IMG/VR virus record: IMGVR_UViG_2061766007_003336 | Source: an uncultured virus (IMG/VR IMGVR_UViG_2061766007_003336) | Lineage: Duplodnaviria; Heunggongvirae; Uroviricota; Caudoviricetes | Reading direction: 5' to 3' (one strand) | Length of the DNA stretch: 64,000 nt | In this document: in pieces, positions 1 to 64,000 of the stretch | How the letters are laid out: each line of letters begins with the position of its first letter | Position numbering within the stretch: position 1 is the stretch's first letter | The notes under the pieces: model-generated | What the model was told of the DNA's origin: nothing | Database searches by the model: none | The model's input: only the letters and a program-made list of their open reading frames with translations | Translations under genes and position numbers: made by a program

Positions 1-41
1 GCCCCCCTTCCTGGGGGGGGGCTTGCCTGTTCTTTTTTTTT
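1..41 (+). terminator. Intrinsic terminator of an upstream gene (may be cut by the window edge)
   Basis: GC hairpin gcccccc-ttcct-ggggggggggc followed shortly by a T run. Confidence 0.55.
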
Positions 42-87
42 GGATTCTATATCGTTGGCCTTTTTTTTACTCAAAACGGCACTCTCT

Positions 88-102
88 AAATTGATATAAA
101 TA
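88..102 (+). promoter_or_regulatory. Plus-strand phage promoter-like motif, copy 1
   Basis: aaattgatataaata, matches the motif at 7743, 18087, 19590 and 51077; lies upstream of the first gene of a plus-strand block. Confidence 0.5.
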
Positions 103-156
103 ATTGAGGCGAAGGATGCCTTTAGAAAATTGATTCACTAAAAAGGAGGAAAAAAA

Positions 157-1485
157 ATGGAAAACGTCAACAACAACAAGATTTTTGCGGACGCACTCCG
201 CAAGGCTTTTATTGAAGAACGCGGCCTTACACAGGCAGCACTCACAAGGCTGCTGCAGCTGCCGCCTTCAACCGTCCACAACTGGCTGAGCGGGAGAGCG
301 GTGCCGAGGCCAAGGTTGTTCAACGACCTGAACATCCAGCTTGAGGGAGGTTGGCCTCCTGAAGTCTGGGAGGCTTACCACAGTCTCCAGAAGCCTAAGG
401 CCGCACCTGCACTGGAACCCAAGCCTGTGACAACGTTAGTTGTCAAGCTGGTAGAGGAAACCCCAGCGGTGCCAGCTGAACCTACAGCTGCTACGGAACC
501 TGCTGTAACACCGACGGCACCGGCCGGCAGACGCAGCTACGGCCGTCGCAAAATAGGCCCCTGGCTGCTCCAGGCGAGGGAGATGGCTAACAAGCCGCAG
601 GCCGAGGTTGCGGCTTATGTCGGCGTGATCCCTTCAATCATCTCCCAGTGGGAGCATGACAAGTGGGCTCCGTCTCAAGCGCAGCTTGAGAAATTGAAAG
701 AGCTGCTCGGGGTTGATTTCGACACGAGACCGCTGCAGTCGAAATATCAGCCCGAAGCTCAGGCTGCTGCGGACGTAAAAGAGGCAGTCATCAAGCCGCC
801 GCGCAGGCCTAGGCTTGAAACATTGCTCAAAGCCTGTCAGCCGGACTCAGGCAATGAGCCGATAAAGCTTAATCAGCAGGCTCTTCGGAACCTGGTGGAA
901 GTATGCCACGGCGTAGCTCAACTAGAAGAGCGCAAAGCGGCGCTCATTTCTCAGCTGCTCGAGCCGGAGAAAAAGCTCACGGCCAGGGAGCGTCTTGCTC
1001 ATCTTGCAGACCCGCAGGAAGGCCCGCTGCGTTCTATAAGTGCGGAATCGGGAATCCGATCCTTCGGCCAAATACTGACCACGTCGCTCGCGGGCTGGAG
1101 CAATGATGACAAAGTCAGTTTGACAGGATTAGCCCTGTCAAGGCTGACAGCTCTTGAGCAGGGCGAGACGCCGTCGGCTCAGGAGAGCATAAAACTGCTC
1201 CAGGATCTCGGTCTCGAAGCAGAAGACCTATTCCCCTGCGGACGCTTCGACGACGGATTCCCTGAGCTGCTCAGAGAAATTCTCGAAGAGGCTCAGGTGT
1301 CGACCGCGGAGTTCGCTAAAGTTACGGGTCTCAACCTTGGTCGGGTTGAGAACTGGCTGCAGGAAGAAACTGTTCCGAATAAGGCCGAAATAGGCATCAT
1401 ATCAGGAACCTGCGGTCTCAGCTACAACGCTGTCTGGAACTCAGTGTACAGACCGGATCAGCCGGTCTGGGAAAAAAGAAGGTAA
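157..1485 (+). CDS. Multi-domain XRE/Cro helix-turn-helix protein
   Basis: RBS aaggagg; repeated XRE-type HTHs (LTQAALTRLLQLPPSTVHNWLSGRAVP; PQAEVAAYVGVIPSIISQWEHDKWAP; STAEFAKVTGLNLGRVENWLQEETVP) with Pro/Ala-rich linkers. Confidence 0.85.
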   Translation: MENVNNNKIFADALRKAFIEERGLTQAALTRLLQLPPSTVHNWLSGRAVPRPRLFNDLNIQLEGGWPPEVWEAYHSLQKPKAAPALEPKPVTTLVVKLVEETPAVPAEPTAATEPAVTPTAPAGRRSYGRRKIGPWLLQAREMANKPQAEVAAYVGVIPSIISQWEHDKWAPSQAQLEKLKELLGVDFDTRPLQSKYQPEAQAAADVKEAVIKPPRRPRLETLLKACQPDSGNEPIKLNQQALRNLVEVCHGVAQLEERKAALISQLLEPEKKLTARERLAHLADPQEGPLRSISAESGIRSFGQILTTSLAGWSNDDKVSLTGLALSRLTALEQGETPSAQESIKLLQDLGLEAEDLFPCGRFDDGFPELLREILEEAQVSTAEFAKVTGLNLGRVENWLQEETVPNKAEIGIISGTCGLSYNAVWNSVYRPDQPVWEKRR

Positions 1486-1508
1486 AATTGAAAACTAAGG
1501 AGAGAAGA

Positions 1509-2342
1509 ATGGCAAAGATTTTTACACACGGCGTAAGAGCTCACGCCGATGAAATGTGGGCTTGCGGCGTTCTCATCGCTATGCGCCCCGATATTCAGTT
1601 TGATGAGATTATCAGAGACGCCAAGCGCGTCTCTGAAGCGACAGACGAGGACTTTGTCGTCGACTGCGGTGGGAAGCACGACGGCAAACATCTGTTTGAC
1701 CACCACCAGTTCGGCGGTGGTTATGACGTTCCCTGTGCACTCACCCTGGTGTGCAGAGCGTTTGCTCCGCACCTCTTGGATGATAAAGAATTCAAGGGGT
1801 GCTTTGAGCGTATTCGCGTACAGGATACGCAGGGGCTGCCGACTGCTGAAAAGGTATTCGGTAAATCAGACCCCTACGTGGAAGGGGAGCGGGTTCTCAT
1901 TCAGGAGTTTGAGGAAAACCCGCTCCTCGTCGCCGGCATCATTGCTCGGCGAGTCCTGAGGAAGAAGGCGGAGATCGACGAGTCTGAGAGGGCCAAAGAA
2001 TGGCTCTCAGCTCGTTACAGGGTAGAGATCGTCAACGACCTTACGGTCGTTGCCGTGGAAGAGAACCCGTTTAAAGCGGGGTTCAGCGTCGATGCCTTCA
2101 ATCTGGCGCTGAACGCGGTAGCCGACGCCGAGGTGGCCGACATCACCTACAGCTGGATTCCTGACGATCCTGCCGGAACAGGCCGGACGCTGTTCAGGAC
2201 GAAAGTCGGCACCGCAAAACGTGTCAACTTCGGTAAGGCGGAGCCTGCAAGCTTGGTGTTTTGTCACAGCACCGGTTTTTTGCTTGCTTTCCAGCCGGAA
2301 AACGAGCAGGAATACCGTAGACTTATTAAGGACTCTATTTAA
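1509..2342 (+). CDS. MYG1-family (DHH-type) nuclease/hydrolase
   Basis: Motifs THG..HADE, R(D), VVDCGG.HD, FDHHQ typical of MYG1; ATG at 1509 after aaggagag. Confidence 0.75.
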   Translation: MAKIFTHGVRAHADEMWACGVLIAMRPDIQFDEIIRDAKRVSEATDEDFVVDCGGKHDGKHLFDHHQFGGGYDVPCALTLVCRAFAPHLLDDKEFKGCFERIRVQDTQGLPTAEKVFGKSDPYVEGERVLIQEFEENPLLVAGIIARRVLRKKAEIDESERAKEWLSARYRVEIVNDLTVVAVEENPFKAGFSVDAFNLALNAVADAEVADITYSWIPDDPAGTGRTLFRTKVGTAKRVNFGKAEPASLVFCHSTGFLLAFQPENEQEYRRLIKDSI

Positions 2343-2352
2343 GGAGGCAAAT

Positions 2353-2565
2353 ATGAAAGAGGTAAAGTCTAATAATCCAGTCGGTGGCGGCATCGGTTTC
2401 TGCGGACTGCTCACCATTGTTTTCATTACCCTTAAGCTCACAGGAGTCATCACCTGGTCATGGTGGTGGGTGCTGGCGCCCCTCTGGGCTCCAATCGCAG
2501 TGGCCCTGATAGGCCTTCTGATTGTCGGCGGGATTATTGTTAACAACGTGAGGAGGGGTAAATGA
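2353..2565 (+). CDS. Small membrane protein
   Basis: RBS aaggagg; GGIGFCGLLTIVFITLKLTGVITWSWWWVLAPLW, a hydrophobic pattern common in small phage proteins. Confidence 0.8.
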   Translation: MKEVKSNNPVGGGIGFCGLLTIVFITLKLTGVITWSWWWVLAPLWAPIAVALIGLLIVGGIIVNNVRRGK

Positions 2566-2798
2566 GCAAGTTCTTTACAGTCCTGAGAACCCTGCTGATA
2601 TGCGGGGTCCTCGGGTTTGGTGTCGCGTACATGTGTGTGCGTGAATTAGATAAGGACGTCGCCCGAATATGCGGCGACACGCCTTATGAAACCGCGCCTC
2701 AACTGTGTATCTCGTGGTGGGAGGACCACGGGACAGCAGTTCCTGAGGAGGTGAAAGAAACTATCTTCCGTAATGCTGCGGAAAATCAGGAAGAGTGA
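2562..2798 (+). CDS. Small protein with N-terminal hydrophobic helix
   Basis: Overlaps upstream stop; RBS gaggagggg. Confidence 0.65.
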   Translation: MSKFFTVLRTLLICGVLGFGVAYMCVRELDKDVARICGDTPYETAPQLCISWWEDHGTAVPEEVKETIFRNAAENQEE

Positions 2799-3075
2799 AA
2801 CGGGTCTACCACCGCCCGTATCACATATATAGTGCAGCCGTTCAGGCCCGTCAGACAAGGCCAGCGTCTGCATTTCCCCGGGCATGAGCCCGTCTTACAG
2901 TCAGTCAATTAAACTGCGCTTTTCCGGGAGTCGGCGCAGTTTCCCTTAATCGTATCCAGACTTCCGGGTTCCGGCAGGCCGGGCCGGTGGTGACAAAAAG
3001 ACAAGCAAGCCAAATGACTGAAAAAAAAGACCGTTTCCGCCTTCCGGCCAGGCGGAACTTTTTAAGGAGAGCAGA

Positions 3076-3228
3076 ATGGAAAAAGAAAATTGGATGCAGG
3101 GCATGCCTGCACAATTAGTTGATGCCTACCTGAACGGCAACATCGGAGAGGTTGACTTTCTCTCTGATGGCAGCCTGCCATATCAGGAAGGCAACGCCGA
3201 CGCCGCTGAAGCGGCCGAGGCAGAATAA
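3076..3228 (+). CDS. 50-aa acidic peptide (not in ORF track)
   Basis: aaggagag RBS, ATG at 3076, MEKENWMQGMPAQLVDAYLNG...AEAAEAE*, followed by a terminator. Confidence 0.65.
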   Translation: MEKENWMQGMPAQLVDAYLNGNIGEVDFLSDGSLPYQEGNADAAEAAEAE

Positions 3229-3232
3229 GAGT

Positions 3233-3270
3233 AGAACTGCGGATCTGAACTGGTCCGCAGTTTCTTTTTT
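3233..3270 (+). terminator. Intrinsic terminator
   Basis: aactgcgga / tccgcagtt stem followed by a T run. Confidence 0.75.
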
Positions 3271-3322
3271 TCCGGTCTAAGGCGGGCTCAGAATAGTTCT
3301 GTTTTTGCGTTATCAGAATTTG

Positions 3323-3696
3323 ATGAGATTTTATTAACCTTTAGTGGAGAAAAAATCTCATGTGGCCAACGTAGACTAGCCCTGGGTGAGCAAGCGTTCA
3401 TCCAGGGCGCAAATCCACATAGTGCCCGTAAGGCAACCACAGTGGGGAGTTGCTGGAAAAAGCCGCTAGATAGAAAATTCGGGTCTGCGGATAACCGCCT
3501 TTAGGCGATACTCAACAGCCGGTGACCACCGGCTAAAACGAGAGCCAACTCGTTAGAAAAAGCAACAGTCTGGTGTCAAGAGATCTCCTACCAGACGCAC
3601 TCAGGAATGAGTGAAAAGTAGAAGCTCATCCGGAACTCCCAGACAGACAGTTTAACAGTTCCTGCTAGCAGGGCTGTTACTACTGTCTGTTTCTGG
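3323..3696 (+). ncRNA. Candidate large structured non-coding RNA (family unknown)
   Basis: ORF-free ~370 nt with about ten hairpins, GNRA-type loops (GTAA, GGAA) and a long-range gggagtt/aactccc pairing. Confidence 0.5.
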
Positions 3697-3743
3697 CCGG
3701 GCCTAAAATGTTATTTTTTAACGCATTTTGAAGGGAGGGAAAA

Positions 3744-3980
3744 ATGCGTGATATGTATAAAGAGCTCGAAGACTTCCTCTTCGGTGAAAAACCGAAAGCG
3801 GAGCTCCGAGCTCCAAAACCCAGTTGGGAATGGTTTTCGGACTGGGTCTGGGATGCACCGCGGTGGGCTCTTAAAGAGCCAGCCAAGGCGGTAGCATTCC
3901 AGCCTCAGGTCCGAAAGCCCTGGGCTGGTAGAATGGGTTTTAGCCCAGCGGCTTTCGCCGCCTGCGGCAAAACCCGTTAG
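3744..3980 (+). CDS. Small Trp-rich hypothetical protein
   Basis: RBS agggaggg; followed directly by a terminator. Confidence 0.6.
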   Translation: MRDMYKELEDFLFGEKPKAELRAPKPSWEWFSDWVWDAPRWALKEPAKAVAFQPQVRKPWAGRMGFSPAAFAACGKTR

Positions 3981-3982
3981 AC

Positions 3983-4042
3983 GTCGGGGCGGCAACGCCC
4001 CCGACTTTTTTCCATACAAAAACTCCCCCGTTTCCGGGGGAG
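3983..4042. terminator. Back-to-back terminators between convergent blocks
   Basis: gtcggggc-ggcaac-gcccccgac-tttttt (plus) then aaaaa-ctccccc-gtttcc-gggggag (minus). Confidence 0.75.
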
Positions 4043-4077
4043 CGATTCTCAGGTCTTTATTTTTTTCAGGGGGTCTT

Positions 4078-4437
4078 TTATTGCGGGGGGATAGTTGCGG
4101 AGGGCTGAACCGATACTGCGACGCCCGCCTGGTGAAGCAGAGCCTGTTCGCGGAACAGGGCGCGTATGTCTTTCATTACCTCCGTGTTGCTTTTCAGAAC
4201 GGCTGAGTTCTCGTTCAGGGTAGCTGTCAGGATGCGGTTCTGCTCAGCATATTTGGCCTGAACCTCCTTGTCGGAGTTACTGCGTTCCTGGTGGAATTTC
4301 ATTATTACATCCCTCAGTTCCTTTTCAAGAGCGTTGGTACGCTTGTAGAGATGAATGACACACACAACCAACGCACCTATAATCGTATAGGTTACCCCGT
4401 ATTCTGACAACATAGGGGTGATCGTCGTCATGTCCAT
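4078..4437 (-). CDS. Holin-like protein (one TM helix plus coiled coil)
   Basis: YGVTYTIIGALVVCVIHLY hydrophobic helix followed by coiled coil, BhlA/UviB-like layout; last gene of a minus-strand unit. Confidence 0.5.
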   Translation of the reverse strand: MDMTTITPMLSEYGVTYTIIGALVVCVIHLYKRTNALEKELRDVIMKFHQERSNSDKEVQAKYAEQNRILTATLNENSAVLKSNTEVMKDIRALFREQALLHQAGVAVSVQPSATIPPQ

Positions 4438-4449
4438 AGTACTGCCTCC

Positions 4450-5475
4450 TTACCACTGTGCCTTAACTGTTATGGTTGTTCCTGCTTTTACAGTACTGGT
4501 GTTCGGAACAGTCAGGCTGAGCAAATGCGTGGAAGAGTCAATCTCGAAGTCAATATTGAACACATCCGCTTCAGTACCTGTCGGATGCCCAGTGCCTTTT
4601 ACGTAGTAGTCAACAAGAGAAAGAGAATCAGATTCAATGGCTCCGTCAACAACTGCTGCGGTAACTACACCGAAAGTCGAGTAGGCTGATCCTGAAGCAG
4701 TGCAGTTAATGCAACAGGTGAACTTAAGCAGGCCCGTGAAACCGGTAAAGTCCTTATCCGGCATTCCGCGGAAACTGCCGGTGTCTGCAGCAATAGTAGT
4801 GCCGGAAGCATCACTGTCTTCCGTAACCGTGAATCTGCCGTAGTCACAGTTGTTATAGATCTGGTTAGCAAGTGCTGTGAGCGCTTCCGTTACAGTTTCG
4901 TTACCGGTAAGGTAATGCCCTGCAGTACCAGGGTCATAGTCAACTTCGGAACCCTTGGTTGCAGTCATCAGTTCAACTGAATAATCGCCGGCTATGTGCG
5001 GGTCACTCTGGGCAATTCCCACGCAGATGTATGACTCATGCCCAAATATATCAATTCCGTCAGTAATTGTTACGAGAACGATATCGCCGACCTTAGCGTT
5101 AGCCTGTTCTGTAAGAAGTTTAGCCTGGGCTGCAGCTTCTGCTCCTGCGCGGGTAGCACTTGTCGTGTGGTAAACTGTTCCGGAAATCGCGCCGTTAAAA
5201 ATCGGTGTCCATTCTGCGGGAGTAGCACCTACAGGGGCTGCGGAGCAGTATTTCAGAACAAAATTGGCATGATCATACCACAGGTCACCTTCCTTAGGAT
5301 TAGTCGGTTCAACCAGATAGACTTTACCGTAAATGCCGCCGAGGGTGGTTTCAAGGTCGCTGTTGCCAAGTGTGGTACCAGTGGCAACGGTTTTCGTGTT
5401 AACAAAAATATCGTTTGACCGTACAGCGTATCTCCTGCTTGTAGCAAGAGTTCCAGTCGGAGTTACTGTAGCCAT
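4450..5475 (-). CDS. Putative virion fibre/structural protein
   Basis: Thr/Ala/Gly-rich; EPTNPKEGDLWYD motif common in fibre proteins. Confidence 0.5.
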   Translation of the reverse strand: MATVTPTGTLATSRRYAVRSNDIFVNTKTVATGTTLGNSDLETTLGGIYGKVYLVEPTNPKEGDLWYDHANFVLKYCSAAPVGATPAEWTPIFNGAISGTVYHTTSATRAGAEAAAQAKLLTEQANAKVGDIVLVTITDGIDIFGHESYICVGIAQSDPHIAGDYSVELMTATKGSEVDYDPGTAGHYLTGNETVTEALTALANQIYNNCDYGRFTVTEDSDASGTTIAADTGSFRGMPDKDFTGFTGLLKFTCCINCTASGSAYSTFGVVTAAVVDGAIESDSLSLVDYYVKGTGHPTGTEADVFNIDFEIDSSTHLLSLTVPNTSTVKAGTTITVKAQW

Positions 5476-5493
5476 AATTCGCCTCCATAATTA

Positions 5494-6072
5494 TTATATT
5501 GTTAGTGTCGTTTTCTTATATACCCACATATATGCCTTCCAGCCTGATACGTCGCCGATCAGACCCGTTCCGTGACAGCGCACGGTTATGCTTCCTTCAT
5601 TATATTCAATAAATCCTGCCGGACTAAAATCATCAGTATTTATGTTAACGTCAAGGAACCAGGAGCTGTACGGCTGCGGTTCTTCAATGTCGTTATTCCA
5701 AGTAAATACAGTCGTGAATGTTCCGTCAGGACCCACTGCCGTCATTCTGCAGGATGCTATATCAGCATACTCCAACCCCGAAGGAAGATCTGAAAATACA
5801 AAATTCAGGTAGCCGTCTGAAAGGAAAACATGCCTGCTCTCGAGACATGGAACAGGGAAATCTGTTCCGGTCTGTGAATCTATATAATGTATCAGCTGCG
5901 GCAGTGTCAGACGGCGTACAGGGAATACCGGATCGCTTGATCCCGGAACGGTACGTCCGGGAACCGGGGAGGTCTCGTCCTGAACTATAAAGACGATGTT
6001 ATCATAGTGGGGGTCAGCCAGTTTGTCCTTTTGATCGAACAGAACTTTTTTTAACTGATTTATCGTCGTCAT
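5494..6072 (-). CDS. Hypothetical protein
   Basis: ATG at 6072 (MTTINQ) with ggagga RBS, downstream of a sigma70-type promoter. Confidence 0.75.
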   Translation of the reverse strand: MTTINQLKKVLFDQKDKLADPHYDNIVFIVQDETSPVPGRTVPGSSDPVFPVRRLTLPQLIHYIDSQTGTDFPVPCLESRHVFLSDGYLNFVFSDLPSGLEYADIASCRMTAVGPDGTFTTVFTWNNDIEEPQPYSSWFLDVNINTDDFSPAGFIEYNEGSITVRCHGTGLIGDVSGWKAYMWVYKKTTLTI

Positions 6073-6106
6073 CCCATCCTCCGCATACAGGACCTCATAC
6101 ACCTTA

Positions 6107-6135
6107 AGTATATATTTCTACCCGGCCAGCGTCAA
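6107..6135 (-). promoter_or_regulatory. sigma70-type promoter
   Basis: TTGACG-N17-TATACT on the minus strand. Confidence 0.75.
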
Positions 6136-6153
6136 GGCTGACGATAGTGATTT

Positions 6154-6531
6154 TCACTCATCCAGCGGCTTCAGCAGGTTTCTCAGAAACCCGGAAAACT
6201 TGCTGATGCTGTTGATAACATACACGTCACAGTACGGCTGAAGATTGGAGAAGCTTATCGTCTGGTTCTTGCTGAGCTTTCCCGAAGGCTTCTTCAGCTC
6301 AATGTACGCGGTATGCTTATCACAGCATACGTCTTCCCAGTGAACGATCAAATCAGGAAGGACAAGGTCAGTCTCTTTATCGGGTAGTTTGTATGCGTAG
6401 CAGCCGGAAAGGTTCAGCGTATCGAGCACAAGTTTTTCAAAATCACGCTCGGTCCACCCGTCCCATAGTGTCTTGTCGTCCAGACCATCGAACGTATGTA
6501 TGTAAGCTTTTATTTTTTCCGTATCAATCAC
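6154..6531 (-). CDS. VRR-NUC / PD-(D/E)xK nuclease
   Basis: LPDLIV...YIELKKPSGKLSKNQ is the VRR-NUC signature. Confidence 0.75.
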   Translation of the reverse strand: MIDTEKIKAYIHTFDGLDDKTLWDGWTERDFEKLVLDTLNLSGCYAYKLPDKETDLVLPDLIVHWEDVCCDKHTAYIELKKPSGKLSKNQTISFSNLQPYCDVYVINSISKFSGFLRNLLKPLDE

Positions 6532-7664
6532 GATATGTCTCCCGGTTCCCAGTAGTCATAGCCAGTCCCGAGCGCTGCGGTTCTCTGCGCTTCATATTTG
6601 GTAATGAATGCACGCACCGCGCTGCTGATAAGCTGTCGGTTCGATTCAGCGCTTTTGGCCGTTTTGGTAATTGATTTGTAAACTTTCGACTTGTAGTAGC
6701 CGGATATGTTTCCGGTAACTGCCGGGGCATGTGCAGTTTCCGCTCCTGCCAGACTGGAAATTACCGTTCCGCTGGAAGTGGTTGCCGCGGCAAGGCAGCC
6801 GTCAGCCACACCCTGAGAGTCAGTACCCCAGGTCAGTTCAGCTGATCCGAATACGTCCGGATTGGTGTCCTGGATGTCAGTCGGATTAACTATCCGGATA
6901 TAGACACTTTCATCCAGACGTTCAGTACTGCCGTCGGTATTGTCACTCTTAACTGTAAGGAACATATTTTTAGGCAGACTCAGTACTGCTCCGGTTTCGT
7001 CCGTGATCTCTTTAACGAATGCCGTGACGATGAATATTCTGGATGCGTTGGAGGAATCCGACGTAAACGACGTCACCCTGGTCTGCAGCGTAATTCTGAG
7101 CCTGGATCCTTCCAGGACGGCTTCATCATAACCTTCAGGATAGCGTAATGTGTCCATGCTGGTAGTAACCCTGACGCAGTCCCTGTATCCGTCGACCAGG
7201 GCTTTGATGGCTGTGTCGGTAGCGGTTCTGTCTGAGTTGATTCCCGGAACAAGATCCTTAACCACTTTAACAGGGGAGACAAACAGGCCTTCGGGGGAGC
7301 ACTCCGATACGGGTATTTCTGCATCATTCACCTGTTTCCAGGCCTCTTCGTCCCACGGTGCAGGGCCGCCGTCCGGAACCGGAGCCGCCACTGCAAGATC
7401 CTGCCAGTAAAGACTTGAGCCGTTCGGTTTTACCCTGTTGGTCAGATTAAAGTGCTCAGGGCATGCAACACCTATAAAGGTGCTCTCCGACACTTTTACT
7501 GTTTCACCGGCAGTGTCGGGCTTGCGGTACAGAAACAGCGCGTTGTCCATAAACACATTACCGCCTGAAATTCCCATAATGCTGTAAACCGAAGTGATTT
7601 TGTCCTCCCCGGGATTTACGAACGACCTGAATCCCGTTTTATACTGCAGCTTGGCTACCACCAT
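6528..7664 (-). CDS. Hypothetical (possibly structural) protein
   Basis: 378-aa ORF, RBS ggaggaag, own promoter. Confidence 0.75.
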   Translation of the reverse strand: MVVAKLQYKTGFRSFVNPGEDKITSVYSIMGISGGNVFMDNALFLYRKPDTAGETVKVSESTFIGVACPEHFNLTNRVKPNGSSLYWQDLAVAAPVPDGGPAPWDEEAWKQVNDAEIPVSECSPEGLFVSPVKVVKDLVPGINSDRTATDTAIKALVDGYRDCVRVTTSMDTLRYPEGYDEAVLEGSRLRITLQTRVTSFTSDSSNASRIFIVTAFVKEITDETGAVLSLPKNMFLTVKSDNTDGSTERLDESVYIRIVNPTDIQDTNPDVFGSAELTWGTDSQGVADGCLAAATTSSGTVISSLAGAETAHAPAVTGNISGYYKSKVYKSITKTAKSAESNRQLISSAVRAFITKYEAQRTAALGTGYDYWEPGDIS

Positions 7665-7700
7665 CTCTTCCTCCGTACAAAGTTACGCACACACGCCTGA

Positions 7701-7728
7701 AGTATACTTTGACGCTGAGGTTTTTCAA
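7701..7728 (-). promoter_or_regulatory. sigma70-type promoter
   Basis: TTGAAA-N16-TATACT. Confidence 0.6.
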
Positions 7729-7742
7729 CTTTTGGACCCCCC

Positions 7743-7757
7743 AAAATGTCATAAGTA
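7743..7757 (+). promoter_or_regulatory. Plus-strand phage promoter-like motif, copy 2
   Basis: aaaatgtcataagta, identical to 18087-18101. Confidence 0.65.
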
Positions 7758-7799
7758 AGTGGAGGAATTTTACTGACATCTTATGAAGGAGGAAACAAC

Positions 7800-9275
7800 A
7801 TGTTAGGAACTTTTCAAAAACCGGCCAATGCTGCCTGGGTTACGCTGGCAGGGCCTGAGACGGACCATATCAAATATATGTCCCGAGCGTATATTTCATC
7901 AGGATTAAATTGGGAACCTGAAGTACGGTCTATGTTCTGGACAGGTGCGTTTTACGACCTGAATACGGACACAGTTGAACCGTATGCGCAGGCCTCAACG
8001 GCTCTCTACCGTCTTCTGGGCAAACTTGAGAAGACTGGAAACTGTGACCTCAGACTGACTGCCGGAGCGCCGCTTCCTGTTACAGGGGACTTTGATCTCA
8101 CGGTCGTTCCGTTCAGCAGTAATAGGGAAATGCTCTGGGGTCTGATGCAGGCGAAAGACCATTATTATGAAATCTGCTACACAACGGCAGGAAGCTGCAT
8201 CGTTCTTGCCGCCAACGGATGTGTCCGCTGTGACAATAGTCTAAGATGGCTGGATACTGATGTTTATATCCTGCCTGTCTGCAGCACTTCGAAAAAAACT
8301 GTTCAGTGCTTTAGCGGAGTTAAGCTTGAACGGTATTTTGACATCGAGTCAGGCTGCAGATGCGTCGATTTAGAAATCAATCTGAAATTTGACGGAACCG
8401 AGGAGACAGTCAGGGTACCTCTGTGTCTGTATGCCGATGTCTACAGACCGTCGGCGTTGCCGCTCCGCACAGCCCCGTACTCCGGTCAGATAGACTATAT
8501 GTTCCGACTGGCGCTGGCTTACCGTTCACTGGCGCCTAGGTATAGTAGCGGCTACCTGTTCCCTGAGGGTATCAGTTCGCTTATCAATATTGCAGGGCTG
8601 GCACGCAACGCCGGAATGAAATATTGGTATGACATAGAGCAGATCCGGCAGCAGCTGGCATCAGGTATCGCTGAGTGGGAGAGCACCCCTGATACCACAA
8701 AAGCATTTGAGGAGATTATGGACGGTCCTGTCACTCTGACCCAGTACAAACTGTCAGTCCTGTTTGAGATGGAGATAGCATCAATTCTGTCAGGAACCGG
8801 CGAAGGCATTATCACCAGAGAAGGGTGGAAGCCCGCCCTTAATATCCCGAGACTGGCATCAGTGGCCAGAAGGTATTGGGTGAAGAAACGCAATCTGCCC
8901 GTTACTGTTCTGGAAGACGGATATACCGTACTGTTCCTGACCAGAGCTGACATAGAGGAAGCTCACTCCAATCTTCTGTGGGACAATGATAAAACCGTCG
9001 TGCTTATGCTCCGGCATCGCCGGCCTCTGCCTGTCCGACCCGTGGTGACGTTAAAAGATTTCAAGACAATGCTGACCCAGTGTGCTGATAATATAATGTA
9101 CCCGGAGATGCCTGTCATCAACGGCACGCTTGAGCAGGATTTGTGCCGCTTGATCGAGGATAATACGGGTGACATTTATAAATCAACGTTCGATACGATC
9201 TGTCATAGAGCTGCAGTAGCGGCCTGTCAGCGTATGGTGCACAGGACCTTAGAATATTTCAAACACATTCTGTGA
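7800..9275 (+). CDS. Hypothetical protein A1 (paralog of 10947-12431)
   Basis: RBS aaggagg; shares IDYxxRxA, GW, YxVL, LW and TxKDF motifs with 10947-12431. Confidence 0.85.
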   Translation: MLGTFQKPANAAWVTLAGPETDHIKYMSRAYISSGLNWEPEVRSMFWTGAFYDLNTDTVEPYAQASTALYRLLGKLEKTGNCDLRLTAGAPLPVTGDFDLTVVPFSSNREMLWGLMQAKDHYYEICYTTAGSCIVLAANGCVRCDNSLRWLDTDVYILPVCSTSKKTVQCFSGVKLERYFDIESGCRCVDLEINLKFDGTEETVRVPLCLYADVYRPSALPLRTAPYSGQIDYMFRLALAYRSLAPRYSSGYLFPEGISSLINIAGLARNAGMKYWYDIEQIRQQLASGIAEWESTPDTTKAFEEIMDGPVTLTQYKLSVLFEMEIASILSGTGEGIITREGWKPALNIPRLASVARRYWVKKRNLPVTVLEDGYTVLFLTRADIEEAHSNLLWDNDKTVVLMLRHRRPLPVRPVVTLKDFKTMLTQCADNIMYPEMPVINGTLEQDLCRLIEDNTGDIYKSTFDTICHRAAVAACQRMVHRTLEYFKHIL

Positions 9276-9288
9276 GGAGGAAATAACA

Positions 9289-10938
9289 ATGGCAACGTCG
9301 TATGATGTAGAGGGGATGGTGTCGGTTCTGTACTGGCCTATGCCCAACGAAAAGGAAATAGTCAAGTTCGCAACCAAACGCCGTCCGGTTGCGGCCCTTT
9401 ATGATGGCTCTGTATGCGGAGCCGTACGGATAGGCTGTACCGGGAACATGCTTTCAGGCAGTCCCGTAACGGCCGCACGCAATATCGACAGCGCACGTGA
9501 GCTGCTTGAAGGGATGGATGGTGCAGGCGTCAGTCATGTCCTGCAGGCGCAGATCGCTACCAAGTCACCCAATATGATCATAGAACAGACTAACGACGAT
9601 ACGGGAGTCAGATCTTTTGCGCAGCCGCGTCATCCCGAAGACTCTGAAAGTGATCCTCCGGAATACACCAGAGTCTCGTTCTTTAAGATCACTCCTGAAA
9701 CGGAGTATATTTTCATTAAGGAACACGGCAGGCTTCTGGATTACAGCGGAGTCACCCGTAACTGTATATATCCTGTATGGGCGGCTGTTCCTGTGGGTGA
9801 TCCAGCAAGCATTCCCGAGAAGTACAGGTTTCTCGGCGCATCGTACTCCGGCAATACTCCTGCGGAAACCGTAGGTCAGATGGTGTTTAAGGGCGAATCC
9901 GGAACCTGGTACGTCTGCCAGGTCTATGACAACAAAGACACAACTACCAGAGCGTGGTTTACGTCATCAACCTGTATTGAGCACACCGGCAATCTTGACG
10001 TGTCCCAGTATGTGATTTCTGCGTACGCTGGCGTTTTGATTGATGACTCAGGGACCTACGGTCCCCAGCCGCTGGGGGATCTTCCGCTTGAATGTTTCGG
10101 AACCGACGACTCGCGTCAGACGTCCAATATGGCAAAAAAGCCCTACGGTCTCAACCTGCTCCTCGGAGACCGGTCATGCACCTGTCTGAGTCCTGCAATG
10201 TTCAGGGTTCCGCCTTATTCACGGGGGATAATATCGGCGTTAAACGCAGGTCTGTATACCCATGCCGACGCTGCCGGGGAGCCTTGCGGGGCTCTTCTGC
10301 CAAGAGGACCGATGTCGCAGTCTCACGGAGTAGGGGTGCTGAGGGAATTTCTGGATTCAAGCGGAGCTAGACCATATCTGCTGACATCAGTACCGTCAGA
10401 TTTCATCCCGATCATCTATGACGGAGGTACGACAGGGTCGCTTCAGCGTGACTACGGGAGAGACCGTATGCTCTGGGACAGGGTGCCGCCTGAAGTACGT
10501 GCAGTCATTGCTGTGATCCTGAAACACATGGCCCTTGCCGGGTTTAAAAAAATAATGCTGGGCAGGGTCCTTTACGAAGGACTCGGTCCTCTGGCAGTCG
10601 AAGCGGGTATTGAAGTTCAGCAGGTTCAGAGTGCTGCACAGCCTGACGCAGATGCCGTCAGTCTCATCAAGGAACATCCGGGGCTGATCGAAATGACTTC
10701 CAGACTGGGTTGCGCACCGTCTCTACAGTGGGTAAACCGAAACATCAGTGCGCAGGGGGCAGATAACGCTCTGACGAAATGGGAAGAACACAGGGAAGAT
10801 GATGATGACCTGGCGGAACCGGTAAAAGGTATAGTTCTTCCCCCGCAGCAGAGCTTGAAACTGTACACCCTTACCGCTTTAAGAATATATATCAACCGCA
10901 GATGGGATTATCTCGATGTCCGTCTGGGAATCTATTAG
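9289..10938 (+). CDS. Hypothetical protein B1 (paralog of 12424-14046)
   Basis: RBS gaggagg; shares IxPExE..FI, WxAVP...IPExY, ETV...KG and YxxSAxxG with 12424-14046. Confidence 0.85.
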   Translation: MATSYDVEGMVSVLYWPMPNEKEIVKFATKRRPVAALYDGSVCGAVRIGCTGNMLSGSPVTAARNIDSARELLEGMDGAGVSHVLQAQIATKSPNMIIEQTNDDTGVRSFAQPRHPEDSESDPPEYTRVSFFKITPETEYIFIKEHGRLLDYSGVTRNCIYPVWAAVPVGDPASIPEKYRFLGASYSGNTPAETVGQMVFKGESGTWYVCQVYDNKDTTTRAWFTSSTCIEHTGNLDVSQYVISAYAGVLIDDSGTYGPQPLGDLPLECFGTDDSRQTSNMAKKPYGLNLLLGDRSCTCLSPAMFRVPPYSRGIISALNAGLYTHADAAGEPCGALLPRGPMSQSHGVGVLREFLDSSGARPYLLTSVPSDFIPIIYDGGTTGSLQRDYGRDRMLWDRVPPEVRAVIAVILKHMALAGFKKIMLGRVLYEGLGPLAVEAGIEVQQVQSAAQPDADAVSLIKEHPGLIEMTSRLGCAPSLQWVNRNISAQGADNALTKWEEHREDDDDLAEPVKGIVLPPQQSLKLYTLTALRIYINRRWDYLDVRLGIY

Positions 10939-10946
10939 GAGGGAAT

Positions 10947-12431
10947 ATGAATGTATTAAGTTTTTCACCGCTGAAAGGGTCTCAGCTCAGACTGTCCTGT
11001 GACACGTCTCACTGGAGCGGGATGCCGTATACCCGTCCTTTGCTGACAGGCGGGGTTCCTAACATGTTGATCGGGGGGAAGGATAATCCGGAGAACTGCC
11101 CCTGGGAACTTAAAAACGGAGGCTTTATCATGCTGATGAAATCACTGGAGGAGGCGGGTTTCTCACCGCGGACAAGCCCCAGCAGTCTCACTGTCGAGAC
11201 TGAAGTGTACTTCCAGCTTGTGATTATGCCGCTGACTCAGTTTGCGGCAAAGCACTTCGGTGACTACCTGAAAATCATTGCCAGGTTTCCGGTTGCCACA
11301 TCGTTCGTCAGTGCCTACACGACCTGTGCGGATGAGGCGGTTATTCTGTCCTGTATTGCTTCGGAATTCGGCAAAGCCGTCGTCTATGTCCTTGTCCCGG
11401 CAACATGGTCGGCATCTCCTCAAGTCAGGTTTACGCCGCAGCCGTATTGCGACGTTAAAACACTTGATCTGAACCTGACCTTTCTTACAGACAGGAACGA
11501 GTTCTTTCAGGAGGGCTTCAGTCTCAGGAACTACTGGGATGTTTTCGACCCGGTAGCATCAGTGGAGGCTTCGTATATGTTTCACGCCAGTATTGATTAC
11601 GCCTATAGAATTGCAAAGGTAATGGATGATACATATAGGGGCATGTTCAGTGGACGGACAGGTGCTAGACTGATGCCGTGGAAAGACGCAGTCAACACTG
11701 AGATGTACCGGCACCAGCTTGGTATTATCTTCCGGAGGTGGGACAGTGATCCCGTCTTCATGGACAGGTTGTCTGACCTTGTCGGTGACACTGTCAATGT
11801 TACCGGAACGGCGTGGAAGGCAGCCTGGCTGATAGGCAATACTATCCAAACCATGATGTACGGCGTCAGCAGAGATGATGACAGTTACGGTATGCCTGAA
11901 GGATCCTTTGATAAAACCGGATGGCACAGTACCTGCGGACTATCTGATGGTATGGGCAGGCTTGTCAGAAAGTATATATTTAACCATAATATAGTTGACA
12001 GGAGGTGGGTAGTCGAATTACTGGGTACAAAACGTCCTTACAAGGTTCTGCTTTATGATGCAGCTTACCTGCACACCAGAAAGGTTCCGCTATGGATTCC
12101 GGAAGACATTCTGCTGCTGCCGTTCGATACGCAGCCTAAGCCGCCTGAGCATAACGCTATGACGGTGAAAGATTTCAGAGAGTATGTCGTGAGCAATAAA
12201 AAATGTTTCCCTGGGACACTCAGCAGTATTCCCTGCGCTCTCCGGTGGACCAAATGGGACAGTTTTGAACGTGCTCTTGCGGTGCTTGCCGCAGACAACT
12301 CTTCTTCACCGTTGCCGGTTTCTGACTGGAACCATACCGTAAACGTCTTCTGGAGCGTGACTACGTGCTTTAAAGCAGAAAAGTCAATGCAAATTCTGAA
12401 TCAGCTAATGGAGGGAACAGCCGATGATTGA
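10947..12431 (+). CDS. Hypothetical protein A2
   Basis: ATG at 10947 after aggaggg; paralog of 7800-9275. Confidence 0.85.
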   Translation: MNVLSFSPLKGSQLRLSCDTSHWSGMPYTRPLLTGGVPNMLIGGKDNPENCPWELKNGGFIMLMKSLEEAGFSPRTSPSSLTVETEVYFQLVIMPLTQFAAKHFGDYLKIIARFPVATSFVSAYTTCADEAVILSCIASEFGKAVVYVLVPATWSASPQVRFTPQPYCDVKTLDLNLTFLTDRNEFFQEGFSLRNYWDVFDPVASVEASYMFHASIDYAYRIAKVMDDTYRGMFSGRTGARLMPWKDAVNTEMYRHQLGIIFRRWDSDPVFMDRLSDLVGDTVNVTGTAWKAAWLIGNTIQTMMYGVSRDDDSYGMPEGSFDKTGWHSTCGLSDGMGRLVRKYIFNHNIVDRRWVVELLGTKRPYKVLLYDAAYLHTRKVPLWIPEDILLLPFDTQPKPPEHNAMTVKDFREYVVSNKKCFPGTLSSIPCALRWTKWDSFERALAVLAADNSSSPLPVSDWNHTVNVFWSVTTCFKAEKSMQILNQLMEGTADD

Positions 12432-14046
12432 CATTAAAGATTTTATTCCGGTATGGGTTACTGTGGATAGTGACGCAAGATATAGAGACCATCCGAAAGA
12501 TTTCAGCAAAACCAGGTTCCTCAGGTATGATATAGGGGGTCCTGGTGAAAAGCACACTCTGTCCTTCGCCGGCAACGGCAGCATGGAACCTCAGATCTGG
12601 GATATCGGGGAGCTGTCCTCCCTCAGAGCGCTGCTCTGCAGCGACTGGGTGGACCTTAACAACGCCTACGCAGATATACTGACCGACTGGCAGGAGCAGA
12701 CTACGATGGTTTTACCATACCCTGACCAGTACAGCAGGCATCTGCTCTTTCTAAGATGCCTGAAGCCGCTCGCACCGGAAGACGCTGCTGAGCTTAAGTC
12801 TCTGCTGCGGCCTGAACATTTCCAGCGGGGACGGATCAGCGAAGATACGACGTTTCCCCCGTTACGTGATTTTGTATACACTCGAATCTCCCCGGAAATC
12901 GAAGCTGAGTTTATCCGGCAGGAAGTTCCTCTGGTGGAAGCAGCCTACGGTCTCTGGATCTGGAGAGCCGTACCGTTTCACGAGTTTTCTGATATCCCAG
13001 AGCCCTATCAGCTGGTAGGTCTTTATCCGGTATGGCGCGGTGTAGAAACAGTTTATGAAGTTGTCTGCAAAGGTGTTGACACTGGCCTGATGTATCTGAC
13101 TGCCTGTTCCAACCGGATGAACGCCAGACATAACAACGTGCATGCCGGGGCATTCGCCGCTCCGACTCCGCTGCTCTGCGGTACAACTGACAGTTCAGCC
13201 TATGCTGTCAGCGCGTTTTGCGGGATCAGAGTCGAGCGTACACCCGAAGCAGTGATTTATGATCCTGAGGCATCCCTCTCTTCTGAGACGTCAAAAATCA
13301 TCCGTTCGGAGTTTTTCCGCAGAACAAAGCTGTTTAACCGCAGTCCGCACGACCTTCTTCCTGATTCCTCCCTGGCCGTAGCAGTAGTCAGTCCGGTTAA
13401 CAGAGAGGATGCTGCTGCAGAGTCTGCATTGCATCTTGCTGTACCTGGTCTTAACGAATATGACGGCTATTCAATGCCTTACCGCCACCCCGAACTTAGC
13501 TGGACTCTGGACAGAACCCAAACCCAGTGCAGCAATTCACTCAGGTCTACAGCCAGTCCGCTTCCTTCAACGGTAGCCAGGAGTTCAAATCACGTGTTTA
13601 TGAATCTGTTTGACTATGATACAGATACGCTGTACCTGGATGCTCCTTCGTGGAACAACACCGTGTGGGATGACCAGGACTGGAAAGTGATGGCAGATCT
13701 TCTGCAGCACTACGGTATAAAGCGTCTGATCATCAAAGGACAGGGGCCGCTGGGTATGAAGATAATCCTGTCCGATCATGGTATCAAGGTCAACAGAACT
13801 GACAATGACATCCCTCAGGTCTGGTTCCATAATCCGGTTTATATACCGATTCCGGGCGGCGGTGCAAACCACTGCGGTGCCGACGACCTTATTGCTGCTA
13901 TTGAACAGTATTTGGAAACATCGGTGATGACCACCAGCGCAGGAAACTGCATGACTCCGAGAGCAATACGACTCTGGGCGCTGTGCAAGTGCCTTGAATA
14001 CAGGTTCAGGGAACTTGACTGCCGCGCAAAATTTTACCCAGGGTAA
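12424..14046 (+). CDS. Hypothetical protein B2
   Basis: Overlaps upstream stop; paralog of 9289-10938. Confidence 0.85.
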   Translation: MIDIKDFIPVWVTVDSDARYRDHPKDFSKTRFLRYDIGGPGEKHTLSFAGNGSMEPQIWDIGELSSLRALLCSDWVDLNNAYADILTDWQEQTTMVLPYPDQYSRHLLFLRCLKPLAPEDAAELKSLLRPEHFQRGRISEDTTFPPLRDFVYTRISPEIEAEFIRQEVPLVEAAYGLWIWRAVPFHEFSDIPEPYQLVGLYPVWRGVETVYEVVCKGVDTGLMYLTACSNRMNARHNNVHAGAFAAPTPLLCGTTDSSAYAVSAFCGIRVERTPEAVIYDPEASLSSETSKIIRSEFFRRTKLFNRSPHDLLPDSSLAVAVVSPVNREDAAAESALHLAVPGLNEYDGYSMPYRHPELSWTLDRTQTQCSNSLRSTASPLPSTVARSSNHVFMNLFDYDTDTLYLDAPSWNNTVWDDQDWKVMADLLQHYGIKRLIIKGQGPLGMKIILSDHGIKVNRTDNDIPQVWFHNPVYIPIPGGGANHCGADDLIAAIEQYLETSVMTTSAGNCMTPRAIRLWALCKCLEYRFRELDCRAKFYPG

Positions 14047-14074
14047 GCAAACACGATACACAGAGATGCAGGCA

Positions 14075-14776
14075 TCAGTTGCCTGTATCTTTGTGTATCT
14101 GCTCCAGTTCCGTCAGTTCTTCGCCTTCAGGGGCTTTGAGCCTCATAAGAGGATCGAACTCTATATTCATTATTTTTCCCGGGGTTTCGAGACGGGACTT
14201 AACCTCGTTCTGAATATCATCGACAAAGTTGAACGCCATCGTCTCTACCGGACTTTGTTCGAGCTCGGTGCCTTTCATCGTAAGGACAGCCTCCTTCATA
14301 AACGCAGTCAAGGCTCTCATAGCTGCAGCAGTAGGATGCTGCATACACTGCTCGACCATCCCGGAAAGTCCGCCGAACATTTTTTTCAGGTTGGTTTCAA
14401 CTTCGTCGTTGATTCTGAGCCTGTGGCTCTTGTTGAATTTGCTGTCAATATAGCTCCAGCCGTTTTCAAATACATTGATCAGCAGGTTCTTCCTTGCCTG
14501 TTCGCTCTCCGTGGCCTCGGGAGCTGAATTGACGAACTCATACATCTTCAGTCTCGGCATATCCCGGTCTATGGTGAAGAAATATGAACGATAGGTCTCT
14601 ATATCCTCAGGGGTCCAGCCCAGAAGATCGTAGAATACTCCGGGAGGAGTATCGTTATCAATAAGAAGCGCTTCAACGATGTAACGCGAAAAAAGAGAAT
14701 GGTATGCGTCCTTAAGGTGTTCAGGGGCCTCTTTCAGCCCTAATGGCACATTGGCATAGACCTCTTGAAAACGCAT
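14075..14776 (-). CDS. Hypothetical protein
   Basis: 233-aa helical-looking ORF in a minus-strand unit. Confidence 0.75.
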   Translation of the reverse strand: MRFQEVYANVPLGLKEAPEHLKDAYHSLFSRYIVEALLIDNDTPPGVFYDLLGWTPEDIETYRSYFFTIDRDMPRLKMYEFVNSAPEATESEQARKNLLINVFENGWSYIDSKFNKSHRLRINDEVETNLKKMFGGLSGMVEQCMQHPTAAAMRALTAFMKEAVLTMKGTELEQSPVETMAFNFVDDIQNEVKSRLETPGKIMNIEFDPLMRLKAPEGEELTELEQIHKDTGN

Positions 14777-14800
14777 ACCATTTTAATTCCCTAGAAATCC

Positions 14801-15322
14801 TTATTTGCGGTTTTCGATGTCTCTGAGGATGCTGCGGACTCTGTTGCTGCGGAGTTTAGCTGCAGCAATGATGTCACCGGTGGTTTCCTTGGTGTTCTTG
14901 CTTACACCGACACCTGCATCAGCGTACTCTTTGCTGGTGATGTCACCTTCTTTCTTAGCATCCTGCATGATGCTGTTGTCAAGAGCGCCGGAAGCAACGG
15001 TCTGTTTCTTTTTGAGATCTTCGTTGGTACTTTCGTCGGTTCCTTCACCACCCTGGATCGTAGCGTCAGCGTTGCCCTGGTTTGCAGCGATGAGTGATGC
15101 GGCATTCTCGGTAAGCTGGGAGACTACGTTAGCAAGCTTTACGACAACGTCCTGCATTGCAGCAGTCTTCTCGAAAAGAGCGGCTACAGCACCGGGAACG
15201 TCCTGAGCAATCATCTGATAACGTGCAGCAGCTCCGACGATCGGATTCATGTTTGCTGCAGCAAGTTTGTCAGCGGCCATGTTGATGTCATCAACGTAAT
15301 CAAATTCGTAGTTTCTGTTCAT
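14801..15322 (-). CDS. Ala-rich putative internal head protein
   Basis: ATG at 15322 (MNRNYEF) after ggaggt; repeated K-x-A motifs (DKLAA, EKTAA, VKLA). Confidence 0.7.
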   Translation of the reverse strand: MNRNYEFDYVDDINMAADKLAAANMNPIVGAAARYQMIAQDVPGAVAALFEKTAAMQDVVVKLANVVSQLTENAASLIAANQGNADATIQGGEGTDESTNEDLKKKQTVASGALDNSIMQDAKKEGDITSKEYADAGVGVSKNTKETTGDIIAAAKLRSNRVRSILRDIENRK

Positions 15323-15364
15323 TTGGTACCTCCATGTCTTAATTAAGATGAACAAATACACTGT

Positions 15365-15393
15365 AGTATAGATATATTCACAACCATTGTCAA
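15365..15393 (-). promoter_or_regulatory. sigma70-type promoter
   Basis: TTGACA-N17-TATACT. Confidence 0.8.
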
Positions 15394-15400
15394 CTTCACC

Positions 15401-16129
15401 CTAGCTGCTTCTGAGATAGTCGTTAATTACTCTTACAATGTCGTTGTAGGCTTTGTTGACTTCGTAATAGGAACTTACCTGATTCGACATCCCTCTGTAA
15501 ATATCCTTGGCGTTCGGAGGAGCGGCATCAGGGTCTTTAAGGGCCTTTTTTATTTCCGCCCATACCTTTTTTTTCACAGGGTCGTTCTTAAACTCTTCAC
15601 CCAGGTAGTCCAGGTCCAGCCGGTGATCGCTGTGCAGATACTCAACCGGGCGGAATGTTTGGGTGGAAGTATTGTAGGTCTTACGCTCTCTCTGAAGAAA
15701 CTCTTTTACTTTCTTCAGGGAAAGACCGCTCATATCCGACAGCACGACCGGGTCAGGATCGATGTCTCCGAACTCGTTCGTGTATTCGTCATAGGTTTTC
15801 TTGAAGTTTCCGAAATCCTTGATGCTATGCTCCGGCGTATGAAGCGTAGGACCGTACTTATAGACGTCGCGGTGTATCGGCATCATTGTGTTGACCACGT
15901 GTGTCGACAGCTTCGATTTTGACGGGTCCCAGGTTTCGATTGCTTCTTTCGCATAGCCCATGCCTTTATAGTACAGTGCCCTGGTGTCGATACCCCTGGA
16001 CAGGTTGACCGACTGGACGGTACTATAGACCAAATCCTCCATCTCTTTAAGAGCCAGGTTCAGGTACTGCTTATCGCCGGTCTGCTTATACAGACGGGCG
16101 TATTCTTCTTCTTTTCTTGTCTGTACCAT
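15401..16129 (-). CDS. Phage sigma70-family factor (divergent, FliA/group 3-like layout)
   Basis: Region 2-like GD...L...LV...GID..ALYYKG...EAIETWDPSKSKLSTHV; LHTPEH resembles IRIPVH; region 3-like PDPVVLSDMSGLSLKKVKEFL. Confidence 0.65.
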   Translation of the reverse strand: MVQTRKEEEYARLYKQTGDKQYLNLALKEMEDLVYSTVQSVNLSRGIDTRALYYKGMGYAKEAIETWDPSKSKLSTHVVNTMMPIHRDVYKYGPTLHTPEHSIKDFGNFKKTYDEYTNEFGDIDPDPVVLSDMSGLSLKKVKEFLQRERKTYNTSTQTFRPVEYLHSDHRLDLDYLGEEFKNDPVKKKVWAEIKKALKDPDAAPPNAKDIYRGMSNQVSSYYEVNKAYNDIVRVINDYLRSS

Positions 16130-16132
16130 GGA

Positions 16133-17185
16133 TTATCCCTCAAAAAGCATGTTGTTCAGAAACATTCTGTAATGGACTTCAGGATTCGCCGTGCCAAGAT
16201 TCAACCCAGGAGCCTTGAACGCTATTTCCGACGGAGTGATTCTCGTCAGGGATGTTACGTTGAACGTCTTGTTGAGCACGGCGTCAGGTCCCTCTGTCAG
16301 AACCATGCTGATCGTTCCCAGCAAGGGCATGATGTTTTGCCCGTGGACCACCACTTCTCCGTTTGACAGTGTGACCCCGGACACTTTAGGAATACAGGCG
16401 TCAAATTTATACTTTGAGATTATATGGTCTTTGCCGAGTTCTATGACGGACAGCATGAGTGTAGGCGTCGGGTCGATCTGGATCATGTTGGCGCTTGAAG
16501 CAACAACCGAAAGGTAGCCGAGTCTGTCTGATACGAGGAAGTCACCTATATACACCGCAGGGAACCTCGGTACTGTAATCTGCCTCTGATCTGTCGCCTG
16601 GGGAATAAATTCATCAATACTGGGATCTTTGACCAGCTGAGTGATCGGCAGGATCTTTGTGGGAACAGGTGTGTAAAATCCTCCGACATAACCGCCGCCG
16701 TAGCATACCTCGCATCTCGGGTTGGATGCTTCTTCAAAATCTCTGTTGTAGCATTTGCATTTCCTGCCGGTCTTACGGTAACGCAGAATATATGCGGTAT
16801 CTGCCCAGTTGTAATTTCTGAAAAACAGGCCTGCCTTGTAATTGGCGGCGTTAAGCACCTGTCTTATCAGTTTGGACTCCGTCTGCATCGGCCTTACGGT
16901 AAGCGTATCAAGTACATCCCCGTTTGCGTTGACCGCCTTAACGATATATTCAATTTCCCTTTTCAGAATCGACTTCTGGAAAAATGTGATATCGTTGTAG
17001 TGAGGGTCGCTGACTGTAGCCAGAATCTCGCCCGCTTCCTTAAGATCCTCGCCGGATATGGCACCGTCCGGGGCGCCCCTCCTGTGTGAGTAAACCTTGA
17101 ACACGTATGTGTCGGCAGGTGCACCTTCCCATGCAAAATATACTGACTGCGTCTGCGCACTCGGTACCAGTTCGACAAGCTTCAC
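16133..17185 (-). CDS. Putative neck/head-completion protein with Cys cluster
   Basis: GRKCKCYN...PRCEVCYGGGYVGGFYTP motif; downstream of an adaptor-like gene. Confidence 0.5.
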   Translation of the reverse strand: MKLVELVPSAQTQSVYFAWEGAPADTYVFKVYSHRRGAPDGAISGEDLKEAGEILATVSDPHYNDITFFQKSILKREIEYIVKAVNANGDVLDTLTVRPMQTESKLIRQVLNAANYKAGLFFRNYNWADTAYILRYRKTGRKCKCYNRDFEEASNPRCEVCYGGGYVGGFYTPVPTKILPITQLVKDPSIDEFIPQATDQRQITVPRFPAVYIGDFLVSDRLGYLSVVASSANMIQIDPTPTLMLSVIELGKDHIISKYKFDACIPKVSGVTLSNGEVVVHGQNIMPLLGTISMVLTEGPDAVLNKTFNVTSLTRITPSEIAFKAPGLNLGTANPEVHYRMFLNNMLFEG

Positions 17186-17196
17186 AGCAGCCTCCG

Positions 17197-17664
17197 TTAG
17201 AAATATCCCTTTGAACTGCCGCGGACTCTCGTATGGCCATAGTAATGTCCGTATGGACTAGAGATGGATGCAGTAGAATCTTTGAAATCCCAGGCCTTTT
17301 TAAACTGGTAAAGCGAACTGGTAAAGCGCTGTTCATACATGGACATCAGGTTGGAAAGCACATTATACTCCTCGCCTATGCCAAGGCTGACGCCGTGCTC
17401 GACAACGCCCTGCGTATAGTTAATAGCCAGGTTGTTGAGCTTTATCTGGATCAGAGTGGCCGCTGTGCCTTCCAGCATTATATAGTCCGGGATCGAGCTT
17501 GCCTTCAGCCCGTCCAGGACCGGCGGTGTGTTGAGCGCCCGATCGTTTGCCAGTCCGATAGCCAGCTCTATTTCCGAGTCTTTAAAATATTCTGTCAGCA
17601 GTTTCATGTTTTCGCTGGGATAGTCTCTGAAAAACTGTCTGACTTTTGCTACAGTTATCGCCAT
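17197..17664 (-). CDS. Putative head-tail adaptor
   Basis: 155 aa; VRQFFRD...F.DSEIELAI pattern of gp6/gp15-like connectors. Confidence 0.45.
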   Translation of the reverse strand: MAITVAKVRQFFRDYPSENMKLLTEYFKDSEIELAIGLANDRALNTPPVLDGLKASSIPDYIMLEGTAATLIQIKLNNLAINYTQGVVEHGVSLGIGEEYNVLSNLMSMYEQRFTSSLYQFKKAWDFKDSTASISSPYGHYYGHTRVRGSSKGYF

Positions 17665-17718
17665 GGCAGTTACCTCACACTCAGGTTAATGGCCGTCTAC
17701 GCCTTCTCCGTTACCAGT

Positions 17719-18003
17719 CTAAGAAGCAACGGAACTCTCCACTGTATCAAGCAGTTGGATGAGGCTGTTCAGGGCTTCGACATCCTCAACGACAGGTCGG
17801 CTGCAGAACCTGCGTTTAATGTAAAGCAGCAGCGCTTCCCGTCCTGTAGGTGCATTCTCTTCATCACTGACTGGGTCATCCCAGGATGCGTTTGACAACG
17901 CACCGTTCTGCTTGAACAGGGTAACAATGAGATCATAGTCCGGAAGTCTGTTATTCCACTTCGGATCAGCGGGGCTGAGGTGATGCACTCTGTTGTCGCT
18001 CAT
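17719..18003 (-). CDS. Hypothetical protein
   Basis: ATG at 18003 after ggagg. Confidence 0.7.
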   Translation of the reverse strand: MSDNRVHHLSPADPKWNNRLPDYDLIVTLFKQNGALSNASWDDPVSDEENAPTGREALLLYIKRRFCSRPVVEDVEALNSLIQLLDTVESSVAS

Positions 18004-18035
18004 TTGTTTCCTCCATAAAAAACACAACCGTGCGT

Positions 18036-18064
18036 ATTATAGCTTCCGGCAGCGGCTTTTGCAA
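18036..18064 (-). promoter_or_regulatory. sigma70-type promoter
   Basis: TTGCAA-N17-TATAAT. Confidence 0.75.
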
Positions 18065-18086
18065 GAACAGCTGTTCCAGGAAGACG

Positions 18087-18101
18087 AAAATGTCATAAGT
18101 A
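18087..18101 (+). promoter_or_regulatory. Plus-strand phage promoter-like motif, copy 3
   Basis: aaaatgtcataagta. Confidence 0.65.
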
Positions 18102-18144
18102 CTTGTAGAGGATTTGTCGTTTTGATTCAAAAGAGGAGGAAGAC

Positions 18145-19110
18145 ATGAACGAAAACGAAAACATTGACATCAACAACGTTTTAACCGGCAGGGATCCTGA
18201 GCCGGACACGGGTCCGAGTGACCCGGATCTGAAGGAGATCAGATTTGACGGAGGAAGAACTCCAGGAGACTTAAACGGGGGATACCGTATTATTCCTCCC
18301 GCTCTGGTCAACGGGATAATTCAAGACGAGGCGAAAGGTCAGCTTAGGGGGCTGTATGACAACGTGGCCACGATGGGTTTCGCTAAAATCAATCTTCAGA
18401 CCAACAGATACGGAACCAGTTCAGCGTTCCCGGCAGACGGTCTGGTGTCTGGCAAGGTGCACGGGGACACGGCTGACAGGCTCAGAGTGTATCCGGGAGC
18501 TTACGTTATAGGGGGTCTCAATAAAGCCGTAACCTGCGCACCAAGATGGGCAGGGTCGGAAAAACGGATTCTTGTTCCGTATACTGCGAACATGTACAAT
18601 ATCTCGCATGTTACGTCTCCAGGACCTGATATGATGGCCAACATGCCGCATAGTCATCTCAGATGGGTAAAAGGGGCTTGCGTCAGGATATGTCTTGGCG
18701 GAATTACATCAGGCGGTCTGGCAGACTGGGCATTTAATGCAGACCTGATGCTTGGATATAATCAGGACCTGATGATGCCTTATCCCCCCGGATTTCTTCC
18801 TGTTTTTGTGCCACAGTATGGTGATACACCGCTAAGACGGCTTCAGGATGAGCAGCTCGGACGTCTTATGGCTGCGTTTATGCCGTGGAATCAAGAGTTC
18901 GACTCCCGTGACCCGCTGGCGCTGCAGCACCTGCTTGAGGCTGACAGTCCTGAGCTGGAAGAGGCTGTCCACGACTACGCTGCTGAGGGCCGGCTCGGGG
19001 ATTATTATGTGCAGGAGCAGTGGTATAACAAAGTCTATGACCTGTATATCAGGGTTCTGGCGGATACGTTTATCTATTTATATAGCCACTCCGAACCGCC
19101 GCGAAGATGA
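18145..19110 (+). CDS. Possible prokaryotic E2-like conjugating protein
   Basis: PHSH....G..RICLGG resembles the HPH..G.ICLG active-site pattern of prokaryotic E2 families; upstream of E1 and JAB genes. Confidence 0.45.
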   Translation: MNENENIDINNVLTGRDPEPDTGPSDPDLKEIRFDGGRTPGDLNGGYRIIPPALVNGIIQDEAKGQLRGLYDNVATMGFAKINLQTNRYGTSSAFPADGLVSGKVHGDTADRLRVYPGAYVIGGLNKAVTCAPRWAGSEKRILVPYTANMYNISHVTSPGPDMMANMPHSHLRWVKGACVRICLGGITSGGLADWAFNADLMLGYNQDLMMPYPPGFLPVFVPQYGDTPLRRLQDEQLGRLMAAFMPWNQEFDSRDPLALQHLLEADSPELEEAVHDYAAEGRLGDYYVQEQWYNKVYDLYIRVLADTFIYLYSHSEPPRR

Positions 19111-19123
19111 CATGGAGGATGAA

Positions 19124-19591
19124 ATGAAGAAGATTTATATCGGGTCCTGGTGGGATCTGGTCAGAAACATTCCGTCCTGGATCCAGACCAGGATGGTGCC
19201 AGTTGACTATGCCAAGCATAGATCAGGGCTGATGATCTCGGTGTCGGAGGTAAGGGAGCCTCTGGACTTTCCTGAGTTTACTACCATGCCTGACCGTCAG
19301 TTCACAAAACAGAATGTTATAGATTTCGTTACCATGGTAGGAGGCACCTCCTATAACTTCGTTGTTAACTGTAACGGTACGTGGTATGAGATCATCACGC
19401 CGTTTGTATTTTATAACGGTGAGCGTAAATATATCAGTGCTGATCTGCTCGAGGCACTGAACGCCTGGTTTCTGCTCTGCGGCTGCAACCTCTCGGTAAA
19501 TGAGCAAACGGCGTTTATAGGAAAGCTGTTCCCTAAACCGGAGAGCGGCAGAATTGATCCGGAAGATGCGAGATCATTCCTAGGGATCTAA
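19124..19591 (+). CDS. Hypothetical protein
   Basis: ATG at 19124 (MKKIYIGSWW) after ggagga. Confidence 0.75.
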   Translation: MKKIYIGSWWDLVRNIPSWIQTRMVPVDYAKHRSGLMISVSEVREPLDFPEFTTMPDRQFTKQNVIDFVTMVGGTSYNFVVNCNGTWYEIITPFVFYNGERKYISADLLEALNAWFLLCGCNLSVNEQTAFIGKLFPKPESGRIDPEDARSFLGI

Positions 19592-19605
19592 AAGTGGTAT
19601 AAGTA
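19590..19605 (+). promoter_or_regulatory. Plus-strand phage promoter-like motif, copy 4
   Basis: aaaagtggtataagta. Confidence 0.6.
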
Positions 19606-19670
19606 AGTGTGGAGGCAAGGCGCGGTTTGCCAAGCCTCATTTAAAAACCCTATATATATGGAGGAATGCC

Positions 19671-20384
19671 ATGGACAAACGTCTGGCAAAAGAGCAGCTC
19701 GACTCTTTCAAAAGCGAGCATTCAGTATTGGCACAGTGGCTCGGAACCCTTCCCTGCGAAAAACAGGTGATCGTTCTCCGGGATCTTCTTCAGACTGCAG
19801 AGATGAAGAGGAAATACGCTGAACTCTGCAAAATCAAGTTTACGGCTGAAACCTATACTCAGTCGTGGTTCCCTAAACCTGAGTCCTCGATTGAAGAGAT
19901 TGCCGCAGACCTCAATACATTCTACGGCACTACCGAGCAGATTCCTGTAGAGATCAGAGAGCTCCTGATCGAGAGCAAGCTGATGAAACCGGAACCCGCT
20001 GAAGAAGAAGAGGAAGAGGTCACACCCGACGATCTCCTCAGCGATGATGCAGCTGGTGATTGTATGTGTGCGGAACGCACGTGTGCGGCGTCAGTCACGG
20101 GCATTATTGTTCCATATCTCTTTACTGCCGGTAACCGCAGCTTCAAGGTTGAATCTGCCAACAGGGAGGAGTTCGTTTCCAGATTGACAAATCTGGTCAT
20201 GGAACTCAAGCGCGACGGGTATGCGGACGATATGCTCCCGTCACAGTTCAGGCACGTCAGCCCTGAGTTTCTGAAAATTGTTGCTGGCACGATCTATGAT
20301 CAGAGACGCAGCGAACTTCAGGCAGACCCCAATGCAGGTCCCACACACGAATACGCCGCTAAGAAATCCACAGGCGGCTGTTAG
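19671..20384 (+). CDS. Protein ending in GG-C; candidate ubiquitin-like modifier
   Basis: C-terminus ...YAAKKSTGGC*; acidic linker separates two domains; directly upstream of E1. Confidence 0.5.
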   Translation: MDKRLAKEQLDSFKSEHSVLAQWLGTLPCEKQVIVLRDLLQTAEMKRKYAELCKIKFTAETYTQSWFPKPESSIEEIAADLNTFYGTTEQIPVEIRELLIESKLMKPEPAEEEEEEVTPDDLLSDDAAGDCMCAERTCAASVTGIIVPYLFTAGNRSFKVESANREEFVSRLTNLVMELKRDGYADDMLPSQFRHVSPEFLKIVAGTIYDQRRSELQADPNAGPTHEYAAKKSTGGC

Positions 20385-20407
20385 TCAAGTCTGACTCCTC
20401 ATAAGGA

Positions 20408-20468
20408 CAGGGCGGAGTTGCTCTTACCGGGCTCAGGCCCGGAAGAGAGGCTCTGCCCTGATTTTTTT
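20408..20468 (+). terminator. Long hairpin/terminator between the GG-tailed gene and E1
   Basis: cagggcggag...ccggg-ctcagg-cccgg...ctctgccctg then attttttt. Confidence 0.7.
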
Positions 20469-20488
20469 AGAATCATAAGGAGGAAAAA

Positions 20489-21379
20489 ATGCTGAGAATA
20501 GTCCAAGTCGGTGCCGGAGGGACCGGCAGCTGGTTTGCCAGGACGCTGGGTCAAATAATTTGTCAGTACCATGCCCAGTACGGGGACGGCATCCTGCTTG
20601 ATCCGGTAGAATGGCTGATTGCCGACTATGATAAAATTGAGAAGAGGAACCTTCAGCGCCAGCCGTTTCTTGGGGGGATCGGCGTCAATAAGGCTAAGTT
20701 CCTTACAGGTCAGGTGCTTCAGCCTCTTTTTGACATCAACGAAGTAAAAGCCAGGCTGCGGAGGGCGGATGACATGGTTCGCGGTAACGCTCTCGAGCAG
20801 CTGCTCGGGGCAAATCTGAGCAGCAATGACGGTAATCCGGCTCTAGTCCAGTTAGTTGTCAGTTGCGTTGACAATACGTATTCGCGACAGCTTATGGAAG
20901 AGTGTCTGGCAGCAGTAAGACCGAAGCGGACATGGTATCTGAACATGGGCGTCAGCCCTGACGGAGACTGGTTCGTAGAGCGTGTCGCCGCTGACCTGCT
21001 CGTTCCGACACAGTATGACAGTCTTACATACCCGGACGCTATGCTTAGTTGCGGGCAGCGTGCTGAAACAGGTCCTATGCCGCAGACGGTCTACAGTAAC
21101 ATTATGGCAGGCAGTATGGCGGCGCATTCAATCGCTATGCTGGCAGCCGATATACTTAGCGGCAAGGAGCCTAAGAAATTCGTTGGTGTTACTGGAAAGG
21201 ACTTCCAGGCGCAGGAGATTACGGAAGAAGTTTATTTACAATGCCACGCTGCAGACCTGGTAGCCTCGGCATTAAAAACGGAGGAGGAGAAAGATGTTCA
21301 AAATCAAGACGACGATCCCTGTCCCAGTCCAGATGAACTTGGCTGGGGAATCGGCGAAGGAGAAAATGATAATGAATAA
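20489..21379 (+). CDS. ThiF/E1-like adenylyltransferase
   Basis: VGAGGTGS, DYDKIEKRNLQRQ, NKA, SCVDN..SR, and C-terminal SC...Q...N typical of E1s in prokaryotic Ub-like/PRTRC operons. Confidence 0.9.
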   Translation: MLRIVQVGAGGTGSWFARTLGQIICQYHAQYGDGILLDPVEWLIADYDKIEKRNLQRQPFLGGIGVNKAKFLTGQVLQPLFDINEVKARLRRADDMVRGNALEQLLGANLSSNDGNPALVQLVVSCVDNTYSRQLMEECLAAVRPKRTWYLNMGVSPDGDWFVERVAADLLVPTQYDSLTYPDAMLSCGQRAETGPMPQTVYSNIMAGSMAAHSIAMLAADILSGKEPKKFVGVTGKDFQAQEITEEVYLQCHAADLVASALKTEEEKDVQNQDDDPCPSPDELGWGIGEGENDNE

Positions 21380-22991
21380 GAAAGCGTGTTTACTAATTGA
21401 GGAAGGCCCGCTTTACGACATTATGATGCTGAACGCTGCAGGCTGTGACAGTTTAACAATTAACGGGGTTGAGTTTACTGCCGCCGGTAATGATGAAACA
21501 GTTAGTCCTGATGACCTGCTGGAGCCTGCAATACTGCACCCGGCATTAGTCGCGCTGGCCAACAAGGGCCCACTCACTGTGTGGGTTCATAAAAAGATCC
21601 CCACTTCGATTCTTCTCGAAGTGCGGAAAGTCCTTCAGTTGATATATGAAAAGTACCATACTGAAGGTGCTGTCCTCGTAGTGTATGATACTACGACAGG
21701 CACATTTGAAACAATCGTTCCTAAGCAGACTGACAGCACCACGCTCTGCAATATCGAGCCTGAAGACAGTCAGTGCTGGCTCTCAGATACGAAACGGATC
21801 GCTGCAAACTTCCACTCACACCCGTTCGGGGGACACACCAAATTCCTGTCCCCTACAGATCACGTGCAGGCGTTTGCGATTCCGGGAGCGCCGATTGCTT
21901 CATTTAATTTTGATCCCAAGCCGAGGATCGGGAATCTGTACAACTTCGGCGAAATGGAATGTGAGTTCGGCAGTATTCCGCTCCAGGACCCGAAGCAGTT
22001 CACCGAGGGCTATCCTGAAATGTTCGAACTGACTCAGGCTGACAGAGACAAATGGCAGCCGCTGATTGATGCGAGAGTCAACGGCGGCAGACCTGCCGTC
22101 CTGCCGGCTAAGACCGCAGGTAAAGCATCTTCAAAGAAAGACGATAAACCGACGTGGACTCCTTGGAAAGATGATGACGATGACCCGCTGGCCTGGTCTC
22201 TGCAGGATTATGAAGCAGCAAGCCTTGCCGAGCACATGGGGGACGTAAAAAATCCGTACTCAGGTCTGCTCCACAAAGGCGGGGATATGTTCAAGTTCCC
22301 GTTGAGCGATGATGAGACAGATGTCCCTGAAGAGAGTCCATGGTCACTCGACAGTCTCTCTACGGAAGCCGGGATCGATGAGTGTAGCGCTCCTGACTGG
22401 GTAAAGTTCATATCCGAGTTAGCTGATGAAACCGGATTCGACTGGCAGGAAATGAATGCCACACTCAACAGGGCAATCGAGAAGCTCGCGGATAAGTTCT
22501 TCCCTGATCACTATCCGATCCCTCTGGATGCCTGGACACCTGAAGCCATCAAACTGCTCAGAGAAGTAACGATGGACTCCAGGGAACTCTCGAAGGCTGA
22601 GTGGAAGCTTATCGAGAAAAACTTTATGGAAGACATCGAAAGCAACGCTGCCTTCGGCGCCGACGAGTACTGGATTCCGTGTCTGGTTGCGCTGTATGCA
22701 ATCAGTTTCTGCAAAATCAGCACGAAGGCGAAAAGTATCTGGGAAATGTTTTATCGGAAATATATCTCCCTCTTCCTTAAAGATTCAGGGGAGGAGTTCT
22801 TCCGGAAGATGCCGGTACCGATACCGAAGCATCCGAAACAGCTTCCTAAACCGGCTGAAGCTGAGCAGGTTGAAGCTGAGAAGACACAACCGGCTGCGGA
22901 AACAGGTCCGCAGTCTGTAAAACCAGAAACTAGTAACAACGATAACATTGAAGAAGGCATGGATCCCGTGCCGGGAGTACAGGATGATTAG
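21372..22991 (+). CDS. JAB/MPN+ (JAMM) peptidase with long acidic C-terminal extension
   Basis: HTEG...PKQ...HSHP......SPTD JAMM motif. Confidence 0.85.
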   Translation: MNKKACLLIEEGPLYDIMMLNAAGCDSLTINGVEFTAAGNDETVSPDDLLEPAILHPALVALANKGPLTVWVHKKIPTSILLEVRKVLQLIYEKYHTEGAVLVVYDTTTGTFETIVPKQTDSTTLCNIEPEDSQCWLSDTKRIAANFHSHPFGGHTKFLSPTDHVQAFAIPGAPIASFNFDPKPRIGNLYNFGEMECEFGSIPLQDPKQFTEGYPEMFELTQADRDKWQPLIDARVNGGRPAVLPAKTAGKASSKKDDKPTWTPWKDDDDDPLAWSLQDYEAASLAEHMGDVKNPYSGLLHKGGDMFKFPLSDDETDVPEESPWSLDSLSTEAGIDECSAPDWVKFISELADETGFDWQEMNATLNRAIEKLADKFFPDHYPIPLDAWTPEAIKLLREVTMDSRELSKAEWKLIEKNFMEDIESNAAFGADEYWIPCLVALYAISFCKISTKAKSIWEMFYRKYISLFLKDSGEEFFRKMPVPIPKHPKQLPKPAEAEQVEAEKTQPAAETGPQSVKPETSNNDNIEEGMDPVPGVQDD

Positions 22992-23198
22992 AATGTCGGC
23001 AAAACCGTTCGGCAGCCCGCTACAGACTGCTGCCTGATGGTCTGTAAATGTCTGTGCCATAAGGTAGGAGGACAGTAAAATGAAACTGTTCTGCTACTGG
23101 CCAAAACCATTGCGCATTCTGCTGAAGGGGGCACGGAATGCGTTAATACTCCAAGTGCTCCTGCGGCAGTGCCGGTCAACACTGCCAAAGGCCTGTTA

Positions 23199-23507
23199 AT
23201 GGAGATTTGGGGGTTCGCTTCCCCGTCTCTGATAGATTTAGGCGTTATGTATCTAATGCCCTGGTTTGCTATCTCCTTGACGTATATGTCGCCGTTAATG
23301 CTTATCATTGAGGTCAGTCTTACCATAGCAGCATATGTTTCAGGATCGCGCAGGCAAGCAGTATGCTTTGCCGTTCTGCGTCAGATGTACCATATGTTTG
23401 TGTTTGGGGTAGGCTGGGTAATAATGGTGGAAATATTACTCGTAGGATTTGTCCTTATGTCAAGGATCGTTGGCCTGGGATTTTCACAAACAAAAAGCGG
23501 GGACTAA
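23199..23507 (+). CDS. Small multi-TM membrane protein
   Basis: Hydrophobic throughout; TAATG-coupled to a 39-codon ORF at 23080-23199 that has an aggagg RBS. Confidence 0.5.
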   Translation: MEIWGFASPSLIDLGVMYLMPWFAISLTYMSPLMLIIEVSLTIAAYVSGSRRQAVCFAVLRQMYHMFVFGVGWVIMVEILLVGFVLMSRIVGLGFSQTKSGD

Positions 23508-23518
23508 GTCCCCGCTTT
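23492..23518. terminator. Bidirectional terminator
   Basis: aaaaagcggggac-taa-gtccccgcttt between convergent genes. Confidence 0.8.
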
Positions 23519-23545
23519 CTGCTTAGATGATCTTTTTTTTTGCGT

Positions 23546-24502
23546 TTATGCGCCAGTGCTCTGTTCGCTGTCAGACGTAGAGGAAGCACCGAGGTAGTCG
23601 CTGAGGATCATAGAAAACAGACTGCCGTTGCCAGCACTCAAAACTCCGTTAGCGGATATGCCGCAGATATTGAGACAATCCTTATCACTGAAAGTAACAC
23701 GTTTTGCGAATGATGACGTAAACCCGCTGGTGCCTGCGTAGGTAACCGGGGTCTGCAGTGCTGCACTCAATTCAGCTCCCATGAGGGATTGGAGGAGACA
23801 GCCTTCGTAATACGTAATCTTTAGCGGAACACGATCCTTGGTTGCAGTAACTGCCATGATACCGAACGGGATTTTGTATAAATCCGATTTCGCAAAGTTG
23901 CCCCATGGAGCATTTCGGTCAGGAGCGACCGCCCACGGGTAAACAGACTCGTTTCCTATGTAGGAGCCATCGGATCCGTCTCCTGCCGGGTCCTTAGGGA
24001 AAAATCCGGCATATGTATTATCGTTCAGCATCCAGAAATACAGACGTTTAAGCATATTCCACCTCTGGTTCTCACCCGCAGCTGCACCGTTCTGGTCCAA
24101 ATACGAGCCGCTGCTTTTCTGGTTAAGCGCCCACGGGTCTTTGGTTACATACGCCGACGCAGTCACGTAAAGCTGCTTCTGAGTAACACTGCTGGAGGCC
24201 GGGGCTACAACAGTGTTAGCTGTACCCAGTGAATACAGTAACGGGTCGGGGTTTTTGTTTTCTGAGTCTACAAACTGGGTCGAGAAGAGCAGCGGGCAAA
24301 GTTTACTGAGTGCCTGTCCTGCTTCTACACTACCTGCCGATATCCCCGTCTGAACCGATTCGGTTAAGTCCTGGAGTTTATCAAACTTTGGCGGCCCTGA
24401 AAGAAGGAAAAATGTATCTGACGCGCTGTTGCACAGCGAGAGGGCAATCTGCTCTCTTACGCTGATATCGAAAAGATCGGTAAAAAAGTTATTACCTGCC
24501 AT
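23546..24502 (-). CDS. Putative tail tube protein
   Basis: Immediately after the sheath-like gene; C-terminal ITYYEGCLLQS beta pattern. Confidence 0.45.
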   Translation of the reverse strand: MAGNNFFTDLFDISVREQIALSLCNSASDTFFLLSGPPKFDKLQDLTESVQTGISAGSVEAGQALSKLCPLLFSTQFVDSENKNPDPLLYSLGTANTVVAPASSSVTQKQLYVTASAYVTKDPWALNQKSSGSYLDQNGAAAGENQRWNMLKRLYFWMLNDNTYAGFFPKDPAGDGSDGSYIGNESVYPWAVAPDRNAPWGNFAKSDLYKIPFGIMAVTATKDRVPLKITYYEGCLLQSLMGAELSAALQTPVTYAGTSGFTSSFAKRVTFSDKDCLNICGISANGVLSAGNGSLFSMILSDYLGASSTSDSEQSTGA

Positions 24503-24514
24503 GATTTAGCCTCC

Positions 24515-27500
24515 TTATTCTACATAAACTGTATTGTCAATGTATCTAGCCGGATCCTGCGAACTGATATGATGGTCAATAAGGATATGCGATCCGTCGA
24601 AGCTGATCGAAGCGTCCGATACCTTCTTGAGCAGAGTTCCGAGAAGATTGTAACGCGTTTCCGTGTATTTCTTCTTCAGGATGACGAGCGATGTGCCAAG
24701 TCCGCTGAGCAGTTCCGGGGTGCCGGTGTTCATCGGGCCTTTCCAGCGTTTGGTTACGTTGTACACGTCCTTACCGTACATGAGTACCGGAGTGATCTTG
24801 CTAAGAAGACCTCTGTCGGAATCTCCGTACATCGGATAGCCTACCGTGCAGTCGGTCTCACAGTACGGAAGTCCGCCTACCTCACTGTTGATCATGCAGT
24901 AGCCTGCGTCGAGAAGTGTCTCGAGGTCATCGTGGGAAAACTCCCTGAGACCGAGAACTTCGCCGATTCCCGGAAGCGAGAATGAAACAAGCGTGAGCGG
25001 CATGTGCGGCTGAGTCGCAAGTTTGGTTCCAAAGATAAGACCTGGGGTAGCATAGTCAGGCATCTTCGTGTAAGACGATGCCGTAACATACGCTGATGTA
25101 GTACTGAGGATCTTCGCAGTGCTGTCACCAAGCATGTTGTCCCTGAGAACTTTGCCTTCGTATGTAACGTCCCTGGTAAGAACTGTGACGCAGGCCATGT
25201 TGGTCGAGGTCTGGTCAGCAGCAAGTCTTGCAGCCTTTTCCATCGGAGTATAAACACGGTAGATCTCGAAGTCGGAAGTATAGTTCTGATACCTTGCATC
25301 AAAACTGCATTCGGTAAGACTCCAGCGTTCATCCGGACCCATATCAAGACTTTCGACGGTGAGTGTAATCGGATCAGCGAGGTCATCCAACGGATTCGGA
25401 TCAGTTATAAATTTAAACTTACCAGCGAACTCATCGTTGGCATCTTCCCACGTGCCTTCCCACACATCCTGGCTGATGATTGTATTGTTCGGGAGTTTTC
25501 TCTGAGTGTAATTGAGTCTGACTCTCAGAGTGTTGGTTCTGAGCTTTCTGCCTCCGTTTTCCGAGGCCGTATAAACTGCCTGGAACGGGTCATATATACC
25601 CTGACTCTCTGTACCGACAAGAGGTTTCTGAACCGCTTCAATGAAATATGACGGGATATACGCATCGTCGAACTCGATGAGATCATCACTGACGCTCTTA
25701 ACGGTAAGTACTGTGTCAGGATTGTTTTTATCCTTAACGAGGTCGCCAGGGATAACTTTCAACTCAGATGAGAAACCCGCGCCGTTCTTCTTGAGGGCGT
25801 ACGGATAATAGTTATCGGCGTCAATACGAAGAACAGCCGAGATGAAGTCTGTCCTGGTTACCGAATCTTTTATCGGCTTGAACTGGTAGCCGATTCTGAA
25901 ACGGGACTGCTCTTTCTGGTTCTCATGGTCGATCCAGTTGTAGAACGCATCCTCCGGGCCGTCGTCGCTGACGTACCATACATGAAAAATGTTCCTGTAT
26001 TTCTCAAGGGTGTCAGTACCGTTCTTGAGATCCGTGCAGGCGAGAACATACATCTCTGATGTCGTAAGCTGCTTAACAAGGCCGTAAGCGAAGCCAAGCT
26101 GGTTACGCGGATCCATCTGTCCGATAAGATCCTCAATACTCGTTCCGGTTCCGTCTGTGGAATAGTTGGGCGTAAAGTAAAGTCCGTTCTCACCGGTCAT
26201 TACATTACTTGTGACCATTTCCTCATATTCAAGTCTGAAGTAGCCGCATACAAAGTTGCTGCCGAGATCAGTGGCGCAGGGGAGCTCAGGTCTGTCACCA
26301 GGCTCGGTATCATACGTCATCAGGTACTGCTCTTCAGGGTTGTATTCCCTTCCTGTGAAGGTAAGTGTTGCAGGCTCTATTTTGAGAGCTCCGGTATTCG
26401 GATTGATACCGAGGTTGATGCGCATCGGATTGTCGTCCGATGTTCTGCACGCACACGCTGCGATGTCAATGAACGGCCGGTAGTCTGACGAATCAAACGC
26501 CGGATAACCCGTGGTGACAACTCGTGACGCATGGTCGATACCGTTTTCCTTAAGTACCGTTATAACGCCTCCGCGGTAGGACTTAAGTGTGCTGAGACTG
26601 TTGGTGGCGTCCTTGAAAGCCTTCTTGACTTTGAGCAGTGTCGTACCTTCATCCGCATCGTCTTCAAGCGAAGCTATGAAATCTTCGTAGCCTTCCTCAC
26701 CTTCGGACGGAACGTCCTCCGGGGACATGTCTGCCGGAAGCAGGTACGTTCCGCTTTCTGTAATAAGGAACTCCGAGTCAGTAGCGGCAAGAAGCTCAAG
26801 TACAGTATCGTCGTCATCATCGTCGTCGGGATCGCCGCCCGGATAGTAGCTGGAAACGTCTTTCGGGCCGAGATAGAACATATCCTTCGTGCTGATGATA
26901 CCGTTGAGAAGATCAAAATCTTTGTCATCCTCTATGTACGACGCGCATTCATAACTGATTGATGTGATCTTGTCGATTACGTAACCAGCAGTCGTGACGA
27001 GTTTGGACTCAGTATCAAATTTAAACGTATAGTCCGACGCAGATGCTTTATAAGCCAGCTTGTTGCTTGTTTTGAAGTATTCAGGGAGACTTTCCGCGTT
27101 TTCCACATACAGAATGCCTCTTACTCTCGGATCATCGGAGCTGTAGTCTACCAGCTTGACGTTAATGGATGTGTCCCCATGTTTCAGTACAAGTGCTACC
27201 TCGAGAGTTCCCGGCAGCATAGCTTTGGACTGGGAAGCGTCATCAAACATCGGAGCGGTGGAAACAACTGACAGGGTTTTGCCGTCGTCACTGATTTTCA
27301 GGAAAGCTGTCGGTTTTACCGAAGACGTGCTGCTGTAGGTCACTGTTGAATTACTGCCGTTAACAATACGGAAATGTGCTTCGTCATACGGGATCGCACG
27401 GTAGCCTTTCTTGTAGAAGTTGACGTATTTGAACAGTCTGCTGTCTCCGCCCTTGAAGTAGGTCCTGACAGTAGGGATGTTTACCGTGTTGCCTTTGGAG

Positions 27501-27757
27501 AACTTGGGGTATGCCCACGCTCCGTCGGTGCCTTCGGGGTTGATCCTTCTCGTTCCGTCTTCGTATGTCAGCCATTCGTCTGTACTCGGCGTGCAGTCAT
27601 CATCTTTAGGAAGGAACCATCCGTGACTCTTGAGGTCGTGGAGACGGGTGGCCTTACCCATGATGCAGCCGTAATAGGTTTCCAGTGCGGGGCTGACAGC
27701 CGAAGTACCGAAAACGTATTTGACTTGGGTGTATGGTAATACCATGGCATACCTCAC
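24515..27757 (-). CDS. Contractile tail sheath protein
   Basis: 1080 aa; C-terminal PHMPLT...FSHDDLETLLDAG..I...DCT...K...GPMN pattern of sheath proteins; own promoter. Confidence 0.65.
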   Translation of the reverse strand: MRYAMVLPYTQVKYVFGTSAVSPALETYYGCIMGKATRLHDLKSHGWFLPKDDDCTPSTDEWLTYEDGTRRINPEGTDGAWAYPKFSKGNTVNIPTVRTYFKGGDSRLFKYVNFYKKGYRAIPYDEAHFRIVNGSNSTVTYSSTSSVKPTAFLKISDDGKTLSVVSTAPMFDDASQSKAMLPGTLEVALVLKHGDTSINVKLVDYSSDDPRVRGILYVENAESLPEYFKTSNKLAYKASASDYTFKFDTESKLVTTAGYVIDKITSISYECASYIEDDKDFDLLNGIISTKDMFYLGPKDVSSYYPGGDPDDDDDDDTVLELLAATDSEFLITESGTYLLPADMSPEDVPSEGEEGYEDFIASLEDDADEGTTLLKVKKAFKDATNSLSTLKSYRGGVITVLKENGIDHASRVVTTGYPAFDSSDYRPFIDIAACACRTSDDNPMRINLGINPNTGALKIEPATLTFTGREYNPEEQYLMTYDTEPGDRPELPCATDLGSNFVCGYFRLEYEEMVTSNVMTGENGLYFTPNYSTDGTGTSIEDLIGQMDPRNQLGFAYGLVKQLTTSEMYVLACTDLKNGTDTLEKYRNIFHVWYVSDDGPEDAFYNWIDHENQKEQSRFRIGYQFKPIKDSVTRTDFISAVLRIDADNYYPYALKKNGAGFSSELKVIPGDLVKDKNNPDTVLTVKSVSDDLIEFDDAYIPSYFIEAVQKPLVGTESQGIYDPFQAVYTASENGGRKLRTNTLRVRLNYTQRKLPNNTIISQDVWEGTWEDANDEFAGKFKFITDPNPLDDLADPITLTVESLDMGPDERWSLTECSFDARYQNYTSDFEIYRVYTPMEKAARLAADQTSTNMACVTVLTRDVTYEGKVLRDNMLGDSTAKILSTTSAYVTASSYTKMPDYATPGLIFGTKLATQPHMPLTLVSFSLPGIGEVLGLREFSHDDLETLLDAGYCMINSEVGGLPYCETDCTVGYPMYGDSDRGLLSKITPVLMYGKDVYNVTKRWKGPMNTGTPELLSGLGTSLVILKKKYTETRYNLLGTLLKKVSDASISFDGSHILIDHHISSQDPARYIDNTVYVE

Positions 27758-27805
27758 TAAAATTGATATATCAACCAGCCTTTCTATAGAAAAAGGCTAC
27801 GCTTT

Positions 27806-27834
27806 ATTGTATAGGCTTTCGGCGATTTTTGCAA
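27806..27834 (-). promoter_or_regulatory. sigma70-type promoter
   Basis: TTGCAA-N17-TACAAT. Confidence 0.7.
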
Positions 27835-27848
27835 TCTTTTGAACAGTG

Positions 27849-28316
27849 TCAGCTGAGCTTTACACAGGAAACTTTCTTTATCAGATCGTACCCGACAGTA
27901 AAGACCAGTCTGCAGACCACCGAGTCTTTGGCGATGACAGTGCTGCCTGACGCTACGTGAGGAGAAGGAAAAACCAGCAGTTTAAGACCTTCTTTATCCT
28001 TTTTATATTGAAGGTTATACGAGTTTTTACAGATCAGGTGCATGATCGGACATGCTACGGGTGTTGTCCCGGTCATGGACTTAAGGGTGCCGTTGGCTGT
28101 CGGAAGAACCTGGTAATAGTAGCCGTTCGGTTCTACGGAGGCGTCTGCCGAGTACAGGAAAAATACCAGCCCGGTATCAAGTTCGAGCGGGCCACTGCCG
28201 CTGAGCGTAAGATCTTCCTTGGTCACGACTTCACCTAGACCGTGATTGTCGAACTGGAATCCGAATTTATCGCTGGTCTCCCTGTATCCCAGCTTAATCA
28301 CCTGGTCAACATCCAT
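27849..28316 (-). CDS. Hypothetical protein, possible degenerate dUTPase fold
   Basis: KEDLTL.....LELDTGL, GY..QVLP and VIAKDSVVCRLVF echo trimeric dUTPase strands; catalytic motifs absent. Confidence 0.35.
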   Translation of the reverse strand: MDVDQVIKLGYRETSDKFGFQFDNHGLGEVVTKEDLTLSGSGPLELDTGLVFFLYSADASVEPNGYYYQVLPTANGTLKSMTGTTPVACPIMHLICKNSYNLQYKKDKEGLKLLVFPSPHVASGSTVIAKDSVVCRLVFTVGYDLIKKVSCVKLS

Positions 28317-28319
28317 ATC

Positions 28320-31127
28320 CTACTCCTTAGTTTGTGTTTCGCGGGCCAACAGGCCAAGCCCTTGTTCCGCCCTGTCTATAACTTTGGCTGTCGTCTGTGA
28401 CCTGTCCATGGCCTGCACGTCTTCAGCATGCCTCGGGTCTGAGACCTTCGGCATACCTGCAAAGAAATCAGCGGATAGTATCACTGTTCCCGACTCGTTA
28501 TCCTGCATAAAGGTTTTTACCTCCTTGTTAGCATTGATACTGTCCCAAAACTGCTTCCAGCGTTTCTGGCGTTCAGCCTCAGTCTGACGGTTTTCGGCGT
28601 CTACTTTTTTACTGTAGGCGTCAAGACCTAGCCAGTCTATTTTACTGATTTCTTTAGCATCGTTTTCAATATCGTCCCGCCGTCTGTCAAGGTCCTCGAC
28701 TACTGCGTTATGATAGGCTTTTATCCGCTCCCACTCCGCTTTTGTCCTGACGTGGGCTTTGTACATCTCCGTAAATTCAGAAGGCCCTGACCATGATCCG
28801 AACAGCACGAATCCCGCATATGTTGAATTAGCAAGTTTCTCCTGATACAGCGCCGACATCAGGATGCCCGGCAGATCCCTGATACCACCCTTCCAGGTCA
28901 CGACGTACACGGAAGGCCAGCTCGGAAGGCCGAATGCGAGCAGGAATTTTCTCAGTGCAGCAAGGAAGTCCTTGATAATACGGTAATAGCGGTTGAACAG
29001 TGCGGTAATACTGTCGATGAACTGTTTGGTAGTGTCTATGCTGCCGCTCAGCTTATCGAGATAGGCATCAAGGGTGTCAAGGGCACGCATTGGTATCCCA
29101 AAAATATCTTTCGCCTGAGGAATAAGATTGAACAAATAGCCGAGTGTCCAGTCGTTTACGCCTGGTGGTGTACCTATGCCTTTCCAGCTGGGTTCCAGCA
29201 TTCTGGCGGTTTTAACGTTCTGAACGCGTACAGACACGAACATCGTCCGCATGTTGGCCCCGAAGTCACCTGGGGTCCAGAGGTTGTAGTAGGACGCCGG
29301 CTTGCTGCCGCCGTCAGCAAGAAACTCATGGCTGAAGTATTTGCAGCGGTCACTTACGAACGCCAGCACGATTGTATCTCCAGCTTCGACCCCTGTGTTC
29401 AGGCGGATCGTCGGTTTCAGTCTCGGGACAGCGGGATTGATTGTGTACCGTGCTGAATATTCCAGGTCGGACTGTTTCCGGCTTTCGTATTCGGAAACAG
29501 CGTTTTTAAACTCTTTCTGTGACAGGCATATTTTAAGGGCAGCAAAGAAAAGATCGCTGTCGGTCTTAATTTGCAGCGGATAACCCCTGGAACAGTCCTT
29601 ATACATATTCTTTCCGAATACTGGTCCGAACAGATCGGAATCGAGTTTTTCCCACAACTCCTTTTCTTCCGCCAGGCGGTAGTGGCTGGAGGCTGTGTAC
29701 CACCACTCTACCGCTGTGTTAAACAGAATGATCATGTCGTTGATAAACTCTCTGGTCCTGTCGATCACAAGGGCCTGTGCAAAACTGAATGACGGGTCGG
29801 TAAAAACCTCGGTGGTTTTACCTGTATCTTTTTTAACCAGGTAAACTGAGGATATGTAACAGGACTGGTTGTTGGCAAAATTGAGTTCGATCTTAACGCC
29901 GTTCTCATTACATGCCGCAGCGCCGAGCAGTATCCCTGGGAGAGCTGAAGGGAATCCTTTGTTATGCTCCTTAACAGTATTAAGCTCGTTCTTCCTAAGC
30001 TCCTTGTATACCGGAGGCACACCCCAATACGTCTTACTGTTGCCCTTGCGTCCGAGAACTCCCGCGGCAGTCGTTGCAAGCAGGCCCATAGCTGTTTTGC
30101 AGTTGGCTTTAAGATCGGCCTGCGCATCTGCAGTGTCACTCGACCAGGTATGGTCCCGCATATACTCAAGCTGCTCAAGAAGCCGCTGAGCGTCGTATCG
30201 GGTGTACGACCCGCCGCTCTCTGCATCCTTCTTTTTTCGCTGCTGAAGCAGGAGCTCGACAAAATCCAGCGTCTTACCCAAAAACTCAGCTGTCTCACCT
30301 GGGAATGACCCAGGAACAAACATAGCCATGCACAGTTCGTTTTCAGCGGTAGGACGGTTAAACCAGGACGAGCACATCTCGTTCAAGGTAGAGGATACGA
30401 AGGGAGCCATACGGTCTATGTTATGCGAAAGAAGCAGCTGCGGCCCGTCCTTTTTCTGAACAGGCTCCGGAGTGAGTTTGTCCCAGAGATTGAACCATGC
30501 GACTTTCATTTCTGATTTAAGCAGCGGGATCTGGAACATCGGCAGGAGCTGTTTGATCGCCGTTCTTATTGCCTGGAGGATCGCTTTAGCCAGAAGTATG
30601 GCAAGTGACACCATATCCAGAGCCTTGCCTATGATGCCCAAAACGATATTCAGAAGTTTTTTTACGTTATCCACCAGAGCCTCTATGGTATCTACTGCTG
30701 CCAGCAGATAAGTTTTCGCTGTATTGATGCCATCCATTATGGAGGGGACATTCTTGTCGATCGCTTCCCAGAAATCGACCCAGGTGCCTACAGGCTTCTC
30801 GCTGACTAACAGATCCGCTACCACCTGCTGCGTTACCGCCTGGGCTGCTGTGTCGGGATCACCGAATACCTCGCCGAGAGGGGATTTGACCTTTTCCCCT
30901 TTCTCGTATTTTTCTACAATCTTTGAATAACTGTCAGTGGCTCCGCCTACAACAGCCTCTGTATTGGATTTTTCCTCCAGTTCCGTTTTTCGGGACTCGG
31001 ATGCCTTGTCCAGTGTCTCCACACTGCTACTGTGCTTTACATAGGAATCAAAACTCTTGGTCTCGTCGACAAGGTCTGACACGTCCGGCCCGAAAGGTTT
31101 GGTATTTCCTGCTGTAGTTTTCGCCAT
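28320..31127 (-). CDS. Large tail/baseplate-associated protein
   Basis: ATG at 31127 (MAKTTAG) after ggggag; 935 aa with amphipathic helices; between the spike-like and sheath genes. Confidence 0.55.
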   Translation of the reverse strand: MAKTTAGNTKPFGPDVSDLVDETKSFDSYVKHSSSVETLDKASESRKTELEEKSNTEAVVGGATDSYSKIVEKYEKGEKVKSPLGEVFGDPDTAAQAVTQQVVADLLVSEKPVGTWVDFWEAIDKNVPSIMDGINTAKTYLLAAVDTIEALVDNVKKLLNIVLGIIGKALDMVSLAILLAKAILQAIRTAIKQLLPMFQIPLLKSEMKVAWFNLWDKLTPEPVQKKDGPQLLLSHNIDRMAPFVSSTLNEMCSSWFNRPTAENELCMAMFVPGSFPGETAEFLGKTLDFVELLLQQRKKKDAESGGSYTRYDAQRLLEQLEYMRDHTWSSDTADAQADLKANCKTAMGLLATTAAGVLGRKGNSKTYWGVPPVYKELRKNELNTVKEHNKGFPSALPGILLGAAACNENGVKIELNFANNQSCYISSVYLVKKDTGKTTEVFTDPSFSFAQALVIDRTREFINDMIILFNTAVEWWYTASSHYRLAEEKELWEKLDSDLFGPVFGKNMYKDCSRGYPLQIKTDSDLFFAALKICLSQKEFKNAVSEYESRKQSDLEYSARYTINPAVPRLKPTIRLNTGVEAGDTIVLAFVSDRCKYFSHEFLADGGSKPASYYNLWTPGDFGANMRTMFVSVRVQNVKTARMLEPSWKGIGTPPGVNDWTLGYLFNLIPQAKDIFGIPMRALDTLDAYLDKLSGSIDTTKQFIDSITALFNRYYRIIKDFLAALRKFLLAFGLPSWPSVYVVTWKGGIRDLPGILMSALYQEKLANSTYAGFVLFGSWSGPSEFTEMYKAHVRTKAEWERIKAYHNAVVEDLDRRRDDIENDAKEISKIDWLGLDAYSKKVDAENRQTEAERQKRWKQFWDSINANKEVKTFMQDNESGTVILSADFFAGMPKVSDPRHAEDVQAMDRSQTTAKVIDRAEQGLGLLARETQTKE

Positions 31128-31144
31128 AAGACTCCCCCTGATCG

Positions 31145-32332
31145 CTATGGAGTAAACAGGGATGGTGTCGGAAGAGTGACACCTATCGGATAATGAATAC
31201 AGTTCTGTCTGATAAAACCTGAGTTCAGCTGACCTAGTATTGCACCGAGCGGTGCACTGGCAGCTCCGGCTCCGCCGGTAGGCGGAAATGTCGAGCATGC
31301 GCTGGCTACGGTCATAACCGCAGTGGTCAGATTAGTAAGCAGAGTTTCCAGCAAAAGAGCACTTACTGCATAGTCGCCTACGCCTCCAAGAAAGAGCTGA
31401 CTGCCGCCGATGCCGACTGAGCCTGCCTTTGTCATCTTGATTCCGCTTACCGTACCGTTAGCTATGTCGATTTCGCCGCCCCCTGAAGACGGTATCGATG
31501 TAATCTGAACCGTCGGAGCAGTAATATCAACCTGTTTGCCGCCGGATATCGTTGTACCTGAATCCGAACCCAATGCTGCCGCGCCGCTGCTCTGCAGATT
31601 GATATCGGTAGCTGACAGATCAAATACATCAGAGCATTCCAATGCGACTTTCTTTGCGAGTTTCAGTGTGAGCTCGGAAGCAAAATCGAGAACTTTCTTT
31701 CCGGCAGGCGAGCTGTTGTTCTCAGAAGTGAGATCCTCGTGAAACAAAGTCACCATACTGCCCGAAGCCGGGTCGCATACCGTGGAAATGTCCAACCCCT
31801 TATCCGTCAGGGAGAAAATGAACGCTCCGTTATGCAGTTTCAGCTGGACGCCGTCCTGGTTGACTGCCAGCGACAATGCGTTTCCAAGACTTACGTCAAG
31901 GCTAGGTTTACTTCCGGGGGTATTGATATCAGCGCCCGTAAAAATGACTCTGATGTCATTGCCCTCGTACCTGAACGAGTTGGCTTTCAGTTCCACACCG
32001 GCCGAATCAAATTTCAGGAAGCACGACGTCAGCGCTCTGCCGATGATCAGTCTGCCTTCCTGCCTGAGCCAGGCCAGGAACCCGCTGTTCGGATACCTTA
32101 TAACTGTGTCCCCCGGGGTGCGGTAAGGCACATCCTTGTCCCACCCAGACTTCGGATCAAGCGACGGCATATACAGAACGGCTATGACTGCCTCACCATC
32201 GGACGTAACAATGGATCCTTTTTCCGGCATAGGAAGATAGTCCGGAACCTTTACATCTATTGCTCTGGCTCCGTCTTTTTCGATCGTAACGGTGCCGTTA
32301 AAGCTGACTTCTGCTACACGCCACGTACTCAT
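31145..32332 (-). CDS. Baseplate spike/hub-like protein
   Basis: N-terminal OB-fold-like segment (GTVTIE...MPEKGSIV) followed by Gly/Ser-rich beta-helix-like repeats. Confidence 0.55.
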   Translation of the reverse strand: MSTWRVAEVSFNGTVTIEKDGARAIDVKVPDYLPMPEKGSIVTSDGEAVIAVLYMPSLDPKSGWDKDVPYRTPGDTVIRYPNSGFLAWLRQEGRLIIGRALTSCFLKFDSAGVELKANSFRYEGNDIRVIFTGADINTPGSKPSLDVSLGNALSLAVNQDGVQLKLHNGAFIFSLTDKGLDISTVCDPASGSMVTLFHEDLTSENNSSPAGKKVLDFASELTLKLAKKVALECSDVFDLSATDINLQSSGAAALGSDSGTTISGGKQVDITAPTVQITSIPSSGGGEIDIANGTVSGIKMTKAGSVGIGGSQLFLGGVGDYAVSALLLETLLTNLTTAVMTVASACSTFPPTGGAGAASAPLGAILGQLNSGFIRQNCIHYPIGVTLPTPSLFTP

Positions 32333-32334
32333 GC

Positions 32335-33765
32335 TCAGCCTATATAGTTGACTACATCATTCCTGCTGCTGTCCCAGTTCTCCGAGATCAGACCGAAGTT
32401 GAACGTGCCTACGGTGTTGAAGGCGTTGGACAGATCTGGAACAGATGCTAGGTGACAGTCTTTAACAATGTACCTGCCTGCGCAGACACTGCACTTCGGA
32501 TTGCCGTAGCGCATGATCGTCTTGAATATCTCGGCGTACAGCTGTCTCCACTGGGTATCAGGAGTGTCTAACGTGGCACAACTCATAAACTGTACAGCAA
32601 TATTATTCTGCGGTGTTGCCACCTGAAGGAAACTGTGTTCGGACAGTGGAACGGTGTTTACTCCGTAAAGAGGCTCAGCCACAACTGCTGCTGCGGGATA
32701 AAACCTCACTACCACCGGCAGATCCGATGTCTGTATGCTTGATAATACTTCCTGCTGCAGCAACTGGTCGAGATACCAATCCATTGCGGCTGTTACGCCT
32801 GTCAGCACCTGCTCCGTAGTATTGTGACCGCTCCAACCGGTGTCGGGTCGGGTCGTGTTCGTGTAATAGTCATCAGGCAGGCCTGCTTGCCGAAGGTTAT
32901 TCACTAAGCGTACCGCGTCTGCTTTCCAGTAGTCGACGTATCCTTCTATTTCGGCAACTTTTGTCTGCGCCTCTGTCATACCAGGCTTAGGAGTTATTAT
33001 CTGGGCATAGTCTAGCACATCCTGAATCAAAAACTTTTGTAATCTCACTATCACAAACTTCCCGTCCTGTAAAGCTTCTAACTCTGGGTTCATAATTCCA
33101 AGATATAACTGATCAAAAATAGGGAATGTTTGGATAAGTTGTTCAAATAAGTCCGCATGTATCGACTGCGCCTGATCTCTTGAAATATACACGGCTTTTA
33201 ACTTGTCTGCAGACTCATTCAGTTTTGTTGACAACTGTTCAATGCCAGGCACTTTTTGATTTAAAATCGTCGTCGGGTAACCGGTTTCATCGTGGCCGAC
33301 AAACTTCTTCTGGATGTAATCTAAAGTATTTCTAATCCAGGTAGTCAGATCGGCTAGTGTAGGTCCTCTGAATACAGATGATCGTGTTGCGGCTTCTGAA
33401 GGAGCAGAAGAAGATCTGTTCAGATTGGGATCCCCAATACTGATAATATAGGAGGACGACATTCTTGGAGCTACTTCATCATATTTCATGGCGATTACCT
33501 GGAGCTCCGTCCTGAGCTGCCGGGTTCCCTCAGCTGAAAACTCAAGATAAAAAAACTGTTCGGGATCGGATAAAGCGGGGTATAGCTGCGATAACAGTTT
33601 TTGCGAGGACACGGTACGCAGATCCTGAGAATTATAATCGTGACCTACTCCGATTGCTTTTAAGAATGTCCTGTACCCGTCACTGTCTTTAGCTAACGGG
33701 GGGTATTTAGTGTACCCGTTAACATTCTGATAAGTCACGCTGCGAAGACTGCTTGTACTGTCCAT
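32335..33765 (-). CDS. Hypothetical tail/baseplate protein
   Basis: 476 aa, RBS ggaggt, within the tail module. Confidence 0.6.
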   Translation of the reverse strand: MDSTSSLRSVTYQNVNGYTKYPPLAKDSDGYRTFLKAIGVGHDYNSQDLRTVSSQKLLSQLYPALSDPEQFFYLEFSAEGTRQLRTELQVIAMKYDEVAPRMSSSYIISIGDPNLNRSSSAPSEAATRSSVFRGPTLADLTTWIRNTLDYIQKKFVGHDETGYPTTILNQKVPGIEQLSTKLNESADKLKAVYISRDQAQSIHADLFEQLIQTFPIFDQLYLGIMNPELEALQDGKFVIVRLQKFLIQDVLDYAQIITPKPGMTEAQTKVAEIEGYVDYWKADAVRLVNNLRQAGLPDDYYTNTTRPDTGWSGHNTTEQVLTGVTAAMDWYLDQLLQQEVLSSIQTSDLPVVVRFYPAAAVVAEPLYGVNTVPLSEHSFLQVATPQNNIAVQFMSCATLDTPDTQWRQLYAEIFKTIMRYGNPKCSVCAGRYIVKDCHLASVPDLSNAFNTVGTFNFGLISENWDSSRNDVVNYIG

Positions 33766-33827
33766 ATGACCTCCACTGGTCTACATGAAACCACACCGGG
33801 AAGTCTACTGTATTAGTTCTGAAAAGC

Positions 33828-33853
33828 AAAAAAAAACCCCGCCGGAGCGGGGT
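33828..33853 (-). terminator. Terminator after the major capsid gene
   Basis: accccgc-tccg-gcggggt followed by a T run on the minus strand; overlaps a weak TTGCTT-N16-TAGACT promoter (33802-33829). Confidence 0.75.
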
Positions 33854-33878
33854 AACTTTGGAGTTAGGTACATGGACC

Positions 33879-35219
33879 TTATTTGCTGAATTTCCAAACG
33901 TCGAGAGCGGAGATGGAGTAGGGGTTGTGGAACATGAACGTGATCTTCTCATCCGACCAGGTCGAAACATAGTCATTCTTGACTTCGATGTTGTTTTTAA
34001 CATCGCGGTTCCACAAGTAAACTCTACCGACATAGTTAAGCGGAGAGTAAACAAGGATACGTTCGAAGGTAGCCGCTTCAAGAAGCTCCTTGTAATCCAT
34101 GTAATCTACTGCGGAGTCGTCCTTAACGTTGAGTTTAAATGTCGAACCGTAGTTCTTTGCAAGCTGGTCAAGGAAGAACTGCGTAGCGTTCCTCTGGTTG
34201 CCCTCACTGGTGCTGCCTTTCGCGGCGCCGTTTACTGCGCCCGGATAAGCTGTCTCGTCAGCTGCGGTCGGAAGAGTGATGCTGTATCCGAAGTTCTGAA
34301 GAAGTTTCCAGAATCTGTAAACAGGGTTGCCGCCTGCTTCTTTATCGGTAACAGTGAACAGCGACTTTCTGTCTGCACCTTCTTTCTCAGAGCAGGATGC
34401 GAACGTAAGACCTCTGAAGTCTCTGAGCATGAGCTTTCTGAGTGAGTAAAGCGGAGAATCGTTCGGTGAGAATCCGCTCTTGAGGAAATCGCTTGCTACA
34501 CCGTTAACGATGCTGTGATCAAGTTTTCCGAAATCAAGGTAAAGATTCTCGGGCATAACGAGAAGTTCTCTCGGCTGGTTTTTCTTAATCGGTGAGCCGT
34601 GAAGGTTAAGAAGGTCGATGATCTGTTTGTGCGGAGCAACTTCCCACTCTGATTTGAAATCACAAGCGATGATGCTGCTTCCCTTAACTACATCTTCCAT
34701 CGAGCCGATGATCTGGTAGCAGCCGTAGAACCAGAATCTGTCTTCCTTTTTGAAGATCGAAAGGTGGCGGCTGTCCTTCATCTCTTTTACGAAATCATAC
34801 GGGTAGATCTCGATGAGGTCGAGGTATTTACCGATGATCGGAGTTTTGAGAGTGGTAAGGTAACCGCTTACGAAACGGCCGTTAGCAGTCGAAAGGTAGC
34901 CTTCGCCACCGAGTTTTCTCGGCTGCGTCTCGCCGATGAACTCTTCGACGTCCGGCTGAATCGGCATTTCGATACGGATTCTTTCGTGCTCGTTTTCGAT
35001 TTTGATTTTGTCAATGTCTGCACCGGTAAGGGTGTGGAACTGACCGTCTGCAAGAGCGCCGTAGATCTGTCTTGCAGCACCGTACATGTATCCGCCTACT
35101 GCGAGGATGTCGGAAAATTTGCTGGCGATTTTATCATAGGCGTTACCCGAGCGGATAGCTGAGGTAAGGTCTCTGACGATATCAATTTCCGCCTGTCTGG
35201 TGATAGTTTCGGTATTCAT
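33879..35219 (-). CDS. Major capsid protein
   Basis: 446 aa; last gene of a promoter-scaffold-accessory-accessory unit and followed by a strong terminator; LKTP...YPYDF.......I.KKED.F pattern fits an HK97-fold spine helix. Confidence 0.6.
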   Translation of the reverse strand: MNTETITRQAEIDIVRDLTSAIRSGNAYDKIASKFSDILAVGGYMYGAARQIYGALADGQFHTLTGADIDKIKIENEHERIRIEMPIQPDVEEFIGETQPRKLGGEGYLSTANGRFVSGYLTTLKTPIIGKYLDLIEIYPYDFVKEMKDSRHLSIFKKEDRFWFYGCYQIIGSMEDVVKGSSIIACDFKSEWEVAPHKQIIDLLNLHGSPIKKNQPRELLVMPENLYLDFGKLDHSIVNGVASDFLKSGFSPNDSPLYSLRKLMLRDFRGLTFASCSEKEGADRKSLFTVTDKEAGGNPVYRFWKLLQNFGYSITLPTAADETAYPGAVNGAAKGSTSEGNQRNATQFFLDQLAKNYGSTFKLNVKDDSAVDYMDYKELLEAATFERILVYSPLNYVGRVYLWNRDVKNNIEVKNDYVSTWSDEKITFMFHNPYSISALDVWKFSK

Positions 35220-35231
35220 AGTTGCCTCCTG

Positions 35232-35939
35232 TTAGCATACAAAATCTATGGTTGTGAAAAGGTTCCCGTCGTTGTCCCTGTAGGTTCCTGCATTGATTAC
35301 GGTAGTTCCCGGAATGTCTGCGATGTTGGTGGTATCGTAAACTTCAGGAGCGGCTCCGTCATATGATGCTGTAGGAACAATCTTGCCTTCTGAGCCTGCG
35401 CCGAAAACATTGTTTGCCTCTGCGCCGAGAGCAACAAGTTTAAGGCATCCGCCTATAACGACCTGGTTTGCGAATGTCTCGTCAACAGCCGGAAGGATAA
35501 CGCGTTTGATGTACGCATCCTTGAGCACGATGACGTTGTTGTATTCGCATTCAACTGCATCGTCACCGCATACTTCACTGAGCATGTTCATCTCAGCCTG
35601 CTCGCTTCCGAAGAGAACGAGACCTAGTCTGCCTGCGAATTTGGTTACAAAGTCTGCGAGTGTCGTAACCCCGTTAATACCTCTATCCGAAGCATAGGTA
35701 ACGATGGTGGTTTCTCCGGTAGTGCTGGAGAGTTTGGGAAGGTGATTGAAACCCGGGACACCGTTGGGAGCTGCATCTACGAGAACGAAGTCGTGTGCAT
35801 AGAGAGTTCCGTCAAGTGCCGGGCCGTCCAGAATGAGAGCACTCTGTCTGATAGCTTCGTGCGGATTAAAACCGCGTGCTACTATCGGAGTGGAGATGCC
35901 CATGGTCTTAGCTGACAAAATGATATTTTTCTTAGCCAT
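35232..35939 (-). CDS. Putative head decoration/accessory protein (paralog of 35958-36983)
   Basis: MGISTPIVARGFNPHEAIRQSALILDGP versus MGIPVPEVGRGINAHEAIRESVFTLDGP. Confidence 0.6.
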   Translation of the reverse strand: MAKKNIILSAKTMGISTPIVARGFNPHEAIRQSALILDGPALDGTLYAHDFVLVDAAPNGVPGFNHLPKLSSTTGETTIVTYASDRGINGVTTLADFVTKFAGRLGLVLFGSEQAEMNMLSEVCGDDAVECEYNNVIVLKDAYIKRVILPAVDETFANQVVIGGCLKLVALGAEANNVFGAGSEGKIVPTASYDGAAPEVYDTTNIADIPGTTVINAGTYRDNDGNLFTTIDFVC

Positions 35940-35957
35940 GATAATATCCTCCGATTA

Positions 35958-36983
35958 TTAACAAGTTATATCAAGCATAACGTTCACGTGTGAAACACCG
36001 CGAGCGTCTGTGGTTCTTTTCGGGTATGCTTTGTTGACTGTAACAGCCGGGCAAGCGACTTTCGTCCAGGAGCTGAACGGGCCGTCATACGGGTTGTCGT
36101 CGTCGCTGCCTGTGTCTTCAGGAACGTGTCCGAAAGACGCCGGAGCAAAAGCGACTTTGACCATCGTTTCACCGCCTTCGGTAGCCTCTTTAAAGAAGAA
36201 GCAGCAGCATTCGCCGGGGACTGTGTTGTCAACAGCTTCCTGAATTTTAGTATCGTCTGCAAGTTCAAGAACGCAGAGGTTCGAGATTCTGCATTTGCGG
36301 AGTCTTACACACATATCGTGTGCAGCATCCATTGTCTCTTCGCCGAGAACAGGATCAATGTACTGCATCTCAACGAACTCAGTACCGCATCTGATAAGGA
36401 AGATTCTGTTTGCAAGCCAGGTGAGTCTTTCTTCAAGAACTTCTGCAGCGTTGTCAGTGGCAGGAACCGGATCAGTCATTTCAAACTGAATTACGCTCGC
36501 TTCAACACTAACGAATGGATCAGGGAGGATCAGGCTGTACTGTGCGTCGCCGGCAACGGCGTCACGTTTTGTCGTGCCGTCCATGATCTGAACGCCGGTA
36601 TTAGTAGAGATGTAGGTCTCCTGGCTGGTGATCTTAGCAGCATCAGCTACCGGATCAAGCTGGATCTTTTCAGCAGGCTGCTCGGGGGTTACTACATGAG
36701 TGGTAGTCCAGGTGTGTTTCGGGTCAAGGTTGCTGAGGAAGGTAATAAGGTCGTCCATGCTCTCGTGACCTTCAAGAGGTGAGAAAGCCGGACAGCCGCC
36801 TGCCGGATCGAGCATTACGAACTTGTGATTGCTTGCAAGTTCAGCTCTGTCAGCCATGACCGGACCGTCGAGAGTGAATACGCTTTCTCTGATCGCTTCA
36901 TGTGCGTTGATACCGCGTCCTACTTCAGGAACCGGTATGCCCATTCTTTTATAGGGCATAAGTACGTGTTTGCTGGGCATCAT
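35958..36983 (-). CDS. Putative head decoration/accessory protein
   Basis: Paralog of 35232-35939 with an internal insertion; between the scaffold-like gene and the capsid gene. Confidence 0.6.
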   Translation of the reverse strand: MMPSKHVLMPYKRMGIPVPEVGRGINAHEAIRESVFTLDGPVMADRAELASNHKFVMLDPAGGCPAFSPLEGHESMDDLITFLSNLDPKHTWTTTHVVTPEQPAEKIQLDPVADAAKITSQETYISTNTGVQIMDGTTKRDAVAGDAQYSLILPDPFVSVEASVIQFEMTDPVPATDNAAEVLEERLTWLANRIFLIRCGTEFVEMQYIDPVLGEETMDAAHDMCVRLRKCRISNLCVLELADDTKIQEAVDNTVPGECCCFFFKEATEGGETMVKVAFAPASFGHVPEDTGSDDDNPYDGPFSSWTKVACPAVTVNKAYPKRTTDARGVSHVNVMLDITC

Positions 36984-37501
36984 ACGCGCCTCCCGAGAAC
37001 TGTTGCCAGTTTCTCTTCGTATCTTGCTTCAAGCGCAGCGTTTGCGTTATTGGAGTCTCTTCTGCTCGCCGTCTTGTCTGAACGGACCTGTCTGCTGTCT
37101 GAGTAAGCCGAACGGGTAACGCTGAGTTTGTCAAGAACTGTGTGTTTGATAATCGAGCCGAGTTTTTCGCCGTCAATCTTTTCGTCCTGCATGTCCGCTT
37201 TCGCGAATGCGTCCGTAAGATCGGAAGCGAGATCAGGATCGAGTTTGGCTACGGTCTCAACGAGCTCATCCTTCATTTCATCTGAAACGGCTTCGGACGA
37301 GTTCGATTCAAGAGCTTTGTCGACTTCTTCAGCGATTACCGAGCCAGCCTTTTCAGCAAGCTCCCTCTGGTTCGCAGCTTCCTCAGCTGCAGCCTCAGCG
37401 AGCTTCGTTACAGAGTCAAGTTCCTCTGTGAGGGCTTTTATGGTATTCTGCTGATCGGAAGCGAGCTTAACCAACTCTTCCATCGAATAAGGTCTATCCA
37501 T
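36980..37501 (-). CDS. Putative scaffolding protein
   Basis: Acidic, Ala/Glu-rich coiled coil upstream of the capsid genes. Confidence 0.5.
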   Translation of the reverse strand: MDRPYSMEELVKLASDQQNTIKALTEELDSVTKLAEAAAEEAANQRELAEKAGSVIAEEVDKALESNSSEAVSDEMKDELVETVAKLDPDLASDLTDAFAKADMQDEKIDGEKLGSIIKHTVLDKLSVTRSAYSDSRQVRSDKTASRRDSNNANAALEARYEEKLATVLGRRV

Positions 37502-37563
37502 TGTTTGCCTCCGTTATGATTCAAAATCCACCGCCGGACACAATATCCGGCTTTACGATACAA

Positions 37564-37592
37564 AGTATATTAAAGGGGAAGGTTTATGTCAA
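37564..37592 (-). promoter_or_regulatory. sigma70-type promoter of the head operon
   Basis: TTGACA-N17-TATACT. Confidence 0.8.
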
Positions 37593-37606
37593 ATTTGTCA
37601 GCGGAA

Positions 37607-38815
37607 TCAGATTTCATCTGAAATCTCGAACAGGGGATCGTCCATAAAGGATCTTTCCCTGAGGTATTTGCTCAGGCCTGCTTTCAGGGAAAGTTTCTCG
37701 CCGGTCGTAATGCCGTCATCCTTGAAATCATCGTGAGCCAGAGAATCGGCGTAGCGTCTTGCACCGCCTACCTCGTCGAAATTGCGTCTGTAAATCAGAC
37801 GGGTTATTCCGGCAGGTCTGGTCTCGAAATCCTCTCTGCTCAGTGCATTAAGAAGGGTAGGATTGTCTGCAGAACCGGTTTTTACACCGCCGCCTTTCAT
37901 CATCTGTTCCTGAGCTTCCAGTTGTTTATATGTATCCATGAGCTTACCTATATTTACATGAGGACCGGTAACACGTTTGCTTCTCTTCTGCATAGCTGCC
38001 ACCTGGTTGGTTTTTTCATATGCTTTGCCCAGCGCCTCACCTATCATCTGGCCGCGCTGCGCAGTCTGGATTCTGTTGCGGGAAACGGTGTCATGTGCCG
38101 CTCTGTATCTCTGGCCTTCGAGTCCGCCAGGCAGGTGCTGGTACACCAGGTTGAGGCCCTTCTTTGCGAACCCGCGCTTGTAGCCTTTCTTCAGAGCATC
38201 CCAGGCATACTGCTTTTCATCATCAGTCAGCCTGCGTCCCGTTTCTGCGAAATATTCTTTATCTGCGAGTTCGATAAGTTTATCCATATCGTATTTCTGT
38301 GATCTCATCACGGGAACTTTGCCGGTGGTTCTCAGCGCAGCCTCTGCGGCATAGTAACCCGTAGCTTTGGCGTTGGCCTGCTGCTGTTTCATCGTAAGTT
38401 CGTTTACTGCCTGGCTCATTCCCGACAGTGCCTGCGCCCTGGCAGCCTGGAAAGCACGCTCGTCATAGTAGTCCTTTGCGCTGTCAAGAGCTATTGAACC
38501 GAGATCACTCTTCTTGTTTATTTTATAGGTAATCTTGGGAGCTCTGATAGCCTGCGTAAGCATCCCGCCTACCGGCACTCCCTGTACCTGGGCGTTCAGA
38601 ACTTTCTCGTACAGTGCGCCTGCCTGGGGCGACGTTGCCGCTGTTCTCATAAGCGCACGCTTGAACACTTCGGGATTGAACTTACCGTCCGGACCCTGGT
38701 AGAGGTCTTCCGGTTTGCCTCCCTCGATACTGGACAATCCGGCCACGGCCGCGTTGCGCACTTTGACTCCGGTATCCGAAGTGATTGCATCATTAAGTGT
38801 TTCTAAAACTCCCAT
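37607..38815 (-). CDS. Putative internal virion protein
   Basis: ATG at 38815 after ggagag; Ala/Gln/Lys-rich, helical. Confidence 0.65.
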   Translation of the reverse strand: MGVLETLNDAITSDTGVKVRNAAVAGLSSIEGGKPEDLYQGPDGKFNPEVFKRALMRTAATSPQAGALYEKVLNAQVQGVPVGGMLTQAIRAPKITYKINKKSDLGSIALDSAKDYYDERAFQAARAQALSGMSQAVNELTMKQQQANAKATGYYAAEAALRTTGKVPVMRSQKYDMDKLIELADKEYFAETGRRLTDDEKQYAWDALKKGYKRGFAKKGLNLVYQHLPGGLEGQRYRAAHDTVSRNRIQTAQRGQMIGEALGKAYEKTNQVAAMQKRSKRVTGPHVNIGKLMDTYKQLEAQEQMMKGGGVKTGSADNPTLLNALSREDFETRPAGITRLIYRRNFDEVGGARRYADSLAHDDFKDDGITTGEKLSLKAGLSKYLRERSFMDDPLFEISDEI

Positions 38816-38857
38816 CTGAGCTCTCCATCCATATATGCCGTACAGCACGGCAGGGTC

Positions 38858-38886
38858 ATTTTACCTTTTAATGCGGGTTTTTTCAA
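38858..38886 (-). promoter_or_regulatory. sigma70-type promoter
   Basis: TTGAAA-N17-TAAAAT. Confidence 0.65.
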
Positions 38887-38894
38887 CTGCGGCC

Positions 38895-41800
38895 TCACGA
38901 TGTAATATGCTTGTACAGCTGCCTGCTCAGGTCTTTGGCCGCCGGGTCCCCCATTATCTGATTGGCTACCTGAATAAAAGTCCGGACAAGCTTCTGGGAA
39001 TCATACTCGACATCCTGAACCTGATCCTTTGCCTGACCTGCAAGGTCCTGTATCCAGTTAAACAAGTTGGTTTGTTTGGCCGCAGGGTCTGACATCGCCA
39101 TAATCGACTTAAGTCTTGCACCCTTGGTGTCACCGAACGTATCACTGATGGCTGCGATCTCCTCGTCCGTAAGATAAACGTCGGCACTGCCTTTGCCTGC
39201 CGCGTCGGTCAGCTTTCCTATTGCCTGATGGGCGCTGGCCTTGGCCTGCGGAGTAGTATCCATATTACTGCTGATCGCCAGCTTGATTTCCTCCATGACT
39301 CTGCCGACATTCAGCGTGCGGTCCTTCATGGCAGATGTCTGGATGATAAACTGGCTCAGCTCTCTGTCCTGCGACTGCTCGAGAACGGTACGCATCGACG
39401 ACATCGTCGATCCTTCCCAGGTCCATTCGGCGACGTCGTCGGATATCGCCTGGATTTCCTGCATGATGTCCTTGTCGAGCCGTGACGGGTTATTGCCTTT
39501 GGTTCTCAGGAAACTGCCTACATTGCTGCGCTCGTCGTTGATCGTGTAAACAATAGTGGCATAGATCTTTCTTACGGTCTCATAAGTCATGCTGGAATGT
39601 AACTTGCCTGACCGGCTGAGACTGTCGTATGCCCTCCTGGACAGGAAGTTGATCAAAGAGTTGCACATTGCATCTGACAACGGCTCGGATTTACCGTCCT
39701 TCCGCTGTCTCCTGCCAGGATCCTCTCTGTCTGCTTCGTGTATAAGATTACTATAGTTCTGAAGCACCTGCTGCAGGAGATCCTGAAGTCTTCCCAGTTT
39801 GGTTTCCCTGCTGAAATCCATACCGAACGACGCTACCAGCATCCTCAGCCACAGGATCAGGTGCCTGATTTCCGACCCTAGTGCCGTAACGCTCGTATCG
39901 GCAAGACCCAGCGTCTGACTGACTGCTTCGAAGTCAATAGCTGATCCTGTCATCGTCTCGAGGTAGTTGATTCCGCGGTCAACACCCTCGATGAGCGTAG
40001 GCATCCCGATCGTGGAGATTGCCAGATCAGCGGCAAATACTGCAGCTGCACCTATTCTGCCGCCCGGGATCGGAGCGAACATCATGGCAGTACCAAGTGC
40101 GATACCTGCTGCCTCCATTTCATTTTCATGTTCTTTCATCCACTGGGCGGTGTCTCTCAGGGCCTGACTGCCCCCTCTGAACCTGTTAGGATCTATTCCG
40201 GCTACAGTCAGACTGCCCATAAGCTGCTGGCGCATGATCTGCTCGTCAGTCAGGTGGGCTGTGGAAAGACCGCTTTCATTAGCAACCATCTGAATGACTT
40301 TGGCAACAGGATTCTCATAGTCCAGACTCGGGAAGATCTCGGTCATGGCCTGCTCAGCGGTCAGTCCTGCAATGTACGCCTTCATCTGGTCTTCCATGCC
40401 CATCGTAATACCCTCGTTGACCAGATCATTAGTACCCTGAATAAGAATATTCTGAATATCTTTAATTTCAGGCTTGTAATTGCCGTTAGCCATCCTGTCA
40501 ATGACCTTCAGGGCCGCTCTGCCTGCTGTGGCGGTGCTTGCTGCACGCACCATGAGACTTGCTACGGAAGAGCTGCCAAGTGTATCATCAGCCATATATG
40601 AAGTTCCGGAGTTATAATCCCTGGTCTCGGCCTGCGCCAGCCCGGCGGTATTATAAGTCTCGCTGCTGCCTGAGAAGTCAAATCCCATCTTTACGTCCCG
40701 CATGAACCGTTTGGCTTCTGTAGTCAGGTAAGGAACGCGCAACTGTGTATTCCACATAAAGTCATAAGAGAAATCCATCTCGTCAGCCGTGTACGGCTGG
40801 CTGTCCACCCTTATAAACGGAAGACTGCGGCGCTCCGGACTGAGACGTCCGGCAAACATACCGGACTGCATTGTGTCCTGAAGATCCCTTGCTCTTCTCC
40901 CCTTAGCTGCTTCAACTTCTTTGTACGCCGAGACAGCATCTGCATTACCCTGAGCCAGAACGAGCAGTGCCTCATCTCTTGTCATACCGAAGTCGTCCAT
41001 GTTACGCTCAAGCTGATGCTCAATGTCAAGCTCGGCCATCGGGCCCATGACACGTTTCTGGGACGTACGCATACGCTTCGGCAGATCAAGGTAGAACTCG
41101 ACTGCCCCCTGATCAAGGGACTTGTCTATCAGACGCTCGGCTCCGCCGAGAACATCGTCACCGCCTCCTGCCGCCAGCAGCATTCCCTGGGCTCCGGCAG
41201 CTCTGGATGCCATTATCTGAGTGTACACCGACGCTGCCGTATTGAGATTGCCGGTGGTGTAGTACTCGCCGGTGCCGTATCTCGCCAGCAGTCCCTGCAT
41301 TCTGGCGTCCCATGCTCCGGCATTCATCGCAGCCATAGAGTCAGGCCCGAACATCATGCCGTAACGCTGCGCCGATGCCTGAGCTTCCGCCATCGACGTA
41401 GCAGGACTGTACATATCACCTAGGATTTCGTACGTGTTGTGTCTTACTTCGCGCAGTCCCCGGCGGAAGTCGCCCTCACCAATCCTGGTTAAGGTTCCCG
41501 CATAGGACACAATCTCGTTGAGATCGGTTGTCTTGAGGATACCTGACAGTTTCTGGAAAATCTCGTTCGCCTGGTCAAGTGCGGAAAGTATTTCAATCCC
41601 TTTGCCGGTATGCAGATCTGCAGTAACGGCGTGCATCTGGCGCATTTTGCTGATTACTGATGCCGCCTGGTCAAGTGCCATGCCGTAGGATTCAGCGAAA
41701 TTGGACAATCCCGGAAGAGCTATCGCCTCAAATTCGGCTCTGTCCATAAGACGTCTCGGCAGGCCGAGTGCTTCAGAGACTTTGGCGTTAAGAGCCGCCT

Positions 41801-42440
41801 TCTGTGTCTCCTCCATCATATTGCGTTCCTGCTCTACCAGAGACCTGACGTCTTCGGCGCTGCCCTTCTCGGCTACACGTTTCATCTCCTGATACCATGC
41901 TATTTCCCTGTCAGCAGAGTTGGCGTCACGTCCTCTCATATATTCAGGGATCAGCGTGGGATCTGTAAAATAGCCTGCGGCAGCTGCATCTCTGCCGTAA
42001 CCGAAATCGTACCTGAAGCGGTCAACTTCACTGTGAAGGTTGAACGTTTCGGCAAACTCGGGCGACATCGTTTCCCGCGTCGCAGGAGGACGGTAGTCGG
42101 GACTGTACATTGTAAGCCGGCTGTTGATGTCCATCAGCTGCTGCGCTACGATCTGGCTCTGCTGCATCGCAGCGGTATCCTGATTAACGGTAGTCTGCTG
42201 CAGGCCGGCATACATATTCTGAGCGATCTTGGAATACTCGGTCATCGCCTGCCTGGTCGACATATTGCTTGAAGCAAGCTCCCTGATGACATTATCGAGT
42301 TTTACGCCCAGGTCCAGCTGACTCTGCTGCTGCTGCATTTTAGTCAGGGTATAGTCCAGATTACCAAGGGTCTCCTGGAGCAGCAGATTGGTTCGCTGGG
42401 TTTCGAGCTCCAGCTGGTTGGGTCTTCCTCCTTCAGGCAT
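38895..42440 (-). CDS. Tape-measure-like / ejection protein
   Basis: 1181 aa, Ala/Met/Gln-rich helical, one hydrophobic stretch (AAGIALGTAMMFAPIPGG...). Confidence 0.55.
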   Translation of the reverse strand: MPEGGRPNQLELETQRTNLLLQETLGNLDYTLTKMQQQQSQLDLGVKLDNVIRELASSNMSTRQAMTEYSKIAQNMYAGLQQTTVNQDTAAMQQSQIVAQQLMDINSRLTMYSPDYRPPATRETMSPEFAETFNLHSEVDRFRYDFGYGRDAAAAGYFTDPTLIPEYMRGRDANSADREIAWYQEMKRVAEKGSAEDVRSLVEQERNMMEETQKAALNAKVSEALGLPRRLMDRAEFEAIALPGLSNFAESYGMALDQAASVISKMRQMHAVTADLHTGKGIEILSALDQANEIFQKLSGILKTTDLNEIVSYAGTLTRIGEGDFRRGLREVRHNTYEILGDMYSPATSMAEAQASAQRYGMMFGPDSMAAMNAGAWDARMQGLLARYGTGEYYTTGNLNTAASVYTQIMASRAAGAQGMLLAAGGGDDVLGGAERLIDKSLDQGAVEFYLDLPKRMRTSQKRVMGPMAELDIEHQLERNMDDFGMTRDEALLVLAQGNADAVSAYKEVEAAKGRRARDLQDTMQSGMFAGRLSPERRSLPFIRVDSQPYTADEMDFSYDFMWNTQLRVPYLTTEAKRFMRDVKMGFDFSGSSETYNTAGLAQAETRDYNSGTSYMADDTLGSSSVASLMVRAASTATAGRAALKVIDRMANGNYKPEIKDIQNILIQGTNDLVNEGITMGMEDQMKAYIAGLTAEQAMTEIFPSLDYENPVAKVIQMVANESGLSTAHLTDEQIMRQQLMGSLTVAGIDPNRFRGGSQALRDTAQWMKEHENEMEAAGIALGTAMMFAPIPGGRIGAAAVFAADLAISTIGMPTLIEGVDRGINYLETMTGSAIDFEAVSQTLGLADTSVTALGSEIRHLILWLRMLVASFGMDFSRETKLGRLQDLLQQVLQNYSNLIHEADREDPGRRQRKDGKSEPLSDAMCNSLINFLSRRAYDSLSRSGKLHSSMTYETVRKIYATIVYTINDERSNVGSFLRTKGNNPSRLDKDIMQEIQAISDDVAEWTWEGSTMSSMRTVLEQSQDRELSQFIIQTSAMKDRTLNVGRVMEEIKLAISSNMDTTPQAKASAHQAIGKLTDAAGKGSADVYLTDEEIAAISDTFGDTKGARLKSIMAMSDPAAKQTNLFNWIQDLAGQAKDQVQDVEYDSQKLVRTFIQVANQIMGDPAAKDLSRQLYKHITS

Positions 42441-42456
42441 ATCCGCCTCCTAAAAA

Positions 42457-43272
42457 TTAGAAACTGTCCGCAGCCGCTACAGATTTATATTTCTTGTTAG
42501 GCTCCCAGAAGCTTCCCTTGAGCCCTGAATATATTTTGTGATCCGGATCGGCAAGGTCCATTACGGCGTTTGCCGGACTCGGTATTCCGGCTATGCCGAG
42601 GCCAATACCGGTAAGCGAATATGCTCCGGTCGGATCGAGTATTCTGCCTGCAGTAGTGTTCGTCAGGAAGTTGGCGACCTTTCCTGCCTTGCCGCCTTTT
42701 TTGACCAGGTGGCCCATTACTCCCTTATGCAGCTTGTTATACGCTCCGAGACCTACGTGACCTGCCGCACCCGCCAGCCACATTTTCGGATTGCGCAGCT
42801 GGTTTGCGAACGTCTTAAGGATACCGTCCCTGCGTCTTCCCTCTTCATCAGCGAATGCTCCCATACCTGCGCCCATAGCTGTCCACCCTAGCGTGCCTTT
42901 GATGAAATTTTTCGCCAGACTCAAGGGCCCTGCGGTCTTGTCATACATGGAGAATAGCGGAAGATCATATGCGGAGAGTTTGGGGAGAATGTTCTTCATG
43001 CTGCCGCGTTTACGCCATGCGCGTTTTGCAGCACCTTTGGCGCCGAGACCAAGGCTTGCGCCTATCAGCCAGGTGCCGGGGTTCTGCAGTCTGTCCTTAA
43101 ATACATCTTCAAATCCGTGGATATCAGTATGGCTTGTATCTAGAGCTGTGCCGAGTGCGGCTGTAGCGGCAGATCCTGCAGCTATCGGGAGGGCAACAGG
43201 CAGTACTTTTTTTCCTGCAGCCCAGGCTGCGTCGAGAAGTTTTCCGCCTATGCCTGAAGTCTTATCTAAAAC
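42457..43272 (-). CDS. Gly/Ala-rich membrane-type protein, likely reached by a -1 frameshift from 43266-43775
   Basis: The frame of 42457-42999 stays open ~90 codons upstream to the A10 run, with no start codon; the extension repeats the F...L.NP..WL.GA motif. Confidence 0.6.
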   Translation of the reverse strand, partial: VLDKTSGIGGKLLDAAWAAGKKVLPVALPIAAGSAATAALGTALDTSHTDIHGFEDVFKDRLQNPGTWLIGASLGLGAKGAAKRAWRKRGSMKNILPKLSAYDLPLFSMYDKTAGPLSLAKNFIKGTLGWTAMGAGMGAFADEEGRRRDGILKTFANQLRNPKMWLAGAAGHVGLGAYNKLHKGVMGHLVKKGGKAGKVANFLTNTTAGRILDPTGAYSLTGIGLGIAGIPSPANAVMDLADPDHKIYSGLKGSFWEPNKKYKSVAAADSF

Positions 43273-43775
43273 TTTTTTTTTTCGAGACTGTCCAGATACT
43301 CAGCGATAGCATAGATGTCACCGATGCAGCTGACTTTATCGTCACCAACCGGTCTCCTTGCAGGTTTTTTGCCTTGGTTTACAAACCCTCCGAATGAAGA
43401 TTTGATCTGGTCGGGGCTTATAGTGCTGGGTTCTTTTCTTTTGCCGACGGAGTCCTTACTCATTATCGGATCCCCTGATGCAGTGTTCATTATCGGATCC
43501 CCGGCAGCTTTTTTCACACTGCTTGAGCCGCAGCCCGCCTGCTTGACACCTTTCGACCCGCAGCCGCCGACTTTATCTCTCGCCTGAGCCGGATCAGTGG
43601 TCTTTTTCGCTGTCTGAGGGTTAGTGATAGATTTAATGGCGTCGCTGACTTTCTGGCTTCTGGTTTTGCCCATCTCTTTAATCAGAGTGTGCTGATCCGC
43701 CATAGCCGCGATTTTATCCATGGTCTCCCTGAGAGCACCTTTCGTGCTGTCGATTGTCATACCGCAATAGTTCAT
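43266..43775 (-). CDS. Lys-rich protein ending at a slippery site
   Basis: Ends GAA AAA AAA AAG TTT TAG; internal repeats GCGS and GDPIM. Confidence 0.7.
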   Translation of the reverse strand: MNYCGMTIDSTKGALRETMDKIAAMADQHTLIKEMGKTRSQKVSDAIKSITNPQTAKKTTDPAQARDKVGGCGSKGVKQAGCGSSSVKKAAGDPIMNTASGDPIMSKDSVGKRKEPSTISPDQIKSSFGGFVNQGKKPARRPVGDDKVSCIGDIYAIAEYLDSLEKKKF

Positions 43776-43809
43776 GTCTCATTCTCCGCAAGATCAAAAA
43801 ACTATACCG

Positions 43810-43838
43810 ATTATAGTGATACGCCTTCCGTGTGTCAA
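43810..43838 (-). promoter_or_regulatory. sigma70-type promoter
   Basis: TTGACA-N17-TATAAT (perfect consensus). Confidence 0.85.
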
Positions 43839-43843
43839 TAGAG

Positions 43844-44209
43844 TCACAAAGACATCAGCCTGAGAACGTCTTTCTCAGTGTGCCCGTCCCAGTGCGGAGC
43901 CTTTTCCAGCTCCCTGCAGTCAAACATATCCCAGTCCTTATCCTCATAATGATAGGTATACGGACCTTCGGGCGTGTCGAGTCCGACTATGAACCAACCG
44001 CCTCCGAAACACCTCTCACCATCCTCGTGTCTACGGGATTTCCAGGCCTTGTCCTTGTGGGACTTTACCAGCGCAGCGAACAGGACCATTCTCTGATGAT
44101 ACAGAGAATTAAAAGTGTGAAATCCGTCGGACAGCTCACCTATGTCGTAGATTCCTGCCAGTCTGCAGATTTCGTTACGCAATTCTTTGCTTCCGTTAAC
44201 CATTTCCAT
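43844..44209 (-). CDS. Conserved phage protein with WDGH motif
   Basis: SDG.HTF..LY.QR..LFA, WKS..H.DG, GWFIVG..TP.G..TYHY, AP.WDGHT. Confidence 0.75.
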   Translation of the reverse strand: MEMVNGSKELRNEICRLAGIYDIGELSDGFHTFNSLYHQRMVLFAALVKSHKDKAWKSRRHEDGERCFGGGWFIVGLDTPEGPYTYHYEDKDWDMFDCRELEKAPHWDGHTEKDVLRLMSL

Positions 44210-44927
44210 CATCTCCTCCTTTGATATGTTTTCCCATCCGGTATGCCAGAAGTGTGGATACCGCACCTACTGCCGGTGTCAGTGCATAAGTCCTCCAGCC
44301 TGTCCCGAGTCTCCGTTTTGCCGCAGCCAGAAATCTTTCAGGCGCACCTGATTTTCTCAGAAAGTTAAGACCTGTGCGGTTGGCAGAGAGTTCCCTCGCT
44401 ATTACCGGAATAGATGAAATAAACGGGGCTGCCGCGGCTCCGGCGAGCACGGCACCCGCAGGTGTTCCCGATGCTATTCCGGCAAAGGCTCCAAGAGCAG
44501 GCGTGCCTGCCAGCATCAGAGCCCTCCCTGCCGTTGTAGACATCAGGCTGCTGCCCTCAGCGATCCTGTGGGTCAGCCTTCCCAGCCGGTCGCCGTATCC
44601 TGGAACAAGATTCATAGCGTGCCCCAGCTCGTGCGCTGCGACGGCAGCTTCAGGATACACGCTGAGTAGCTTGCTGCCATGATTGTAAAAGCTTGCAGCA
44701 GCTTCGGGTGCTGCTTTGACTTTCAGACCCATTGACCGTGCCTTATCTGCCACTCTGCCTGCGAACCCGATGTTCTCCAGGCTGCGTGAAGCCTGAGACG
44801 TATCTCTGTTAAATGCTGAGTTCAGCCTGTCGATTTTGTAGGGGTAGTACAAAAGGGGAAGTACTGCGGCAGCTCCGTACATGTACGCCTTGGGGTTAAG
44901 TTCAGACTCGCGGTCCCACCTGTTCAT
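44196..44927 (-). CDS. Membrane-associated HExxH zinc metallopeptidase-like protein
   Basis: AVAAHELGHA, downstream RELSAN..G, hydrophobic helices. Confidence 0.65.
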   Translation of the reverse strand: MNRWDRESELNPKAYMYGAAAVLPLLYYPYKIDRLNSAFNRDTSQASRSLENIGFAGRVADKARSMGLKVKAAPEAAASFYNHGSKLLSVYPEAAVAAHELGHAMNLVPGYGDRLGRLTHRIAEGSSLMSTTAGRALMLAGTPALGAFAGIASGTPAGAVLAGAAAAPFISSIPVIARELSANRTGLNFLRKSGAPERFLAAAKRRLGTGWRTYALTPAVGAVSTLLAYRMGKHIKGGDDGNG

Positions 44928-44939
44928 AATTTCCCTCCT

Positions 44940-47900
44940 TTAGTACTTAGGTCCGTTTTCCTTGAAAGGTCTGCCTACCAGCCACGGTGTGACCGGTGAT
45001 GTTGATTCTGCAGGGCTGACCTTGCCCTCGGCAACCGCTTCGGTGATTGTGCGTTTGATATACTTCTGCGCCAGGTTGCTGACCCAGTCATCTTCAAGCA
45101 TACCTGAAGTGTAGAAACTCTTTACTACAGGTTTGACTCTTACGCCTTCGGGGAATACGAGTATCGTTTTCGGACCTTCCTTTTTGAAATAGTCATCGAT
45201 ATCAGACTGCGTCAGTCTGGTCCCTGCCGAATATTCCCCGACTTCTTCTGCCAGACTCATGCCGGGGAGCAGCTCCGACGGTTTGACGGGAACACCTTTC
45301 TTCTTCCCAAGGTCGAGCAGCGTATTGTAAGAGATTGTGTCACCAGGAAGATACGAATCGAAAGCGCTCATTACTTCAACGTAATTTACAGCACCTTTCG
45401 CTATGACGGCCAGAGTCCTGTCGTCCACACTGCCTTCCGTTACCAGCTTGAGATCCTCAATCAGAGCATCACGCCCTGCCTTGACTCCCTTAAGTCTCGT
45501 CATATCCGTGTAAGGAAGCACTCCTTCAGTGAGTTTGTCACCGAGTTTGACCTTGTCCCCTACCTTCACGAGAATGTCACTGTCGGGATGAACGCGGTAT
45601 TTTTTACCTGATTCCATGTATATCATAGCGGGTGCACCCTTTCTGATCTCAATCTCGCTTACGGTGTCGTCCCTTTCTGACAGCGTAGCGACGCCTGCTT
45701 TGCTGGAGTCACTGCTGAATACGTTGGTGAGTCTCTCGAGACCGCCGCCGCCTACATCCCTGGTGATGTCACGTCCGCCGTGCTTGGAGTCAAGCGCTTT
45801 CTGTGAAATAGGCTCATTGGCGCCCTGCGCTGCTCTGAGTCCTACGTTGGTTCCTATATCAAGAAATTTCCAGTAGGAATCGGTGCCGTAACATTTCTGG
45901 CAGATACCTTCTTTGGCCGCGCATGTCTTCGGCGACCTTACAAGGATCTTCCTGTGGGGCAGCTTGCTCTGGTTGTCAGAGGTAATTACTGATCCCTTCT
46001 TGATTCCCGGAACCGTTTCCTGGATGACTTTCCCCAGAACTTCGTCAGAGTTCCAGTCAACTTCAACTCCGGCGTCTGTTCCGCAGTCTTCCATCGTGAT
46101 GACCTCCTTCATTACGTTGTAGGTCATCAGCTTCAGCATTGCACCGGGCGTAGCTACGTTGAGGGCTGTGGCGATAGCGTCCTTCTTGACCTTAATGTTC
46201 TGCTGCCAGAAGTCATACATATTGAGACCTTCACCGTACGAACCTTTTGTCAGAACTGCAGTCTGAACGGGCTTATCCGGATCATAGGAAAGAATTGGAC
46301 TTACTACGATACTCGCCAGCTGCATGTCGGAACCTTTAGCGCCTGACTCGACATTAAGTCTCAGGTCTCCGGGATGGTTCCTTGCGGCATCCTTTGCTTC
46401 GTTCTGTGCTGACTGGAGCAGCTGCGCCCTTTTCTTGAGGTCTTTCTCGTTTTCGATAGCTCGGGAGTACTTATTCAGAATTTTGTCCCTCTCCTTCGTC
46501 ATCGGCTTAATGTCCTCGACACCTACCGTGCTTCCTATCTCTGTAGCATACTTCGTTCCGAGATGCTGTATCTTGTCGTAGATCTCAGTGATCCTGTCAG
46601 GGGCATTCCTCGCTGCGGTAGCAAACATCTTCTTTGCCGCCTTCTTGTCGCAGGGAACAGGAACATCAGCTGCTCCTTTAAGGATAGCGTTCATATCGGC
46701 CCTGAACTTTTTCGGATCCTTCTTCGACATCTGGTAAAGACCGAGAATGGTTTCGGAAAGGAACCCTATCGACAATCCGCCTATCTTAACGTCGTTGAAC
46801 ACATTCTTTGACAGAAGCATTTTATCCAGTGATCTTGATACTTTGGCATTCGACGGAACGTGGATCTGGATCGCATCGCCGTCGAAGTCTGCGTTCAAAG
46901 GCTGGGTAGCGGTCAGATTAAGATGAATACTGGTGTCAGGAATGATCTTCGGATGTGCTGCAAGCATACCGAATCTGTGCAGTGTGGGCGCACGGTTATA
47001 CAGCACGTTGGTCTCTGCCGTAACATCCTCAAGCGCCTTCCTTGCCTGAGGCGTATGTTCGAGCATCATCTGCGAAGCTTCAAGCGGCGGTACACCGATC
47101 TGCTTGAGCTTGTTCATCACGTGAGGTTCGAACATCTTCCATGCCATAACCTCGGGAATGCCTATCTCGTCCATTGACAGACTTGCATCCGCAACAATTC
47201 TGGCACGGCCGGACAGATCCTGGTTCTTCTTAACCAGTGTACTCTGTATGTAGCCGTTCTTCGGCGAACCCACACCGCTGAGATAGGGAAGGACTCCCCG
47301 TGAACCTTTCTTTCTAAGCTGAATATTTGCCGTTTCTTCTGTGCCTACCAGCGCACCGACGTTGTTGAGCAGCACTTTCTTGGCGTCCGGAGCGAAAGCG
47401 GTGTCCTTCACACTTTTCAGACCTTCATTGGCCAGCATTATATCCTTGTAGAACAGGTTTACATCAGAGACCTGTACGCCTCCGTCCTGGAGTTTGGTGA
47501 TCGGCCGCATGATTGGCGGCGGCACCGGTATTTCCGTAATAATATAATCACTGAGTTTGTCTCCTCTCTTCTGAGTATTCTTAAGGAACCTGAGCTCCTT
47601 GATCTCGTTATTCGACAGGTCATTCTTCTTTGACTTGGCAGTCAGTTCCTTGACCCTGCCGTCGATGTCGAAAGCATCAAGTTCTTTTTTCATCTGCTTC
47701 GTCGTGCTGTTGGCCTGCCACGATTTCATTTCAGCTTCCGATTTTCCGAGAACGAGTCTCAAATGGCCTTCGACCATCGGAGAAATGATCCCGTCCTCAA
47801 GTTTCAGCTTCGACCAGAGTTTTCCGTTCAGGCCGCCGGTGGTGTTGGGGTCAAACAGCCCTTTCTTCATAGGCTCGAGATCTTTTGAGTTAAGAAGTGC

Positions 47901-50900
47901 AGGTGTCTGTATCTCTCTGTGCTGTGCAAGTCTGTCAGTTATTTTGTCGGTAACCGGCATGATTGATATTGACTCATTGTCCTGTGTAACGTAGCCGCCT
48001 GCTGCTGTCAGCAGACCTTTCGTCTGCTCCCAGGTTCCCGAGGTGGTCTTTGTCGGAACAGGAATGCCCATTTCCATGCCTTTCCAGTACTCATCATTTT
48101 TCTGGGCCTTGATGTTTCCTGCGTCGGTCAGGAACGCTCTGGCATTGTGGGCTACCAGCGCCCCGAACTCTGCAGCACCGATACCTTTGGCACCTTCGTG
48201 ACCGCCCTTTGACGGAGTGCCTGCATACGAGTAACTGGGGCCTACGCCTCTGGCAGAAAGATCCTTGTCGCCCTTAAGCAGTTTCATAAAATATGTGTAA
48301 CCTACAGCGATAGGCCGCTCGATGTTCTTTCCGGTCGTCGGATCGAAGAGGATCTCCTTGTCCTTGATACCGTATTTCTGCATCTCTTTAACAGTGAAGT
48401 CGTTCAGGTTATCAGCCGTCGGGTTTTTCGCTACCGGAACCTTGTAATGTTCCTTTTTCTTTCCGGAAGCTACGATCTTTCCAAGCGCATTTTCGTAGAC
48501 CTGGCCGGGATTGATACGTGTCGTTACTACAATCGACGAATGGATTACGTCAATAGGCTGGCCGCTTTCGTCCCTTATCATCTGATCGTCCGGAATGATC
48601 TTGCCTATCGTTCCCTTGTTGCCGTACATACCGGTAAGCTTGTCACCTACGACAGCCCTGTCTTCGGAAACAACCGTCACTGACACAAATCCTTTTTTCG
48701 ACGCAACATCAACAACTTTTCCGTCAGTGACTGTTTCGTACAGCTGTGAGCCGTCGACCAGGTCAACTACGATCTTATTGCTGATCTTGCCGAGCTGGGC
48801 TATTCTGTCGTCAGGTGTTCTTCTTTCTATGATAAGCATGACCGGTTCGTGATATTTCACGGTCTCGCCTTTCTTGATTACGCCGTTTGCGTCATATTTG
48901 TCAAAGTCAACAAGATTCTGGTACTTGCTGCCGAACATGTTCATAAAGCGCTGCTTGTCCAGAATGAAGTTATCGTTGATCTTGGAACTGAACGTATGGT
49001 AATGCAGCGACGTGAGCTTTTCCGCACAGCTCTCGGAAATAACCACGCTGTCCTCAGAGTTCTCACCGTAGTACGGCATGAACGCCAGCTTCAGGTTCTT
49101 GCCGAGCGCGAGTTTGCCGTCGTCGGTGGTGTAGCCGTCCTGTACAACCATCTGTCCCTTTCTGATCTTGTCTCCCGGCTTGACCAGAGGGGTCTGGTTG
49201 ACACCGGTGTTGGTAGCGAACGGCAGATATTCATGGTACTGAATGACCTGTTTCTTCCCGTTTTCGTCCTTCAGCTCAATCTTTCCGTCACCGACTTTTG
49301 TAACGGTACCGCTGTAGGGAGACTCCATAGGAAGAAGCGATTCAAGATCCTTCCTCATTTTTCTGTATGTTGACACCCCCTTGTCGTCAACCGGCTCTAC
49401 CAGAGGAGTTTCTCCGTACTTCAGGGGAACAGCCTGTGTGACCTGGCGAGCCGTCATAAAACTTCTGTTGCCCTGTGTAGCCTGGGGAAAAGGAACAAGC
49501 TGGTTTACCGTATTGAAAAGGCTGGAAGTTCCGTGCGGGAGCTTGTAGTCGTAATGTTCTCCCTTCTTGAGCTTCTGCATCTTTCCCTTGTACATGACGT
49601 ATCTGTTCTTGTCCGAAGCAACCTCAGGAACAAGTACCTTCTTATCATATGTATCGGCAAGCGGGATATTTTTGACTTCGCCGCCGGGAGTCGAAAGCGG
49701 GAGGTAAATTTCTCCTGATTTGTCGATCTTGACATCGTCGGTCATGTTCAGCTGGATACCTACGTTCATGCCCTGAGCCGAAGCGGTAGGATCGATGATG
49801 CCGAAGTATGAGGAGTGAACGCCTCGTTTAGCACGTGACACCGCGTTCACGTCGGAGATACCTCCCATGCCCAGCGGAGAGATCTTTGTACTCGCAACGT
49901 ACATTCCTATCGGATTGTACTGCGGATCAAGCCTGCTCAGATCGGAAGAGTTGACCAGGCTGACGAGATACTTCGAAAAAATATTATTGAAGATTTTGGA
50001 ATACGCATGTCCTAGTTTGATTTTATGTCTTACGCCGTTCGCGATCTCGTTAGTGACTTTCTGAAGTCTGTCCTTGAAAAGCATGTTCGGCGGATAGAGC
50101 TTCTGGTAGTAAAGGTCGTCGGGGTCAATACCTTCATCCTCCCCTGCATTGACTTCGTAGAACTTCTTAAGGATCTCCTTCATAAAGGCCTTGTCAATCT
50201 TCTTGTGTTCATCGTTGAACAGGTACTTCGTAGTCTTGGGATCGACCGCAGTCTGTTCAAAATATTCCTTACAGCCCTTCCTGAGATCTTCAAGCGGGAT
50301 TGTTCTTACGTCCTCCTGCTTGAACTCATAGAGTTTGCCGTAGAGCTTTCTGAAGTTGTTGATCTGGGTCTGCTGTGCATCTACAGCGTCCCAGTGGTCT
50401 TTGGCAAACTGTTCATCAGTACAGTCAACAAGATCTTTTCTGGTAAAACCAAGACTCTCAAGCATGGGTCTGATTGCAACCGATCCGTTACCGATGTTCA
50501 TTACCACCAGGCCGGAAGCATCATCCATTGATAAATCAAAGTTACGTCCCTTGGCAAGGTTGAAATCCGCTACGGCTCCGCCCTGGCCGCCGTTAGTCGT
50601 ATAGACGTAAACCGACGACTTTCTTCTGGGCTGGTTGATCAGGTTGTATTCTGACCCTGTTACCATAAATGTGTTCCTGCCTTCAAGCAGCTGGGGAAGC
50701 TGGCCTATCTGGAGATGCCTTTCAAGTACTTTTTTTCTTCCTCCGTCATACTCCACTACGTCCCCGTAGACCTTGGTCAGAATACTTTTCTGAAAGGTTA
50801 CAGCCTCCTTGATGGCCATGGTCGAGTCTGCAGAGGAGTCTCTTTTAAACTCCACGTTCTCGAACGTAATATACGGTCCGTCGGCCTTCTTGGTCAACGG

Positions 50901-50987
50901 TATCTTCATCTCTTCGATTCCTTCCTTTACGCTCTGCTCCACATCATCGGGCTTGCAGCCCCATCCGACTTTTGAAAGTTCAGGCAT
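44940..50987 (-). CDS. rpoBC: Single-chain fused beta-beta' DNA-directed RNA polymerase (~2015 aa)
   Basis: beta motifs (ISPLGMGG, LALGKN..AFMPY.G.NSEDS, GDKLTG.YGNKG, RINPGQ) then beta' motifs (IPVPPP.MRP, DLSGR, NRAPTLHR, NADFDGD at 46875-46895, EDCGT, RSP.TC....ICQKCYG, AAQ..NEP.SQ); ATG at 50987 after gggag. Confidence 0.95.
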   Translation of the reverse strand: MPELSKVGWGCKPDDVEQSVKEGIEEMKIPLTKKADGPYITFENVEFKRDSSADSTMAIKEAVTFQKSILTKVYGDVVEYDGGRKKVLERHLQIGQLPQLLEGRNTFMVTGSEYNLINQPRRKSSVYVYTTNGGQGGAVADFNLAKGRNFDLSMDDASGLVVMNIGNGSVAIRPMLESLGFTRKDLVDCTDEQFAKDHWDAVDAQQTQINNFRKLYGKLYEFKQEDVRTIPLEDLRKGCKEYFEQTAVDPKTTKYLFNDEHKKIDKAFMKEILKKFYEVNAGEDEGIDPDDLYYQKLYPPNMLFKDRLQKVTNEIANGVRHKIKLGHAYSKIFNNIFSKYLVSLVNSSDLSRLDPQYNPIGMYVASTKISPLGMGGISDVNAVSRAKRGVHSSYFGIIDPTASAQGMNVGIQLNMTDDVKIDKSGEIYLPLSTPGGEVKNIPLADTYDKKVLVPEVASDKNRYVMYKGKMQKLKKGEHYDYKLPHGTSSLFNTVNQLVPFPQATQGNRSFMTARQVTQAVPLKYGETPLVEPVDDKGVSTYRKMRKDLESLLPMESPYSGTVTKVGDGKIELKDENGKKQVIQYHEYLPFATNTGVNQTPLVKPGDKIRKGQMVVQDGYTTDDGKLALGKNLKLAFMPYYGENSEDSVVISESCAEKLTSLHYHTFSSKINDNFILDKQRFMNMFGSKYQNLVDFDKYDANGVIKKGETVKYHEPVMLIIERRTPDDRIAQLGKISNKIVVDLVDGSQLYETVTDGKVVDVASKKGFVSVTVVSEDRAVVGDKLTGMYGNKGTIGKIIPDDQMIRDESGQPIDVIHSSIVVTTRINPGQVYENALGKIVASGKKKEHYKVPVAKNPTADNLNDFTVKEMQKYGIKDKEILFDPTTGKNIERPIAVGYTYFMKLLKGDKDLSARGVGPSYSYAGTPSKGGHEGAKGIGAAEFGALVAHNARAFLTDAGNIKAQKNDEYWKGMEMGIPVPTKTTSGTWEQTKGLLTAAGGYVTQDNESISIMPVTDKITDRLAQHREIQTPALLNSKDLEPMKKGLFDPNTTGGLNGKLWSKLKLEDGIISPMVEGHLRLVLGKSEAEMKSWQANSTTKQMKKELDAFDIDGRVKELTAKSKKNDLSNNEIKELRFLKNTQKRGDKLSDYIITEIPVPPPIMRPITKLQDGGVQVSDVNLFYKDIMLANEGLKSVKDTAFAPDAKKVLLNNVGALVGTEETANIQLRKKGSRGVLPYLSGVGSPKNGYIQSTLVKKNQDLSGRARIVADASLSMDEIGIPEVMAWKMFEPHVMNKLKQIGVPPLEASQMMLEHTPQARKALEDVTAETNVLYNRAPTLHRFGMLAAHPKIIPDTSIHLNLTATQPLNADFDGDAIQIHVPSNAKVSRSLDKMLLSKNVFNDVKIGGLSIGFLSETILGLYQMSKKDPKKFRADMNAILKGAADVPVPCDKKAAKKMFATAARNAPDRITEIYDKIQHLGTKYATEIGSTVGVEDIKPMTKERDKILNKYSRAIENEKDLKKRAQLLQSAQNEAKDAARNHPGDLRLNVESGAKGSDMQLASIVVSPILSYDPDKPVQTAVLTKGSYGEGLNMYDFWQQNIKVKKDAIATALNVATPGAMLKLMTYNVMKEVITMEDCGTDAGVEVDWNSDEVLGKVIQETVPGIKKGSVITSDNQSKLPHRKILVRSPKTCAAKEGICQKCYGTDSYWKFLDIGTNVGLRAAQGANEPISQKALDSKHGGRDITRDVGGGGLERLTNVFSSDSSKAGVATLSERDDTVSEIEIRKGAPAMIYMESGKKYRVHPDSDILVKVGDKVKLGDKLTEGVLPYTDMTRLKGVKAGRDALIEDLKLVTEGSVDDRTLAVIAKGAVNYVEVMSAFDSYLPGDTISYNTLLDLGKKKGVPVKPSELLPGMSLAEEVGEYSAGTRLTQSDIDDYFKKEGPKTILVFPEGVRVKPVVKSFYTSGMLEDDWVSNLAQKYIKRTITEAVAEGKVSPAESTSPVTPWLVGRPFKENGPKY

Positions 50988-51076
50988 AGTAATCTCCCGC
51001 CAACAGTTAACACCCGGCCAATATACTATTAAAAGCAAAAAAAATAAAGAATGCGCTGAGGCGTTTTTCCCGTATG

Positions 51077-51092
51077 AAAATTGACATAAGTA
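51077..51092 (+). promoter_or_regulatory. Plus-strand phage promoter-like motif, copy 5
   Basis: aaaattgacataagta upstream of the NAD cluster. Confidence 0.6.
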
Positions 51093-51153
51093 GGTGAGAC
51101 AGGAGTTTCGGCTGAACCCTGTCAAGTTGATCAACTTAATTTTGGAGGAGAAC

Positions 51154-51990
51154 ATGAAAGCAACATTCTCAGAACTCGTCGCTGCAATCAGAAACGATCT
51201 CGCGGGACGAAAGGCGGTTATAGGAATCTCCGGCGGAAAAGATTCCTCGATAGCAGCTGCGCTCATTGCGCTGGCTATCGGAAAAGAAAACGTCGTCGGC
51301 ATCTCGATGCCGAACGGTGAAGGCAAAGAAGACGAACCTTTCGTTAAGGCTTTGGAGAAATGGTTTGACCGGGAGTTCATCAAGGTCAACATCAAAAGCA
51401 CTTATGAAACGATGCTGGCTCAGATGAAAGGGATCGAGATCCTGGAGGACACCAGGATCAATCTTGCTCCGAGAATCAGGATGGCAATGCTGTTTGCCTA
51501 TGCGCAGAGTATCCCCGGTTCGCGGGTAATAAATACCTGCAACCTGAGCGAGGATATGCTCGGCTACTCGACGTTATTCGGGGATCTGGCCGGCAGCTAT
51601 GCCCCGTTGAAGTATTTTACGGTAAACGAGATCATCTCGGTTCTCGGGGAAACTCTCATCAAAAGCTACGGATTTCCCAGAGAGCTTGTTTACAGAGTTC
51701 CTACGGACGGTCTGTGCGGCAGCACTGATGAAGAGAAACTAGGCTTATCGTACTACGAGCTTGACAGCTTTATCAGGACCGGTAAAACCCTCGGGCCGCA
51801 AGACTGGTTCCTTGAGCGGGATTACGGCTGTTCAAACCTCGATCGTCGTATCGACTTTTTAGCTAAAGTACGATCTAAATACGAGGCCAATAAGTTCAAA
51901 CTCCGGATTGTCAATATACCTGGCCCGTCCATTGACCCGGCACAAGGTAAGAATTTCCTGGTCTACCCTAAGAACGGCGAAACAGAATAA
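51154..51990 (+). CDS. nadE: NH3-dependent NAD+ synthetase
   Basis: VIGISGGKDSS, NLAPRIRM, NTCNLSE...GYST.FGD, PTDGL...TDEEKLG.SY.ELD; ATG at 51154 after ggaggag. Confidence 0.92.
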   Translation: MKATFSELVAAIRNDLAGRKAVIGISGGKDSSIAAALIALAIGKENVVGISMPNGEGKEDEPFVKALEKWFDREFIKVNIKSTYETMLAQMKGIEILEDTRINLAPRIRMAMLFAYAQSIPGSRVINTCNLSEDMLGYSTLFGDLAGSYAPLKYFTVNEIISVLGETLIKSYGFPRELVYRVPTDGLCGSTDEEKLGLSYYELDSFIRTGKTLGPQDWFLERDYGCSNLDRRIDFLAKVRSKYEANKFKLRIVNIPGPSIDPAQGKNFLVYPKNGETE

Positions 51991-52010
51991 AATTTTTAAA
52001 GGAGGAGAAA

Positions 52011-52595
52011 ATGACAACAAAGTATTTGCTCGTCATAGACGGACAAAACGACTTCATCACCGGATCACTCAGAAATGAGGAAGCGATCCGCAAACTTCCT
52101 AACATTCTTAAGAAAGTTAAGGAGACGGATGTTAACGAGACCATGATCATCGCGACCCAGGACACTCACGGCGAGAATTATCTTGAGACGCTTGAGGGGC
52201 AGAAGCTGCCTGTCCCGCATTGTATCTACAGCTCGTGGGGCTGGCAGATCGAGGATGAACTCTACAGACTTTTGACTGAAGTCAAACCGACAGAGATCCG
52301 GAAACCGTTCAAACCGGCCACCGGCGTCGGCATTGTGACCAAGCCGACGTTCGGCAGCCTTGACCTGCTGGAAGGCATCTACACAGAGGTAGAAGATACC
52401 CCGGTAGAATTTGAGATCATAGGGTACTGCACGGATATCTGTGTGATATCAAACGCTCTCCTTCTGAGAGCGAAGTTCCCCAATGCTAAGATAACGGTCG
52501 ACGCATCATGCTGCGCGGGCATAACGCCTGAGCTTCATAAAGCTGCGCTGGCGGTTATGAAAAGCTGTCAGATTGACGTCGTTAACGAAGAATAG
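52011..52595 (+). CDS. pncA: Nicotinamidase (isochorismatase family)
   Basis: LLVIDGQNDF, TQDTH, PHC, KPTFGS, GYCTDICV. Confidence 0.9.
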   Translation: MTTKYLLVIDGQNDFITGSLRNEEAIRKLPNILKKVKETDVNETMIIATQDTHGENYLETLEGQKLPVPHCIYSSWGWQIEDELYRLLTEVKPTEIRKPFKPATGVGIVTKPTFGSLDLLEGIYTEVEDTPVEFEIIGYCTDICVISNALLLRAKFPNAKITVDASCCAGITPELHKAALAVMKSCQIDVVNEE

Positions 52596-52603
52596 GAGGC
52601 GAT

Positions 52604-53419
52604 ATGATAATTATAGACGGCAAACCTTATAAATGGGAGCATTTTCCCAATAACGAAACCAAATTTCCGTTTGTTGATATCCGAACCGATTCACAGATCA
52701 CCTGGCTTTGGGAAAATAACGAGGAGTTCTTCGTTATCCAGATGATCACGAAACACCTTAAGGACCACGACGGGAAGGTCAAACTCGTTGTTCCGTTCTG
52801 TCCCTACGGGCAGCAGGACCGCAAGATGCCTGGACAGCTCTTCAGCTGGAAATACTTTGCGCAACTGGTCAATGACGCAGGCTTCTACAGCGTCGTTATT
52901 GTCGACCCCCACAGCAGAGTTATGACCGCGTCACTCAACCGCAGTTATGCAACGTATCTGGAGCTTGACATGAGTACCCTGTTCCGCAGAGGGTACGATA
53001 TGGTGTTTTACCCTGACAACGGGGCTGCCAAGAAATATAGCGAGATTTACACCGATGTCCCTTACCGTTTCGGCAACAAGAAACGCGACCTGAGCACCGG
53101 AAAGCTCACCGGTTACGAGGTTATTGCCGATAAAAAAGATATCGAGGGCCAGAAAATTCTGATCGTAGACGATATCTGCATGGGCGGAAGCACCTTCAGG
53201 GAAGCTGCGAAAGCGCTCCTTGAGATGGGCGCTGAATGCGTGGGTCTCCAGATCACGCATTTTATGCCCCAGTCAGAAGAGTTCCTGAAGCATTTCAGGG
53301 AATACGGCATCAGCGAGGTTTACACTTACGGCGACGGTATATCCCGTCTGCTCTACGCAAATATGGATGCCGAGGAGTGTAAGTTTATTTCTTTAACGTC
53401 TAGACTGATAGGAGAATAA
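52604..53419 (+). CDS. prs: PRPP-synthetase-like pyrophosphokinase (Adps-like by context)
   Basis: FPNNE, PYGQQDR, DPHS, PDNGA, ILIVDDICMGGSTF. Confidence 0.85.
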   Translation: MIIIDGKPYKWEHFPNNETKFPFVDIRTDSQITWLWENNEEFFVIQMITKHLKDHDGKVKLVVPFCPYGQQDRKMPGQLFSWKYFAQLVNDAGFYSVVIVDPHSRVMTASLNRSYATYLELDMSTLFRRGYDMVFYPDNGAAKKYSEIYTDVPYRFGNKKRDLSTGKLTGYEVIADKKDIEGQKILIVDDICMGGSTFREAAKALLEMGAECVGLQITHFMPQSEEFLKHFREYGISEVYTYGDGISRLLYANMDAEECKFISLTSRLIGE

Positions 53420-53420
53420 T

Positions 53421-55226
53421 ATGAGTAGACCATGCACACTTTTGAAGACAGACTTCTACAAGCTCTGTCACCTGAATATGTACGACAAGCGTGTCGTACG
53501 TATGACGTCCTATCTGACCCCCAGAGGGTCGAGATTTCCTGAACAGAACTGGGTGATGATGTTCGGACTGCAGATGTTTGTACACAGATATCTGCTCAAG
53601 GACTTTGACAACAACTTCTTCTCACTCCCGTGGGAAGAAATCGAGGAGCAGTACAAAACGGTTCTTGAGAAATCGCTCCTCTATTCCGAAAGGGAATACA
53701 GTCAGACTCTCGAGAAGGTAAAGGCGCTTCACGACCTCGGATATCTGCCGGTAAAGGTCAGGGGTCTCCCTGAAGGCAAAAAGGTTCCTGTAGGCGTTCC
53801 CTGCGTTGAGATCAGTGTTACAGACGACCGTTTCGCCTGGGTAGGCCAGGCAGTCGAATGTCTTCTTTCCTGCAGTATCTGGCATCCGATGGTGTCGGCA
53901 ACAGTCGGTTACCGTTACCGCGAGCTTGCGCATGAGTTCGCGAAAAAGTCTTCGGACAAGTCGGACGGAACGATGTCGATGTGTGACTTCTCGCTTAGAG
54001 GTCAGGAGAGTATGGAATCAGCGGTCGCCAGCAGTGCAGGCTGGCTGGCATCGATGAAGAACAGCTCTACCGTTCCGGCAAGGGCACTCATAGAAGAGTG
54101 CTATCCGGCAACGGACAAGGACAAACTTCAGGTCTACGGTCTTACTTCGACAGAGCATTCCGTTATGACAACGGACTTCGCCATCAACGGCGATGAACGT
54201 GAGACCTACCGCAGACTCCTTACAGAGGTCTATCCGAACACCAGTTTCGCGGCTGTATGCGACAGCTACGACTACTGGCGCGTACTTACCGAGATACTTC
54301 CGTCGCTCCGACCTGAAATCGAGGCGCACAAAGGCTTCATAGGAGTACGTCACGACTCGGCTGAACCTGTAGAGGCACTCTGCGGCATTCCCCAGATCGT
54401 AATAGAACGCCCAGCAGCGCCGGATCCGAAAGGCGACTATAAGGACCTTTACGAGAAAGCGATCTCAGCATGCGGCGACTGTTTCGCCGAATACCAGGGA
54501 TCCGGTCAGAAGTTCGGTGAAGAGTTCAAGGTCTTCATCATCCTTACCGACAAGGAACATCCATACCCGAACCTCGGCAACCAGTATCTCGGCAAGATCG
54601 TTACAGGCAAATACGCTGTCGACAGATCAGACGGAATCTCCTATAAGATCACGAACGTCGAAACCCGTGAACGCACGTGGGAAGAGAAGGGTATGATCGA
54701 AACGGTATGGGAGATCTTCGGAGGAACAATCAACTCCAAAGGCTATCGTGTAAATAACCCGCACGTAAAGGCGGTTTACGGAGATTCTATCACCCTTGAG
54801 CGTGCAAGGAAGATTTTCGAGCGTATGGAAGCCAAAAAGTTCGCTATCGATAATATCAGTCTCGGCGTAGGCAGCTTCTCGATGCAGGCTGTCGAGTGGG
54901 GCGGTAAGCTCTACCCCTTCACAAGGGATACGTTCAGCATTGCCGTCAAATGCACATGGGCACAGCTGGACAACGGCACCAGGATTCCCGTCTATAAGGA
55001 TCCCAAAGGATTCACTGGCAAAAAGAGCCAGAAGGGCCTCTGCCTTGTTACCGAGGATCCTGAAAAAGGCTACGTCTTCACCGACGGTCACCTCGATCCT
55101 GAGCCGCTTGAGGCCGATCCTCATAATGCAATGATCACCTACTTTGCTAACGGATCCGAGGCTGAAGGACCGCAGCGTGACTTCGCTTACGTTCGTGAGA
55201 ACATCAATCAGTATTTCAAAGACTAA
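53421..55226 (+). CDS. nadV: NAMPT-family phosphoribosyltransferase (Namat-like by context)
   Basis: TDFYKLCH, DFSLRG, STEHSVM, DSYD, RHDS, GDSIT, TRDT, KDP...KKSQKG. Confidence 0.88.
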   Translation: MSRPCTLLKTDFYKLCHLNMYDKRVVRMTSYLTPRGSRFPEQNWVMMFGLQMFVHRYLLKDFDNNFFSLPWEEIEEQYKTVLEKSLLYSEREYSQTLEKVKALHDLGYLPVKVRGLPEGKKVPVGVPCVEISVTDDRFAWVGQAVECLLSCSIWHPMVSATVGYRYRELAHEFAKKSSDKSDGTMSMCDFSLRGQESMESAVASSAGWLASMKNSSTVPARALIEECYPATDKDKLQVYGLTSTEHSVMTTDFAINGDERETYRRLLTEVYPNTSFAAVCDSYDYWRVLTEILPSLRPEIEAHKGFIGVRHDSAEPVEALCGIPQIVIERPAAPDPKGDYKDLYEKAISACGDCFAEYQGSGQKFGEEFKVFIILTDKEHPYPNLGNQYLGKIVTGKYAVDRSDGISYKITNVETRERTWEEKGMIETVWEIFGGTINSKGYRVNNPHVKAVYGDSITLERARKIFERMEAKKFAIDNISLGVGSFSMQAVEWGGKLYPFTRDTFSIAVKCTWAQLDNGTRIPVYKDPKGFTGKKSQKGLCLVTEDPEKGYVFTDGHLDPEPLEADPHNAMITYFANGSEAEGPQRDFAYVRENINQYFKD

Positions 55227-55235
55227 CAAGTTAAC

Positions 55236-55261
55236 GGCGGGGCAGCTCGGGCTGCCCTGCC
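55236..55261 (+). terminator. Hairpin after the NAD cluster
   Basis: ggcggggcagc-tcgg-gctgccctgcc; weak U tail. Confidence 0.45.
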
Positions 55262-55279
55262 TTACCTAAAGGAGGAAAC

Positions 55280-55645
55280 ATGAATGAATACTTTCTTTTA
55301 GAATGGCACGCCGATGAGGCATTCCGCCAGCTGAAGCAGCTCTGTAAGGATTTCCCTGCAGAAACATTCCTGTACCACAAAGCGGGATACGATGAGAAAG
55401 ACGTTTCTGAACTGATCCAGTGGGTGGACGAGCATTACTGCAACATCGATCTGTTCCGCTACAAGTATCTCGTGCACATGACCCCTGAGCAGGTAGAGCT
55501 GCTCCGGATCAGACGCAGTGAGTCCGGAGAGAGTATCTACCCTGATCAGGCCGACAACAGCGAAATTGCTGCGGTAATGAGATATCTTGCTATGCTGGGA
55601 GCCTGGAGTGCATGCGTAGCGGGTCGGAGGAGTATCACGACCTGA
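55280..55645 (+). CDS. Hypothetical protein
   Basis: RBS aaggagg. Confidence 0.7.
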   Translation: MNEYFLLEWHADEAFRQLKQLCKDFPAETFLYHKAGYDEKDVSELIQWVDEHYCNIDLFRYKYLVHMTPEQVELLRIRRSESGESIYPDQADNSEIAAVMRYLAMLGAWSACVAGRRSITT

Positions 55646-55763
55646 GCGACTGCCGGCTCCCCGTTATGGTCCTTGATATGTATACTGCAGGGCTCAGCTA
55701 TATTGAAGACCAGTTTGTGAAACAATATCTTCCAGACAATAACGAATAAACAAAGGAGGAGGC

Positions 55764-56519
55764 ATGCGGTTCGGAATCATTTTAGCGCGACTGAGAAAGA
55801 AAAAAGGCTATTCCCAGGACGGTCTGTCCCGCAAGCTCGGTCTCAGTCTCTGTCCACTCAGGCAGTGGGAAAAAGGTGATAGGCTGCCGACGGAAGACAA
55901 TTTTCTGAAGATCCTGAAAGTGTTCGGAAGAAACGAGATGCTGATAGAGGCCTACTATAGGGCCCGCAACTCGGAAGGCGGATCAGGCACACGCGCCTTC
56001 AGAAACCCGCAGGGAGAGTCTTTCGGCAGCAGACTGAGACAGCTGATGACCGAACGTGAGCTCTCTGCCAACTCACTAGCCAGGTATCTTAAGGTGACGA
56101 CCAATATGGTACGGACATGGCTCAGGGACCAGAAACTTCCTTGTGCAGGCAACTTCGACAAGCTCTTTGACCTGCTCGGGGAGGATCTTGTTCTGGTAGA
56201 GCTGTACGTCTCTACACAGAAGTTTCAGCACAGCTGGGCCATGCTGCGCAACAACCAGAAAAAACAGAAGAGGTGTCCAGGACCGAGATCAGCATTCTGT
56301 GACACGCTGAGAAACGAAAGGCTGAAGCTGCACATGTCCCAGGCCGACCTGGGGCATGAGCTCGGGATCAGCAACTCGGCTGTGTCTTTGTGGGAATCGA
56401 AAGGAGTGCTCCCCGATCCGCCTAAATTCGAGCGGCTGGCGGGCATCCTCAATCTGTCTCAGGAGACCCGTGACGAATATGCAAAACTTAAGAAAAAGCG
56501 GTTGAAAGGAGGAGTGTGA
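55764..56519 (+). CDS. Triple XRE helix-turn-helix protein
   Basis: Three repeats of F...LR......SQ..L...LG.S...V..WE....P. Confidence 0.88.
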   Translation: MRFGIILARLRKKKGYSQDGLSRKLGLSLCPLRQWEKGDRLPTEDNFLKILKVFGRNEMLIEAYYRARNSEGGSGTRAFRNPQGESFGSRLRQLMTERELSANSLARYLKVTTNMVRTWLRDQKLPCAGNFDKLFDLLGEDLVLVELYVSTQKFQHSWAMLRNNQKKQKRCPGPRSAFCDTLRNERLKLHMSQADLGHELGISNSAVSLWESKGVLPDPPKFERLAGILNLSQETRDEYAKLKKKRLKGGV

Positions 56520-57118
56520 TGAGTGAAAAGAAAAAACAGTATAAGCTGTATTTAGGCAAGGCGTGGAACCAGTTTCACAAGCACTGGGAAACTATTGACC
56601 TTCTGTGGGGGGATGACGGTATCAGATTAAGCTATGATCCGATCCATAATGTCTACGACAGTCCGGTTTACGGACACTCAGGTGTCGACTGGCTGAAGCT
56701 GCTGGATTACATGGACCTTAGGGAGTATAACCTGATAACAGGCATCTCCGAAACCAGGTTCCGGGAGTTGTTCGCATCGATCGGGATGTATTCTGATGTG
56801 ATCGATGCTTTGCACATCCAGTACGAAGTCTCAGGCATGCGTCTCCCGATAGACAAAGACCGGACGATCTTCAGTAAAGCCCACAGAGCTGACCTGCTGA
56901 AACAGATCGATGAAAAAATCAAAGAGTCCTATGACTTTGCAATGAACGTTGTGATGGAATACGACGTAAAACTTGCAGACCGTACTGCAGACAGGATGAT
57001 CAAAGAGCGCCGTGAGAAACTTAATAAAACGCTGGACTGCGCAAAAGCAAACGTCGCTGACATCGAGCAGCGCATAGCTATGCTCTGCGGTCCTGAAGAT
57101 GAAAAGGAGGAAAAATGA
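56519..57118 (+). CDS. Hypothetical protein with C-terminal coiled coil
   Basis: Translationally coupled ORF. Confidence 0.75.
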   Translation: MSEKKKQYKLYLGKAWNQFHKHWETIDLLWGDDGIRLSYDPIHNVYDSPVYGHSGVDWLKLLDYMDLREYNLITGISETRFRELFASIGMYSDVIDALHIQYEVSGMRLPIDKDRTIFSKAHRADLLKQIDEKIKESYDFAMNVVMEYDVKLADRTADRMIKERREKLNKTLDCAKANVADIEQRIAMLCGPEDEKEEK

Positions 57119-57705
57119 AAATCAGTCTTACAGACTTTAGCAGTATTCTTCAGCATCGCCTCGTCAAATCAAAGACGGCAAAGCGCCTGGCATTCGAAAG
57201 TAGCCTGCTGCATCTGAAGGCTCAGACACAGGCATTAGCTGAAGAAATCCTGCCGTATGCAAGGACAATCTCGCTCAGCCGGCGTGAACCGCTGCCCGAC
57301 GCAGCAACGGCTAAATGGCTCGGCAAGTTTGACCGGTTTCTGGTTTCGCGCAAAAAGAATACTTTAGGTTTCCGTATCTGTGGCACCTACAAGAATGTGC
57401 ATCTTACTATGACGGCAGGATCCGACCCGGAACGGTATCATGTCTATGTGGACGTTTTGGATGACGCAAAAATAGTTATTGAAATTTACAACGCTGGCGA
57501 CTACTACACGTTTGAGGTTCCTAAGAACAGCGCTGTGCCAGAGCTTATCCAGACTGAAAGTCGGAAGGCAAAACCGATTTGGTACTTCGACGGCGTAGTC
57601 GAATGTATCGACTCGTTCTGCAAACAGATTCCGGATTTCTGCAAACGTTTCCAGAAATACGTAGAATCTGCAGCAACAGAATTAGGAGGAAGCAATGAAT
57701 GTTGA
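57115..57705 (+). CDS. Hypothetical protein
   Basis: RBS aaggagg, coupled ORF. Confidence 0.75.
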   Translation: MKISLTDFSSILQHRLVKSKTAKRLAFESSLLHLKAQTQALAEEILPYARTISLSRREPLPDAATAKWLGKFDRFLVSRKKNTLGFRICGTYKNVHLTMTAGSDPERYHVYVDVLDDAKIVIEIYNAGDYYTFEVPKNSAVPELIQTESRKAKPIWYFDGVVECIDSFCKQIPDFCKRFQKYVESAATELGGSNEC

Positions 57706-58687
57706 AGACACCATACGTTACGCCTTGATGGCATGGCCCCTTATCGAGACAAACCGCCTTACAGTACTTGACCAGATGTTTCTGACGATCGGAAACGGAT
57801 ACGAATGGAAAAACGGAGAGCTGGTTGAGCGGGTTCATGGCAGAGAAATCACGCCTGAAGACATTCCTACTGCTGAAGAAGCCGTGAAACTTGTCGTTCA
57901 GGACACCCTGATAGACCAGGACCCTGCGCAGTGGTATTCGGTCTGGAAGCTTAGAGAAAAAGATCCTGAGAAAATACTGAGGGATAAATTTAAGTATTAC
58001 GCTGAAATAATTACGGGACAAATTGAGCTTATCTACAGAATAGAAGAGCGTATGCAGGATATGTCTGTACCTGACAGGAAACGGTACCCCTACAGTTTCA
58101 TCACAGATAAATCGGTCCCGTCACGATTCAAGACAGGACTTTATCCAATATGCGAATACTCGGATATCTGCAATCTTCCTGACGACATCAAACCTGACTG
58201 GCTTAAAGAAGCACGCAGAGTTTATGACTTCATTATAGGTCACCCGGAGTTGATACCGGACTGCGACAAGCCTGACTTTGATAAATGGCTGCCTAAAGTC
58301 TATGAACGTCTGAAGCAGCTGGAAGGTCCAAAATGGTTGTACCGCCTGGAAGCGGCTAATCCTGACAATGGCCTCTGGTACAACTCAAACAACGAATATG
58401 TCTGGGGCTGCAAAGACTGCGAAGGTGATGCCAAAAACCTGCCTATGGGCTATGATGCCAGATACCATATTGACGGGAGAAACTGGTTCTCGTCATGCTC
58501 AAATAAGGAAGATCTTCTGCACTGGTACTCGAAAGAGGATGCACAGTGGCTTCTCGAACACGGGTTTGTCTTCACAAGATACCTGGCCCGTGATTACCAT
58601 GAATTCGACAAAGAGACCGTATTTCTTAAAGAGACTGCGGCCAAACGTGAAGTAGTGGACTTTTTAACCCTTTTTAAGGAGGACTGA
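57695..58687 (+). CDS. Hypothetical two-domain protein
   Basis: RBS aggagg; aromatic-rich C-terminal domain starting WLYRLE. Confidence 0.75.
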   Translation: MNVEDTIRYALMAWPLIETNRLTVLDQMFLTIGNGYEWKNGELVERVHGREITPEDIPTAEEAVKLVVQDTLIDQDPAQWYSVWKLREKDPEKILRDKFKYYAEIITGQIELIYRIEERMQDMSVPDRKRYPYSFITDKSVPSRFKTGLYPICEYSDICNLPDDIKPDWLKEARRVYDFIIGHPELIPDCDKPDFDKWLPKVYERLKQLEGPKWLYRLEAANPDNGLWYNSNNEYVWGCKDCEGDAKNLPMGYDARYHIDGRNWFSSCSNKEDLLHWYSKEDAQWLLEHGFVFTRYLARDYHEFDKETVFLKETAAKREVVDFLTLFKED

Positions 58688-58688
58688 T

Positions 58689-59324
58689 ATGACTACTAAA
58701 GAAGAAACCGCCGAAAAGTTTATCATGGCAGATATCAAAGATGCGTTCCTGAACAGGAACATAACGCAGGACACTATCTGGCTTGCCAGACACAAAACGA
58801 GCCGTATGACACTGCTTATATATGCAGGTCAACGCGCCTTTAGCCTGCAAAGCTGGAGCAACAGTACGGATAAGAGCCTTGACGCCAGAGCGTATGCACC
58901 TGTTCTTCCCGACGATCCGTGCTGTATAATGCACGGTCTCACATACAAAGAACGCCGGAGAGTTATGGATATGGCGGTCTTTACACAGAAGAAGCTTGGC
59001 AGATACCTGCCTCTGATAGAAAACACTCTTGACGCTCTCCCGTTCGGCCCTGAAAAGGACAAAACCTTCGAAGAGCTCCACGGTGTGCGTGACGCGCTGA
59101 TAAAAGCGTCGTTCCTGCAGATATCGGAATATATCAGAAAACACTTCGATTTCGAACGCGCCTGCCGCGAGGCTTACACGGAAGCGGGGCAGATCGTTCT
59201 TCTCAAACAGAAGATCCTTAAGAACGAAGAAGCGATCGCCGGCTGGCGGGCAGAAATAGAAAAGCTGGAGGCCAAGATCGAAACGCAGCGCTTCCAAAAT
59301 TACCCGGATGAAAAACGCGAATGA
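58689..59324 (+). CDS. Hypothetical protein with C-terminal coiled coil
   Basis: RBS aaggagg. Confidence 0.75.
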   Translation: MTTKEETAEKFIMADIKDAFLNRNITQDTIWLARHKTSRMTLLIYAGQRAFSLQSWSNSTDKSLDARAYAPVLPDDPCCIMHGLTYKERRRVMDMAVFTQKKLGRYLPLIENTLDALPFGPEKDKTFEELHGVRDALIKASFLQISEYIRKHFDFERACREAYTEAGQIVLLKQKILKNEEAIAGWRAEIEKLEAKIETQRFQNYPDEKRE

Positions 59325-59365
59325 CAGGAAAAACTCACAGTTACTAAAAGCACACGGAGGTAAAA

Positions 59366-59980
59366 ATGCACAAACCATTGAATTTTAATGAGGATTGCAG
59401 CGAGATCATCATTGCGATCGAAACGAAAGCTAAACAGACCAAAAACCGCATCGAACTAGACCGGCAACTAAAACATGCCCAGATCAAAGCCGAATGCGAG
59501 CTGCTGGAACCCATACTGAGAAATATCATTAAGGTCGGAAGAGCACTGCTGGACAACGGCTTTAACATCGGACACTTGTTCTGCAGGCCGTCACCATCAG
59601 GGCTTGAGAAATGGTTGAATTTCGGTTTCGTCATGCACGAACAGGATATGAGAGATCCTGGATGGCACCCTGAAGGGGGTGAATACGAAATAGACGGTAT
59701 AGGCTTTACCTCCCAGAAATGTTACGCGTCGCTGTCCGACAAACAGCATCTGTTTTTCCTCTATGATGATGCCGACGGGTATTGGACTGAGGCTGCTCCT
59801 GCCTTTACCAGCGAGACCTATCGCCCGCACATAAAGCCCGATTCTGTATGCCTCGAAGATAAAATCGCAGATTTCAAACGCCGTACCGGTAGCTTTGAGG
59901 ACAAGCTTTCAGAGTATGTAAACAGGATCGTCACCTGTAAGGACACAAGAAACATCAGACATCTGCTGAGGGAGGTTTAA
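59366..59980 (+). CDS. Hypothetical protein
   Basis: RBS ggaggt. Confidence 0.75.
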   Translation: MHKPLNFNEDCSEIIIAIETKAKQTKNRIELDRQLKHAQIKAECELLEPILRNIIKVGRALLDNGFNIGHLFCRPSPSGLEKWLNFGFVMHEQDMRDPGWHPEGGEYEIDGIGFTSQKCYASLSDKQHLFFLYDDADGYWTEAAPAFTSETYRPHIKPDSVCLEDKIADFKRRTGSFEDKLSEYVNRIVTCKDTRNIRHLLREV

Positions 59981-59981
59981 C

Positions 59982-60131
59982 ATGAAGAAAACATGCGGGT
60001 GCTGTTTCAACACCTACAAAGCAAAAATACCGCTTGCTCCGAAAGAGCAGGAAGTTGAGGAAAAAGAACGGGAAAAATACCTGAAACTTAAGGAAGAATA
60101 TCTGGAACTTGAGAAAAAATACGGAGGTTAG
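59982..60131 (+). CDS. 49-aa protein ending YLELEKKYGG (not in ORF track)
   Basis: RBS ggaggt; MKKTCGCCF...EREKYLKLKEEYLELEKKYGG*; tail shared with 60699 and 61689. Confidence 0.65.
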   Translation: MKKTCGCCFNTYKAKIPLAPKEQEVEEKEREKYLKLKEEYLELEKKYGG

Positions 60132-60133
60132 AA

Positions 60134-60709
60134 ATGACACAACTAACACGTGAGACGATTACTCTGGCATACGACCCGACTTACGGCTGGGTCAGCATAG
60201 TGGTTGACCTGGACGGTACAGCTCCTATGCTGTGGCTTTATACAGAACGAACCGGAGAGATCAGAGATACCGGTGGCATCCTTGCCGGCTTACACCCCGT
60301 AATCCCGCCCCTGGATAAAGGAGGGTCTTATAGAGAAGACCAGGTTTACTGCTGGGCGGGTCTGGACTGCTCCTCACGGGACGAAATCAAGGATCTGGTC
60401 TCGAACGTATATGACTGCCTTCAGGGTATGCAGGCAGCATGTCTCGGCCTTTTCGCTGCTCCAGAGATTGATGGCAAACGGGATAGAGAAAGGGAAGTGC
60501 AGTCTGTTGCCAAAAAAATCCTTAGTGAGGCGGTGGACAGACTAAAGGCTCTATTGAGTCATTCTGATCTTAAATCCGGAAAGCAGAGCGTAGAGACCAA
60601 CACAAGACAAGCAAGTGATAGACTTCGTGAGAGGATCGAAAAGCTGGAAACCGAATTGTCTAAACTAAAACGAATAGAGAAAAGATACGGAGGAAATAAT
60701 GACAACTGA
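60134..60709 (+). CDS. Hypothetical protein C1 (paralog of 61115-61696)
   Basis: ETI.LAYD...GW, PVIPP, Y.WAGL and SDL..G shared. Confidence 0.85.
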   Translation: MTQLTRETITLAYDPTYGWVSIVVDLDGTAPMLWLYTERTGEIRDTGGILAGLHPVIPPLDKGGSYREDQVYCWAGLDCSSRDEIKDLVSNVYDCLQGMQAACLGLFAAPEIDGKRDREREVQSVAKKILSEAVDRLKALLSHSDLKSGKQSVETNTRQASDRLRERIEKLETELSKLKRIEKRYGGNNDN

Positions 60710-61118
60710 AACGAAGAACTCGGCTACGCCGTTTGATGTTATCGCTGAATGTCTGCCTAAAATTGACTTTGATAATCTGGACAGACTGAACCAGAGTATA
60801 AGAGAACTGCTCACTGACAAGAGATACTGCGATTTTCTGACCAAGCAGCCGTTCTGGTACCTTGACAGTGACCTCATTACCAGTGTGACGGCTACATACT
60901 GCGGGGAGTATCTTGAAGTCAGTGTTTCGTTCCGCAGTGAAGAAAGCTATGACAACCAGACTGTAGAACATGTAAGCCTCCCGATTGTTTATCTTACAGA
61001 CAGAAAAACGCTCGAGCAGGATATGGCTGCGGAAAAGGCAAAGCAGGAAAAGCAGCGTGAAGAAAGAGAGCGTCAGCAGTATCTGGAACTCCAGAAGAAA
61101 TATGGAGGCCATGAATGA
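60699..61118 (+). CDS. Hypothetical protein D1 (paralog of 61689-62114)
   Basis: LPK..FD, VS.P..YLT.R and EERE..QYLELQKKYGG shared. Confidence 0.85.
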   Translation: MTTETKNSATPFDVIAECLPKIDFDNLDRLNQSIRELLTDKRYCDFLTKQPFWYLDSDLITSVTATYCGEYLEVSVSFRSEESYDNQTVEHVSLPIVYLTDRKTLEQDMAAEKAKQEKQREERERQQYLELQKKYGGHE

Positions 61119-61696
61119 CACCGCTCGCACATGAGACAATCGTTCTGGCATATGATCAGAATTTAGGATGGATAACGTTAAACATTGACGACGATTACTA
61201 CAAGCTTCCTCGGTTCAGACTTCAGTTCGAAATTGCGGAGGATGAGCCATTTATGGCACCGAATCAGATACTTGAACGCATAGTCCCGGTTATTCCCCCT
61301 GAAAATGATGATCAGAGTAAAATATCCGGAAAGCTAGCGTACCGCTGGGCAGGGCTTAACAAGGACAACAGGCTGAAACTCGGAAAGCTGATCCTGAAAA
61401 CTATAGAGCGCATGGACAAACTTACTAGTACATTGATCAGTATAGACAACCCTCCTGTCCCGTACACATTTGACTATATAAAAACTTTCCGGTCTATATC
61501 AGAACAGATCCTTTCAGCTTCCCTTTCCGTGATCCGGGCATTTCTAAACAGTTCAGATCTTACGGCAGGCAGACGCAGGGCTCTTATCAACACGAAAGCG
61601 GCCAGTAAAGCACGCAAGCAGCGAATTTCCCTGCTTGAAGCTGAACTCACGGAGCTGAAACACAAAGAGAAAAAATATGGAGGAACCAATGAATAA
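61115..61696 (+). CDS. Hypothetical protein C2
   Basis: Paralog of 60134-60709. Confidence 0.85.
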   Translation: MTPLAHETIVLAYDQNLGWITLNIDDDYYKLPRFRLQFEIAEDEPFMAPNQILERIVPVIPPENDDQSKISGKLAYRWAGLNKDNRLKLGKLILKTIERMDKLTSTLISIDNPPVPYTFDYIKTFRSISEQILSASLSVIRAFLNSSDLTAGRRRALINTKAASKARKQRISLLEAELTELKHKEKKYGGTNE

Positions 61697-62114
61697 GGAT
61701 CAATCACCGTACGAAGCGCTGGCAAAGTACCTGCCAAAATTCAACTTCGATCTTCTCAGCAAGATTAACCACGCGGTAAAAGAAATTCTCGACACGGAAG
61801 ACGATGACGTCCGCGAATTTATGTGTGGCGGACAGATACACAACTATCACCAGATCTATGACTTGGCTGTCAGCTACGTATGGTCGCACGAAAACAGTGA
61901 CGAACTTCAGGTTGAAGTCCTCGTAAACGTCCATGATCCATATGAGCACAGTACGGAGTGTCTTAATGTGTCGATACCGCTCAAATACCTGACGAACCGT
62001 CAGACGGTTCTCGATGCAATGGCAGCTGCAGAAGAAAAGTACCAGAAGGAGAAGGAAGAGCGGGAGCACTGGCAATACCTGGAGCTACAGAAAAAGTACG
62101 GAGGCAAACAATGA
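61689..62114 (+). CDS. Hypothetical protein D2
   Basis: ATG at 61689 after ggagg; paralog of 60699-61118. Confidence 0.85.
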   Translation: MNKDQSPYEALAKYLPKFNFDLLSKINHAVKEILDTEDDDVREFMCGGQIHNYHQIYDLAVSYVWSHENSDELQVEVLVNVHDPYEHSTECLNVSIPLKYLTNRQTVLDAMAAAEEKYQKEKEEREHWQYLELQKKYGGKQ

Positions 62115-62749
62115 CGAAGAAAAGACTAGACAGGCAAAAGCTTGCTAAAACACGGTCGGCGTTCCTGACCCGATTCCTGGAAGCCGACGACGCTAAGCAG
62201 TACCTTTTGTTCAGCAGATTTATACAGACGTTGTTTATACCTGAAGGCGGGTGGTTCGCGGATACAGGCAGTTTTAAAAACGTCAACGCTACCCTGCTGT
62301 CACGTATTATGGAGAAAGTGAACAGACATCCGTGGCTGTGGCAGAAACTGTTCATGGTCGAACCTGACGGGTGTTGCCAGCACAAAAACCAGGACCATGA
62401 TCTGAAAGAGGACACAAACTTTACTCCTGATGCCGGGAAGACCAAGGAGGAGGCAGAGCAGATCCGGGAGGAACTTGACAAATCACTCAAAAGTGTAACA
62501 GGCGGTACCGGTGGAGCCAAGTCGCTCTACCAGATCAAAACCATAAAGCTGCACGAGTTCCTGAGAGGGCTGCGGACTATCGGGGAGGCACTGAATATGT
62601 CAGCTGCGCAGCTTATAGAGCTGGAAGCGGCGATGCTGACATATATCGGGCGTCACTTTCCGGATAACGCCATAAATATTGGAGTAGCGGATAAAGACGT
62701 TCCCGAATGGTATCAACGCATGCTGGATAACCTGATGAGAAACGAGTAA
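62111..62749 (+). CDS. Hypothetical protein
   Basis: ATGA-coupled ORF. Confidence 0.75.
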   Translation: MTKKRLDRQKLAKTRSAFLTRFLEADDAKQYLLFSRFIQTLFIPEGGWFADTGSFKNVNATLLSRIMEKVNRHPWLWQKLFMVEPDGCCQHKNQDHDLKEDTNFTPDAGKTKEEAEQIREELDKSLKSVTGGTGGAKSLYQIKTIKLHEFLRGLRTIGEALNMSAAQLIELEAAMLTYIGRHFPDNAINIGVADKDVPEWYQRMLDNLMRNE

Positions 62750-62828
62750 TGGTATTCAAAAACACTAGTGTCTATCGCGCAGATAGCGGAGGACAAAGCA
62801 TATTATATAGTTAGTCAAGGAGGAAAAA

Positions 62829-63431
62829 ATGGAAATAATTGATAAAATCAGTTTGAGACCTGCTGTGGTCGAAAAGGATCAGGATGAAATTTATCTTTTT
62901 CTCTCTGATCGGAATGAGATCATCTTACACGACTGTAACAGCGATGAGTGCCTGTTAAGTCCGACAATGCGGAGTGTACCGCTCTGGGTAGGTACCGCTC
63001 AGGGGCCTAACTCATCACTGACGGCATGGATGTATGACGAACACACGCCGGAAAGCTGTCGTATAGCAGGACTGTCGCAGGATTCTGTTAACAGAGTATT
63101 CAAAGACATCGAAAGGGGAATACTGATAGTAAAATACCTTACGGATATCCGGGCGATCGGACAGATATCAAGACTTGTGCTGGATTCAGATGTAACATAC
63201 ATTGACACAACACGGGTAAGAATAGTAACTTCCGTCTGGAAGGACATAAAGCAGAACCTGACGTATGACGCAGCACTTGCCAAAGAACGTGTCGATAAGC
63301 ACAGGAAGGCTAGGATGGAGCAGATAGACAAAGACCTGGCATACTACCGGACTGCGATTAACAAATGTCTTGAAGAAAAGAAACAATTACAGGAGGCCTG
63401 TGAGAAGGTGGAGGGGTTCAATGAAGATTAA
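62829..63431 (+). CDS. Hypothetical protein with C-terminal coiled coil
   Basis: RBS aaggagg. Confidence 0.75.
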   Translation: MEIIDKISLRPAVVEKDQDEIYLFLSDRNEIILHDCNSDECLLSPTMRSVPLWVGTAQGPNSSLTAWMYDEHTPESCRIAGLSQDSVNRVFKDIERGILIVKYLTDIRAIGQISRLVLDSDVTYIDTTRVRIVTSVWKDIKQNLTYDAALAKERVDKHRKARMEQIDKDLAYYRTAINKCLEEKKQLQEACEKVEGFNED

Positions 63432-63708
63432 ATCTATGAATGATCGCGTGTTTGTTACCCTGTCAAGTGTCAGACCTTGTCCTAATGACTGCGGCTATCT
63501 TCTCGGAGAAGTGGCTGCATGCCCGAAGCGGAATCTTATTGATATTCTGATCGGAACTCAGGGAATAGAAGTCGGTGACACAGTCATATTTGGAAGGTTA
63601 TGCGGATCGCGTATTGATTTGGAGGACGAAGCATATTATATAGTCCACTCCAAAGACATTACGGGAGTAGTCAAGGAGGCACATAATGAGAGTAAAAATG
63701 AAAAGTGA
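63421..63708 (+). CDS. groES: GroES/Cpn10-like co-chaperonin
   Basis: MKIKSMNDRVFV...GEVAA...IEVGDTVIF....G..I......IV...DITGVV. Confidence 0.75.
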   Translation: MKIKSMNDRVFVTLSSVRPCPNDCGYLLGEVAACPKRNLIDILIGTQGIEVGDTVIFGRLCGSRIDLEDEAYYIVHSKDITGVVKEAHNESKNEK

Positions 63709-64000
63709 AAAGGCTGCACGCGAGTGGATGCAGTCAAGGATCAACGACTTTCCGAAGATGTTTCCGGTAGGCGGGATCTATTTTGCAACTGATATGGGGT
63801 TTACCGTATATTTTGACGACATCAGGCTGACATACCGTCTCGACTGGGGTTCACAGATTATCCAGGCGTTCGCATTGCCTGTGATTCGTGAAAACAGGTC
63901 TGTCAGACCGATTGAAAAGTATGAAAGCTTTCAAATGTGCTGCAACCAGCTGTCGGTCCTGAAAAACAGCGGCGAAGTTCTTGACGACACGCTGCTGGAA
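63686..64000 (+). CDS. Hypothetical protein, truncated by the window end
   Basis: RBS aaggagg, ATG at 63686, open to the end of the window. Confidence 0.65.
   Translation, partial: MRVKMKSEKAAREWMQSRINDFPKMFPVGGIYFATDMGFTVYFDDIRLTYRLDWGSQIIQAFALPVIRENRSVRPIEKYESFQMCCNQLSVLKNSGEVLDDTLLE

Follow-up and report, generated by a model that had tools for sequence, protein, structure and literature searches.

A 601-residue phage protein of the NAMPT fold carries serine at two positions, 216 and 243, where Namat (the nicotinamide ADP-ribose transferase of NARP1) has aspartate and alanine, and its gene belongs to a four-gene set with which a large phage probably rebuilds the NAD+ of the cell via nicotinic acid, in a variant of a counter-defence already known from phages. 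Bacteria commonly defend themselves by depleting NAD+, and to our knowledge the phage responses described so far are NARP1 to NARP3. We read the Ser216/Ser243 protein as a nicotinate-type phage Namat around which a deamidated version of NARP1, four genes in all, is built, and we give this chain of reasoning, taken as a whole, an even chance of being right. The gene lies in a 64,000-nucleotide stretch of DNA (the window).

The open reading frame (53421..55226, plus strand; phrog_448, 2e-140) matches PF04095 (74.9 bits) and PF18127 (30.7 bits), each above its own cut-off. With a NAPRTase catalytic domain and a NAMPT N-terminal domain, it falls within the NAMPT-fold type II phosphoribosyltransferase superfamily. 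The closest solved relative found by phmmer was Namat of SPbetaL1 (PDB 9w5x, E 1.3e-88), and an AlphaFold model of the protein (pLDDT 87.2, pTM 0.88) superimposed on Namat and NAMPT structures with TM scores of 0.82-0.91, Namat crystal structures being the top Foldseek matches (TM 0.91, normalised to the target). The only NCBIfam model returned was the NadV-type NF006629, at 370.1 bits and under its 405-bit cut-off, and no PncB-type model matched at E values up to 0.01. The nearest kin of the protein is the phage Namat of NARP1, rather than NAMPT or PncB. An insert of about 95 residues (327-421; 54399..54683, plus strand) is not in the 491-residue SPbetaL1 Namat, the alignment breaking at 326/422. 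The model builds it as a beta-rich lobe of lower confidence (pLDDT 47-84), and long-form Namats such as that of wV8 (593 residues) align across it in one piece.

According to a first-pass annotation of this DNA, nicotinate phosphoribosyltransferases have Ser at the position of human NAMPT Asp219. The annotation had placed a Ser at this nicotinamide-specifying position, and formal phmmer alignment agrees: codon 54066..54068 (plus strand) is TCT and encodes Ser216, and it is this Ser, not an Asp, that lies opposite the TD motif of the solved structures. The segment 'knSStvpa' aligned to 'tgTDtipa' of 9w5x/9w5w (E 1.3e-88), to the identical motif of Haemophilus ducreyi NadV (9ke8, E 2.1e-78) and to 'lgTDtlsa' of Xanthomonas NAMPT (7yqo, E 1.6e-42). 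The residue numbers of 9w5x in this alignment (D13, Y15, R40, F189, D215, A242) are those used for SPbetaL1 Namat in PMC12774641, according to which Asp215 hydrogen-bonds nicotinamide. The peptide running from DFSLRG to STVPA (residues 189-220, nucleotides 53985-54080) lies inside the span first assigned to the feature, 53975..54170, the first base of which is out of frame. The alignment by eye to human NAMPT had been described as free of gaps. From DFxxRG to Ser216 it is indeed ungapped against the solved structures, while the match of human NAMPT itself to the open reading frame has an E value of about 1e-37 and the equivalence of Asp219 with Ser216 rests on equal spacing; human Phe193, Arg196 and Asp219 (PMC3665594) thereby correspond to Phe190, Arg193 and Ser216. 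Also as first annotated, the phospho-accepting His of STEHS (residues 243-247, nucleotides 54147-54161) is intact; it is His246 (codon 54156..54158, plus strand), a His in 120/120 homologues. Since the family match reaches E 1e-88 and Ser occupies position 216 in all 120 of the closest homologues, the serine is not a chance occurrence. The equivalent of Asp219, which hydrogen-bonds the amide in nicotinamide-specific NAMPT, is replaced by Ser216.

The protein could in principle be an ordinary nicotinamide-using Namat or NAMPT in which Ser216 is tolerated, with PncA and NadE serving unrelated host-takeover functions. The catalytic His, the Phe/Tyr stack and Arg310 are intact, as that reading expects, and both the databases and the record of phage Phass-1 label such genes nicotinamide phosphoribosyltransferase. 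Loss of the Asp, however, lowers activity with nicotinamide in both enzymes: by 8.1-fold in the D215A mutant of SPbetaL1 Namat (PMC12774641), while for human NAMPT a review table crediting Khan et al. 2006 states that D219S 'switches substrate affinity' and that D219A loses activity (PMC4919578). This and the evidence below make the ordinary reading improbable. The Asp219 position alone is no absolute switch, because human NAMPT, with its Asp present, still binds nicotinic acid (PDB titles 6ta0 and 6ta2).

The remainder of the pocket was compared with the published nicotinamide contacts of SPbetaL1 Namat, F189, R192, D215, A242, R306, D13' and Y15' (PMC12774641), from which pocket membership of the phage residues was taken. 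Five of the seven are kept (F190, R193, R310, D11 and Y13) and two are altered, D215 to S216 and A242 to S243. The second of these serines (codon 54147..54149, plus strand) stands at Namat Ala242, a nicotinamide-pocket residue, in the phmmer alignment. Lacking Asp215 and Ala242 of Namat, the Ser216/Ser243 enzyme is not classed here as a nicotinamide transferase. The two positions change jointly in the family, with no mixed pair among 350 unique sequences: Ala/Ser in 184, Ser/Ser in 21, Asp/Ala in 137 and Glu/Ala in 8, such that position 243 is Ser in 205/205 sequences of Ser/Ala type and Ala in 145/145 of Asp/Glu type. This joint switch without exception again speaks against an ordinary nicotinamide enzyme. 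In an alignment of 155 rows (the query, the best 150 representatives at 50% identity and four phage proteins), Ser243 was present in 49 of 51 non-acidic forms and Ala in 102 of 103 Asp forms. His246, the base-stacking Phe190 and Tyr13, and Arg310 at the ribose are kept and are invariant in 120/120 or 29/29 sequences. Further pocket changes are specific to the clade: Asn214 for Gly, His303 for Arg, Gln195-Glu196 for Met-Ser and Tyr31 for Asn/Thr. Such remodelling would also suit transfer of another base, either a different pyridine or a nicotinamide analogue, to give a non-canonical dinucleotide that is no NAD+ precursor. We regard this as very unlikely, as the conserved partners of the enzyme are exactly those that make nicotinic acid and amidate a nicotinate dinucleotide.

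Outside the pyridine pocket, the clamp of Namat is partly recognisable. Arg38 (codon 53532..53534, plus strand) corresponds to Arg40, which stacks on adenine in the clamp loop of Namat, when the alignment is read with PMC12774641, and 28 of the 29 Ser/Ala-type sequences left after dereplication have Arg there. The clamp-helix region GSFSMQAVEWGGKLYPFTRD (residues 484-503; 54870..54929, plus strand) retains the GSF...TRD frame of Namat, and Phe486 and Thr-Arg-Asp 501-503 are conserved. The published clamp-helix signature of Namat is GSX-phi-X-phi-X-phi-TRD with aromatic residues (PMC12774641); here GSF and TRD are split by a 9-residue insert, and the sequence departs from the signature as written. 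A second clamp aromatic could be supplied by Tyr498 or Phe500.

The gene is the last of an operon in the order nadE-pncA-adps-like-namat-like, all on the plus strand. The first gene (51094..51990) encodes an NH3-type NAD synthetase (PF02540, 130.3 bits; TIGR00552, 115.3 bits against a cut-off of 63.65), starting at GTG 51094 or alternatively at ATG 51154, with the PP-loop motif SGGKDS. The second (52011..52595) encodes a PncA-like nicotinamidase of 194 residues (PF00857, 69.8 bits; phrog_19305, 5e-30), whose best solved relatives are the nicotinamidases 1ilw/1im5 (E 1.9e-6) and yeast Pnc1 (2h0r); against the NCBIfam PncA model it scored just 21.9 bits. Its segments viDgQnDF, qDtH, pHC and tDiCV align with the solved nicotinamidases, and we take DxQxDF, DxH, HC and TDxCV to be the catalytic and metal motifs of a nicotinamidase. 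The third (52604..53419) encodes an Adps-like protein of the Prs family (271 residues; phrog_619, 2.9e-55) and ends 1 nt upstream of the namat-like gene. This protein scored under every NCBIfam Prs cut-off (for example, 84 against 113 bits for TIGR01251), and the Prs-like genes that neighbour Asp-type Namats scored 48-311 bits with a profile of its clade, that of Felixounavirus wV8 scoring 182 bits. Its PP loop reads DDICMGGSTF versus DDICDGGxTF in most Asp-type loci, a Met standing where most Adps carry Asp or Ser. No NMN adenylyltransferase (PF01467), the enzyme expected as a partner under the logic of NARP2, was detected among the 55 other open reading frames of the window, which is part of a phage genome. 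A scan of 50700-55900 for promoters and terminators gave counts near shuffled expectation, with no plus-strand terminator within the operon.

To assess whether the serine accompanies these neighbours across homologues, loci were fetched by pattern scans seeded with each class, hence not as a random sample, and counts were restricted to genes flanked by 3 kb or more on each side. PncA or NadE lay beside 138 of 140 Ser/Ala-type genes versus 0 of 110 Asp/Glu-type genes, so that the co-occurrence sought by the first-pass annotation is borne out. Ser/Ala-type neighbourhoods contained PncA in 134/140, Adps in 137/140, NadE in 130/140 and all three in 126/140, and Asp/Glu-type neighbourhoods contained neither PncA nor NadE (0/110 each) and Adps in 107/110. 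Among 50,697 phage records a family member was present in 2014, but a PncA homologue in only 8 and a NadE homologue in 45. Two Ser-type proteins of 869 and 865 residues (L342 and P0125) carry a C-terminal NAD_synthase domain; a scan of 16 long Asp-type proteins revealed no such fusion. This partition and the two fusions are hard to reconcile with an enzyme using nicotinamide, a substrate that PncA would moreover destroy.

Macro-domain genes lie within the module span in 43 related loci, Macro-NadE fusions occur in two (L083 and L085), and in one locus (L021) an ADP-ribosylglycohydrolase gene sits between adps and namat. Bacterial copies of the module are flanked by NrtR regulators. The module recurs widely among phages of the gut and rumen, and in Clostridia it occurs as an operon presumably regulated by ADP-ribose (NrtR). 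Sequenced genomes of cultured Clostridia from the gut, among them Dysosmobacter segnis and Hominicoprocola fusiformis, contain the same operon.

In a FastTree phylogeny of 103 rows, one branch (support 93) sets all Ser/Ala forms apart, a single change, and the clade nests among Adps-linked Asp-type Namats. Because the Ser/Ala forms are one clade, the PncA/NadE linkage is one historical event and not many replicates; an independent-pairs test had 2 pairs only and hence no power. Phylogeny and neighbourhoods together suggest that the linkage is kept by descent and selection over deep divergence. Two independent changes to Ser/Ala, seen on a first tree, were rejected as due to the long branch of Phass-1. 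Scans for independent origins of Ser/Ala returned only Asp-type loci (75/75) when seeded with an alignment (A3) of ten Ser/Ala forms that lack the clamp insert, and nothing when seeded with the protein P0154. With P0161 as seed, the scan returned 67 Ala-type loci of the main clade, 8 Asp-type loci and a single divergent locus of Ser type (L322), at which PncA, NadE and Adps are present in altered order.

These observations can be assembled into a pathway. PncA would convert nicotinamide to nicotinic acid, and the Adps-like enzyme would pyrophosphorylate ADP-ribose to ADPR-PP. The Ser216/Ser243 enzyme would then join nicotinic acid and ADPR-PP to give nicotinic acid adenine dinucleotide (NaAD, deamido-NAD), which NadE would amidate to NAD+, possibly with the ammonia released by PncA. 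That the enzyme accepts nicotinic acid had been claimed from the serine alone, independent of gene context. The clade-wide Ser, the co-variation of Ser243, the PncA and NadE neighbours, the NadE fusions and the published mutants all fit this claim, and we consider nicotinic acid the likely pyridine substrate; the preference is one that we infer. The choice of donor is more finely balanced. As phage Namat is a closer relative of the enzyme than NAMPT or NAPRT is, ADPR-PP is a likelier donor than PRPP and NaAD a likelier product than NaMN, and we hold ADPR-PP, with NaAD hence as the product, at about even confidence.

The same pocket and neighbour evidence would apply equally to a NAMPT-fold nicotinate phosphoribosyltransferase that makes NaMN from nicotinic acid and PRPP supplied by the Prs-like protein, with host NadD converting NaMN to NaAD and phage NadE finishing; in a variant, NadE would instead amidate NaMN, and an NMN adenylyltransferase would act on the resulting NMN. 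SPbetaL1 Namat also takes PRPP in vitro (bioRxiv 10.1101/2024.02.11.579819; PMC12774641), the clamp helix is changed by its insert, and a study that surveyed jumbo phages of the gut interprets gene sets of this kind as salvage or Preiss-Handler pathways (PMC11662467). At one locus (L005) a gene for a NadM-like adenylyltransferase sits between adps and namat, immediately before the Namat-like gene, which fits a mononucleotide intermediate, and since the window is a fragment an adenylyltransferase could lie elsewhere in the phage genome. Across 30 dereplicated loci with 250 neighbour ORFs, however, an adenylyltransferase turned up just once, and the module lacks one at all the other loci; a search of two complete phage genomes bearing the module, G001 (142 kb, terminal repeats) and Phass-1, likewise found none. 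A CTP_transf_like match in another genome (G004) was rejected as the module adenylyltransferase, being CoaD and 45 kb off the module. Moreover, NadE is carried though the host supplies it equally, the Prs-like protein reaches none of the Prs cut-offs and groups with Adps from NARP1 loci, genes that release ADP-ribose (Macro, ARH) lie inside modules, and the Namat-NadE fusion suggests consecutive steps. We therefore view the phosphoribosyl route as possible but doubtful.

On the ADP-ribosyl reading, nicotinic acid and ADPR-PP would yield NaAD and PPi, a reaction not yet described, which together with PncA, Adps and NadE would form a self-sufficient 'nicotinate NARP1' rebuilding NAD+ from both products of defence NADases without an adenylyltransferase; the arguments for and against this proposal seem to us evenly poised. 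A role of the module against NAD+-depleting defences is likewise one that we infer. The deamidation detour costs extra ATP, a cost whose benefit the nicotinate NARP1 reading leaves unexplained.

If true, the nicotinate-type NARP1 would be a fourth route against NAD+ depletion and bring with it a new enzyme reaction. It would explain the hundreds of gut-phage 'NAMPT' genes that accompany nicotinamidase and NAD synthetase, and correct their annotation as nicotinamide enzymes. The two-residue signature, Asp/Ala versus Ser-or-Ala/Ser, would predict the pyridine substrate of NAMPT-fold enzymes, and the operon in gut Clostridia bears on the recycling of nicotinamide and ADP-ribose by gut microbes. 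We found no description of a nicotinate-type Namat module in the literature, and no paper in which NARP1 and nicotinamidase appear together. The terms nicotinic acid, nicotinamidase, PncA, NadE and Preiss have zero occurrences in the NARP1/NARP2 preprint, and the NARP3 paper, in its available part, does not bear on such a module as regards ADPR-PP and NaAD.

Gene sets of a like kind are described, in the available text of PMC11662467, for NAD synthesis in gut jumbo phages, and Phass-1 (OQ749652.1) carries nicotinamidase, Prs-like, NAMPT-like and NadE homologues consecutively. Both are annotated with a nicotinamide phosphoribosyltransferase, unlike the nicotinate reading given here; the available text of PMC11662467 docks nicotinamide and is silent on the missing Asp and the ADP-ribose route. 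PncB of the Preiss-Handler pathway has in common with the phage protein the predicted pyridine substrate, the partnership with PncA and NadE and the broad family PF04095, whereas the phage protein has no PncB-type model match, possesses the NAMPT-type N-terminal PF18127 and would more likely use ADPR-PP as donor. NAMPT and NadV (human, Xanthomonas 7yqo, H. ducreyi 9ke8 and the Nampt of phage NARP2) share its fold and catalytic machinery, but the phage protein is without Asp219 and scores under the NF006629 cut-off, and a search of the window found no NMN adenylyltransferase. The protein also keeps the GSF...TRD frame, where the sole NAMPT aligned over that region, Xanthomonas 7yqo, reads gmggallqkvdrd. 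The best match in sequence and fold is Namat of NARP1 (SPbetaL1, Bas63 and FADO; 9w5x/9w5w), with which it shares a Prs/Adps-like gene immediately upstream, the catalytic His, the Phe190/Tyr13 stack, Arg310, Arg38, Phe486 and Thr-Arg-Asp 501-503. It differs from Namat in the changes of Asp215 and Ala242 to Ser, in the 9-residue clamp-helix insert, in the company of PncA and NadE that Asp-type Namat loci lack (0/110), and in its predicted product, NaAD rather than NAD+.

The window encodes a 601-aa NAMPT-family protein as a single long ORF (53421..55226, +), in which Pfam profiles recognise a NAPRTase catalytic domain and a NAMPT N-terminal domain. When this protein was compared with all PDB chains by phmmer, the top matches were 9w5x/9w5w (E 1.3e-88), with 9ke8 at E 2.1e-78, Xanthomonas NAMPT 7yqo at E 1.6e-42 and human, mouse and rat NAMPT at E about 1e-37 to 1e-39. 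The titles given by Foldseek for 9w5x/9w5w read 'Namat in complex with nicotinamide / NAD', and that of 9ke8 names Haemophilus ducreyi NadV. Residue numbers of 9w5x in the phmmer alignment match those published for SPbetaL1 Namat; in this enzyme nicotinamide is reported to be hydrogen-bonded by Asp215, and the D215A substitution to lower NAD+ output 8.1-fold (PMC12774641). An AlphaFold model of the window protein (pLDDT 87.2, pTM 0.88) was closest to the Namat crystals (TM 0.91 normalised to target; human NAMPT about 0.84).

In four phmmer structure alignments the Asp of the G-T-D motif falls on Ser216 of the window protein (codon TCT, 54066-54068, +), and the alignment is gapless back to the DFxxRG motif. 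Because Phe190/Arg193/Ser216 have the same spacing as human Phe193/Arg196/Asp219 (PMC3665594), Ser216 corresponds to the Asp219 position. The first-pass annotation had placed a serine there, quoting residues 189-220 (53985-54080, +), and had described the phospho-accepting His of the STEHS motif (residues 243-247, +) as intact; both statements hold, the latter residue being His246, which like Phe190 and Arg193 is invariant in the 120 nearest homologues. Reviews describe hydrogen bonding of Asp219 to the amide as marking nicotinamide as substrate (PMC12143786), credit Asp219 with defining specificity after mutagenesis by Khan et al. (PMC7096376), and tabulate a switch in substrate affinity for D219S and lost activity for D219A (PMC4919578).

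Serine occupies this position, within the motif N-[SC]-S-T-[VI], in all of the 120 nearest homologues, which have 46-100% identity and mostly measure about 585 aa. Across the query and its best 150 representatives at 50% identity, the residue was Asp in 99, Ala in 30, Ser in 20, and Val and Glu in 1 each. A second position, 243, is equivalent to Namat Ala242, which is one of seven residues that line the pocket for nicotinamide. The 397 loci gave 350 unique sequences, in which position 243 was Ser in every Ser/Ala-type protein and Ala in every Asp/Glu-type protein; the 216/243 pairs were Ala/Ser (184), Ser/Ser (21), Asp/Ala (137) and Glu/Ala (8), and mixed pairs were absent. A realignment of 155 rows (the 151 rows of query and representatives plus four phage proteins) gave Ser at 243 in 49/51 non-acidic forms and Ala in 102/103 Asp forms. 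Asn214 and His303 are likewise specific to the Ser/Ala clade, these positions being Gly and Arg, respectively, in 60/60 Asp/Glu forms; Gln195-Glu196, Tyr31 and Gly240 are further clade-specific positions. A FastTree phylogeny built from 90 dereplicated sequences united the Ser and Ala forms in one clade (support 100, stem 0.51). This clade was nested among Asp-type Namats linked to Adps; the Ser forms were monophyletic. With insert-less representatives and locus L322 added to this tree, a single branch (support 93) separated all 43 Ser/Ala rows from the rest, corresponding to one change.

The namat-like gene follows nadE (51094-51990, +) and a pncA-like gene of the isochorismatase family (52011-52595, +), both assigned by profile matches, and a Prs-like (adps-like) gene (52604-53419, +; phrog_619, 2.9e-55) whose product falls below all NCBIfam Prs cut-offs. 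The four genes lie on the same strand with gaps of 20, 8 and 1 nt, and a gene for a fused RNA polymerase diverges from them. In the phage pathway NARP1, Adps is reported to convert ADP-ribose to pyrophosphorylated ADP-ribose (ADPR-PP), which Namat couples with nicotinamide (bioRxiv 10.1101/2024.02.11.579819).

This neighbourhood was scored in 397 loci from IMG/VR, JGI/ENA metagenomes, GTDB genomes and GenBank phages, using profiles made from the module's own proteins. Among unique sequences bordered by 3 kb or more on each side, Ser/Ala-type genes (n=140) had PncA in 134, Adps in 137, NadE in 130 and all three in 126, whereas Asp/Glu-type genes (n=110) had Adps in 107 and PncA, NadE or all three in none. 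After dereplication of the first 183 loci at 70% identity, PncA or NadE was found in 26/31 Ser/Ala clusters and 0/60 Asp/Glu clusters. These counts, obtained by pattern-seeded scans and from a single clade, show that the association is conserved, as distinct from many independent events; 2 pairs were available to the independent-pairs test. Gene order varies: nadE leads the module in the window and closes it in most relatives, the order is PncA-Namat-NadE-Adps in L322, and the set ends with PncA in locus L098; the linkage thus survives rearrangement. Taken together, the residue switch and the PncA and NadE neighbours largely bear out, and sharpen, the earlier reading that the enzyme uses nicotinic acid, a substrate predicted here from sequence.

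Of 50,697 GenBank phage records, 2014 contain a family member, 45 a NadE homologue and only 8 a PncA homologue, these being all uncultured gut phages plus Phass-1. The published gut phage Phass-1 (OQ749652.1), which uses genetic code 15, encodes a nicotinamidase, a Prs-like protein annotated as ribose-phosphate pyrophosphokinase, an Ala-type protein annotated as 'nicotinamide phosphoribosyltransferase' and a NadE homologue by consecutive genes. NadE matches in metagenome loci, when translated with table 11, are often fragments of about 150 aa, perhaps a sign of recoded stops. The Ala-type four-gene module also occurs in genome sequences of cultured Clostridia (loci L369, L370, L390 and L391: Clostridium sp. 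HCP1S3_C6, Oscillospiraceae bacterium 50-58, Dysosmobacter segnis BX15 and Hominicoprocola fusiformis CLA-AA-H269).

Whether the ribosyl donor is ADPR-PP, yielding nicotinic acid adenine dinucleotide (NaAD), or PRPP, yielding NaMN, bears on the gene content, since a mononucleotide product would need an adenylyltransferase. None was found among the 55 other window ORFs or in two complete module-bearing phage genomes, G001 (142 kb, terminal repeats) and Phass-1, and CTP_transf_like matched 1 of 250 neighbour ORFs (one per cluster) at 30 dereplicated Ser/Ala loci. That one match is a 187-aa NadM-like nicotinamide-nucleotide adenylyltransferase (L005:6418-6996), whose gene follows adps and lies directly upstream of the Ala-type namat-like gene, the sole case among the first 183 loci. 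A CTP_transf_like match in genome G004 proved to be CoaD, far from the module. The window protein retains the adenine-stacking clamp residues of Namat (Arg38, Phe486 and Thr-Arg-Asp 501-503), with the published clamp-helix signature broken by an insert; most Ser/Ala forms have a 9-11-residue insert in this helix. On the adenylyltransferase tally and the retained clamp residues, and allowing for the interrupted signature, we favour ADPR-PP and NaAD at about an even chance, with PRPP and NaMN as the main rival.

With ADPR-PP as donor, PncA would deamidate nicotinamide, the Adps-like enzyme would pyrophosphorylate ADP-ribose, the Ser216/Ser243 enzyme would form NaAD, and NadE would amidate NaAD to NAD+, possibly with ammonia from PncA. 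Loss of the Asp would remove both the acceptor of the amide hydrogen bond and a charge repelling a carboxylate, for which Ser243, and perhaps Asn214, could act as hydrogen-bond donors. Possible gains from the deamidation detour are the trapping of nicotinamide, which is diffusible, as an anion, the exploitation of nicotinic acid in hosts with an active nicotinamidase, and the pull of the ATP-driven NadE step.

An NAD_synthase domain is fused to two Ser-type proteins, one of 869 aa from a Bacteroidales bin (L342:6935-9541) and one of 865 aa (P0125; 53% identity to the window protein over matched stretches), and to 0/16 long Asp-type proteins. In 43 loci the module span includes Macro-domain genes, most often placed between namat and nadE, with Macro-NadE fusions in two Ala-type modules (L083:2604-3824 and L085:9470-10690); because Macro genes are also found with 14 Asp-type loci, they are a shared NARP1 accessory. 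Single loci carry an ADP-ribosylglycohydrolase between adps and namat (L021) or a NADAR gene (L009). NrtR, a Nudix-type regulator reported to be released from DNA by ADP-ribose (PMC2330246), flanks copies in Gram-positive chromosomes. Two homologues, P0243 (858 aa) and P0249 (810 aa), contain a roughly 330-residue insert immediately before the catalytic TEHS motif which, starting with Cys and ending Cys-Gly-Asn, looks like an active-site intein. In other long homologues of the Asp type the NAPRTase domain falls into two stretches, and a 924-aa Ser-type protein (L339:6980-9751) has its catalytic domain split by a large insert, with a separate NadE gene after it.

Elsewhere in the window, a single ORF (44940-50984, -; open to 51401, about 2014-2153 aa) joins beta-type (Rpb2 domain 6) and beta-prime-type (Rpb1 domains 1, 2, 3 and 5) regions and contains the NADFDGD motif; it is a fused multisubunit-type phage RNA polymerase. 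Directly 3′ of the namat-like gene, where many relatives have a Macro-domain gene, lies a 121-aa ORF (55280-55645, +) with no match in Pfam, NCBIfam or PHROGs. Proteins with several tandem Cro/C1-type helix-turn-helix domains are encoded at 157-1485 (+) and 55764-56519 (+), the latter just 3′ of the NAD module. Only 6/55 window ORFs outside the module have a Pfam match (E up to 0.001), and the phage is largely uncharted.

The literature searched yielded no description of a Namat that uses nicotinate, or of a step from ADPR-PP to NaAD; a related pathway, NARP3, is described as PnuC plus NadR, and a gut jumbo-phage survey annotated 71 NAMPT genes and docked nicotinamide (PMC11662467). The nicotinate-type Namat module, which we found no prior account of, is predicted to be a variant of NARP1. 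The window protein would be the nicotinate-type Namat of such a deamidated module, and its gene follows the Prs-like gene in the same order as in NARP1.
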